A DNA stretch of 34,735 bases, taken from the NCBI GenBank assembly GCA_964391305.1, contig CAYMJO010000004.1, positions 1 through 34,735 on the forward strand, given 5' to 3'. Origin of the DNA: an uncultured Candidatus Saccharibacteria bacterium (GTDB taxonomy: Bacteria; Patescibacteriota; CALEFQ01). Shown here one piece after another: positions 1 through 34,735 of the stretch. Below the pieces are notes generated by a model, which had not been told where the DNA came from, made no database searches, and saw only the letters and a list, made by a program, of their open reading frames with translations. How positions within the stretch are numbered: the first letter of the stretch is position 1; each line of letters starts with the position of its first letter. The translations under genes were made by a program, and so were the position numbers.

Positions 1-648
1 GGCCCGGAAGTTGCCGTCGCGTCAAGCAAAGCTTTTGTATCACAGGTTTGTGTTTTTGCGCTTTTGACTTTGTTTTTGGGACGTCAGCGGGATATGTCTT
101 TTGATGAAGGTCGTGAAATCGCGCGAGCTCTTAAAAAAATACCGGATCAGATCAGGAAAATTTTGAACCAAAATAATAAAATAAAAAAGATCGCGAGAAA
201 ATATTCGAAATACAAAAATTTTCTGTATCTTGGCAGGAAATATAATTTTCCAATGGCTTTTGAGGGAGCTTTGAAGCTTAAGGAGATTTCTTATGTTCAC
301 GCGGAGGGCTATGGCGCGGGCGAAATGAAACACGGCCCGCTTTCCATGATTGATAAAAATTTTCCATCAATTTGCATAGTGACGGATGACAGCGTGAGAG
401 AAAAAAATATAAGCAATATAAAAGAAATACAGGCCCGTTGGGGCCCGATATTGGCAGTTGCGAGCGAAGGGGATGATGGAATTAAGAAGCTTGTTGATGA
501 TGTTATGTTCATCCCTCGAACTATCGAGATGCTCGTGCCTATTCTCGCCGCGATTCCGCTCCAGCTTTTCGCTTATCATCTTGCGGTGAGCCTTGGAAGA
601 AATGTCGATAAGCCTAGAAATCTTGCGAAGAGTGTTACGGTGGAATGA
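1..648 (+). CDS. glmS: glutamine--fructose-6-phosphate aminotransferase, C-terminal part (5' truncated by window edge)
   Basis: Frame open from base 1 (GPEVAVASSKAF); EGALKLKEISYVHAEGY, GEMKHGP and the terminal DKPRNLAKSVTVE are GlmS SIS-domain signatures. Confidence 0.97.
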   Translation, partial: GPEVAVASSKAFVSQVCVFALLTLFLGRQRDMSFDEGREIARALKKIPDQIRKILNQNNKIKKIARKYSKYKNFLYLGRKYNFPMAFEGALKLKEISYVHAEGYGAGEMKHGPLSMIDKNFPSICIVTDDSVREKNISNIKEIQARWGPILAVASEGDDGIKKLVDDVMFIPRTIEMLVPILAAIPLQLFAYHLAVSLGRNVDKPRNLAKSVTVE

Positions 649-776
649 GTTTGAAGTGTTCCTCATAAGCTGTTTTTGGGCGAGGATCGCGCGCTTGCCT
701 TTTTGGGGAGTTTTATGTAAGTTTTTTTCAAGAAAATTTTTGAGTTATTGGCGCAGTTATAAGTTTTTTACTTCAA

Positions 777-1718
777 TCAAAGCTTTTTTATCAGGTCTTC
801 GAAACATGCCTTCAGTCCATCTTCAAATTTGACTTTTGGTTTCCAGAAGAGCATTTTCTCCGCTTTGCTCGTATCTGCAAGTGTGTCTTTAGGCTCGATT
901 ACGCCCGGACCGTGAATCGGCTTTATGTCTTTTTTACTAAGTTTTATGATCGCTTTTGTGACATCGTTTACCGAAATATTTCTTCCCGCGCCGATGTTGA
1001 AAATTTCTCCGAAGCATTCTTTTTTGTCGGTGTTTGCGGCGAGGAGATTTGCTTCGACGATATCTCCGACATACGTGAAGTCTCGCGTATGAGAGCCATC
1101 GCCGTTAATTGTCGGTCTTTTATCTTTTTTTATCAGCTTGATGAATTTCGGGATTAAAAGCGCGTATCCTCCTTCTGGATCCTGCTTTGGGCCGTACACA
1201 TTGAAATATCTGAAGCTGATTGTTGCCATCCCGTAAACTTTGTTGAAAATCTTGCAGTAATATTCGCCAACAAGCTTTTGCAGGCCATACGGTGATATTG
1301 GGTTTGGCATCATGTCTTCTTTGAGGGGCAATTTTTCCTGATCTCCATATGTTGATGAGCTTGACGAGAACACAAAACGCTTGACGCAGAATTTTTTGCC
1401 GTTGAGCAAGAGATTCAATGTGCCATTCACATTTACATTGTGAGTTTTTTTCGGATATTGTATTGAAAACTGGACTCTTGGAAGTGCCGCAAAGTGAAAA
1501 ACTTTGTCTATTTTTTCTTTTTCAAAAAGTTCTTCCAGATCATCACAGATGCTTTTTCTGTATATTTTAAGATTTTTGTTGTCTTTATGCTGTTCGAGAT
1601 TTTCTTCTTTGCCCGCCGAAAAATCATCGATTACAATGACTTTTTCGCCAAGCTCTATGAGTTTGTCGACCAAGTTGCTTCCTATGAATCCCGCGCCTCC
1701 AGTAACTAAGTTTGTCAT
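777..1718 (-). CDS. NAD-dependent NDP-sugar epimerase/dehydratase (extended SDR)
   Basis: TGGAGFIGS Rossmann motif, SSSSTYG, YGLQK (YxxxK), RYFNVYGP, RDFTYV. Start moved to ATG 1718 because the track's longer N-terminus runs through the tRNA. Confidence 0.92.
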   Translation of the reverse strand: MTNLVTGGAGFIGSNLVDKLIELGEKVIVIDDFSAGKEENLEQHKDNKNLKIYRKSICDDLEELFEKEKIDKVFHFAALPRVQFSIQYPKKTHNVNVNGTLNLLLNGKKFCVKRFVFSSSSSTYGDQEKLPLKEDMMPNPISPYGLQKLVGEYYCKIFNKVYGMATISFRYFNVYGPKQDPEGGYALLIPKFIKLIKKDKRPTINGDGSHTRDFTYVGDIVEANLLAANTDKKECFGEIFNIGAGRNISVNDVTKAIIKLSKKDIKPIHGPGVIEPKDTLADTSKAEKMLFWKPKVKFEDGLKACFEDLIKKL

Positions 1719-1730
1719 ATTGTTTTGTCT

Positions 1731-1817
1731 TGGTGCCGACGGTGGGAGTCGAACCCACATGGCCGTGAAGCCATGCGATTTTGAGTCGCACGCGTATACC
1801 AGTTCCGCCACGTCGGC
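1731..1817 (-). tRNA. tRNA-Leu (anticodon CAA), 87 nt, encoded CCA
   Basis: GCCGACG/CGTCGGC acceptor stem then A-CCA; TGCGA-CTCAAAA-TCGCA anticodon arm; long variable arm TGGC..GCCA; GTGGG-TTCGACT-CCCAC T arm. Confidence 0.97.
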
Positions 1818-1822
1818 TTAGC

Positions 1823-2056
1823 TTAGAAGTTTTTTAAGTATTCCTTTCCACATCCCGATTTTAGATATTTTTCTCTTTTTCTAGCTTCGATTCTCGAGTC
1901 ATATTTTTCAATCATTATGATTTGAAAGGGTCTATACGATTTAGTTGTCTTATTATATCCTTTATTATGTTGCTCAATTCGGCGCCTTGGGTTATCTGAT
2001 ATACCTACGTAGATGTAGACATTTTTTAGACTTTTGAGAGCATATACGTAGTACAT
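1823..2056 (-). CDS. stand-alone GIY-YIG nuclease family protein, 77 aa
   Basis: MYYVYALKS..YIYVGISDNPRRRIEQHN..G..TT..YRP..E..EARKREKYLKSG matches the small GIY-YIG pattern (Y, YxG, R, H, E). Confidence 0.9.
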   Translation of the reverse strand: MYYVYALKSLKNVYIYVGISDNPRRRIEQHNKGYNKTTKSYRPFQIIMIEKYDSRIEARKREKYLKSGCGKEYLKNF

Positions 2057-2069
2057 AGTGTTTTTACTT

Positions 2070-2134
2070 ATGCGATTTTGAGCCTGCCTGCCGGCAGGCA
2101 GGTCGCACGCGTATACCAGTTCCGCCACGTCGGC
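2070..2134 (-). pseudogene. duplicated 5' half of tRNA-Leu(CAA) with a 20-bp palindromic insertion in the anticodon arm
   Basis: 2070-2140 is identical to 1773-1823 except for CCTGCCTGCCGGCAGGCAGG at 2083-2102; no variable arm, T arm or 3' acceptor strand. Confidence 0.92.
2083..2102. repeat. perfect 20-bp GC-rich palindrome CCTGCCTGCCGGCAGGCAGG (REP-like)
   Basis: Equals its own reverse complement; absent from the intact tRNA copy. Confidence 0.95.
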
Positions 2135-2227
2135 TTAGCTGCCTTTGAATATTTTTTATAAAGATTTTGACTAGAACCACATTGGGTTCTGGGCAACAAG
2201 CCTTTTTGTTTTGCCCAATCTGCGTCT

Positions 2228-2278
2228 ATTATAATTGGCAAAAGTCCACTTGTCAATTTGAGAAAATCGGGATATACT
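2228..2278. promoter_or_regulatory. divergent sigma70-type promoters with overlapping -35 boxes
   Basis: Minus strand TTGACA(2256-2251)-17-TATAAT(2233-2228) toward the tRNA/GIY-YIG unit; plus strand TTGTCA(2250-2255)-17-TATACT(2273-2278) toward parA. Confidence 0.75.
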
Positions 2279-2365
2279 ACTGTGGTAATATCAAATTACA
2301 AAATCCAAATGTCAAATTACAAATGTTAATGGTTTGACATTAAGAATTTGTCATTTATAGTAAAC

Positions 2366-3130
2366 ATGGCTCGAGTAATCTCGTTGGTAAACCAAAAAGG
2401 CGGAGTGGGGAAAACCACGACTGCTTTAAATCTTGCGGCTTATCTTGCGGAAGAAGGCAAGTATGTCTTGGTCGTGGATATGGATCCGCAGGGAAATGCG
2501 ACGAGTGGAATTGGCATTATGCATGATCAGGTGAATTGCAGCGTTTACGATGTTTTTACGAAGGGGGTATCGATAAAGGATGTGATTTTGCCTACTAAAA
2601 TTGCCAATTTCAGCGTTGTGCCTTCAAATTTTTCGCTTGCCGCCGCGAGTGTTGAACTAGTCAACGTTGAAAATAGAGAAATGCTCTTACGCAATACGCT
2701 TCTTGACATCAGGAACAACTACGATTATATTCTTATTGATTGTCCGCCGAGTCTTGGTATTCTTACCGTCAATGCGCTTGTCGCGTCTGATGAAGTGCTG
2801 ATTCCGGTTCAGAGTGAGTACTATGCGCTTGAGGGACTCGGTCAGTTGATTTCCACAATTCAGCGGGTTCAGAAAAATTTGAATAGAGATTTACGGATAC
2901 TCGGCGCCGTTGTTACAATGCATGACAAAAGGACGAAACTTTCTCTGCAGGTTCTAAAAGAAATGACGCGCCATTTTCCGAACAGAGTTTTTGAGTCTGT
3001 GATCCCGCGCAATGTAAAACTTTCCGAAGCGCCAAGTCATGGATTGACCGTTAAGCAATACGAGCCATGGTCCAAAGGAGCGAGAGCGTACAAGAGACTC
3101 GCGGGTGAGATTTTGAAACAAGAACGATAA
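2366..3130 (+). CDS. parA: chromosome partitioning ATPase ParA/Soj
   Basis: NQKGGVGKTTT deviant Walker A, DMDPQGNATSG, IDCPPSLG, PVQSEYYALEG, IPRNVKLSEAPSHG; start taken at ATG 2366. Confidence 0.96.
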   Translation: MARVISLVNQKGGVGKTTTALNLAAYLAEEGKYVLVVDMDPQGNATSGIGIMHDQVNCSVYDVFTKGVSIKDVILPTKIANFSVVPSNFSLAAASVELVNVENREMLLRNTLLDIRNNYDYILIDCPPSLGILTVNALVASDEVLIPVQSEYYALEGLGQLISTIQRVQKNLNRDLRILGAVVTMHDKRTKLSLQVLKEMTRHFPNRVFESVIPRNVKLSEAPSHGLTVKQYEPWSKGARAYKRLAGEILKQER

Positions 3131-3175
3131 ATGTTCTATATCCGTTTTTTTTTTAACTGTTCTAATAGTAAGTTT

Positions 3176-4021
3176 ATGCCAAAACAAGTATTAGGGAGAG
3201 GATTGGAGGCTTTGATTCCGACAAAAAATATGGAGGATAGAGCCACAGATCATGCTGTGGTTATTAAAGGTATTTCCGAAATTCAGGTGGATAGAGTAAT
3301 ACCGAATCCCCATCAACCTCGGCGTCATTTTGACAAAGAAAAATTAAAAGAGCTTTCTGATTCCATAAAAAAACATGGCGTTTTGCAACCCCTTGTTGTT
3401 ACTAAATTTGGGGATGAATATGAGCTTATTGCCGGCGAGAGAAGACTTAAAGCCGCGAAGCTTGCCGGTCTTGCTTCAGTTCCTGCGGTTGTTAAGGAGG
3501 CAACGGAACAGGATAAACTCGAGCTCTCAATAGTTGAAAACGTCCAGCGTGATAACCTGAATTCCATCGAAGAAGCAAGGGCATATGCGAAGCTTATCGA
3601 TGAGTTCAATCTTACGCAGGAAGGCGTGTCTATGCGGGTGGGAAAGTCGAGAGAGGCGGTTGCTAACACGCTTCGTCTTTTAAATCTGCCCGAGCAAATT
3701 CAAGAGGCAATAATTAATAAAAAAATTTCGCATGGACATGCAAAAGCTATCTTGAGTTTGAGAAAGGAAAAGGACCAAATTTTACTCTTTAAAAAGATAA
3801 TTTCGGGAGGGATTAACGTTAGAGAAACTGAAGAGAAGGCGAGAGAGAAGAAGAGGACTTCTTTCAAAACAGATCCTTATCTTAAGGATGTTGAAGAACA
3901 GCTTCGGGAGACTCTTGGCACCAAAGTTTCGGTAAGAAAAAAAGGCAAGGGCGCAAAGGTTGCGATAGAATGTTACTCGAAGGAAGAATTATCAGAGATT
4001 GTGGAGAAGATAGTCAGTTAA
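3176..4021 (+). CDS. parB: chromosome partitioning protein ParB/Spo0J
   Basis: LGRGLEALI N-terminal peptide, PNPHQPR, IAGERRLKA, ENVQRDNL, HTH region VGKSREAVANTLRLL; start taken at ATG 3176. Confidence 0.96.
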   Translation: MPKQVLGRGLEALIPTKNMEDRATDHAVVIKGISEIQVDRVIPNPHQPRRHFDKEKLKELSDSIKKHGVLQPLVVTKFGDEYELIAGERRLKAAKLAGLASVPAVVKEATEQDKLELSIVENVQRDNLNSIEEARAYAKLIDEFNLTQEGVSMRVGKSREAVANTLRLLNLPEQIQEAIINKKISHGHAKAILSLRKEKDQILLFKKIISGGINVRETEEKAREKKRTSFKTDPYLKDVEEQLRETLGTKVSVRKKGKGAKVAIECYSKEELSEIVEKIVS

Positions 4022-4029
4022 GTGTTTAT

Positions 4030-4067
4030 AAAAAAACCTGCCTGGTTTTTGTAGGCAAGTTTTTTTT
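4030..4067. terminator. bidirectional intrinsic terminator between convergent parB and rel
   Basis: AAAAAAACCTGCCT...AGGCAAGTTTTTTTT hairpin with A and T tracts on either side. Confidence 0.7.
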
Positions 4068-4073
4068 GTTTTT

Positions 4074-6251
4074 TTAAACTTTTTTATTGGCTTTTACGAC
4101 GCCTTTGATTTTTCTGACTTTTCTCAAAGCCTCTTCAAGATTTTCGTCAGAGGTTGTTTCTATTGTTATAGCGGCGGTGAGTCTAGGATTATGAAGTTGC
4201 TTGTGCTTTATTACAAATGATATTATTCCTATGTTTTTGTCGGCGAACGTGCTAGCAATGTCTCTAAGCAATCCTGTCCGTCCATAACTTTCGAGAGCAA
4301 TGACATTTTGTTTTTGCTTCGCTTGATCTGAAATCCATTGAATATTTGGAATTAAGACCAGATTGTTTTTTTCTAAATTTGGACAAGTGGACTTGTGAAC
4401 GTTTATAATGTTCTTGTGAAGGATACTTTTGATTGGATTTCCTTCCTTTGGGCTGCAGCAACTGGCTATGTTGATTGGGATTTTTTTGTCTGCGATTATT
4501 GCAAAGTTTTCTCCAGTGGGGGAAATTTCAATTTTTTCTTCTAATTCTTTTCCTTCTTTGTGTCGGAAAATTAGATCGACAATTTGATGAGCCGTAATTT
4601 CTCCTCTTCCGATAGCTCCAAACATATCATCTATTGTTTCGTATGACAGCTTTTTTAGTATACTTTTGATTCGGTCTTTTGGTATTTTTCTGAGAGAAAT
4701 TTTTTTTCTTGATTCGAGGACGTTTTCCAGAGTATTTTTGCCGTATCTCATATTTTCGTTTTGTCCAGTTTGTCTAAACCATTCTTGTATTTTGTTTTTT
4801 GCATTGCTCGTTACTGCAAAGTTAAGCCATTTTTGTCTTGGCCCGTTTTGGATTTTGCTGGTTATGATTTTCACTATGTCTCCACTCTGTATTTTAGTAT
4901 TCAGAGGAACTAACTTATTGTTTATCTTTGCGCCGATACAGCTGTATCCGATATCTGTGTGGATCGTAAAAGCAAAATCTATGGGAGTTGATCCCGCGGG
5001 CAGATTGCGTACGTCTCCCTTGGGCGTAAGAACGACTATTCTATCTTTTAGGAATTCGGATTGTAAGTTTTTTAGGAAATCTTTTGGTTTTTCTATTTTT
5101 GTTTCCAGTGTCTTGATTTGTTTAATCCATGGCAGATTTTCGAAGGACGCTTTGCCGCGAGACATTCTCTTAAATGCCGTGAACCACCGCCATGTTCCGC
5201 TTGTCATCTTTTCTGCGGTGGAGCCCTTATAATCATAGTGCCAGTGTGCCGCGATGCCGTATTCTGCCTCTGCGTGCATTTTAGGCGTGCGTATCTGAAC
5301 TTCTACGATTTCATCTTCTATGTTGCTTATAATGGTTGTATGCAGGGACCTGTATCCATTGGATTTAGGCGTGGCGATATAGTCTCTTATTCTTCCCTGC
5401 AGTGGTTTCCAGCGGCTGTGAATAACTCCGAGAGTCTTGTAGCATTCTTCGATGTTTTCGACGACCACTCTAAGCGCTACAAGATCGTATATTCTAGTTA
5501 CATCCATATCGTAGCGCAACAATTTTCTATATAGGCTGTAGAGATGCTTGGCTCTTCCGTGGATATTTAGAAGCCTTACTTCTTTCTGGAACAATTCTTT
5601 TTTCAGGACCTTTTGCATTTTTTTGGTTATCCTGTGTCTTTCCTTATACGCTTTCGTCATGTGGTCCTTTATCCATTTGTATTCTTCGGGATACAGATAT
5701 GGGAATGCAAGATCTTCCAATGTTCCTTTGAATTCACTCATGCAGAGGCGTTCGGCTACGGGGGCGTATATTTCTATAGTCTCTCTTGCTATTCTGCGCT
5801 GATCTTGATGAGATTTTATCGCCAGACTTCGCATATTGTGCAGCCGATCGGCCAATTTTATAAGAACAACGCGTATATCTTCTGACATTGCGAGAAACAT
5901 GCGCCGTAGGTTTTCTATGGAGTATTCTTCTAGGTTTCCTTCAAATGTGATTTTATCTAGCTTTGTTACTCCTCTAACCAATTGTGCAATTTCCTTGCCG
6001 AATTTTTTTTCTATATCATCTGTTGTAACGGAAGTGTTTTCAATGACATCGTGAAGTATTCCTGCCGCTATTGTTTTTTGGTCCAAACGGAGCTCTTTCA
6101 AAATGTTTGCCACGGAAAGGGGATGAATAATAAAATCCTCACCTGTTTTCCTTTTTTCTCCCCTATGGACTTTTTTCGCAAATTCAAAGGCCTCTCTTAT
6201 AATTTTGAGTTCGTCATTGGGATTACTTTTTTTTATTATAAAATTTTTCAT
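4074..6251 (-). CDS. rel: long RelA/SpoT homolog, (p)ppGpp synthetase/hydrolase
   Basis: HD region (LHDVIEN, KLADRLHNMR); synthetase (GRAKHLYS, DLVALR, DYIATPKSNGYRSLHTT, EVQIRT, AEYGIAAHW); TGS (TPIDFAF.IHT); CC Zn motif; ACT domain. Confidence 0.94.
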   Translation of the reverse strand: MKNFIIKKSNPNDELKIIREAFEFAKKVHRGEKRKTGEDFIIHPLSVANILKELRLDQKTIAAGILHDVIENTSVTTDDIEKKFGKEIAQLVRGVTKLDKITFEGNLEEYSIENLRRMFLAMSEDIRVVLIKLADRLHNMRSLAIKSHQDQRRIARETIEIYAPVAERLCMSEFKGTLEDLAFPYLYPEEYKWIKDHMTKAYKERHRITKKMQKVLKKELFQKEVRLLNIHGRAKHLYSLYRKLLRYDMDVTRIYDLVALRVVVENIEECYKTLGVIHSRWKPLQGRIRDYIATPKSNGYRSLHTTIISNIEDEIVEVQIRTPKMHAEAEYGIAAHWHYDYKGSTAEKMTSGTWRWFTAFKRMSRGKASFENLPWIKQIKTLETKIEKPKDFLKNLQSEFLKDRIVVLTPKGDVRNLPAGSTPIDFAFTIHTDIGYSCIGAKINNKLVPLNTKIQSGDIVKIITSKIQNGPRQKWLNFAVTSNAKNKIQEWFRQTGQNENMRYGKNTLENVLESRKKISLRKIPKDRIKSILKKLSYETIDDMFGAIGRGEITAHQIVDLIFRHKEGKELEEKIEISPTGENFAIIADKKIPINIASCCSPKEGNPIKSILHKNIINVHKSTCPNLEKNNLVLIPNIQWISDQAKQKQNVIALESYGRTGLLRDIASTFADKNIGIISFVIKHKQLHNPRLTAAITIETTSDENLEEALRKVRKIKGVVKANKKV

Positions 6252-6473
6252 AGAACACGGCATTATACACCATATTGGTCTATATGTCTATATTAGCATG
6301 TATTTTTGTATAAAAAAATGCCCGAGATGCTTGTCTATCGATAGGCAGATCTGCCTATCAGCAGGCGGGCAATTCTGAAATTTTAAGCATCTCAATCATT
6401 TAAAAGCGGCATTGTATTTTGAAATGCTGTCATTTCACTATATAAATAATCATATGAAACTCAATTGACTTTG

Positions 6474-8696
6474 TTATTGTCCCTTTACGAAATCGCACTC
6501 TTTATTCGAACATTTGATTTTTTTGCCTGCGGCAAAAACGAGCAATGATTTGCATTTTGGGCAGACTTCACCGTTTGGCTTCTGCCAAAGGGCAAATTCG
6601 CACTCGGGAAACTTGTTGCATGCGTAGAAAGTACGTCCCTTCTTACTTCGTTTCTCGATGATATCGCCATTGCCGCACTTGGGACACCCTGCGCCGGTCT
6701 TTTTCTCTATGGGTTTTATGCCCTTGCATTTTGGATAATTGCTGCATCCGAGAAACTCTCCGTATCTTCCTCTTTTGACTTTCATTTGCGCCCCGCATTT
6801 ATCGCACTTCTCGTGCGCGTATTGTTTTTGCAGGGCGTCTTGTTTTGCTTTCTCCTCGGCGAGCGGCTTTGTGTTTTTGCAGGCTGGATATCCGGAACAT
6901 GCCATGAATTTTCCAAAGCGTCCCATCTTGATTACCATAGGCTTCCCGCATTTGTCACATGTCTCCTTCGTCTTTTCCTCTGTCAGTTCTTTTTTGGAAA
7001 CTTCTTTGTCTTTCTTTTTAAGATTTTTTTTGAAAGGCTCGTAGAATTCTTTGATGACCGGAACCCATTTTATTTTTCCGTTTGCGATATCGTCGAGCTC
7101 TTTTTCCATCTGTGCCGTGAATTTCAAGTCAACGATCTTTGGAAAGTGTTCGACCAAAACCTTGTTCACGAGCTCTCCAGTTTCCGTGGGCTCAAATTTT
7201 CGATCGTCGTTTTTCTTGACGTAGCCTCGCTGTTGGATTGTAGAGATTGTCGGCGCGTAAGTCGATGGTCTTCCTATGCCTTGCTCTTCCATCGTTTTTA
7301 CAAGCGATGCTTCGGTGTATCTTGGCAGAGGCTCTGTGGAATGTTTATTAGAATGCAGCTTTAGAAGCTTTAAAATTTCCTCTTTTTTTAAAATGGGGAG
7401 AAGTTTTTCTTTTGTATCGGTTTTATAAATTTTTAAAAAGCCGTCGAATTTGATGATGGATCCCGTTGCTCTGAAAAGATAATTTTTTGCAGAGATATCT
7501 ACGGTCGTTGCATCCATAATGGCTTCTTTCATTTGGCTTGCGGTCATTCTTCGCCAGATGAGATCGTAGAGTTTGAACTGCTTCGGATTCAAGTATTGCC
7601 TGATGCTATCGGGAGTTCTTTCAATAGAGGATGGTCTTATCGCCTCGTGAGCCTCTTGTGCGAGCTTTGACTTCTTTTTGAAAAATCTGAATTTTTCCAG
7701 ACCGTATCCATCTCCGTATTCTTTTTTTATAAAATTTTGAGAAGAGGAGAGAGCTTCTTTTGATAAATTGACAGAATCGGTTCTCATGTACGTTATAAGG
7801 CCGATGGGTTTTCCCTCTCCAATTTCTATTCCTTCGTAGAGTTGCTGTGCGATCATCATCGTTTGTTTGGCCGAGAAATAAAGCTTCTTTGCGGCTTCCT
7901 GTTGCATTGTTGAAGTCGTAAATGGCGGAGAAGGGAATTTCTTTCGCTCGTTTTTTTTAATTTCTGTGATTTTGTACTCTGCGTCTTTAAGATCGGATGT
8001 TATTTCTTCTGCTTGTTTATTGTCCTTTATATCTAATTTCTTGATTATTTTTCCGTCTTTCTTGGCAAGCTTTGCTATGAATTTATCTTTTTTGGGGGAA
8101 TCTTTCTTGCCGAGCTCCGCTTCAATTGTCCAGTATTCGTCGGGTTTGAACTTTCGGATTTCATTTTCGCGATCGACAATCATTCTGACCGCTGCGGATT
8201 GGACGCGTCCAGCGGAGAGTCCCATGCGGACCTTTTTCCAAAGGAAGGGTGACAGTTCGTAGCCGACCAATCGGTCAAGAACTCTTCTTGCCTGTTGCGC
8301 GTCTACCAAATTTTGATCAATTTCTCTCGGATTCTCCAACGAATCAGTGATTGCCTTTTTTGTTATTTCGTGGAAAGCTATTCTTTTGGAATTTTCTTTT
8401 TTTGGCTTCAGAAGGTATTTCAAATGCCATGCGATTGCTTCTCCCTCGCGGTCTTCATCCGTTGCGAAGTATATTTTGTCCGCGTCCTTAGCGTGTTTTT
8501 TTAAAATAGAAACTTGTTTTTTTGAGTTTTCGGGGACTTCGTATTCCGGCTTGAAGCCGCTTTTGATATCGATCCCCATATTGTTTTTTGGCAGGTCCCG
8601 GATATGACCATATGAAGAAATAACAGAGTAGCCTTTGCCGAGGAAACGTTTGATAGTTTTTGCCTTTGTGGGGGATTCTACGATTACTAAGTTCAT
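6474..8696 (-). CDS. topA: DNA topoisomerase I with C-terminal Zn ribbons
   Basis: IVESPTKAKTI, ATDEDREGEAIAWH, SAGRVQS, ITYMRTDS, AHEAIRP, GIGRPSTYA, repeated C4 ribbons. Confidence 0.98.
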   Translation of the reverse strand: MNLVIVESPTKAKTIKRFLGKGYSVISSYGHIRDLPKNNMGIDIKSGFKPEYEVPENSKKQVSILKKHAKDADKIYFATDEDREGEAIAWHLKYLLKPKKENSKRIAFHEITKKAITDSLENPREIDQNLVDAQQARRVLDRLVGYELSPFLWKKVRMGLSAGRVQSAAVRMIVDRENEIRKFKPDEYWTIEAELGKKDSPKKDKFIAKLAKKDGKIIKKLDIKDNKQAEEITSDLKDAEYKITEIKKNERKKFPSPPFTTSTMQQEAAKKLYFSAKQTMMIAQQLYEGIEIGEGKPIGLITYMRTDSVNLSKEALSSSQNFIKKEYGDGYGLEKFRFFKKKSKLAQEAHEAIRPSSIERTPDSIRQYLNPKQFKLYDLIWRRMTASQMKEAIMDATTVDISAKNYLFRATGSIIKFDGFLKIYKTDTKEKLLPILKKEEILKLLKLHSNKHSTEPLPRYTEASLVKTMEEQGIGRPSTYAPTISTIQQRGYVKKNDDRKFEPTETGELVNKVLVEHFPKIVDLKFTAQMEKELDDIANGKIKWVPVIKEFYEPFKKNLKKKDKEVSKKELTEEKTKETCDKCGKPMVIKMGRFGKFMACSGYPACKNTKPLAEEKAKQDALQKQYAHEKCDKCGAQMKVKRGRYGEFLGCSNYPKCKGIKPIEKKTGAGCPKCGNGDIIEKRSKKGRTFYACNKFPECEFALWQKPNGEVCPKCKSLLVFAAGKKIKCSNKECDFVKGQ

Positions 8697-8805
8697 ATCT
8701 TTTTAAAATTCGAAACACGAAGCACGATTCCGCCGCGGCGGGATCGATATTCGGATTTTGGATTTTTTGTCAAAAACATCTTGAACTATCATTTTTTTTA
8801 AGTCT

Positions 8806-9903
8806 CTATGTGTTTAGAATATAGTTACCAGCTCCAACTTGCTGTACAATTCCTTTTAACTCCATAATTGATAGTGTACTTGATATAATAGAAGCGTCAA
8901 GTTTGGTCAAGTCGGCGAGTTTGTCTCTATGCGTTGGTTCTTTTGATAAAGCCTTTAGTAGACTTTCTTCTTCCTTCGTTTCCGGCAAAATTTTCTTTGC
9001 TTCTTGTTTTCCTTTTACGTTTTCCAAATTTAATTCTTCAAAAATATCGTCAACGCATGTGACGGGCTTTGCGCCTTTTTTTATCAACATATTCGGCCCG
9101 TCAGATTTTCGAGAATTGATATTTCCGGGAACGGCGAACACTTCGCGGTTCTGCTCAAGTGCGAGAAATGCGGTGATCAAAGCTCCGCTTTTTTTGCCGG
9201 CTTCGGTTACAAGCGTTCCAAGTGAAAGCCCGCTTATTATGCGGTTTCTTGCGGGGAAATGTTGTTTAACCGCGGGCATGCCAAGCGGATATTCTGACAA
9301 AATTGCCCCGTTCTTAATTATTTCCTCCGCGAGTCCGTAATTAGCTCTAGGATAAATGTCATTTCTGCCGACTCCGGATCCAAGCACGGCAATGGTTCTT
9401 CCGTTTGCGTCGAGTGCCGCCTTGTGCGCCAAAGCATCGATTCCGATCGCAAGCCCGCTTACGATTGTAATTCTTTGCGATGCGAGTTCTCGTGAAAGCT
9501 CAAGCGTCGTGAGCTTTCCATACGGTGAGAGCTTACGTGTTCCGACGATTGCAATTGAGAAATCATCTTGCTTTGTAAGTGTACCACGAAAGTATAGGAT
9601 TTGTGGAGCCGGATAAATCTCTTTCAGAAGTTTTGGGTAAAGTTTTTCTTCGATTGTGATTGTTTTTATTTTTTCTTTTTCAAGCTTGATGAACTCTTTT
9701 TCAGGATCTATACCTTGTTTTTTATGGAAGATTTTTTCTAAAATTTTTTCTTCGAAGCCGGCGTTTCTGAACTCCGAAAGTTTTCCACAATTCCACGCGT
9801 CGGATAATTTTTTAAAAAATTTTTTCAGTTTAAAAATTCTGACGGGACCGATGTCTTCGATTAGATTAAATGCGTTATAGTATATTTTTTCGTTTTCGTC
9901 CAT
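8806..9903 (-). CDS. dprA: DNA-processing protein DprA
   Basis: AIVGTR, IVSGLAIGID, FPARNRIISGLS, SGALITA, REVFAVPG, C-terminal winged helix; adjacent to topA. Confidence 0.96.
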   Translation of the reverse strand: MDENEKIYYNAFNLIEDIGPVRIFKLKKFFKKLSDAWNCGKLSEFRNAGFEEKILEKIFHKKQGIDPEKEFIKLEKEKIKTITIEEKLYPKLLKEIYPAPQILYFRGTLTKQDDFSIAIVGTRKLSPYGKLTTLELSRELASQRITIVSGLAIGIDALAHKAALDANGRTIAVLGSGVGRNDIYPRANYGLAEEIIKNGAILSEYPLGMPAVKQHFPARNRIISGLSLGTLVTEAGKKSGALITAFLALEQNREVFAVPGNINSRKSDGPNMLIKKGAKPVTCVDDIFEELNLENVKGKQEAKKILPETKEEESLLKALSKEPTHRDKLADLTKLDASIISSTLSIMELKGIVQQVGAGNYILNT

Positions 9904-10031
9904 AAAAAAATCCTCGTTTCGGAGGGTTTTTTATTATATTAGCATATTTTTTCTTCGTATTCAAGCTGTCTTTGAAATTTATACGAATTGTTTGAGAATT
10001 TTTAAGAACTGGCATTTTGCGCATTCGTATA

Positions 10032-13000
10032 TTATTCGCACAAATTTGCCAATGTATGTATTAGCTTTTCCATGTTGAATTTGTCTAGCTCGCACTTCGC
10101 CGTATTTTCCCTCTTTTGCCACTTGGGATTTTGTTGTATGAGCTTGTAAAATTTTTTATCGCTCAATTCTCCTGCAAAGCTTAGGCTTAGCACTTGCTTC
10201 CTCGTGCCGTCAGTCTTCTTTTTTATTTTAGTGTCTATGCTCAAAATCCTTGCTTTTTGCGCGAGCAGTCTCAGTTTTGTGATTCCAATTAGGTTTCTTA
10301 CAGGTTTTGGCAATTCTTTTTTATTATGACAGAATCGCGAATCGAGGATCATATTGCCAACGATGCTTTCCGATTGTTCTTGGTCTTGAACACTTGCGAG
10401 CTCTTGGTACGCGCGGAGTCTTTTTGCTTCGGTTGCAAAAAAGTCTTTTGGGATGAATGCGTCGATCGGCAAATCTATGGTCACATCTAGCTGTGGTTCC
10501 GCTATTTTTCCAGTCTTCAATTCCTCAACGGCCTGATATAGCAGGCGAGAGTAAAGCGAAAGCCCGATCGCGTTTATATTGCCATGTTGTTCTCGGCCAA
10601 GCATATTTCCGGCGCCGCGAATCTCGAGATCTCGCATCGCGATATCGAATCCTGCGCCAAGTTCATTGGCCGCAAGCAGTGCCTGCAAACGTTCTTTTGC
10701 TTTTCCCTTCAATTTTCTGCCTTTGTAGAAAAAGTGCGCATGCGCTTTTCTATGTCCTCTGCCGATCCTTCCTCGGAGCTGATAAAGCTGGGACAGTCCA
10801 AATCTTGTTGACTCGTCAACTATCAAAGTATTTACGTTCTCAATATCCAAGCCGCTTTCTATGATAGTTGAGCAAACCAAGACGTCAAATCTTTTTAAAT
10901 AAAAATCGTGCATGACTTTTGCCAGTTTTTTCTCTGGCATTTGTCCATGTGCGGTCTCAAATTTTACCTTCGGTAGAAGCTCCCGCATTCTTTTCGTGAA
11001 GATGTCGATCGTTTCCACTCTGTTATGGAGCAAGTAAACTTGTCCACTTTGGTTGATTTCGTTTTGTATTGCTCCCACAAGTTTTCTCTCGTTGTATTCT
11101 ATGATATGCGTGTCTATGGGCTGTCTTCCCGGCGGAGGGGTTTTTATAGTGCTTATGTCGCGGATTCCCACGAGTGAAAAATGCAGGGTTCTTGGAATCG
11201 GCGTTGCCGTCATGGAAAGTACATCGACGTTGTTTCGAAGCTTCTTAAGCATTTCTTTATGTTCGACGCCGAAACGCTGTTCCTCGTCAACTATTATTAG
11301 TCCGAGGTTTTTGAAGCTGACATCTTTTGAGAGAAGCCTGTGTGTTCCGATGACTATGTCGACATCTCCTGATTTCAGTCCTTTGATGATTTTGTTTTGT
11401 TCTGATTTTGTTTTGAATCTGCTTAAAACCTCAATTTTGAGATCAAAGTTATTCAGCCTTTTTTTGTATGTGTTATAATGCTGTTCGGCGAGAATAGTGG
11501 TTGGGCAGAGCATTGCGACTTGCTTTCCGTTCTGCGTTGCTTTGTGAGCCGTTCTTACCGAAATTTCAGTTTTGCCAAATCCGACATCTCCGACGAGTAA
11601 GCGGTCCATTGATTTTTCTTTTTCCATATCTTGTTTGATTTCTTCCGTGACTTTCCGCTGGTCAGGAGTATCTTCATATTTGAACGAGCGTTCGAGCTCA
11701 ATCTGTTCTTCGGTATCAGCTTTGTAGGTATGTCTCGTTGCCATTTCTCTCTTTGCATAGAGTTTCAGGAGTTCGCCTGCGATCTCGCGCGTTTTTTCTT
11801 TGATTCTGTATTTCACTTGGTTCCAGAGCGCGCCGTGCAATCTATGGATCGGCGGATTAGCGCAGCCGATGTATCGGCTAAGCTTGTCCGCGTATTCGAC
11901 GGGCACATAGAGCTTGTCTTTCTCCGCGTACTCGACCACAAAATATTCTCGTTTGCCTTCGTCGATCACATTTTTTTGCATTCCGATAAATTTGCCAATG
12001 CCGTGATCTATGTGAACGACATAATCACTGGGCCTTATCGAGGTAATGAAGTCGAGGTTCGTCTTCTTTCTTGCTTTTTCCTTTTGTTCTTTTTCTCCGA
12101 AAATTTCATAGTCTGACAGAAAAACTTTTTTCGAGACGGCATCGACAAATCCTAGAGAAACGTTCTCTGGCATTTTTATATTTATTGTTCTAAATTTTTT
12201 GGATTTGTTTTTTGAAAAAATTTTTATCTCGTATTTATTTTTTTTGAATTCGTCGAGCTCTTTTTTAAAAAACTTTATATTTCCAAAATAGAGATGAGGC
12301 GGCAGCAAGTCGAGATTTATATTTCCCTTCTCAAAATTTTTGAAAATAATTTGCTGGTTTTTTGGTTCTTTTAAAAGGAAAGATTCGTCAGTTATAATTA
12401 TTGCCTCTTTGTTCTTTTTAAAAAAATCAAAAATGTCAGAATTTCCCATTATGGCTTTATTCGGAATTATTTCCGTGTTTTGCAATTTTGTTCCATGTTT
12501 TTTTGTTTTTGGATCGAAGTATGAGATGAGTGTGATCTTATTTCCCATAAATTCTATTCGAATTGGCCATTTCAGATTTTTCGGAAAAACCTCCACGATG
12601 CCTCCGCGCTTTGCGAAAAATCCATGCTGGACCGCGGAGTCCGTGAACTCGAAGCCGTTGTCGCTTAAAAATTGCAGAAGCTCTTTGCGCTTGATTTCGT
12701 TTCCTTGTTTAATTTTAAAAATATTTTTTTCGAAAATTTTTGGCGGCGCGACTTTTTCGCTCAGAATTTCTTTTGAAAGCAGGTAGATTTTTGAGTTCGG
12801 ACTTTTTTTCAAAATCTCGTATTGCAATTTACTGTCTAGTTTTTGAGCGTCTGTTATTTCAACTTCTCTTTTATTCAAAAAATCTTTCCAGAAATTAAGC
12901 CTTTTGTGAATTTCATGAAGTTCTTTGAGATTTTCCGTGAACCAAAAAACAGGTCTATTCTCTTTTATGCGGGGGTTTATGAATAGCCTTATTACGAGAT

Positions 13001-13085
13001 ATGGCTTTGCGGATTTACAGACGCCAGATATGGTTGTTTTCGGTTTTGTCCGTAAAGCCCTTTTAATTTTTGTAATGTCGTCGAT
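10032..13085 (-). CDS. mfd: transcription-repair coupling factor Mfd (start uncertain: first canonical start is TTG 12878, frame open to 13103)
   Basis: VVHIDHGIG RID domain, GDVGFGKTE, DEEQRFGV, TATPIPRT, QLRGRIGR, DLEIRGAGN TRG motif. Start at ATC 13085 is inferred. Confidence 0.93.
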   Translation of the reverse strand: MDDITKIKRALRTKPKTTISGVCKSAKPYLVIRLFINPRIKENRPVFWFTENLKELHEIHKRLNFWKDFLNKREVEITDAQKLDSKLQYEILKKSPNSKIYLLSKEILSEKVAPPKIFEKNIFKIKQGNEIKRKELLQFLSDNGFEFTDSAVQHGFFAKRGGIVEVFPKNLKWPIRIEFMGNKITLISYFDPKTKKHGTKLQNTEIIPNKAIMGNSDIFDFFKKNKEAIIITDESFLLKEPKNQQIIFKNFEKGNINLDLLPPHLYFGNIKFFKKELDEFKKNKYEIKIFSKNKSKKFRTINIKMPENVSLGFVDAVSKKVFLSDYEIFGEKEQKEKARKKTNLDFITSIRPSDYVVHIDHGIGKFIGMQKNVIDEGKREYFVVEYAEKDKLYVPVEYADKLSRYIGCANPPIHRLHGALWNQVKYRIKEKTREIAGELLKLYAKREMATRHTYKADTEEQIELERSFKYEDTPDQRKVTEEIKQDMEKEKSMDRLLVGDVGFGKTEISVRTAHKATQNGKQVAMLCPTTILAEQHYNTYKKRLNNFDLKIEVLSRFKTKSEQNKIIKGLKSGDVDIVIGTHRLLSKDVSFKNLGLIIVDEEQRFGVEHKEMLKKLRNNVDVLSMTATPIPRTLHFSLVGIRDISTIKTPPPGRQPIDTHIIEYNERKLVGAIQNEINQSGQVYLLHNRVETIDIFTKRMRELLPKVKFETAHGQMPEKKLAKVMHDFYLKRFDVLVCSTIIESGLDIENVNTLIVDESTRFGLSQLYQLRGRIGRGHRKAHAHFFYKGRKLKGKAKERLQALLAANELGAGFDIAMRDLEIRGAGNMLGREQHGNINAIGLSLYSRLLYQAVEELKTGKIAEPQLDVTIDLPIDAFIPKDFFATEAKRLRAYQELASVQDQEQSESIVGNMILDSRFCHNKKELPKPVRNLIGITKLRLLAQKARILSIDTKIKKKTDGTRKQVLSLSFAGELSDKKFYKLIQQNPKWQKRENTAKCELDKFNMEKLIHTLANLCE

Positions 13086-13164
13086 AGATTCTCTTTGATT
13101 ATTCTAGATTATTCTAGGATGTTAGTTTGTTTGATGTGCGATGTCAAGAGTGATGACGTGTTAA

Positions 13165-13740
13165 TCAGGGCGTAAGTTGATTAAGAATTTCTTGTTTTTG
13201 TTTTTCTAAAATTTCAAGTTCTTTTTTTGAAAAATTTGACAGGACATATTTTGCGACGAGTTCTTCTTCCTCTGGCGTCTTCGGTTTTTCAGACATTGGT
13301 CTTCCGATGCCAATTCTGATTCGTGCGAACTTATCAGAGCCAAGCCCTTGAATTATTGATCGAAGTCCGTTATGTCCTCCCGCGGATCCTTCCGTTTTTC
13401 TTTTGACCTCGCCAAGCTTCAAATTTATGTCATCGTGAATGACTAAGATTTCTTCAGTCTTTATTTTATGAAAATTCGCGACGGATGCCACGGATTTGCC
13501 GCATTCATTCATGAAAAACTGTGGAAGACAAACGATGATTTTTTTATCATCGGCAATTCCTTCCGCAACGATAGCGTTGAAGTTCTTATTAAAATTAAAT
13601 TCGCTTAAATTTAAATTTGGGAGAGCACCGATTTCTCCAGCGATCTTCGCTCCGATGTTGTGCCTTGTGTTTTCGTACTTTTTTCCAGGATTTCCAAGGC
13701 CTATAATCAGTTTAATTTTTTTTATATTGATAGTTTGCAT
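13165..13740 (-). CDS. pth: peptidyl-tRNA hydrolase
   Basis: GLGNPGKKYENTRHNIG, FMN, VIHDD, GGHNGLRS, RIRIGIGRP. Confidence 0.97.
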   Translation of the reverse strand: MQTINIKKIKLIIGLGNPGKKYENTRHNIGAKIAGEIGALPNLNLSEFNFNKNFNAIVAEGIADDKKIIVCLPQFFMNECGKSVASVANFHKIKTEEILVIHDDINLKLGEVKRKTEGSAGGHNGLRSIIQGLGSDKFARIRIGIGRPMSEKPKTPEEEELVAKYVLSNFSKKELEILEKQKQEILNQLTP

Positions 13741-13743
13741 TAT

Positions 13744-15600
13744 TTATTTTGCGCTTTCCTCTCCAAGTATGATCACAAAATCTACATTTTCCTTAGCGCC
13801 GTTCTTGTCTGCCGGTGCCTGTTCGTTTAAAGCGTCGGCATCGAGATCTTTCGCGAGCTTCTCAAGCTGTTTTGGCTTTTTGCCACCGGTGTTGTCGTAA
13901 ATGACAGTGTGTTGTCTGTTTTGTTCTGCGGCGTTGCTGAATGTCGTTATGCCGTATCCTTTGTTTCTCAACATATTGGTGTTTTTTGATGCAAGGCCGG
14001 TGAGTGTTGTGCCGTTTTGGATGGAAATTGTTGCCGCTGTATCCTCTTCTTTCTCGTTTTTTCCTTTTTTCGTTTCTGCTTCCGCTTCCGTTTCCGTTAT
14101 TTCTTCTTTGCCTTTTGATTCTTTGTTCTCGTTGGGTATTTCTAGAGCAGGAATTTCTTCGAGACTGTCTGTTTTACCTTCTTCAAAAATATTCACCACA
14201 AGCTCTTGGATTTTTCCATACTCTCCGAATCCGTCAACTGGAATCAAAGTGTATGCTCCTTCGGGAGTCGTGTAAGTTTTCAAATATTTTTCATTTGAAA
14301 TAACTGCGGTTTTTACATTATTTATTTCAAAGTCTTTTGTGAGTTCAAATAATCGCAGGCCTTCCCACATTTGCGCATTGGTCGTGATATGCTTATCCAA
14401 AGCATTGAATAAGGCATTGAGCTTTTGCGGGTTTGCGACGACGCCCGTTGACAATGATTTGTCTTTTATTGCCGCTATCAATTTCTGTTGGCGTCTTGCT
14501 CTTGCGAAATCGGAGGCTTCGTTTTTTACTTTGTTTTCCGGATCTTTGTCCGTAATGACTCCATGTCTTGATCTTGAGTATTTCAGCGCCATATCGCCGT
14601 CTAAGTGTTGTATCCCTCTTTTGAATGCCACGGTTTGATAGCCGTAATCTTCGGTGGGATACTCTTTGTCTATAAAGCCGTTCTCTATATTGACATCCAC
14701 GCCCCCAATGCTGTCCACAATTTCGCTGAAACCTTCAAAGTCTATTCTTAGATAATATGGTATATCCAAACCTGTAATCTGTTCGGCTACATTTTTGACA
14801 TATTTTGGACCCTGATCTTTGCCGGCTTGCGTTTCTCCGTAGTGGTTTATTTTATTTATTCTGGAGTATCCGAACTCTTGGGTTTGAATCCACATATCTC
14901 TTGGCAAAGATATCATCGCTATTTGTTTAGTTCCGGGCTTTATGCTTAGGACTATGATAGAGTCAGTCAGGAATGCACCGTCATGTCCTTCGCCTCCCAT
15001 GCCGAGCAGAAGAACGTTGATTCTTTCCTCGTTTTCGCCTACGAGCTTATTATCCCTTGCAAGCATTAGGTGCTTTATCTGTTCCAGAGTAGATGTTCCT
15101 TCTTTGTTAAAGATATTTGAGCCTGTGAAAAAAGCTCTGCCAAACAAAGCTACACCTAAAAGCAGTACGATAATCAGGATAGTAATTGCGGACTTGACAA
15201 GCTTCATCCATTTTTCTGGGGACACCGCGGATTTTTTTTCTGGCTCTTTCGAAATCTTTTCTTCATTATCAAAAATTTGCTCAACTTTGTCGTGTTCTTC
15301 CCAAAGATCTTTTGGTTCATCGGATTTTGAGAACAGCGGCTTGAAAGCGGGAGCTTTTTTCTTCTGGGGAGCGGGACGGGGTTTTCTTGCCATATCTCCC
15401 TTTGTGTTTTTGTCCACAGCTTTCATTGTCTGCGGTTTTTTCACGGAAGAGTCAAATGCGGTGGGAACTTTCTTTTTGCTTGCTGTCCGGGGCTCTTTTT
15501 TCGCAGAGGGCTTTTGAGTTTTTGCATACCTTTTAACCTCCGTTCTTAGTTCGATGATTTCAGGTTTGTTTTTTTTGTTTTTTATGTCTAGATAGCGCAT
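13744..15600 (-). CDS. LCP (LytR-CpsA-Psr) family protein with one TM helix and C-terminal LytR_C domain
   Basis: INVLLLG, TDSIIV, SLPRD, YSRSRH, SDFARARRQQ; C-terminal IQNGTTLTGLA...DFVIILG. Confidence 0.9.
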   Translation of the reverse strand: MRYLDIKNKKNKPEIIELRTEVKRYAKTQKPSAKKEPRTASKKKVPTAFDSSVKKPQTMKAVDKNTKGDMARKPRPAPQKKKAPAFKPLFSKSDEPKDLWEEHDKVEQIFDNEEKISKEPEKKSAVSPEKWMKLVKSAITILIIVLLLGVALFGRAFFTGSNIFNKEGTSTLEQIKHLMLARDNKLVGENEERINVLLLGMGGEGHDGAFLTDSIIVLSIKPGTKQIAMISLPRDMWIQTQEFGYSRINKINHYGETQAGKDQGPKYVKNVAEQITGLDIPYYLRIDFEGFSEIVDSIGGVDVNIENGFIDKEYPTEDYGYQTVAFKRGIQHLDGDMALKYSRSRHGVITDKDPENKVKNEASDFARARRQQKLIAAIKDKSLSTGVVANPQKLNALFNALDKHITTNAQMWEGLRLFELTKDFEINNVKTAVISNEKYLKTYTTPEGAYTLIPVDGFGEYGKIQELVVNIFEEGKTDSLEEIPALEIPNENKESKGKEEITETEAEAETKKGKNEKEEDTAATISIQNGTTLTGLASKNTNMLRNKGYGITTFSNAAEQNRQHTVIYDNTGGKKPKQLEKLAKDLDADALNEQAPADKNGAKENVDFVIILGEESAK

Positions 15601-15971
15601 ATTTAATTAAACCCAAACAATTAAGCTCTTTTCAGCTTTTTTGCGAAGAAATAATTTTTACAAAATAATTATATAACAAATACGAACAAAGTGCAAAATT
15701 TTTCAAATCGCTTTTTGTTCGCATAGGTAAAATAAACTTTGCATTTTTACTGTGTTGTGATAAAATAAGCGCGTAGTCTTGATTTATAATTAAAGCCTAT
15801 CTGAATTTTAGGTATATGTTTTAGTTTTGTTTTCAGGGAACTAAGGTTAAAAAGCCTTCGAAAATAAGAGTTTTTGTTTAATTGAAGGTTTTTGGTTTTG
15901 TCTTTGCCTTTTTCCGTGTTTTATGAGAGAGGCATTGAGAGCAGGATATTTGTGATTTTAAATAGATAAAT

Positions 15972-16568
15972 ATGTTTACATTTGATAAAAAAGAGATGAA
16001 TAAACGAGAAGGCGCTGACATGAATTCAGGCTCTTTTATTTGGGAGCTTATAAAAGTTGTAATTATTGCCCTTATAATTATTATTCCTGTACGTTTTTGT
16101 GTTGCACAGCCTTTTACAGTCAACGGTGATAGTATGAAGGACAATTTTCACAACAAAGATTATCTGATCGTAGATGAGTTATCGTACAGGTTTAAATCTG
16201 TTGAGCGTGGAGATGTCATCGTGTTTAAATTTCCGCAGAATCCGAAGGAATTTTATATAAAAAGAGTTATAGGTCTTCCTCTTGAAATAGTCAAAATAGA
16301 GGATGGCAATGTTTATATCTGCAACAATGAATATCCGGATTGCTTCAAATTGGACGAAAGTGATTATTTGTCTTTGTACGAACGTACTCCCGGGAATAAG
16401 GAGATAGAAGCGGAAAGTGGCAGCTATGTCGTGTTGGGGGATAACAGAAATGCGAGCTCTGATTCTAGAAGTTGGGGAACGCTGGACAAAAAATATATTG
16501 TGGGTAAAGTTGTTTTTCGTGCTTGGCCATTCGATGACTTTGGAATAATACATGGCTTGACTTATTAA
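15972..16568 (+). CDS. lepB: signal peptidase I (start may be 15996 or 16020)
   Basis: TM helix then VNGDSM (catalytic Ser), YIKRVIGLP (Lys), GDNRNASSDSR. Confidence 0.95.
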   Translation: MFTFDKKEMNKREGADMNSGSFIWELIKVVIIALIIIIPVRFCVAQPFTVNGDSMKDNFHNKDYLIVDELSYRFKSVERGDVIVFKFPQNPKEFYIKRVIGLPLEIVKIEDGNVYICNNEYPDCFKLDESDYLSLYERTPGNKEIEAESGSYVVLGDNRNASSDSRSWGTLDKKYIVGKVVFRAWPFDDFGIIHGLTY

Positions 16569-16592
16569 TGACATTAATAGAATAGTAAACTT

Positions 16593-17981
16593 ATGCCTAG
16601 AAAAAAAACAAAACCAATCTTGTCGAAAAAGCCTGTGAAGAGAAGACGGGAGAAGATTCAACGTCCGCGAGGAATGAAGGATCTTTTGCCCGCGGATTTC
16701 GTATATGTTGATTTTATAAAAAGCATTGCGGATAGCACGCTTAGAACTTACAGTTTCCGGCGTATGGATACTCCAATCGCTGAAAGCGTCGATTTGTTCG
16801 TGAGGGCTATTGGAGAAGATACCGATATCGTTGAAAAGGAGATGTTCGTTTTGAAAGGAAGAAGTAGAGAGGAGAAGCTTGCGCTTCGTCCGGAATTTAC
16901 GGCCGGCGTCTGCCGCGCGTACATAGAAAACGGAATGGCCTCAATGCCTCAACCGTTGAAATTATTTTCTTGGGGACCTATTTTTAGAGGAGAGCGGCCG
17001 CAATCTGGGCGCTATAGGCAGTTCAACCAGATAAATTTTGAAATTATCGGGGGATCCAAGCCAGCGCTTGACGCGCAAACGATCCAGATTGCGTGGCGTA
17101 TTCTAGAGAGACTTGGTCTTAAAAATTTAGTTGTACAGATAAACAGTATTGGCTGCGAGGAATGTCGTCCGGTTTATCGCCAAATGCTCATTGATTACTA
17201 TAAGCCGAATGTAAACAAGCTTTGTGCCGATTGCAAGAGGCGTATCAAGAAGAACCCTCTGCGTCTCTTGGACTGCAAAGAAGAGAAATGTCAGCGAGTT
17301 GCGAGCAATGCTCCGCAGATGTTTGATAATTTATGCGAGGATTGCCACGATCATTTTAAATTGGTACTAGAGCTTTTGGATGAGTTGGACATACCGTATA
17401 TGTTGAATTCAAGCTTGGTGCGCGGTTTGGATTATTATACAAAGACGGTTTTTGAAATACGGAGGGAAGAAGATATCAATCATTCGGGGTCCCAGTTGTC
17501 TCTGTGCGGAGGTGGAAGATATGATGGCTTGATTGAGCTCTTGGGAGGATCTCCCACTCCGGCCGTTGGAGTTGCAATAGGCGTTGAGCGTATTATTTTG
17601 GAAATGAAAGAGAAAAAAATTGTGCCGCCAGAATTTCCAAAACCAAGGGTATTTCTGGCACAACTTGGTGAGCTTGCGAAGAGAGAGGGTTTCAAGATAT
17701 TTGAGCGGCTTTATCTTGCCGATATTGATGTTGTTGAATCTTTTGGTCGTGACAGCCTGAAATCACAGCTCAAGCAGGCGGAAAAACAGAAAGTTCAATT
17801 GACTCTTATTCTGGGTCAAAAGGAAGCGGTTGATGGGAATATTTTGATTAGGGATATGGGCACGGGAATACAAGAGGTTACTTCACAGGAAAAGATGATA
17901 GGCGACATTAAAGAGAGGCTTAAAGCCAAGGAAGATGAGAGGAACGACAAGATTAAAATGGCTAAGAAGAAAACCAAATAG
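16593..17981 (+). CDS. hisS: histidyl-tRNA synthetase
   Basis: RPRGMKD, LRPEFTA, ERPQSGRYRQFNQ, LVRGLDYY, GGGRYDGL, GVERI. Confidence 0.97.
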   Translation: MPRKKTKPILSKKPVKRRREKIQRPRGMKDLLPADFVYVDFIKSIADSTLRTYSFRRMDTPIAESVDLFVRAIGEDTDIVEKEMFVLKGRSREEKLALRPEFTAGVCRAYIENGMASMPQPLKLFSWGPIFRGERPQSGRYRQFNQINFEIIGGSKPALDAQTIQIAWRILERLGLKNLVVQINSIGCEECRPVYRQMLIDYYKPNVNKLCADCKRRIKKNPLRLLDCKEEKCQRVASNAPQMFDNLCEDCHDHFKLVLELLDELDIPYMLNSSLVRGLDYYTKTVFEIRREEDINHSGSQLSLCGGGRYDGLIELLGGSPTPAVGVAIGVERIILEMKEKKIVPPEFPKPRVFLAQLGELAKREGFKIFERLYLADIDVVESFGRDSLKSQLKQAEKQKVQLTLILGQKEAVDGNILIRDMGTGIQEVTSQEKMIGDIKERLKAKEDERNDKIKMAKKKTK

Positions 17982-18126
17982 TATATTTGTGACCGGAAAG
18001 AAAGACGGCTATGATTTTTTCTCTAGTTTTTTGCTTTTATGGCTCGGTACGAACGGTTTTAGCGTGGATTAGTAATAATATTCCAATAGTTCAATTTATT
18101 CTAAATGTTCTAGTAGAAACATTTAT

Positions 18127-19365
18127 ATGGTTTTTTCTTTTAAAACAATCGGTTGTCGCCTGAATCAGGCGGAAACGGAGGAGATTGCGGAAAAGTTTGG
18201 AAATGCCGGGTATAAAATCGCTGACCATAGAAGCAACAGCGATGTTTTTATAATAAATACATGTTCGGTGACTCATTCGGCTGATCGAAAAACGTATCAA
18301 GCGATTCGCGCTTTTAGGAACCGCAATCCCAAGAGCTTCGTCGTTGCAATTGGCTGCGGCGCAAAATTAAATGAAGCGGAAGCCGATATGATCGTAGAAA
18401 ATTTTCAAAAGGAAAAAATTTTTGAAATTGTCTTAAAGAATGGGACATTAAGAAGCACTGGACACCAAACTTCTAATAGAAGGGAATCATCTTTTTGCGG
18501 TCCGAAAAATTTTCAAAGGACGCGAAAACTTATCAAGATCCAAGATGGCTGTGATGATTTTTGCACGTATTGCATTGTCCCGTACTTGCGTGGAAAGCCT
18601 AGAAGCATTCCGATTAAAAAGATTTTACAAAAGATTGGCGATAAGGTTCAAAATGGATGTAAAGAGGTGATTCTAACTGGCGTTAATATTGGAACATATA
18701 AAGATAATCGAACGGATTTACATGGTTTGACCAAAAAAATTTTACAAAGAACAAAGGTTCAAAGAATTAGATTCAGTTCAATCGAGCCCCAGCATTTTGA
18801 TAAAAAACTTTTAATTTTTTTTAAAAATAAAAGAGTCTGTGAGTTTTTGCATCTTCCGATTCAAAGCGGTTCTAATAAAATTTTGAAATTGATGGGGAGA
18901 AAATACAAAGTTTCCGATATTCTGGATTTAACCTCAATAATTTTAAAAAAAGTTCCCGATATGTTTTTGTCGACTGATATTATAGTCGGGTTTCCGGGAG
19001 AAACCGAGAAAGATTTTGAAAAAACTTTTAATCTTTGTGAAAAAATAGGCTTTGCAAAAATACATGTATTCAGCTATTCTAAGAGAGAGGGAACGCTCGC
19101 TTCAAAAATATCTGAATGTGTTGAACCAAAGATTGTTTTAGACAGGAGGAACAGGCTTCAAGCGTTGAGTGCTAAACTTGATTTTGAATATAGGAAAAGG
19201 TTTTTGGGAAGGGAGTTGGCGGTTCTTTTTGAAAAAAAGAACGGAGGCTTGAGCGGCAACTATGTTCGGGTTTCTGTTCGTGGCAAAAAAAGATTATTAA
19301 ATCAAATTGTCCCCGTTAGAATTAAAGAGGTTGGTTTTAAGGAGACTATCGGGAAAGTCAATTAA
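18127..19365 (+). CDS. mtaB: tRNA methylthiotransferase, MtaB-like radical SAM enzyme
   Basis: GCRLNQAE, INTCSVT, KIQDGCDDFCTYCIVP, LHLPIQSGS, TDIIVGFPGET, KIHVFSYS. Confidence 0.88.
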   Translation: MVFSFKTIGCRLNQAETEEIAEKFGNAGYKIADHRSNSDVFIINTCSVTHSADRKTYQAIRAFRNRNPKSFVVAIGCGAKLNEAEADMIVENFQKEKIFEIVLKNGTLRSTGHQTSNRRESSFCGPKNFQRTRKLIKIQDGCDDFCTYCIVPYLRGKPRSIPIKKILQKIGDKVQNGCKEVILTGVNIGTYKDNRTDLHGLTKKILQRTKVQRIRFSSIEPQHFDKKLLIFFKNKRVCEFLHLPIQSGSNKILKLMGRKYKVSDILDLTSIILKKVPDMFLSTDIIVGFPGETEKDFEKTFNLCEKIGFAKIHVFSYSKREGTLASKISECVEPKIVLDRRNRLQALSAKLDFEYRKRFLGRELAVLFEKKNGGLSGNYVRVSVRGKKRLLNQIVPVRIKEVGFKETIGKVN

Positions 19366-19417
19366 GCTAGTTGATGGCGGATGGAGTCTTAAATAGCTTT
19401 GTTAACTTAATAAATTT

Positions 19418-19762
19418 ATGGCGGATTGTATTTTTTGTAACATTGTTGAGGGCAAATCTCCCGCGGATTTTGTTTACAAAGGAGACAGGGTTGTTGCTTT
19501 CAAGAACATTAATCCTGCCGCTCCCGTGCATATTCTCATTGTTCCCAAAAGACATATCGAGACAGTTACGGGATTAGAGGAACAGGACGGGAAAGCTGTT
19601 GCGGAAATGATTTTTGCAGTTAAGAAAATTGCAGAGGAGCAAAATGTTTCCGACACGGGCTTTAAACTTGTCATCAATAAAGGTGGACCGAATGTGGAGA
19701 TGATTATTAACCATCTTCACATGCATCTTGTCGGCGGCAAGAGGCTTCGTGGGGAGCTTTAG
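19418..19762 (+). CDS. histidine triad (HIT) nucleotide-binding protein
   Basis: DCIFC, PAAPVHILIVPKRH, HLHMHLVGG. Confidence 0.94.
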   Translation: MADCIFCNIVEGKSPADFVYKGDRVVAFKNINPAAPVHILIVPKRHIETVTGLEEQDGKAVAEMIFAVKKIAEEQNVSDTGFKLVINKGGPNVEMIINHLHMHLVGGKRLRGEL

Positions 19763-20054
19763 TCTATGGACGTATATGAATGTAATTGTTAATATGCGCA
19801 ATCTCTTTTTTTGCGGCAGGTTTTATGTATGTTCTCTTGATTGAACTCGCGTCATTTTCATTTGACCGAATCAATAATTTGTATTATATTAGTATCTGGA
19901 AGAGAGAGAATTTTTAATGCCTTTTTTGGAAAAGGAAGTTTTTAGTTAAGACGTGTTGAAGGGCTAAGAGTTATCTGTCTTGGTATTCTTGGGATAACGT
20001 TACATAAGCCATGTCGGATTTCTCTAGTTTTCAAAAGAAAGAGAGGTGTGTTTT

Positions 20055-20420
20055 ATGGCAGTCGAAGTAAAAAGAAAAGACAAAGAATCGATCGAAGGCA
20101 TGCTTCGCCGGTTCAACAAGAAACTGCTTCAAAGCGGTAATCTTTATCGTGCACGCAAAGTGCGGTTTTATGAGCGCAAAAAGAGCAAAAAGATAAGGCA
20201 GGAAGAGGCAATGCGCAAAGGCCGCATCACAAGACGCAGGGAATATTTGAAGAGAATGGGACTTATAGGTATGCGTAAATTTAGAAAAAGCCAGCAAAGG
20301 ATATTCCAGATGCGCAGGGCAAAGGCATTGGCTGAAAAGAATGAAAAGAGAAAGAAAACTCAAGAAGCTGGAACTTCTGGAAAAGTAAAAGCCTCGAAAT
20401 CTCCAAAGGGTGAAAAATAA
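20055..20420 (+). CDS. rpsU: 30S ribosomal protein S21 with basic C-terminal extension
   Basis: VEVKRKDKESIEGMLRRFNK, RFYERK; GAGGTG SD before ATG 20055; rpsU-yqeY synteny. Confidence 0.85.
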   Translation: MAVEVKRKDKESIEGMLRRFNKKLLQSGNLYRARKVRFYERKKSKKIRQEEAMRKGRITRRREYLKRMGLIGMRKFRKSQQRIFQMRRAKALAEKNEKRKKTQEAGTSGKVKASKSPKGEK

Positions 20421-20437
20421 TAAATTTTTTAAATTCT

Positions 20438-20890
20438 ATGTCCCTGAAGGAAAAGATAGAAAGTGATTTTAAAAAAGCCTTAAAAGAAAAAGATGGAAAA
20501 ACTCTTGATGTATTAAGAATGGTTAAAGCGTCTATGAGGAACAAAGAGATTGAAAACAAAGTGGATATCGATGAAAAAGGAGTATTGCAGGTAATTTCCA
20601 AGGAGGTTAAACAGAGAAATGATTCTATATCTCAATTTGAAAAAGGTGGAAGAAATGATCTTGTGTCAAAGGAAAAAAAGGAAGTAGAGGTATTGCAGAA
20701 ATATCTTCCCAAACAACTTTCCAAGGAAGAGATAGCTGAAATAGTTGATAAAACGATCTTGGATACCAAGGCGTCGGGCTTTAAAGACATAGGCAGAGTT
20801 ATGGGTAAAGTTATGTCCAAAGTTAAAGGCAGGGCTGATGGCACCTTGGTGCAAAACATTGTGAAGGAAAAATTATCTAAATTGAAATAG
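20438..20890 (+). CDS. GatB/YqeY domain protein
   Basis: KEVKQRNDSISQFEKGGRNDL, YLPKQLS, DIGRVMG, GRADG. Confidence 0.94.
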   Translation: MSLKEKIESDFKKALKEKDGKTLDVLRMVKASMRNKEIENKVDIDEKGVLQVISKEVKQRNDSISQFEKGGRNDLVSKEKKEVEVLQKYLPKQLSKEEIAEIVDKTILDTKASGFKDIGRVMGKVMSKVKGRADGTLVQNIVKEKLSKLK

Positions 20891-20943
20891 AATTAAAGCT
20901 TGTTCTTTGTCTAAATTTAGAAAAATTTTAACAAAATCGCCTT

Positions 20944-21384
20944 GTGGAGGAAAATATTCAAAAACGGAATACTGTGGTAAAAAAAGAAACGAGGATCGGT
21001 AATTCTAAGTATTTGTATGGAAATTTTAATAAAAAAAATGTACGCGATGAAGTTCTGATACCTGTTGGTCCTGGCCAAAGTCCAAAAATTAAAAGCAGGG
21101 TTAACTATAGATACGGAAAATGGAAAATTTGGCTTGTGCCGCTTATCGCAGTAGCGATTGCCGGACTTGCTTATTATATGTACATGAAAAATGATTTTGT
21201 TAATATAGGCAAAAATATTGAACAAAAAAATAGTTCAGACATGGATTTAGATGGACTAGCAGATGATATGGAAAAAAAATTAGGAACGGATCCAAACAAT
21301 AAAGATACCGACGGAGATGGTTATCAAGATGGTATGGAAGTCGAGGCAGGATACGATCCCAAAGAGCCAGCGAAAAAGTTTTAA
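20944..21384 (+). CDS. hypothetical single-pass membrane protein with a Ca-binding-like acidic repeat
   Basis: TM IWLVPLIAVAIAGLAYYMY; DMDLDGLADDMEKKLGTDPNNKDTDGDGYQDGMEV resembles bacterial TSP3-like repeats. Confidence 0.7.
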   Translation: MEENIQKRNTVVKKETRIGNSKYLYGNFNKKNVRDEVLIPVGPGQSPKIKSRVNYRYGKWKIWLVPLIAVAIAGLAYYMYMKNDFVNIGKNIEQKNSSDMDLDGLADDMEKKLGTDPNNKDTDGDGYQDGMEVEAGYDPKEPAKKF

Positions 21385-21392
21385 GTACCAAT

Positions 21393-21827
21393 ATGATAGA
21401 GGTTTCAATTACGAATCTTACAAATCAGCGTGCAGACGAGAGATTTTTAAATAAAGTCGTGAGAAATGTTTTTAAGAGGCTGAAAATTTTTGAAGATGCG
21501 GAAGTAAGTATAGTCATTACCGATAAGAAAAAAATGTCACAGCTGAACGAGGTTTATAAGAAGGAGAAAGGAAGCACCGATGTCTTGTCTTTTGAGATAG
21601 ATTCTAAAAATGGTGTGTGTACAATGGGAGAGATTGTGATATGCGTTGACGAAACAGAGCGGCAGATGGAGAGTAGTGGTCTGTCTCAAAAAGAAGTCAT
21701 GGGAAATTTGCTGATTCATGGACTACTGCATCTCTTTGGTTACAATCACGAAAACGTGCCTAGAAATAAGGGAAAATTAATGTTTAAAAAGCAGAAAGAA
21801 CTTTTTGAGGGTATCATATTAAATTGA
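21393..21827 (+). CDS. ybeY: rRNA maturation endoribonuclease YbeY
   Basis: TDVLSF, GEIVIC, HGLLHLFGYNH. Confidence 0.95.
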   Translation: MIEVSITNLTNQRADERFLNKVVRNVFKRLKIFEDAEVSIVITDKKKMSQLNEVYKKEKGSTDVLSFEIDSKNGVCTMGEIVICVDETERQMESSGLSQKEVMGNLLIHGLLHLFGYNHENVPRNKGKLMFKKQKELFEGIILN

Positions 21828-22210
21828 TGCAAAATAAAAAAGGACAAACGGGAATAGGAGAGAGTTTTCAGCTGGCTTTTAGAGGGTTCGGAATTGCACT
21901 GTCTTCTGAAAGGAATTTTCAAATACATTTAGTCTGTACTGCCGTGGTTGTAGCCTTGATTTTAATTCTTGGCACAAGCATTGTCGAAACAATGATCTTG
22001 GTTGTTGTGATATCCCTGATCCTGTCGATGGAGCTTATAAATACGTCCATGGAAAGATTGATAGATATTATAGAGCCCAGTATGAATTCCAAGATTAAAG
22101 AGGTGAAAGACATGTTGGCCTCTGCCGTTCTCGTATCCTCAATGGGGGCACTGATTATTGGTATATTTGTTTTTGTTCCTAAAATTTTTGAGATTCTGCG
22201 GGCATTTTGA
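21827..22210 (+). CDS. dgkA: prokaryotic diacylglycerol/undecaprenol kinase
   Basis: ERNFQIH, ELINTSMERLID, VKDMLASAVL, three TM segments; ybeY-dgkA synteny. Confidence 0.88.
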   Translation: MQNKKGQTGIGESFQLAFRGFGIALSSERNFQIHLVCTAVVVALILILGTSIVETMILVVVISLILSMELINTSMERLIDIIEPSMNSKIKEVKDMLASAVLVSSMGALIIGIFVFVPKIFEILRAF

Positions 22211-22237
22211 AAAAAATTGTTTGTGTAAACTTTTTAG

Positions 22238-22265
22238 TTGACATTATTTTTAATAGTTTTATAAT
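22238..22265 (+). promoter_or_regulatory. putative sigma70 promoter for ftsA
   Basis: TTGACA-16-TATAAT. Confidence 0.6.
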
Positions 22266-22356
22266 TAATCTTAGATTGATTCTATTTGAACAAATTTCAT
22301 AGATGTCATGAACATAAAAATTGTTCAATAGATTCATGTTCTGCGAAGTCAAATAC

Positions 22357-23601
22357 ATGGCTAGAGAAGAAATTATAGTTGGTCTAGATATTGGATCGAG
22401 CAATGTAAGAGTTATTGTTGGACAAAAAACCTCCGATGAAACGAAACCTCATATAATTGGAATTGGCATTGCCCCTTCGTCGGGCATGCGCAGGGGAGTC
22501 ATAGTTGATGTTGAGGAAGCGGTCGGAAGTATTTCTACCGCATTGGAGAAGGCCGAACGTGTCACAGGTATTCCAATCGAATCTGCGTTTGTTTCAATTA
22601 GTGGAGCACATATAGAATCGCAATTGAGTAAGGGCGTTATAGCTGTTTCTCGCGCGGATGGTGAGATAGGCGAAGATGATGTTTCGAGAGTAATTGAGGC
22701 GGCGCAGGCTATAACACTGCCGACCAACCATGAAATTTTACATGTTGTTCCAAAAACTTTTCTAGTGGATGATCAAGAGGGTATAAAGGATCCTGTTGGA
22801 ATGAGTGGTGTGCGTTTGGAGGTTGAAGCACATATTATTCAGGGCGCTTCTTCTTTCATAAAGAATCTTACGAAGTGTATATATCGCACTGGTGTTGATA
22901 TAGATGATTTGGTTTTGGCTCCTCTCGCCGCTGCGGAGGCGGTACTTACAAAACGACAGAAAGAACTCGGTGTCGTGTTGGTGGATATCGGCGCAGGCAC
23001 TACGGGAATGATTGCGTATGAGGAGGGAGACCTTCTCCATACCAAGATATTGCCTGTCGGTGCGGAACACATTACAAATGATATTGCAATAGGGCTTCGG
23101 ACGTCTGTTGATATTGCGGAAAAAATCAAGCTTGAATATGGGACCGCGCTCGCTACAAGCGTAGAGAAGAATGAGAAGATCGATTTGTCCAAAATTGATA
23201 AGAATGAGGAGCAGGTTGTTGACAGAGAGGAAATAGTTGAAATAATAGAAGCTCGGCTTTCGGAGATATTTTCGCTCGTTGACAAAGAGCTTAAAAAGAT
23301 TGGCAAAAGCGGGCAAATGCCTGCGGGTGTTGTTTTGACCGGCGGGGGTTCAAAAATGCCGGATATCGTTGATTTTGCTAAGGAAGATCTAAGACTTCCT
23401 ACGCAGATTGGCGTTCCTTCGGATATTCCCATCGCTGTGGATAAGGTTGATGATCCCGCGTTTGCTACATCTGTGGGTCTTGTGCTTTGGGGAGCAGAAA
23501 CAGAAATTAAATCCGGAAAGTTCAGCGTCGGCGGCATTCCCGATTCAGTCGGTGATACCGTGGACAAAATGAAAAAGTGGTTTAAAACATTTCTTCCCTG
23601 A
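22357..23601 (+). CDS. ftsA: cell division protein FtsA
   Basis: VGLDIGSS, PVGMSGVRLE, VDIGAGTT, VVLTGGGS, C-terminal amphipathic KMKKWFKTFLP; start taken at ATG 22357. Confidence 0.97.
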   Translation: MAREEIIVGLDIGSSNVRVIVGQKTSDETKPHIIGIGIAPSSGMRRGVIVDVEEAVGSISTALEKAERVTGIPIESAFVSISGAHIESQLSKGVIAVSRADGEIGEDDVSRVIEAAQAITLPTNHEILHVVPKTFLVDDQEGIKDPVGMSGVRLEVEAHIIQGASSFIKNLTKCIYRTGVDIDDLVLAPLAAAEAVLTKRQKELGVVLVDIGAGTTGMIAYEEGDLLHTKILPVGAEHITNDIAIGLRTSVDIAEKIKLEYGTALATSVEKNEKIDLSKIDKNEEQVVDREEIVEIIEARLSEIFSLVDKELKKIGKSGQMPAGVVLTGGGSKMPDIVDFAKEDLRLPTQIGVPSDIPIAVDKVDDPAFATSVGLVLWGAETEIKSGKFSVGGIPDSVGDTVDKMKKWFKTFLP

Positions 23602-23625
23602 TATTTGTTTCTTTTGTAAATTTTC

Positions 23626-23656
23626 ATTCCCCGGCACAAAACGCTGGGGAATTTTT
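23626..23656 (+). terminator. terminator-like hairpin between ftsA and ftsZ
   Basis: ATTCCCCGGC-loop-GCTGGGGAAT followed by TTTT. Confidence 0.55.
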
Positions 23657-23743
23657 GTAAAAATTCTTGAGTATCTCAAGCATTTTTATAAAAATTAACA
23701 GAGTATTCTCATAATAATTGAGATACCAAATAAAAAAAATTAC

Positions 23744-24937
23744 ATGGAAGTGAAACCAGAACTTGAAACATTTGCAAAAATAAAAGTAGTTGGCGCGGGA
23801 GGCGCCGGAGGAAACGCCATAACTAGAATGATGGAGCATCGTTTAAAGGGCATAGAGTTTATTGCTATTAATACAGATGCTCAAGCTTTGCATCACAATG
23901 ATGCTCCCAAGAAAGTCAACATAGGCCAGAATCTCACCAAGGGTTTGGGCACGGGCATGAATCCCGAAGTCGGTCGGAATGCGGCTGAAGAATCTCAGGA
24001 AGAGATCAAAAAAGTTCTCGATGGAGCAGATATGGTTTTTATAACTTGCGGACTTGGCGGAGGTACGGGAACTGGATCATCTCCGGTGATTGCCGATATC
24101 GCAAAGGAGATCGGCGCACTGACGGTTGGCGTTGTTACTAAGCCGTTCTCTTTTGAGGGCACACAGCGTCGCAAGATTGCAGAAGAAGGAATGGAAGAGC
24201 TCGAAAGTAAAGTTGATACGTTGATAACTATTCCGAATGATCGCTTGCTGCAAATCGTCGATCGCAAGACATCTCTTATTGAAGCTTTTAGTATTGTTGA
24301 CGATGTACTGCGTCAAGGTGTGCAGGGAATTTCCGATCTTATCACCGTTCCTGGTATTGTGAACGTTGACTTTGCGGATGTTCAGGCGGTCATGCAGAAC
24401 ACGGGATCTGCGCTTATGGGTATTGGGCAGGCGAACGGCGAAAATAGATCGGTCGAAGCGGCGAAGCGGGCTATTGAGAGTCCCTTGCTTGAGATGTCAA
24501 TCGATGGAGCGAGGGGCGTCCTCTTTAATGTCACCGCTGGACCTGATTTGAGCATGAATGAAATTGATGAGGCAGCAAAAGTTATTACCGAATCTGCGGA
24601 TCCGGACGCAAAAGTCATCTTTGGTGCCGTTGTGGATGAAGGAATGGAGAAGGGCGAGTTTAGAATAACCGTTGTTGCCACGGGTTTTGAGGAAAGTACT
24701 AAGTCTAAGAAAGTGGAGAAAAAAGAGAAACCGATCAGAACTCCATGGGGGACAACAATTGGGACGGGAAGCTCTACGAGTCCTTTTCAAAAAAAGGCGG
24801 TTGAGGCTGGAAAGAAATCCGCGAGATCATTTAGGTCGGAGAAGAAAGTAAAAGCTCCCGTAACCTCCATTGACAGTGGTGTCGAAAGTGAAGATGAGCT
24901 TGATATTCCGGCATTTATAAGAAGAAAGATGAAATAG
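23744..24937 (+). CDS. ftsZ: cell division protein FtsZ
   Basis: [24 protein letters not shown] tubulin signature, NVDFADV, C-terminal LDIPAFIR. Confidence 0.99.
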
Positions 24938-24956
24938 AGAATTTGAAAATATTTTT

Positions 24957-24985
24957 AAGCCCCCGTGGATCCACGGGGGCTTTTG
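24957..24985 (+). terminator. ftsZ terminator, 26-bp perfect palindrome
   Basis: AAGCCCCCGTGGATCCACGGGGGCTT running into a T-rich tract. Confidence 0.75.
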
Positions 24986-25300
24986 TAATTTGACATTTAT
25001 TTGGATTTTGGATTTTGAAATTTGAAATTCTAGCAAGTTATCCCCAACTTTTCTATTCCCACGAAATTTTCTATATGGTATATATAAAAATACAGAGAAT
25101 TTTTTTACGAAGTTAATTTTTTTAAAAAAGAATTTGAAAGTTGTTTTTGTCGGAAATTTATTTTTTTTAAATAAAAATTCACGAGTTGTCAATTAGATAG
25201 AAGTGTTGTCTAATTTTTTATAGAGAGCTAAAAAATTTGCCGACTTTTCCACAGTTTTGAAGCTTAATGTTACATATCCGATATAAAAAGTTGCAATTTT

Positions 25301-25393
25301 CATCTATATTTAGCGGATAAGCTTAAATTTGAAAAATCTTTATTGTTTTCTTATATAGTGTTACAATGTAATTGTTAGCACTATATATAGAAA
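25301..25393. promoter_or_regulatory. NrdR boxes upstream of nrdR-nrdD-nrdG
   Basis: catCTATATTTAGcgg (25301), ttttcttATATAGTGT (25346, right half only), gcaCTATATATAGaaa (25378) versus consensus acaCwAtATaTwGtgt; the last two are 32 bp apart, a typical spacing. Confidence 0.7.
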
Positions 25394-25417
25394 CAAAAAA
25401 GACAAATTGAGTCTTGT

Positions 25418-25426
25418 TGTGGATAA
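25418..25426 (-). promoter_or_regulatory. perfect DnaA box
   Basis: TGTGGATAA, reverse complement TTATCCACA. Confidence 0.6.
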
Positions 25427-25521
25427 ATAACTAGCTTTTTGGGAAATTTTGATTTCAGCTTGATATTTTTTTAGCTTCAAATTTAACACATTCAATCATT
25501 TAATCTTCAACATCCAAAACA

Positions 25522-25974
25522 ATGCGTTGTCCCGTTTGCGAGAACGAAAAATCAAAAGTTGTCGATTCCAGAGAAGTTGATAATGGAAGGGCGATGAGGA
25601 GAAGAAGAGAATGTTTGAAGTGCAACGCGCGTTTTAGCACATACGAACAGGTTGAAATTTTGGATCTTTCGGTGATCAAAAAAAACAATAGAATAGAGCC
25701 GTACAATCTGATGAAGATAGAGGATGGTATAAGATTAGCTTTCAAGAAGAGACCGATTGCGGATAAGGATATTCAAGCCATGCTGAATAACATTGAAAGG
25801 GAAATAGTGAAAGAAGTCGCGAATGGCAAGATCAGAACAGATAAGATAGGCGAGATAGTTTTGAAGGAAATAAAAAAATGGGATGAGGTCGCATATATTC
25901 GTTTTGCCTCTGTGTACAGATCTTTTGATAATCTAGAGGGGTTTAAAGAAGAATTAGACAAATTTAATAAATAA
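25522..25974 (+). CDS. nrdR: transcriptional repressor NrdR
   Basis: MRCPVC, VVDSR, RRRRECLKC, RFSTYE, ATP cone, DEVAYIRFASVY. Confidence 0.98.
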   Translation: MRCPVCENEKSKVVDSREVDNGRAMRRRRECLKCNARFSTYEQVEILDLSVIKKNNRIEPYNLMKIEDGIRLAFKKRPIADKDIQAMLNNIEREIVKEVANGKIRTDKIGEIVLKEIKKWDEVAYIRFASVYRSFDNLEGFKEELDKFNK

Positions 25975-25980
25975 AAAAAC

Positions 25981-27954
25981 ATGCAGAAACAGCGAATCCC
26001 TTTTAAAAAAGTCAGAAAGAGAAGCGGCCGCATCACGGATTTTGATATAGAGAGAATTATACAAGCCATTTTTAAATCGGCCAAAGCGGTCGGAGGCAGG
26101 GACAAAGAAACGGCCAGAAAAATTGCCCTCAAGTCGATAAAATTGCTCGAGGAGCGGCTGACAGACAGGAACTGTATTCCGACGGTTGAGCAAATTCAAG
26201 ATGCAGTGGAAAAGACTCTTATAGAAGATGGACATGCGAGGACTGCAAAGGCATATATTTTGTATCGCGACCAACATCGAAAGATCCGCGACACGAGGTC
26301 TCTCTTGATCGATGCGACCAAAACAATGGACGAATATCTTAAGAGGGAAGATTGGCGTGTGAACGAGAACAGTAATGTAGATTATTCTTATTCTGGTCTT
26401 TCACTGCATCTTTCGGGATCCATAATTGCCAACTATGTTTTGGAGAACATATATCCCCGAGAGATTGCAGAAGCGCATAAAAATGGGGATTTTCATGTAC
26501 ATGATCTTTATATGGGCATCAATGGATATTGCGCCGGCTGGAGTTTGCGGGATCTTCTTATAGAGGGCTTCAATGGCGTGCCTGCCAAAGTGGAGTCTGC
26601 GCCTGCAAAACATTATAATACGGTGATTGGCCATATCGTGAATTTTTTGGGAACTTTGCAAAACGAGTGGGCGGGAGCGCAAGCATTCAGCTCGCTTGAT
26701 ACATACCTTGCTCCATTTGTTAGGAGCGATGGCTTAAGCTATAGGGAAGTAAAACAGGAAATACAACAGTTGGTTTTTAGCTTGAATACTCCATCTCGAT
26801 GGGGATGTCAGACTCCATTTACAAATTTTACTTTCGATTGGACGGTACCAAAGGATATGCAGGATGAAAACGTTATTATTGGCGGAGAACTGCAAAGTGA
26901 AAAATATTCGGATTTTCAAGAGGAAATGGATGTGATTAACAAGGCGTTCATAGAGGTGATGCTTGCCGGAGACATGAAGGGCAGAATTTTTACTTTTCCA
27001 ATTCCAACTTACAATATTACAGAGGACTTTGATTGGAGTACGGAGAATGCCAGGCTTTTGTTTGAATTGACTTCAAAATATGGCATTCCGTATTTCCAGA
27101 ATTTTATAAATAGTTCTCTTGAGCCTCATGATGTGAGATCGATGTGCTGTCGCCTTCAAATGAATTTGAAGGAACTTAAAACGAAGACCGGCGGACTTTT
27201 CGGCTCTGGGGAAAAAACAGGCTCCCTTGGCGTTGTCACGATAAATATGCCGCGCATAGGTTATCTCGCCAAGAGCGAACGTGAATTTTTCGAAAGGCTT
27301 GAAAAACTCATGAATCTCGCCAAAGATTCGCTGGAGATTCGAAGAGAGCTTGTTGAGAGAAATATGAACAATGGGCTTCTGCCTTTCTCGAAGCGTTATT
27401 TAGGAAATCTGAGCCATCACTTTGCCACGATTGGGCTCAATGGTATGAATGAGGCTTGTGTTAATTTTTTAGGAAAGAGCATTGCCACAAGTGAGGGACA
27501 TGAGCTTGCCCTCAATACGTTGAATTTTATGAGAGAAAAGTTGAAGAGATTTCAGGAGACGACCGGCAATTTATACAACCTTGAGGCCACTCCAGCGGAG
27601 GGAACTTCTTACAGGCTTGCTAAGATTGATAAAAAAATATATCCGGATATTTTCACGCGTGGCAGGAAAAATCCCTACTATACAAATTCGACGAATCTTC
27701 CCGTCGATTATACAGATGATATTTTTGAAGCCTTGGAGATGCAGGACGATCTGCAGGTAAAGTATACGGGCGGTACTGTGTTTCATGGTTTTCTTGGGGA
27801 GCGCATAAAGGATCCTGTGACTTGCAGCAAACTTGTGAAGACAATCGCCTATAATTTCAAGCTTCCTTACTTCACGATTACTCCGACGTTCAGCGTGTGC
27901 CCCGAGCATGGATATATTGCTGGAGAACATTATGAATGCAATAAAGTAGCCTAA
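25981..27954 (+). CDS. nrdD: class III (anaerobic) ribonucleoside-triphosphate reductase, large part lacking the glycyl-radical loop
   Basis: N-terminal ATP cone, YCAGWS, QNEWAGAQA, RSMCCRL, NLEATPAEGTSYRLA, YTGGTVFH, FSVCPEHG; stops before any RxxGY/F motif. Confidence 0.94.
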   Translation: MQKQRIPFKKVRKRSGRITDFDIERIIQAIFKSAKAVGGRDKETARKIALKSIKLLEERLTDRNCIPTVEQIQDAVEKTLIEDGHARTAKAYILYRDQHRKIRDTRSLLIDATKTMDEYLKREDWRVNENSNVDYSYSGLSLHLSGSIIANYVLENIYPREIAEAHKNGDFHVHDLYMGINGYCAGWSLRDLLIEGFNGVPAKVESAPAKHYNTVIGHIVNFLGTLQNEWAGAQAFSSLDTYLAPFVRSDGLSYREVKQEIQQLVFSLNTPSRWGCQTPFTNFTFDWTVPKDMQDENVIIGGELQSEKYSDFQEEMDVINKAFIEVMLAGDMKGRIFTFPIPTYNITEDFDWSTENARLLFELTSKYGIPYFQNFINSSLEPHDVRSMCCRLQMNLKELKTKTGGLFGSGEKTGSLGVVTINMPRIGYLAKSEREFFERLEKLMNLAKDSLEIRRELVERNMNNGLLPFSKRYLGNLSHHFATIGLNGMNEACVNFLGKSIATSEGHELALNTLNFMREKLKRFQETTGNLYNLEATPAEGTSYRLAKIDKKIYPDIFTRGRKNPYYTNSTNLPVDYTDDIFEALEMQDDLQVKYTGGTVFHGFLGERIKDPVTCSKLVKTIAYNFKLPYFTITPTFSVCPEHGYIAGEHYECNKVA

Positions 27955-27980
27955 TTGATTTTTAAAAAAATAAAAAAACT

Positions 27981-28142
27981 ATGTCAAAGTGCAAAAAGAA
28001 AACGTTGGTCTATAGCAGGGTCGTAGGCTTTCACAATCCAGTGCAGAATTGGAATTTGGGTAAAGGTGTTGGAGGAGAATGGACGGACAGAAAGCCATAT
28101 GCGGTTGGTGATAATAATTCACACATCTGCGGGAATGAATAA
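27981..28142 (+). CDS. stand-alone NrdD C-terminal glycyl-radical peptide, 53 aa (not in ORF track)
   Basis: Manual translation MSKCKKKTLVYSRVVGFHNPVQNWNLGKGVGGEWTDRKPYAVGDNNSHICGNE*; YSRVVGF..PV.NWN.GK..E..DR is the NrdD C-terminal signature. Confidence 0.88.
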   Translation: MSKCKKKTLVYSRVVGFHNPVQNWNLGKGVGGEWTDRKPYAVGDNNSHICGNE

Positions 28143-28297
28143 AAATTTGCGATTGGAATTTGGGCGTTGAGTGTCGATGTGAAAATTTCATTGGGAATTG
28201 GGTTTGTTTTTTGATGATATGACGCAAACGAGGGCTTTTTTTAGAAGCCCTCTTAGTATAGTCCTTGGTTAGTGAGCCCAGTGATGAAATTTATTTT

Positions 28298-28987
28298 ATG
28301 ATTATCAGTGGAATACAAAAAACAACATTTATTGACTATCCCGGCAAAGTTGCGTCCACTCTTTTTCTTGCCGGTTGTAATTTTCGTTGTCCGTTTTGCC
28401 ATAACAGAAATCTGGTTTTGAATGCCAAGTGGCTTGAAAAGATTTCCGAAGATAAGGTTTTATCTTTTTTACGAAAAAGAAAAAAATATCTTGAAGGTGT
28501 TTGCATAACTGGAGGCGAACCATTGATCTATGATGACCTTGCCGGTTTTATTAAAGAAATAAAAGGGATTGGTTATCAAGTCAAGCTTGATACGAACGGT
28601 ACAAATCCTAGAATTTTGGGAAATTTGTATAAGAAAAATCTTTTGGATTATGTTGCGATGGATATTAAATCATCTCCTGAAAAGTATAACGCAGTAACGG
28701 GTGTAAAAGTTGATCTTGATAAAATTAAGAAAAGTATAGCTATCGTTGTTCAGGGCGGCGTTGATTATGAATTCAGATCGACCGTTTTGCCGAGATTCCA
28801 TAGTTTGCTGGAAGTGGAAAATATGGCGAACATGATCAAAGGAGCAAAACTTTATTATCTGCAGAATTTTGTGGCGCGGAATACTCTGGATAGATCGTTC
28901 ATGGATGAAAAAGGCTTCACCGATGATGAGATGAAGGAGCTCGCAAGGGCTGCGGGTAAGCACGTTGAGAAATGTCTTGTTAGGTAG
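28298..28987 (+). CDS. nrdG: anaerobic RNR activating enzyme (radical SAM)
   Basis: IDYPGK, GCNFRCPFCHN, VCITGGEP, KLDTNGT, YVAMDIK; follows nrdD; start taken at ATG 28298. Confidence 0.93.
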   Translation: MIISGIQKTTFIDYPGKVASTLFLAGCNFRCPFCHNRNLVLNAKWLEKISEDKVLSFLRKRKKYLEGVCITGGEPLIYDDLAGFIKEIKGIGYQVKLDTNGTNPRILGNLYKKNLLDYVAMDIKSSPEKYNAVTGVKVDLDKIKKSIAIVVQGGVDYEFRSTVLPRFHSLLEVENMANMIKGAKLYYLQNFVARNTLDRSFMDEKGFTDDEMKELARAAGKHVEKCLVR

Positions 28988-29242
28988 AAGCTTGTTAGGT
29001 TACTTAAAATATTACCATGCTGATCTGCCTTTCCCATGGATTTAATTAATTTGATGAACTTCGTGGACTTGACTGTTAATTTTTTTTTTTAAAACAGCGT
29101 TGTGTTTATGATGTTATATGAGAAAATGACAGCCTTTGTATACTTTCTTTAAAAAATTTGTTATAATGAAAGAAGAAGATAAAAAGTAACCTAACACCCC
29201 TTTATCTTTTTAGGTGAAGGGATGTAAATAAAAAACAATCTT

Positions 29243-29386
29243 ATGCCAGTAGGCAACAAACAGACAAAGATTGTACACAACGAAGGATGCGTGAGCATCA
29301 AGAAGATTAAGAGAAGCTATCGAGTTAAGCTCCCTCGAAAGGGAAAAGGACGAAGAGGGTTTAGGCAGTGCAAGAAATGTCGATAG
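29243..29386 (+). CDS. 47-aa basic microprotein resembling an Ada-type metal-binding domain (not in ORF track)
   Basis: MPVGNKQTKIVHNEGCVSIKKIKRSYRVKLPRKGKGRRGFRQCKKCR*; upstream TGtTATAAT and downstream hairpin. Confidence 0.6.
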   Translation: MPVGNKQTKIVHNEGCVSIKKIKRSYRVKLPRKGKGRRGFRQCKKCR

Positions 29387-29472
29387 TTTTGGATATTCGT
29401 TAGTGTCAATCTATAGAAGGCCCTCCATTTTTTTGGGGGTCTTCTTGCTATAAAATGTCCAATGACCAATAA

Positions 29473-29742
29473 ATGTCAAGATTCTTGCTTGTCTTGGGCA
29501 GACCGATATTAAAGTTGCGTGTAAAAGTCATTCCAAATGCAAGGAATATTCGAGTTAAGGAAATTGCAGACGGTTCACTGAAAGTTTGGCTTGTTGAAAG
29601 GGCGGAAAAGGGCAAGGCCAATAAGGCGTTGATTAAAATCCTTGCCGATTATTTTGGACTAGAAAAGGGAAAAATTAAGATTGTGAAAGGTGAGAAGAGT
29701 AGAGAGAAAGTTATCGAGGTTTGTTTTTTAAATTTTTTATGA
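29473..29742 (+). CDS. DUF167/YggU family protein (start uncertain)
   Basis: VKVIPNA, LKVWL, GKANKALIKILADYF, IVKGEKSREK. Confidence 0.85.
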   Translation: MSRFLLVLGRPILKLRVKVIPNARNIRVKEIADGSLKVWLVERAEKGKANKALIKILADYFGLEKGKIKIVKGEKSREKVIEVCFLNFL

Positions 29743-29885
29743 AAAATAAAACTGTTTTTCCGTATGCGTGCATAAATTCTTAATTATTAGTGTTTAAGTT
29801 CTTAACATCTTAACATCTTTCCCGCCGTTAGCGGGGCTTCACATAATTCCCTCCAGATCACCCGGAGTTTTTTTATTTTTAAAAA

Positions 29886-31424
29886 ATGTCTAAATCAAAG
29901 ATTTTCTTTTTTCTATGCCTTTCTTTTATCGCGGGCATCGGCTTTGCGTCTTTTTATGTTTCAAAAACTTTTATTCTTTTATTTTTGCTGGTTTTGGGGA
30001 CGATTTTAGTCTGCGTTTTTTGGGAGCGGAAAAAGATTGTAGTGTTTGGATTTTGTATTGTCGTGTTTGTTTTGGGGATATTTCGATTTGGCTTGGTCGG
30101 AAGTTCTTTGGATGATTTGCACGTTTCCAAATTGAACGATAGCGGTTTAGTGACGATCATCGGCAGGGTCGTGAGCTATCCGGATGTTAGGGTTGACAAA
30201 GTCAATATGGAAATTGAGGTCGAAGAAGTTAATGGCGATAAGAATATACATGGCAAGATTTTGGTCTACACGCCGCTTTATCCAAGATTTGATTATGCTG
30301 ACAGGCTTGAAATTTCCGGCAAACTTTTCACGCCGCCGGAGTTCGAAGATTTCTCATACAGAGATTATCTGTCTAGGTTTGGGATTCATTCTGTTATGTT
30401 TCGTGCAGAGATTGAGTTGATTGAAAGGGGCAATGCCAATGTTTTCTTGAAAAATATTTTTAAAATAAAGTCGAAATTGAAAGATTCGCTTCGTGTTATC
30501 CTTCATGAACCACAATCGGGATTTGCGCAGAGATTGATATTAGGAGAGTATCATGCGATGTCGAGCGAGCTCTTGGAAATGTTTAAGCGTTCGGGTGTCA
30601 TGCATATCATTGCGATCTCGGGTTATCACATTACAATTGTTGCGGCGATGCTCACCGCAATTTCGAAAAGCCTTGGCAAGCGTGGCTCATTCATTTTTGC
30701 GATTTGTGGAATTGTTTTGTACACAATCTTGACTGGCGCGACAGCATCGGTTGTTCGCTCATCCATCATGGGCATACTCGTTCTTGTCGCGCTTAATTTG
30801 GGGAGATTGAGCTCTATCCGAAATGCTTTGGTGCTTGCCGCACTTGCGATAGTTGCGGTAAATCCGCAGGTTTTGCGCTTGGATATCGGCTTTCAGCTCT
30901 CTTTTCTCGCCGTAATTGGCATCGTGTACATTTCGCCTTATCTTGTAAAAGTCTTCAGGTTTCTTCCGAATGTTCTTAAGTTCCGCGAATCGATCGTGAT
31001 CACGCTTTCTGCGCAGATTACAACGCTTCCGCTCGTTGTATATGACTTTGGCAAACTTTCTGTTGTTGCGCCTATCGTGAATTTTGTTCTGCTTCCCTCA
31101 ATTCCTCTTTCGATGGGACTTGGATTTCTTGCGAGTGTTGTTGGCATGTTTGATGAGACAGTCGGTCGTTTTGTTGCGCTTCCCGCGTGGCTCACTCTTG
31201 GATATGGAATTTACGTTGTAAAATTTTTTTCAGAAATTCCGCTCGCGTACATCGATACTGAAATCGAGTGGATTCATGTTTTAATATCTTATGTGTGTTT
31301 GGTTTTGTTTTTTGTTTTAAAAAAGTTTTTTAAAAAGAGAAATTTTTGCAAAAGAAAAAGAGTCAGGGATTTTGATAAGGATGGGGTTTTGGTTGATGTT
31401 ATACCTATGGATTTCAAAACTTAA
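29886..31424 (+). CDS. comEC: ComEC/Rec2 membrane part (OB-like and Competence domains)
   Basis: Multiple TM helices, SGVMHIIAISGYH, SVVRS, DIGFQLSFLA. Confidence 0.93.
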   Translation: MSKSKIFFFLCLSFIAGIGFASFYVSKTFILLFLLVLGTILVCVFWERKKIVVFGFCIVVFVLGIFRFGLVGSSLDDLHVSKLNDSGLVTIIGRVVSYPDVRVDKVNMEIEVEEVNGDKNIHGKILVYTPLYPRFDYADRLEISGKLFTPPEFEDFSYRDYLSRFGIHSVMFRAEIELIERGNANVFLKNIFKIKSKLKDSLRVILHEPQSGFAQRLILGEYHAMSSELLEMFKRSGVMHIIAISGYHITIVAAMLTAISKSLGKRGSFIFAICGIVLYTILTGATASVVRSSIMGILVLVALNLGRLSSIRNALVLAALAIVAVNPQVLRLDIGFQLSFLAVIGIVYISPYLVKVFRFLPNVLKFRESIVITLSAQITTLPLVVYDFGKLSVVAPIVNFVLLPSIPLSMGLGFLASVVGMFDETVGRFVALPAWLTLGYGIYVVKFFSEIPLAYIDTEIEWIHVLISYVCLVLFFVLKKFFKKRNFCKRKRVRDFDKDGVLVDVIPMDFKT

Positions 31425-31598
31425 AGATCCCGCTGTGACGGGAAATACCAAATCCCGAAATCTGAATGTCAAAACCACCGCCGCTGCGTGGTCCCGCTCA
31501 CGGTGAAAAATGTCGAGTTCCCAAATTTGTCATTTGTAATTTTCTGCCGCGGGCGGGACCTCTTGCCAAAGGCGAGATGGTTTTGAGCTTTGAAATTT

Positions 31599-32423
31599 AT
31601 GAAAAAGATCTACTATTACATTTTAGTCTTTCTCGCGATCGCCCTTGTTCTCTTATTCATCGCGGTGAGACAGATTGATGATGATGCGGCAAGCGTTACT
31701 TTCTTTGACATCGGTCAAGGCGATTCTGCTTTGATTAGGAAGGGAAGCGTTCAAGTTGTAATTGATGGTGGAGACAATTCTAGAGTTATTGAAGAGCTTG
31801 GTGAGAGAATGCCCCCTTGGGATCACAAAATTGAAATGATTATTCTCTCTCATCCTCATTTTGACCATTTTGTCGGGTTGATCGACATTTTTCAGAGATA
31901 CGATGTCGAAAAATTCGTCACAACGGGTGCGCTTGAGACAACTGAAGATTTTCAGGTTTTTTTGGAGGCGGTTCGGAAGGAAAACTGCGAGGTTGTGATC
32001 GCCGATAGCTCCAAAGATTTTAGACTTTCTGACATAAATTTTGATATACTTTTCCCCATGAGGCCTTTGCAATTTAAAGACGTGTATGCTAAAAATTTAA
32101 ACAACACATCGATCGTTCTCAAGGTTTCATCGTCAAAAGTTTCTGTTCTTTTCACCGGTGATGCCGAGAAAGAGGTCGAGGAGAAGCTCTTGGAGGAAAA
32201 TGTTGATTTGGGCTCGGATATTCTCAAAGCCGGACATCATGGAAGCAAGACGTCTTCCACCGAAGATTTCATCAAGGCCGTTGATCCCGAGAAAGTGATT
32301 TTTTCCGCGGGCGAGGACAACCAATTCAATCATCCGACAGAATTAATAGTTGATCGGTTCCAAGATTTCGGAGTTGAGACCTTGACGACGTTTGAAGTTG
32401 GAGATGTTGAAGTAGAATTGTGA
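31599..32423 (+). CDS. ComEC-type metallo-beta-lactamase-fold protein
   Basis: N-terminal TM, FDIGQGDS, IDGG, SHPHFDH, NNTSIV, FTGDAE, KAGHHGSKTSS, FNHP; start taken at ATG 31599. Confidence 0.9.
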   Translation: MKKIYYYILVFLAIALVLLFIAVRQIDDDAASVTFFDIGQGDSALIRKGSVQVVIDGGDNSRVIEELGERMPPWDHKIEMIILSHPHFDHFVGLIDIFQRYDVEKFVTTGALETTEDFQVFLEAVRKENCEVVIADSSKDFRLSDINFDILFPMRPLQFKDVYAKNLNNTSIVLKVSSSKVSVLFTGDAEKEVEEKLLEENVDLGSDILKAGHHGSKTSSTEDFIKAVDPEKVIFSAGEDNQFNHPTELIVDRFQDFGVETLTTFEVGDVEVEL

Positions 32424-32557
32424 GGGGGAATGTGATATAATTACTTTGATTACGAAATTCGAAGTCAGCCTTGGACTGAAAATAATGTTTGAATTTTAGA
32501 CATCGTTGCGACGTCGCGTGTTTAGGTATTCGGATTTCGAATTTAATATAGAGTCAA

Positions 32558-33703
32558 GTGATTTCCAAACCGACTTCCAAAAAAATACTTCTTCTTCCCA
32601 TCTCCGCTGGTTCTGGCCATATTAAGGCCGCGGAGGCGCTTTTTATTGCTCTCAAAGAGATTGATCCTTTTTTGAAAATAAAAAACGAGGATGCGCTGAA
32701 ATATGTTGGACCTTTAGTCAAGAGTGTTTACAGAGATTGGTATGCTTTCTCCGTCAAAAAAGTTCCGATTGTGTATAAGTATATTTATAAAGAAACGGAA
32801 GATTACAAAAAGTTTCAACAGATCATGGATAAACCTCGACTTCTTTTCGAGGAGTTGAATGCGTTCAAATTGGAGAATTTCATAAAAGATTTTGAGCCGG
32901 ATGCAATAGTGAGTCTTCATCCGCTTCCGTTGAGCTTGGTTTCGTATTGGCTTCATCGCAAGAAGATCGGAAGACCTCTGCATTTCGTTGTGATGACCGA
33001 TTACGGCGGCCACAGGTTCTGGATTCGAAAGGGAGTTGACAGATATTATGTTGCTTCAGATGAGGTCGCGGCTTATCTTGATTCGCGTGATGTTGATAGG
33101 AGAAAAATAAAGTCTTTTGGAATTCCAATCGATTTAAAATTTTCCAAAAGATTGAACAAAGAGAAGATTTTTAAAAAATTGGGATTGCGAGCAGGAATTC
33201 CGACTTTTCTAATGATGACAAGCGGTGTCTCAAAAGATTTTTTGAAAAAAGTTGTCGAGAAAATTTTACACATCGAAACGGATTTTCAAATGGCGATTAC
33301 GACGAAGGAAAAAGAAACACGGGATATTTTGAAAAATTTAACGAAGAAAGCGAAAGAAAAATTTAAGATAATGGGATATATAAACAACGTTGAAGAATGG
33401 CTGACCGTTTCTGATTTGTCTATATCAAAACCTGGCGGACTCGTTGTTTCGGAAAGCATTGCGAAGGGAGTTCCAATGCTTATTTTGAGTCCCGTTCCAG
33501 GACAAGAAGAGTTGAATTCCAACTATCTTCTTGAAAACGGCGCCGCCATGACGGCCGACACGCCGGAAGTCGTAGACTATAAAATAAATACTCTATTGCG
33601 GAATTCGAAGAAACTTGTAATAATGAAGAACCATGCGCGAACACTCGGAAAGCCGAATGCGGCGATGGATATTGCCAAAGATATTATGAATTCACTGGGT
33701 TGA
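32558..33703 (+). CDS. GT28 glycosyltransferase, MGDG synthase/UgtP-like
   Basis: SAGSGH, HPLP, VMTDY..H.FW, GIPI, SKPGG, PGQEELN. Confidence 0.85.
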   Translation: MISKPTSKKILLLPISAGSGHIKAAEALFIALKEIDPFLKIKNEDALKYVGPLVKSVYRDWYAFSVKKVPIVYKYIYKETEDYKKFQQIMDKPRLLFEELNAFKLENFIKDFEPDAIVSLHPLPLSLVSYWLHRKKIGRPLHFVVMTDYGGHRFWIRKGVDRYYVASDEVAAYLDSRDVDRRKIKSFGIPIDLKFSKRLNKEKIFKKLGLRAGIPTFLMMTSGVSKDFLKKVVEKILHIETDFQMAITTKEKETRDILKNLTKKAKEKFKIMGYINNVEEWLTVSDLSISKPGGLVVSESIAKGVPMLILSPVPGQEELNSNYLLENGAAMTADTPEVVDYKINTLLRNSKKLVIMKNHARTLGKPNAAMDIAKDIMNSLG

Positions 33704-33806
33704 TTGGAGAAAGACATTCGTGAAAAGTTTTGGAATAGAATTAATTAACTTTCCTGCCGCTGGCTTGCCATAGTGTGACCTGCGTGCGGGGTATTAAATA
33801 AAAAAA

Positions 33807-34478
33807 ATGAAGTACATCTTTTTCGGTCCCCCTGGAGTTGGGAAAGGAACTTATGCGAGAAGAATAGCGCCCAAGCTTGGAATCGTACATATTTCTACGG
33901 GCGATATTTTCAGAGAAGAGGTTAAGAAAAACAGCGAAATTGGGAAAATGGCAAAGTCTTATATGGATAGGGGCGATCTTGTGCCGGACGAGTCCGTGAT
34001 AAAGATTTTTGAAAGAAGGATCAAAGAGCCGGATGCGAAAAATGGCTATATTCTTGATGGATTTCCAAGGACAGTCCCACAGGCAAAGTATCTCACAGAG
34101 AAAGGCATTGGGATAGACAAAATTGTCAATATTTATTTGCCAGACGAGGCTTTGGTCGAAATTCTTTCTGGAAGAAGGATATGCAGGAAATGTGGGGATT
34201 TGTACAATGTTGTAAATTACCAAAAGGGCGGGATTAACAGGCCCCCGATGCTTCCGAAGAAAGAAGGTATATGCGACAAATGTGGAGGCGAACTTTATCA
34301 GAGGGACGATGACATGGAGAAATCAATAAAAGATAGGCTTGAAGTTTATAAAAAACAATCCAGTCCTGTGCTTGATTATTATAAAAAAAAGGGAGAAGTT
34401 CTGGATATTGTTTCCGAAAATCCCCCAGAAGTTATGGTTCCGAGAATTTACGAGATGCTGAAAGAAAAAAATAAATAG
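33807..34478 (+). CDS. adk: adenylate kinase with Zn-binding LID
   Basis: GPPGVGKGT, HISTGDIFR, GDLVPD, LDGFPRT, CRKC..CDKC, QRDDD. Confidence 0.96.
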   Translation: MKYIFFGPPGVGKGTYARRIAPKLGIVHISTGDIFREEVKKNSEIGKMAKSYMDRGDLVPDESVIKIFERRIKEPDAKNGYILDGFPRTVPQAKYLTEKGIGIDKIVNIYLPDEALVEILSGRRICRKCGDLYNVVNYQKGGINRPPMLPKKEGICDKCGGELYQRDDDMEKSIKDRLEVYKKQSSPVLDYYKKKGEVLDIVSENPPEVMVPRIYEMLKEKNK

Positions 34479-34511
34479 TATTTCTTCTATTTTGAATAGT
34501 CAAAAACTGCC

Positions 34512-34703
34512 TCATTCGGCAGTTTTTGATATAGCTTCAACTGCACACGTTTCTGTACAGCTTCCACAGTCATTACATTTTTGCGGATCTATCTCGTATT
34601 TAATTTCGTCGTTTTCCTCGATCTCTTTGATTGCCCCTTCGGGACAAGCTGGTTCACACGCACCGCAACCGATGCATTTAGATTTATCGATTTTGTGAGA
34701 CAT
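34512..34703 (-). CDS. 2x[4Fe-4S] ferredoxin
   Basis: CIGCGACEPACP and CNDCGSCTETCA; start taken at ATG 34703. Confidence 0.9.
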   Translation of the reverse strand: MSHKIDKSKCIGCGACEPACPEGAIKEIEENDEIKYEIDPQKCNDCGSCTETCAVEAISKTAE

Positions 34704-34735
34704 GGCTTTAAAATTAATTTCAAATGTCAAAGCTC

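What the first reader, a model, noticed from the sequence alone, without database searches (positions are those of the whole stretch)
1731..2140. Minimal GIY-YIG element bracketed by a duplicated tRNA-Leu 5' half carrying a palindrome insertion
Seen: on the minus strand the order is consensus promoter, tRNA-Leu 5' half (2134-2070), 77-aa GIY-YIG gene, intact tRNA-Leu(CAA). The 51 bp at 1773-1823 recur exactly at 2070-2140, apart from a 20-bp palindrome at the anticodon stem/loop junction. The GIY-YIG gene fills almost all the space between the repeats, and its stop codon touches the repeat edge. No integrase or transposase is present. Known: tRNA-targeting integrative elements encode a recombinase and usually duplicate the tRNA 3' end; GIY-YIG domains occur in homing endonucleases and Penelope-like elements. 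Inference: a roughly 300-bp selfish unit that inserts at the anticodon arm, keeps one intact tRNA and uses the strong tRNA promoter. The palindrome may be its cognate site, an immunity mark or a second passenger.
Basis: partly seen in the sequence, partly recalled or inferred. Interest (0 to 1): 0.85.

Follow-up and report, generated by a model that had tools for sequence, protein, structure and literature searches.

The report
Tiny nuclease cassette nested in tRNA gene
A 77-residue nuclease gene sits between a broken, palindrome-carrying copy of a leucine tRNA gene's front half and the intact gene, and the same three-part layout recurs in many uncultured bacteria, so it looks like an undescribed kind of small selfish DNA element.

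Summary
On the minus strand the order is: a perfect TTGACA-17-TATAAT promoter, a 51-nt copy of the tRNA-Leu(CAA) 5' part split by a perfect 20-bp palindrome (PAL), a 77-aa GIY-YIG ORF, then the intact tRNA.

It is not a one-off. All 4 GIY-YIG paralogs in this 0.98-Mb genome lie 8-46 nt from a same-strand tRNA. I took 80 metagenome loci chosen by protein similarity alone. Of these, 74 have a same-strand tRNA within 130 nt (65 are tRNA-Leu) and 74 carry PAL with at most 3 mismatches. In most, PAL sits inside a duplicated piece of the local tRNA.

Relatives show clean empty sites (parA, promoter, tRNA-Leu) and ORF-less remnants.

The protein is a minimal SLX1/UPF0213-type catalytic domain under purifying selection.

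PAL is also a precise, duplication-free 20-bp insertion dispersed across many phyla, with up to 67 copies per genome. It occurs in genomes where this query finds no close homolog, or none at all.

Best reading (0.6): an integrase-free selfish cassette that rides tRNA promoters, keeps the tRNA intact through a partial gene duplication, and spreads by recombination on tRNA homology. PAL's role (cognate hairpin or passenger) is unresolved. I found no description of this in my literature searches.

The parts
1731..1817 (-). Intact tRNA-Leu(CAA) gene
   Evidence: ARAGORN; Rfam RF00005 at 58.9 bits. It is 93% identical to the tRNA-Leu(CAA) of same-family genomes G003 and G004.
1773..1823 (-). Downstream copy of the 51-nt direct repeat: 6 nt of leader (AGCTAA) plus tRNA positions 1-45
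   Evidence: Exact repeats D1 and D5; alignment gives 51/51 identity with s=-5 and y=45.
1823..2056 (-). 77-aa GIY-YIG ORF (coding 1826-2056, stop TAA 1823-1825), a minimal SLX1/UPF0213-type nuclease domain
   Evidence: Pfam PF01541 at 9.2e-18. PDB phmmer: UPF0213 EF2693 at 3.3e-5 and SLX1 at 1.6e-3. AlphaFold model pLDDT 94.7. Foldseek top hits are Slx1, TM 0.68-0.70, probability 1.0. Invariant Y5, G18, R26, H30 and E62 in 38 homologs. Against 14 homologs pN is 0.15-0.23 and pS 0.66-1.0.
2057..2069 (-). 13-nt linker between the pseudo-tRNA end and the ATG; no obvious Shine-Dalgarno
   Evidence: Read from the sequence. In relatives this linker is 0-34 nt and not conserved.
2070..2082 (-). Pseudo-tRNA part A2: rest of the anticodon loop plus the 3' strand of the anticodon stem (tRNA positions about 33-45)
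   Evidence: 13-nt exact repeat D5.
2083..2102 (.). PAL: perfect 20-bp palindrome CCTGCCTGCCGGCAGGCAGG inserted at the 5' edge of the anticodon loop of the pseudo-copy
   Evidence: Inverted repeat I6. Only exact copy in the own genome, reversed control 0. The same 20-mer lies near the ORF in 58 of 80 metagenome loci exactly, and in 74 of 80 with at most 3 mismatches. At least 120 exact hits in one-genome-per-species contigs. Predicted hairpin inside the retained anticodon stem.
2103..2140 (-). Pseudo-tRNA part A1: 6-nt leader plus tRNA positions 1 to about 32 (acceptor 5' strand, D arm, 5' strand of the anticodon stem)
   Evidence: 39-nt exact repeat D1.
2141..2227 (-). Leader between promoter and pseudo-half. 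It holds a small hairpin, AGAACC-caatgt-GGTTCT, at about 2174-2191
   Evidence: Sequence. It resembles the second hairpin in the paralogous element on G000:C34. Not tested further.
2228..2256 (-). Consensus sigma-70-type promoter TTGACA-17-TATAAT (12/12), presumably the native tRNA promoter that now also drives the ORF
   Evidence: Pattern scan: 4 sites found against 1.8 +/- 1.1 in shuffles; this is the only 12/12 site. Function is inferred, and no RNA data exist.

Best explanation
The locus is one copy of a widespread, integrase-free selfish cassette that nests in tRNA genes. A promoterless minimal GIY-YIG nuclease gene (SLX1/UPF0213 type, about 231 bp) lies between a truncated duplicate of the tRNA and the intact tRNA, in the same orientation. 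It is therefore transcribed from the tRNA promoter while tRNA function is kept.

Shown here:
- the architecture itself;
- its recurrence at many tRNA types, in Patescibacteria, a Chitinophagaceae genome, and Planctomycetales, Omnitrophota and gammaproteobacterial MAGs (names from record titles);
- presence/absence polymorphism at orthologous sites;
- ORF clades that track tRNA type across genomes;
- purifying selection on the protein.

Inferred:
- The two tRNA-derived repeats act as portable homology arms. The cassette would be gained by recombination or homing into the same, highly conserved, tRNA gene of another genome, amplified into tandem units, and lost by recombination between the repeats.
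- The nuclease, probably structure-selective like SLX1, would stimulate these events by nicking or cutting hairpin or cloverleaf DNA.
- The truncated copy always carries a small GC-rich hairpin insertion. In this ORF clade it is the invariant 20-bp palindrome PAL, which is itself a precise, duplication-free, proliferating insertion. I consider it most likely a co-adapted cis element or substrate of the nuclease (sub-claim about 0.4) rather than a mere passenger (about 0.25).
For: 1. tRNA linkage. All 4 own-genome paralogs lie 8-46 nt from a same-strand tRNA, where chance is about 0.7% per ORF. Also 20 of 27 relatives' loci, 57 of 79 distinct ORFs from genomes and 74 of 80 metagenome loci, 65 of them tRNA-Leu.

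2. Partial duplication. The local tRNA 5' part lies directly upstream of the ORF. 44 distinct architectures were measured, and the pseudo-copy is mostly at least 95% identical to its own intact tRNA. Mirror forms carry a 3' pseudo-copy. Tandem units also occur.

3. Polymorphism. The parA/tRNA-Leu(CAA) synteny is kept. G001 and G005 are clean empty sites. G002 and G003 have ORF-less remnants. The tRNA-Cys/tRNA-Leu(TAA) pair is occupied in G000 and G004 and empty in G002, where the spacer is 1 nt.

4. Spread. The nearest relative of the window's protein in the genome set is in a Chitinophagaceae genome (60-61% identity, SH-aLRT 97), also at tRNA-Leu(CAA). Own-genome paralogs are only 38-41% identical. 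ORF clades track tRNA type: Ser, Gln, Ala, Lys, Cys, Pro.

5. The protein is functional. Catalytic-type residues are invariant, pN is 0.15-0.23 with saturated pS, and the fold model is confident and SLX1-like.

6. PAL is linked to the clade. 74 of 80 loci carry it with at most 3 mismatches, 65 of 80 within 150 nt upstream, and only 6 PAL sites lie more than 300 nt away in 324 kb. It is 20/20 exact in 58 of 80 loci although synonymous sites are saturated. Other ORF clades carry other hairpins, of the type TCC(C)GCC-loop-GGCGG(G)A. Hairpin type changes 14 times on the ORF tree against a mean of 22.2 in shuffles, with 0 of 300 shuffles reaching 14 or fewer. PAL lies a median 12.5 nt before the pseudo-copy's end and 23 nt before the ATG, whatever the tRNA position (Spearman x against y 0.84, n=44).

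7. Precedent. T4 SegB is a GIY-YIG homing endonuclease in a tRNA cluster that recognises a tRNA T-loop motif (PMC2330249, abstract). SegB drives tandem amplification of tRNA+segB units (PMC13096335, abstract and sections 7 and 10).
Against: - No cleavage, transcription or transfer has been observed. No RNA run holds the locus.
- The 77-aa protein has no DNA-binding or targeting domain, unlike I-TevI or SegB. Site-specific homing is therefore hard to explain.
- PAL is abundant where this query finds no close homolog. G069 has 25 copies and no GIY-YIG match at E<=0.001. G063 has 49 copies with a best match of 39% identity. G067 has 67 copies with a best match of 43%.
- Only 2 of 83 PAL sites in species genomes and 1 of 42 in viral contigs have a GIY-YIG ORF within 400-500 nt.
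- ORF-less units (pseudo-tRNA, hairpin, intact tRNA) exist with spacers of only 6-24 nt. The duplication may therefore be tied to the hairpin rather than to the ORF.
- How local tRNA sequence comes to lie between PAL and the ORF at each newly colonised tRNA type is unexplained.
- The tree rests on 75 columns and is weakly resolved. Kin are not independent.
- The linear order in this very window rests on an assembly that k-mer contigs cannot phase.
Confidence: 0.6

Rival explanations
1. PAL is an unrelated second passenger. It would be an autonomous or otherwise mobilised 20-bp palindromic repeat that lands in hairpin loops. It would survive in pseudo-tRNA copies only because insertions into functional tRNAs are purged. 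The GIY-YIG cassette and PAL would share no mechanism.
For: PAL is dispersed in many phyla at up to 67 copies per genome, mostly far from any GIY-YIG ORF or tRNA. One PAL-rich genome has no match to this protein. PAL sits in the loops of other hairpins and in itself more often than random positions do: flanking stem of at least 7 bp in 9 of 81 sites against 2% of controls. A clean presence/absence of PAL is seen in an unrelated repeat in G003. Genome-specific PAL subfamilies exist.
Against: The only exact PAL in the 0.98-Mb own genome is at this ORF. The three other pseudo-tRNA-bearing paralog loci in the same genome lack it. 74 of 80 loci picked by protein alone carry PAL. PAL tracks the ORF clade on the tree. 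Its distance to the pseudo-copy end and to the ATG is narrow. In the relatives' genomes PAL is found in 21 of 44 GIY-positive and 1 of 17 GIY-negative genomes (kin are not independent).
Confidence: 0.25
2. Hairpin-first model. Insertion of a mobile hairpin (PAL or another) into a tRNA gene is the primary event. It is rescued by a local tandem duplication, through template switching or flap ligation at the hairpin, that regenerates an intact tRNA. The GIY-YIG ORF is a later settler at the junction, or a structure-specific nuclease recruited to such sites.
For: ORF-less units with hairpin-split pseudo-copies lie directly upstream of intact tRNAs, for example L131 (6-nt spacer), L128, L157, and the second units of L013, L101, L109 and L117, plus G002 and G003. 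PAL always lies in the non-functional copy, whichever side that is. The position of PAL and the end of the pseudo-copy are coupled.
Against: A disrupted single-copy essential tRNA is not a viable intermediate unless both steps happen in one event. ORF-less units can equally be decay products. The model does not explain why the ORF sits at the junction in 74 of 80 loci, or why ORF clades are tRNA-type specific.
Confidence: 0.1
3. Domesticated host function. The small GIY-YIG protein would be a housekeeping or defence-related nuclease co-transcribed with tRNAs (for example for repair of transcription-associated structures at tRNA genes, or for tRNA gene amplification). The pseudo-tRNA and hairpin would be a regulatory leader.
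For: Strong purifying selection. Consistent co-orientation with and tight spacing to tRNAs. SegB-driven tRNA amplification benefits phages (PMC13096335, abstract).
Against: The family is patchy: not found with this query in 17 of 61 relatives' genomes. Copy number is variable (0-12 matches per genome), some matches contain stop codons, and orthologous sites are empty in relatives. In the mirror forms, PAL and the pseudo-copy lie downstream of the ORF, which is not what a 5' leader or operator would do.
Confidence: 0.04
4. Assembly artefact. The 39-nt repeat was mis-phased, so the chromosome has promoter and tRNA, and the ORF unit is a separate tandem or circular sequence.
For: k=31 contigs break at the repeat and cannot phase it. 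The repeat's depth is about twice that of its flanks, which fits either order. Some short contigs elsewhere end in tandem units (L055, L122, L125).
Against: The same linear order occurs in dozens of long contigs from other assemblies, including single-contig genomes (G003, G064) and a 383-kb contig (G065). X2 record 11 joins the ORF 5' end, A2, PAL, A1 and leader with 0 differences.
Confidence: 0.01

Closest known systems
Free-standing GIY-YIG homing endonuclease SegB of T4-like phages (tRNA gene cluster)
   Same: A GIY-YIG nuclease gene embedded among tRNA genes. It targets tRNA gene DNA (an 11-bp T-loop motif within a 27-bp site), is inherited preferentially, and forms tandem tRNA+segB repeat units. 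A statistical association with tRNAs has been reported in phages (PMC2330249, abstract; PMC13096335, abstract and sections 7 and 10).
   Different: SegB is a phage protein; from recall, it also carries a DNA-binding region. Here the protein is 77 aa, catalytic domain only, SLX1/UPF0213-like, and chromosomal in bacteria. It is flanked by a hairpin-split partial tRNA duplicate. There is no tblastn match in 50,697 phage records at E<=1e-5.
Mobile endonuclease ORFs of fungal mitochondria that carry a replacement piece of the host gene (for example the Allomyces atp6 / GIY-YIG ORF case), and mitochondrial GC-cluster or double-hairpin elements
   Same: An endonuclease ORF inserted into a conserved gene together with a duplicate of part of that gene. 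One intact gene and one displaced fragment remain. Small mobile GC-rich palindromes accompany such ORFs.
   Different: Those are organellar protein genes with an in-frame 3' replacement. Here the host genes are bacterial tRNA genes, either the 5' or the 3' part is duplicated, and one invariant 20-bp palindrome is shared across phyla.
Integrase-mediated integration of prophages and genomic islands into tRNA genes
   Same: Leaves one complete and one partial tRNA copy as direct repeats at the element's ends (bioRxiv 10.1101/2022.07.05.498093, passages read).
   Different: Those elements are 9-121 kb and encode a recombinase; from recall, they usually duplicate the 3' part as att sites. Here the unit is about 0.3 kb with no recombinase within about 4 kb. 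The duplicate is the 5' part, and it is split by a hairpin.
REP sequences and their RAYT transposase (REPtrons); very small dispersed palindromic repeats of cyanobacteria (recalled)
   Same: A short palindromic repeat dispersed in tens of copies per genome. It also flanks a small nuclease-type gene, is inserted without target duplication, can be nested, and forms genome-specific subfamilies.
   Different: RAYTs are HUH/Y1 enzymes and, from recall, REPs are species-specific. PAL is identical across many phyla, and the linked gene is a GIY-YIG. Many PAL-rich genomes lack a close homolog.
SLX1 / UPF0213 (YhbQ, YazA) structure-specific nucleases
   Same: Best sequence and fold matches. The family is named in PMC7017083 (passage read).
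   Different: There is no zinc-finger domain and no Slx4-like partner. The genes are multi-copy, patchy and nested in tRNA genes.

Membership tests
GIY-YIG nuclease superfamily (Pfam PF01541) | Profile match above the curated threshold | tested here: met
   64.8 bits against a cut-off of 22.6, E 9.2e-18, residues 1-67.
GIY-YIG nuclease superfamily (Pfam PF01541) | Conserved Tyr...Tyr, Arg, (His) and Glu of the active site (roles recalled from the I-TevI/UvrC literature) | tested here: met
   Y5, R26, H30 and E62 are invariant and Y16 is at least 90% conserved in 38 homologs.
GIY-YIG nuclease superfamily (Pfam PF01541) | Three-stranded sheet plus helices fold | tested here: met
   Model pLDDT 94.7. 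Foldseek: Slx1 chains at TM 0.68-0.70 and probability 1.0, UPF0213 BH0048, and the I-TevI catalytic domain at TM 0.53.
GIY-YIG nuclease superfamily (Pfam PF01541) | Nuclease activity | not testable with these tools
   Needs purified protein.
Free-standing homing endonuclease gene | Presence/absence polymorphism at the same conserved site in relatives | tested here: met
   Empty parA/promoter/tRNA-Leu(CAA) sites in G001 and G005, and remnants in G002 and G003. The tRNA-Cys/tRNA-Leu(TAA) site is occupied in G000 and G004 and empty in G002.
Free-standing homing endonuclease gene | Sequence-specific DNA-binding module that recognises a long target in the empty allele | tested here: not met
   The 77 aa are filled by the catalytic domain. 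No extra domain is present.
Free-standing homing endonuclease gene | Cleavage of the empty allele and nuclease-dependent gene conversion | not testable with these tools
   Requires biochemistry and crosses.
Integrase-type tRNA-integrating element | Encodes a tyrosine or serine recombinase | tested here: not met
   The ORFs within about 4 kb are SIS, epimerase, ParA, ParB and RelA/SpoT. The unit holds only the 77-aa ORF.
Integrase-type tRNA-integrating element | Direct repeats are the tRNA 3' end (att core) | tested here: not met
   The repeat covers the leader (-6) to tRNA position 45, that is the 5' part.
REP/RAYT-like system (REPtron) | HUH/Y1 transposase-like gene | tested here: not met
   The gene is a GIY-YIG.
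REP/RAYT-like system (REPtron) | Gene flanked by its own palindromic repeat, which is also dispersed in the genome | tested here: inconclusive
   PAL is next to the ORF in 74 of 80 loci, and on both sides in several. It is dispersed in 22 of 61 relatives' genomes. It is also abundant where no close homolog is found.
tRNA intron (group I or other) carrying an endonuclease ORF | Ribozyme or splice structure joining two tRNA halves | tested here: not met
   Rfam at E<=1 finds only the tRNA, plus a chance-level hit on the other strand. The downstream tRNA is complete on its own. The upstream half has no 3' partner.
SLX1/UPF0213 family | Closest relatives by sequence and fold | tested here: met
   1ywl at 3.3e-5 and 6seh at 1.6e-3; Foldseek.
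SLX1/UPF0213 family | C-terminal zinc-finger (PHD/RING) domain of SLX1 proper | tested here: not met
   The protein ends at residue 77 with the KYLKSGCGKE motif.

The most novel reading that the evidence does not exclude
The minimal SLX1-like GIY-YIG nuclease and the invariant 20-bp palindrome together form a new kind of bacterial mobile system. A structure-selective nuclease nicks hairpin or cloverleaf DNA loops, and so moves or copies a 20-nt hairpin without target duplication. tRNA genes would be the 'home' where the autonomous copy (ORF + PAL + rescuing tRNA duplicate) resides, and the stand-alone PAL copies across at least 8 phyla would be its non-autonomous progeny. This would be a GIY-YIG analogue of REP/RAYT.
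Probability: 0.25. Interest if true: 0.9.

Novelty: new variant of a known kind. Interest (0 to 1): 0.8.

Why it matters
If right, this is the smallest self-contained selfish gene cassette I know of in bacteria, at about 0.3 kb. It invades essential, universally conserved tRNA genes without killing them, by carrying a partial gene duplicate in place of an intron or an integrase.

It would explain why small 'GIY-YIG family' genes of unknown function crowd around tRNA genes in streamlined uncultured bacteria. It would account for many 'partial tRNA' calls in genome annotation. It would also give a chromosomal counterpart to phage SegB.

The 20-bp palindrome is identical in Patescibacteria, Bacteroidota, Planctomycetota, Omnitrophota, Proteobacteria and others, at up to 67 copies per genome. 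It is an unexplained, easily testable repeat whose mobilising enzyme is unknown.

A 77-residue structure-selective nuclease paired with a defined 20-bp partner site would also be a compact tool candidate.

Tried and rejected
**Steps that gave nothing**
- NCBIfam gave no family for the protein.
- No RNA holder was listed for the locus, so expression is untested.
- Only k-mer contigs, not raw reads, could be laid. They cannot phase the 39-nt repeat.
- The homodimer prediction (2 copies, alignment A1) gave no verdict, score 0.03. It is not used as evidence either way.
- tblastn of the protein against 50,697 phage records found no match at E<=1e-5.

**Literature**
- The full PAL sequence appears in 0 papers.
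- Three short PAL sub-motifs appear only in two unrelated mammalian papers.
- Searches on GIY-YIG with tRNA, duplication or palindrome terms returned fungal mitochondrial papers and SegB.
- 'GIY-YIG' + 'Patescibacteria' returned 6 papers, none describing this arrangement. I read passages of two of them.
- YhbQ/UPF0213/COG2827 returned 10 papers, none about tRNA linkage by their listings. I read one passage.
- 'Not described' therefore rests on these searches only. The supplementary data of PMC13096335 (SegB neighbourhoods) could bear on the claim that only phage genomes were surveyed there.

**Ideas rejected**
- PAL as an intrinsic terminator: no T-run, and 0 terminator-like sites were found.
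- PAL as P-nucleotide or hairpin-opening scar: its sequence is unrelated to its flanks and identical at unrelated sites.
- PAL as a 5'-UTR operator or stabiliser of the ORF mRNA: in the mirror forms it lies downstream of the ORF, in the 3' pseudo-copy.
- A tRNA intron or split tRNA.
- An integrase-type island.
- PAL as an immunity mark that protects the allele: the intact tRNA copy stays in the same allele.

**Caveats on my own counts**
- The PAL2 label is a loose regular expression and may include chance hairpins.
- 'None' means only that neither of my two patterns was found.
- The 80 metagenome loci are 68 distinct ORF sequences at 97% identity and are not phylogenetically independent.
- Two of the 29 relatives' loci (L014, L030) gave no tblastn hit and were left out of the 20/27 count.
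- Rows with x=None (nested or double PAL: L056, L062, L063, L080) and the 6 loci with a downstream tRNA but no PAL upstream of the ORF (L078, L081, L082, L092, L114, plus loci too close to a contig end) were left out of the x/y statistics.
Full report
**1. What is in the window**

Read on the minus strand, the region has these parts in order:
- a 12/12 consensus promoter, TTGACA-17-TATAAT, at 2256-2228;
- an 87-nt leader;
- a copy of the tRNA-Leu(CAA) 5' part with 6 nt of its leader (2140-2070), interrupted by a perfect 20-bp palindrome, CCTGCCTGCCGGCAGGCAGG (PAL, 2102-2083);
- a 13-nt linker;
- a 77-codon ORF (2056-1826, stop 1825-1823);
- five more bases, then the intact tRNA-Leu(CAA) (1817-1731).

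The repeats are exact: 39 nt plus 13 nt, overlapping by one base. The upstream copy is exactly 20 nt longer, so PAL is a clean insertion without target duplication, at the 5' edge of the anticodon loop.

The ORF is a GIY-YIG domain (Pfam 64.8 bits). No recombinase lies within about 4 kb. The neighbours are a SIS-domain protein, an epimerase, ParA, ParB and RelA/SpoT.

**2. Is the assembly right?**

Only k-mer contigs of three runs from one study hold the stretch. They reproduce every junction with 0 differences. X1 record 5 covers 1794-2131 and X2 record 11 covers 1949-2250. The 39-mer has about twice the depth of its flanks.

Such contigs cannot phase a 39-nt repeat. The alternative order (empty tRNA plus a separate tandem or circular ORF unit) is therefore not excluded for this window by reads. 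I rate it very unlikely, because the same linear order occurs in long contigs of many other assemblies, including single-contig genomes.

**3. The arrangement is a family trait**

- The window lies in a 0.98-Mb, 40% G+C genome of 90 contigs.
- It has 4 GIY-YIG paralogs, 38-41% identical to each other. All 4 lie 8-46 nt from a same-strand tRNA: Leu-CAA, Leu-TAA (with Cys upstream), Lys-TTT and Met. The chance expectation is about 0.7% per ORF.
- The C34 paralog repeats the architecture. A 5' half of tRNA-Leu(TAA), split in its anticodon loop by a roughly 60-nt double hairpin, is followed by the ORF and then the intact tRNA.
- In 61 genomes of the same phylum (the own genome included), 44 have matches at E<=0.001, with up to 12 matches per genome.
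- 20 of 27 re-found loci have a same-strand tRNA within about 150 nt. 57 of 79 distinct ORFs have one within 300 nt.

**4. Close relatives, chosen by protein alone**

A metagenome scan returned 80 loci with proteins 49-75% identical, representing 68 distinct ORF sequences at 97%.
- 74 of 80 have a same-strand tRNA within 130 nt. The nearest is tRNA-Leu of any anticodon in 65, Asn in 5, and Met, Lys, Asp or Arg in 1 each. The tRNA is downstream of the ORF in 65 and only upstream in 9.
- In most, the 5' part of that very tRNA is duplicated just upstream of the ORF. The pseudo-copy is mostly at least 95% identical to its own intact tRNA.
- The upstream copy carries the same PAL. 74 of 80 loci hold PAL with at most 3 mismatches, 65 of 80 within 150 nt upstream of the ORF, and 24 of 80 within 300 nt downstream. 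Only 6 PAL sites lie more than 300 nt from the ORF in 324 kb.
- PAL is exact near the ORF in 58 of 80 loci and has at most 1 mismatch in 68 of 80.
- PAL sits at different tRNA positions: 32-33 (5' edge of the anticodon loop), 22-24 (3' edge of the D loop), 12-18 (D loop) and 6-10. These are loops or stem-loop junctions.
- The pseudo-copy ends at positions 15-59, a median of 12.5 nt after PAL. The ATG follows PAL by a median of 23 nt (IQR 19-28). The Spearman correlation between x and y is 0.84 over 44 distinct architectures.
- Variants exist: two PALs, PAL nested in PAL, tandem units, and a second ORF-less pseudo-copy between the ORF and the tRNA.
- Mirror forms also exist: intact tRNA, then the ORF, then a 3' pseudo-copy with PAL. 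One is in a Chitinophagaceae genome, where PAL sits in the T loop.

**5. Mobility**

The divergent pair parA / tRNA-Leu(CAA) is syntenic in the family and order. Across relatives the site looks like this:
- G001 and G005 have a clean promoter-tRNA.
- G002 has a truncated PAL with a degenerate pseudo-5' part and no ORF.
- G003 has a pseudo-5' part split by a different 46-nt hairpin and no ORF.

The tRNA-Cys/tRNA-Leu(TAA) pair is occupied in G000 and G004, empty in G002 (1-nt spacer), and ORF-less in G003, which is the same genus as G004.

On a tree of 79 ORFs (75 columns, weakly resolved), the window's nearest relative is the Chitinophagaceae copy, also at tRNA-Leu(CAA) (SH-aLRT 97). 7 of 8 PAL-linked ORFs, from different genomes and six tRNA types, fall into one 10-row group (support 94). 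Several clades are specific for one tRNA type across genomes.

The family also sits at tRNAs with hairpin-split pseudo-copies in Planctomycetales, Omnitrophota and gammaproteobacterial MAGs (names from record titles), and in Longitalea. There, three tandem ORF units and three tandem pseudo-tRNA-Met units flank one intact tRNA-Met.

**6. The protein**

- The best sequence matches among solved structures are UPF0213 EF2693 and SLX1.
- The AlphaFold model is confident, with pLDDT 94.7.
- Its best folds are Slx1 (TM 0.68-0.70) and UPF0213. The I-TevI catalytic domain is poorer, at 0.53.
- Y5, G18, R26, H30 and E62 are invariant. A C-terminal KYLKSGCGKE motif is nearly invariant.
- Against 14 homologs, pN is 0.15-0.23 while pS is 0.66-1.0, which is saturated. 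The protein is therefore under purifying selection.
- It is a bare catalytic domain with no targeting module.

**7. PAL on its own**

A random 20-mer would be expected about 0.5 times in 596 Gb.
- By their record titles, the hits are in Patescibacteria classes, Bacteroidota (including cultured isolates), Omnitrophota, Planctomycetota, Gamma- and Deltaproteobacteria, Bdellovibrionales, Thermodesulfovibrionales and Chloroflexi.
- Of 83 PAL sites in the 80 listed loci, only 2 have a GIY-YIG ORF within 500 nt by my profile, and 9 loci have a tRNA within 700 nt.
- Copy numbers reach 67, 49, 25 and 20 per genome. The reversed control is 0 everywhere.
- In the relatives' set, PAL with at most 2 mismatches is found in 22 of 61 genomes: 21 of 44 with a GIY-YIG match and 1 of 17 without (kin are not independent).
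- Genome-specific variants are amplified, which indicates copying from local masters.
- PAL is present or absent in otherwise identical repeats without any target duplication.
- It lies in the loops of other hairpins more often than random positions do.
- It occurs in viral contigs at 42 sites, 1 of them with the full cassette.
- Against a simple 'cognate enzyme' model: G069 has 25 copies and no match to this protein, and G063 and G067 have only 39-43% relatives.
- The sequence is not in the searched literature.

**8. Interpretation**

The well-supported core is a mobile, selfish, integrase-free cassette. It lives inside tRNA transcription units and preserves the tRNA through a partial gene duplication.

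The most economical way for such a unit to spread is recombination. The pseudo-copy and the intact copy give two homology arms that both match one conserved gene in any recipient. The same repeats allow tandem amplification and precise loss. All three outcomes are seen: occupied sites, tandem units, and empty or remnant sites.

A nuclease that makes breaks in hairpin-prone tRNA DNA would stimulate these events. T4 SegB is the experimental precedent for a GIY-YIG enzyme that targets tRNA genes and drives tRNA-linked tandem amplification (PMC2330249, abstract; PMC13096335, abstract and sections 7 and 10).

Three things are not explained:
- how local tRNA sequence comes to lie between PAL and the ORF at each newly colonised tRNA;
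- why the non-functional copy always carries a hairpin;
- who moves PAL in genomes without this ORF clade.

I therefore keep three readings of PAL open: cognate cis element or substrate of the nuclease (about 0.4), passenger (about 0.25), and primary cause of the duplication (about 0.1).

**9. Comparison with known systems and novelty**

- The cassette works like a free-standing homing endonuclease gene, but fails the membership feature of a targeting domain.
- It resembles mitochondrial mobile ORFs that bring a replacement gene piece, and REP/RAYT in the gene-plus-dispersed-palindrome relation. Both comparisons are recalled, not read here.
- It is not an integrase-type tRNA island (bioRxiv 10.1101/2022.07.05.498093, passages read, for that class).
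- I found no description of tRNA-nested minimal GIY-YIG cassettes with hairpin-split tRNA duplicates, nor of PAL, in the searches listed under Tried and rejected.
- I file it as a new variant of a known kind (a free-standing nuclease gene with target-gene duplication). A 0.25 chance remains that the nuclease-palindrome pair is a categorically new mobile system.

Noticed in passing
G000:C34:900-1500 (own genome, other contig; locus L002): A paralogous cassette. The order is tRNA-Cys, a 5' half of tRNA-Leu(TAA) split in the anticodon loop by a roughly 60-nt double hairpin (not PAL), a GIY-YIG ORF (40% identity), then the intact tRNA-Leu(TAA). The same site is occupied in G004 and empty in G002.
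   Followed up: partly
G000:C55:1-600 and G000:C22:1190-1600 (loci L004, L003): Two more paralogs. C55 follows tRNA-Met and is flanked on both sides by tRNA-Met-like fragments in which a 16-nt hairpin, TCCCGCC-CT-GGCGGGA, replaces part of the anticodon/variable region. C22 starts 11 nt after tRNA-Lys(TTT) and is followed by a 7-nt repeat of the tRNA 3' end plus another repeat element.
   Followed up: partly
L128-L207 (species-genome contigs); G061-G070: PAL is a stand-alone 20-bp repeat in many phyla, at up to 67 copies per genome. It is sometimes nested in itself or in the loops of other hairpins. In Longitalea it is embedded in arrays of 7-nt tandem repeats (...GCG|PAL|TT...). Some copies (for example L140, L170, L174, L198) appear to lie inside coding sequence, where 20 nt would shift the frame.
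   Followed up: partly
L339:2239-2330 (viral contig): ARAGORN calls a 92-nt tRNA-Met in which PAL forms a long variable arm. A PAL insertion in the variable loop may thus leave a foldable tRNA.
   Followed up: no
L261 (G063:C11:46300-48400): In a Longitalea genome, three tandem pseudo-tRNA-Met units lie upstream of one intact tRNA-Met, and three tandem 341-bp units (ORF plus hairpin-split 3' pseudo-tRNA plus terminator) lie downstream. This is a natural tandem amplification of the cassette.
   Followed up: partly
G000:C71:1-130, G000:C22:1490-1560, L039, L250 (G003): A second repeat family, roughly 45 nt (CTCCGCC.../GACTACGCTCG...GGAC... hairpins), sits directly after tRNA 3' ends. In G003 it sits inside a pseudo-5' part of tRNA-Leu(CAA). 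PAL is inserted into two of three copies in L250.
   Followed up: no
window 2287-2356 (parA / tRNA intergenic region): Direct and inverted repeats of a TTTGTAATTTGACAT-like motif (D2, I1). Similar TTTGACAT/TTTGTCAT clusters occur on G000:C9 and C71 next to degenerate PAL copies. They may be promoter or partition-related sites.
   Followed up: no
window 2174-2191: A small hairpin, AGAACC-caatgt-GGTTCT, in the leader upstream of the pseudo-half. It resembles the ATCCAGAACC...GGTTCTGGAT hairpin inserted in the C34 pseudo-tRNA.
   Followed up: no

Follow-up and report, generated by a model that had tools for sequence, protein, structure and literature searches.

What is a perfect 20-bp palindrome doing inside a broken copy of a tRNA gene, next to a small nuclease gene, in an uncultured Candidatus Saccharibacteria bacterium? 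The palindrome, here called PAL20 (CCTGCCTGCCGGCAGGCAGG; positions 2083..2102, no strand), was examined in a window of 34,735 nt (the whole stretch of DNA analyzed), which also contains the intact tRNA-Leu(CAA) gene and with it the empty site. Read on the minus strand, the partial copy runs ...GCGTGCGA|PAL|CTCAAAATCGCAT and the intact gene ...GCGTGCGA|CTCAAAATCGCATGG. The filled and empty sites differ by exactly 20 bases, with no deletion and no target-site duplication, and the boundary is ambiguous by a single base (C). Direct reading and comparison with the intact tRNA-Leu(CAA) thus confirmed the original prediction, which had claimed a perfect palindrome at 2083..2102, a precise insertion with at most 1 nt of boundary ambiguity, and a gap of 26 bp to a GIY-YIG gene (the ATG of this ORF lies at 2056, 26 nt from PAL20). 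The insertion point, raw tRNA nt 32/33 (31/32 in the locus comparison), is the junction of anticodon stem and loop on the 5′ strand side. As single-stranded DNA, PAL20 is predicted to fold into a hairpin of -8 kcal/mol, and in the folded copy it is enclosed by the anticodon stem. The window contained one match to PAL20 at up to three mismatches, and any match was present in 0 of 100 shuffled windows.

Contigs from two runs of one groundwater study (X1 and X2, of which X1 may be the source sample) span PAL20 unchanged, and in a third groundwater run a contig end falls inside PAL20. These spanning contigs, together with the presence of PAL20 in isolate genomes and in many independent assemblies, ruled out an assembly or adapter artifact. 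PAL20 is not an inverted copy of its own flanks, and palindromic filler formed by hairpin opening at a break was rejected on this ground.

PAL20 proved to be one part of a larger arrangement on the minus strand, which runs from a promoter through a leader, the dead 5′ copy of the tRNA gene with PAL20, a 13-nt spacer and the nuclease gene to the intact tRNA gene. The putative promoter of the tRNA-Leu unit (2228..2256, minus strand) consists of TTGACA, 17 nt and TATAAT, matching the consensus at 12 of 12 positions. The dead copy comprises AGCTAA plus tRNA nt 1-45, that is, positions 2070-2140 minus the palindrome. AGCTAA (2135..2140, minus strand) is an upstream flank that was duplicated along with the 5′ part of the tRNA, and the identical 6 nt precede the intact gene at 1818-1823. 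The first part of the copy (2103..2134, minus strand) corresponds to raw nt 1-32 of tRNA-Leu(CAA), and the second part (2070..2082, minus strand) to nt 33-45, covering the anticodon loop and the 3′ strand of its stem; both are 100% identical to the intact gene by blastn and direct reading. The spacer AAGTAAAAACACT (2057..2069, minus strand) shows no obvious ribosome-binding site on direct reading. It is followed by the 77-aa, single-domain GIY-YIG nuclease gene (1823..2056, minus strand), whose stop codon shares one base with the second AGCTAA flank, and by the intact tRNA-Leu(CAA) (1731..1817, minus strand; 58.9 bits against the Rfam tRNA family), the one tRNA that ARAGORN detected in the window and the only tRNA-Leu(CAA) found in the genome.

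The putative mobile unit is a cassette of about 0.32 kb, located behind the promoter of the tRNA itself and made up of PAL20, tRNA nt 33-45, the spacer, the nuclease gene and a fresh AGCTAA with tRNA nt 1-32, and the tRNA-Leu(CAA) gene is rebuilt beside it. This topology would fit either a Campbell-type single crossover of a small circle or an ends-in integration, in both cases within the 5′ part of the tRNA. The original prediction of a stand-alone mobile palindrome was right about the discrete 20-bp unit but missed the larger cassette with its dead copy, nuclease gene and rebuilt tRNA. No terminator-like site was found between the promoter and the tRNA, and with no T run after PAL20 either, an intrinsic terminator was rejected. 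A search of positions 1500-2500 against Rfam (E up to 1) returned the intact tRNA only and no intron RNA family; since an intact tRNA is present and no Rfam intron matched, a tRNA intron, group I or other, was rejected as well.

The same locus was recognized in relatives, which allowed filled and empty states to be compared. A divergent parA gene lies beside tRNA-Leu(CAA) in five of them, with ParA identities of 61-72%, and a TTGACA-N17-(C/T)ATAAT box precedes this tRNA in three (G001, G002 and G003). The promoter leads straight into the tRNA in G001, whose contig ends at tRNA nt 53, so that the empty state is seen for the 5′ side only. The site is also empty in G005, with neither nuclease gene nor palindrome within 1.5 kb; the same is true within 1.5 kb in G004, which has an extra gene between parA and the tRNA. 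A truncated PAL20 (16 of 20 bases) is present in a degenerate remnant in G002, and G003 retains a dead 5′ copy whose hairpin, of about 45 nt, is not PAL20. Both lack the nuclease gene; the genome under study has the complete cassette. Between the start of parA and the tRNA lie 71 nt in G001, 125 nt in G005, 178 nt in G002 and 211 nt in G003, compared with 548 nt here. These data show gain and loss of the cassette at a syntenic locus, and the filled/empty comparison that had been proposed between strains was thus obtained between relatives, as a series from empty site through remnant to full cassette. Within the population, no empty, joint or skipped allele was seen in contigs from three groundwater runs, a form of data from which rare variants are dropped. 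The downstream epimerase gene offered no further anchor of synteny, with no close orthologue in four genomes of the same family.

PAL20 is not confined to this lineage. Exact copies were detected at 123 or more genome loci (at least; one genome per species scanned) in many phyla and at 40 viral-contig loci (IMG/VR). By a rough estimate, chance would yield about 0.5 to a few copies of a random 20-mer with the base composition of PAL20 in the 596 billion bases concerned, and a chance origin was rejected. Eighty of the genome loci were fetched and tallied to phylum by record title, with the reservation that labels of metagenome bins may be unreliable: 23 belonged to Patescibacteria, 22 to Bacteroidota, 8 to Planctomycetota/PVC, 8 to Gammaproteobacteria/Pseudomonadota, 6 to Omnitrophota, 3 to delta-proteobacteria, 3 to Thermodesulfo- lineages, 2 to Bdellovibrionales and 1 to Chloroflexi, and 4 were unlabelled. 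G+C content of PAL20 loci ranged from 0.31 to 0.70. Allowing up to two mismatches, the PAL20 family was present in 16 of 41 relatives, with 1-16 copies each (reversed control, 0). Five PAL20-bearing genomes of other lineages had 3, 8, 1, 49 and 9 copies, the 49 being those of one Bacteroidota genome, Longitalea luteola, and GIY-YIG matches occurred in all five. Isolates that carry the exact 20-mer include Longitalea luteola and Flagellimonas. An asymmetric variant of PAL20 in the one-contig genome G028 was found 10 times on the plus and 4 times on the minus strand; no pattern was readable by position along the contig.

The copies behave as a discrete inserted unit. Clean insertions, each with an intact tRNA showing the empty site, were identified at seven tRNA positions in different tRNAs and genomes: 6/7 (a tRNA-Ile in WWE3), 12/13 (L038), 14/15 (L035), 20/21 (twice in L009, and in L007), 22/23 (L008 and L071), 31/32 (the window) and 56/57 (L063). 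With these insertions and their unrelated flanks, the short discrete unit envisaged in the beginning stands. Flanks of PAL20 were unconserved past the first base, which was T in 63 of 162 half-sites; 21 of 81 copies had the form A|PAL|T. When the two flanks were joined, 14 of 81 copies had a within-locus paralogue (≥18/24 matching), compared with 17 of 810 controls. Fifteen of 81 PAL20 copies lay within an enclosing stem of at least 6 bp, compared with 82 of 1620 control junctions (Fisher p 2.7e-5), and 6 of the 81 were abutted by direct repeats of at least 6 nt, compared with 28 of 1620 controls. Among the enclosing-stem cases were some in which one palindrome lay inside another. Insertions into tRNA copies had no target-site duplication. 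A MITE or insertion sequence was rejected, the unit being the 20-bp palindrome only, with no fixed target-site duplication. We read PAL20 as a member of a family of discrete 20-bp hairpin insertions that extends across phyla.

The neighboring gene encodes a protein that, based on its Pfam match, catalytic residues and predicted alpha/beta fold, is assigned to the GIY-YIG superfamily. It matched PF01541 with 64.8 bits (cut-off, 22.6; E 9.2e-18), the domain covering residues 1-67. Residues Y5, Y16, G18, R26, H30, E62 and K66 were invariant in 60 homologues, and the conserved Tyr, Tyr, Arg, His and Glu are those that we take to form the GIY-YIG catalytic core. The AlphaFold model (pLDDT 96.4) shows one compact domain, for which Foldseek gave At-HIGLE (7wme), Slx1 (6seh; TM 0.72 on the query), UPF0213 (1zg2/1ywl) and I-TevI (1ln0) as best matches, with the UvrC nuclease domain also among the matches. 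The best sequence relatives of solved structure were the UPF0213 protein EF2693 (E 3.3e-5) and Slx1. No family matched in either NCBIfam or PADLOC, and tblastn with this protein against a plasmid collection gave no match. Judged by Pfam and the model, the protein is a bare catalytic domain that lacks a DNA-binding domain.

Small GIY-YIG proteins with hairpin partners have a precedent. Ssn proteins, such as SsnA of Neisseria meningitidis, are single-domain GIY-YIG enzymes of about 94 aa that bind hairpin repeats (NTS/SRM) flanking their own genes and cut the adjacent single-stranded DNA (PMC11893778). The present protein resembles them in having a single GIY-YIG domain (77-94 aa across the two) and a GC-rich hairpin repeat that lies beside the gene and is also dispersed in genomes, as described for Ssn (PMC11893778). 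We consider it probable that the PAL20 family is the cognate single-strand hairpin of a clade of Ssn-like GIY-YIG proteins of about 80 residues, the two forming a selfish pair comparable to REP/RAYT. In size and in its single domain the mini-nuclease fits the Ssn family (cd10448), of which it is a candidate member. The clean insertion of PAL20 and its recurrence across phyla point to a very small, largely undescribed selfish element composed of hairpin and nuclease.

A first alternative starts from the dead tRNA copies. Homologues of the 77-aa protein were present in 29 of 41 genomes of the phylum, at up to 12 per genome. A recognizable dead tRNA copy was seen at 12 of 13 inspected loci of relatives (none at L023), and a GC-rich hairpin was present in all 12, in or replacing the D-loop, the anticodon loop or the T-loop. 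Uninterrupted identity tracts of these copies were mostly 20-39 nt, shortened by the hairpins, and the duplication ended near the anticodon loop in many loci. These features of the dead copies, and the filled and empty states among relatives, are compatible with a classical free-standing homing endonuclease cassette, which would cut double-stranded tRNA genes and have its gene copied by repair, with the hairpin protecting the relic copy by destroying the cleavage site or by splitting the direct repeat against deletion. SegB of phage T4, a free-standing GIY-YIG homing endonuclease, exceeds the present protein in size, has several domains and cleaves double-stranded DNA; we know of no dead tRNA copies and no hairpin partner in its case. 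As here, its GIY-YIG gene has tRNA genes as neighbors, and the region is inherited selfishly (PMC2330249). However, apart from the shared occurrence of filled and empty alleles in relatives, the present nuclease differs from Seg-like homing endonucleases in having no DNA-binding domains joined to its catalytic domain. In addition, any target site kept in the intact tRNA would expose the host to cutting, a 38-nt uninterrupted repeat is still present in the window, and the model leaves unexplained both the recurrence of one and the same 20-mer in different phyla and the many copies located away from tRNAs and nuclease genes. We regard a homing cassette as unlikely.

A second alternative is that PAL20 is an independent selfish palindrome, moved by another enzyme or by host repair, which merely accumulates, as the nuclease genes do, where a small genome offers one of its few neutral sites, dead tRNA copies among them. 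It is favored by the many copies far from any GIY-YIG gene, which also count against a pairing with the nuclease. Of the loci with an exact PAL20, only 4 of 80 in genomes and 1 of 40 in viral contigs had a GIY-YIG ORF within 700 bp (ARAGORN found a tRNA at 9 of 80 and 1 of 40, respectively). In G028, none of 8 listed PAL20 sites (of 16) lay within about 1.8 kb of a GIY-YIG match, and G009, whose completeness is 87%, has PAL20 and no GIY-YIG match. The more frequent position of PAL20 inside other hairpins than in controls, and the short direct repeats that sometimes flank it, also fit a palindrome moved independently of the nuclease.

Against such independence stands a repeated adjacency. The distance between a GIY-YIG ORF and PAL20 or a near copy is 19-65 nt in the window, L007, L008, L009 (where the ORF has one on both sides), L160, L071, L044 and G045; the two are adjacent within 65 nt in eight or more genomes of three phyla. 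In five of these loci (L007, L008, L009, L160 and L071), PAL20 precedes the nuclease ORF by 19-61 nt. Three come from relatives in the window's own family: a 17-base remnant of PAL20 in a dead tRNA-Phe copy (L007), near copies in two dead tRNA-Asn copies (L009), and PAL20 upstream of the nuclease ORF (L160). In L008, from another family, PAL20 is located in the D-loop of a dead tRNA-Asp copy, and in L071, a WWE3 genome, in a dead tRNA-Lys copy. The HMM-matched GIY part in L095 starts about 40 nt after PAL20, within a longer open frame, and in G045, L044 and L073 PAL20 is downstream of the nuclease gene.

Co-occurrence also argues against independence. Small GIY-YIG genes were present in 15 of 16 PAL20-bearing and 14 of 25 PAL20-free relatives (Fisher p 0.013), and across these 41 relatives PAL20 counts correlated with small GIY-YIG counts (rho 0.53, p 4e-4), both p-values being overstated because related genomes are not independent. 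In the same 41 relatives no link to Y1_Tnp was found (9 of 16 versus 13 of 25, p 1; rho 0.12). The co-occurrence check suggested at the outset thus came out in favor of GIY-YIG and not of Y1/RAYT.

The protein tree points the same way. It comprised 74 homologues, 9 of 83 matches having been removed because of their length or because they repeated another match in the same frame, and six rows were labelled as PAL20-linked, L007 by eye. The label required 3 changes on the tree compared with a mean of 5.8 when shuffled, and none of 500 shuffles was as low. Five of the six labelled rows fell into one 10-row clade, with support of 89/91, below the tool's threshold for well-supported clades. PAL20-linked proteins do not form a single clade, as L160 is placed elsewhere and the main clade also includes members with other hairpins.

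There is also a triple connection, in which the protein clade occurs together with both PAL20 and tRNA-Leu(CAA) in different phyla. The closest homologue of the 77-aa protein (61% identity) belongs to a Chitinophagaceae (Bacteroidota) genome and is also located at tRNA-Leu(CAA), where the locus is a mirror image of that in the window: an intact tRNA with a terminator comes first, then the nuclease gene and last a dead 3′ copy whose T-loop contains PAL20. In Flagellimonas, a truncated homologue (57%) precedes tRNA-Leu(CAA). An independent palindrome is, in our judgment, improbable to about the same degree as a homing cassette. Very improbable is a role at the RNA level, as a 5′ stem-loop that stabilizes or processes the nuclease mRNA within the tRNA transcript or regulates read-through to the tRNA: PAL20 does lie between a consensus promoter and the ORF, and 19-61 nt before the start codon at six loci, but it is downstream of the gene in three others, most copies are not near any such gene, a loop-free perfect palindrome with neither T run nor terminator-like site is ill suited to the task, and clean insertions at unrelated sites would be unexplained.

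We return to PAL20 as the cognate hairpin of the small nuclease. Under this reading, PAL20 would fold into a hairpin when DNA becomes single-stranded during replication, heavy tRNA transcription or DNA uptake. The nuclease would recognize the hairpin and nick beside it, as Ssn proteins do with their own repeats. When the break is repaired, through recombination or template switching, neighboring sequence could be duplicated and the hairpin, sometimes together with the gene, copied to new sites. We propose that tRNA genes are favored because they are conserved and self-complementary and provide homology arms in distant hosts. GIY-YIG enzymes hydrolyze DNA, and we know of none that carries out strand transfer; the copying step is for this reason one with no known enzyme. 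A possible but doubtful extension is that PAL20 and the nuclease of about 80 residues constitute the smallest self-propagating DNA element of bacteria (about 0.3 kb with the gene, 20 bp without it), which would move in single-stranded form between phyla, possibly with phage or taken-up DNA, land in tRNA genes by way of tRNA homology arms, rebuild the gene that it splits, and insert preferentially where loop and stem meet in hairpins already present, tRNA arms and other palindromes among them. If so, the 20-mer would be kept letter-perfect across more than 10 phyla because it is the recognition hairpin of the nuclease.

Were PAL20 the recognition site, it would provide a natural pair of sequence and enzyme acting on single-stranded DNA and an example of apparent spread between phyla with neither transposase nor integrase. 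A true pairing would make it testable how small palindromes multiply and why small GIY-YIG genes adjoin tRNA genes in many bacteria. It would also explain why tRNA loci in genomes of ultra-small bacteria contain dead tRNA fragments and why assemblies break there, and a new specificity in the toolbox of Ssn-type enzymes could be tested on a defined substrate of 20 bases.

Compared with known systems, the element shares individual traits with several. REPs are lineage-specific, and RAYTs are HUH Y1 transposases. Like REP/REPIN elements with their RAYTs, PAL20 belongs to a family of short, non-autonomous palindromes, has one nuclease gene nearby and is presumed to be acted on as a single-stranded hairpin; it differs in that the neighboring enzyme is a GIY-YIG and not an HUH protein, that PAL20 does not track Y1_Tnp, and that it is identical across phyla. 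The original prediction of a mobile REP/RAYT-like palindrome served by a GIY-YIG enzyme is partly supported, by the spread and the co-occurrence, but not by the position of most copies far from nuclease genes, nor by the copy number in the home genome. There (980,551 bases, 90 contigs, 40% G+C), the exact 20-mer is unique, an outcome that had been named in advance as speaking against mobility; three places matched at three mismatches and none in the reversed control, and the degenerate pattern proposed earlier matched once.

Differences from Ssn were also evident. PAL20 is a perfectly symmetric 20-mer with no oriented flank, whereas recognition of NTS by SsnA is directional, and PAL20 numbers 1-49 copies per genome compared with hundreds of Ssn repeats (PMC11893778). 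Furthermore, the nuclease gene is nested in a duplicated tRNA gene and has PAL20 on one side only. PAL20 does not fit the published SRM motif (PMC11893778), which had two matches in the genome under study (0-3 in shuffles), none of them within 700 bp of its four small nuclease genes. The terms tRNA, Patescibacteria and GGCAGG do not occur in the main text of PMC11893778, whose supplements might list related motifs; its Discussion already contains the idea that Ssn proteins and their hairpin repeats are REP/RAYT- and IS-like. Neither the 20-mer nor a cassette nested in a tRNA gene was described in the literature that we searched, no later Ssn paper was found, and in passages from two papers on Patescibacteria/CPR GIY-YIG is mentioned only in passing.

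Organelles offer further parallels. Mobile endonuclease ORFs of fungal mitochondria, as in atp6 of Allomyces, bring a replacement gene end, and the old piece stays as a relic; mitochondrial GC clusters and double-hairpin elements are small GC-rich palindromes inserted into AT-rich DNA. The cassette resembles the Allomyces case in that an ORF brings with it a second version of part of the host gene, and the original part is displaced and left behind as a relic. The mitochondrial examples concern organellar protein genes and involve no fixed 20-mer across phyla, whereas bacterial tRNA genes are involved here.

The layout is repeated elsewhere in the same genome with other hairpins. Five GIY-YIG matches were identified, four of them small genes and one within a 499-aa frame, and all four small genes adjoin tRNA genes. 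At the tRNA-Leu(UAA) locus on contig C34, the arrangement is the same, but the anticodon loop is occupied by another hairpin, a double one of about 60 bp. At tRNA-Met, the fragments flanking the GIY-YIG gene carry TCCCGCCCTGGCGGGA.

A second cassette was found in the same genome at the tRNA-Leu(UAA) gene (contig C34:850-1600, minus strand, with C34:1752-1985 given alongside). Its design is that of the cassette in the window: TTTTTA and nucleotides 1-41 of the tRNA with a hairpin are followed by a GIY-YIG gene of 84 aa and then by the intact tRNA-Leu(UAA). The anticodon loop of the dead tRNA copy holds a double hairpin of approximately 60 bp. A weak match to Y1_Tnp, the HUH Y1 transposase family (E 2.5e-6), was detected approximately 0.5 kb from this cassette.

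In the window, the mechanical ORF that opens at a GTG at 2128 (1823-2128, minus strand) shares the reading frame of the nuclease and takes in both the palindrome and the dead copy of the tRNA; its peptide contains the sequence LPAGRQA. However, homologues of the nuclease start with MYYVY, and we therefore take the ATG at 2056 as its predicted true start. Upstream, a leader of approximately 85 nt separates the promoter from the dead copy (2141-2227, minus strand); in comparison genome G001, the distance from the -10 box to the tRNA is approximately 12 nt. Two small hairpins are present in the window leader (GGGCAA...TTGCCC and AGAACC...GGTTCT), and these are possibly relics of earlier insertions.

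A second hairpin family, TCCCGCC/GGCGGGA, is represented in the window by GATTCCGCCGCGGCGGGATC (8726-8745) and has 14 copies in the genome as a whole. Several of these copies lie within tRNA fragments (Pro on C39, Lys on C19 and Met on C55), and approximately 25 nt of flank on each side is common to four copies. At the Met locus (C55:1-600), fragments resembling tRNA-Met lie on either side of tRNA-Met and a GIY-YIG gene. These fragments carry TCCCGCCCTGGCGGGA in place of part of the anticodon arm, and the contig end falls within one of them. Only 25 tRNA genes were found by ARAGORN across all contigs of this genome, whose completeness is rated 99%. The location of several tRNA genes at contig ends (C20, C46, C55, C71 and C75) suggests that the assembly is broken by duplicated tRNA pieces.

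Two further perfect palindromes are intergenic in the window, GATAGGCAGATCTGCCTATC (6340-6359) and AAGCCCCCGTGGATCCACGGGGGCTT (24957-24982), the latter a hairpin with a 12-bp stem. Several GC hairpins are bordered by AT-rich simple sequence (window 2287-2345, 8746-8790 and 24983-25030; contig C9:4300-4440 of the same genome), whose units include TTGACAT, GGATTTTG and AAATCCAAA; some units score as -35-like boxes. Simple sequence of this type also borders a palindrome copy in another genome (locus L069).

In a viral contig, ARAGORN called a 92-nt tRNA-Met (L264:656-747) with the 20-base palindrome where a long extra arm would be, and this may be a tRNA that tolerates palindrome insertion. A Bacteroidota genome with 49 palindrome copies (G044) carries three tandem copies of a GIY-YIG gene adjoining tRNA-Met (L233, G044:C11:46500-48100). 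In some relatives, the dominant form of the palindrome is an asymmetric one-letter variant, CCTGCCTGCCGGTAGGCAGG; among 14 sites of this variant on contig C1 of comparison genome G028, 10 are on the plus strand and four on the minus strand.
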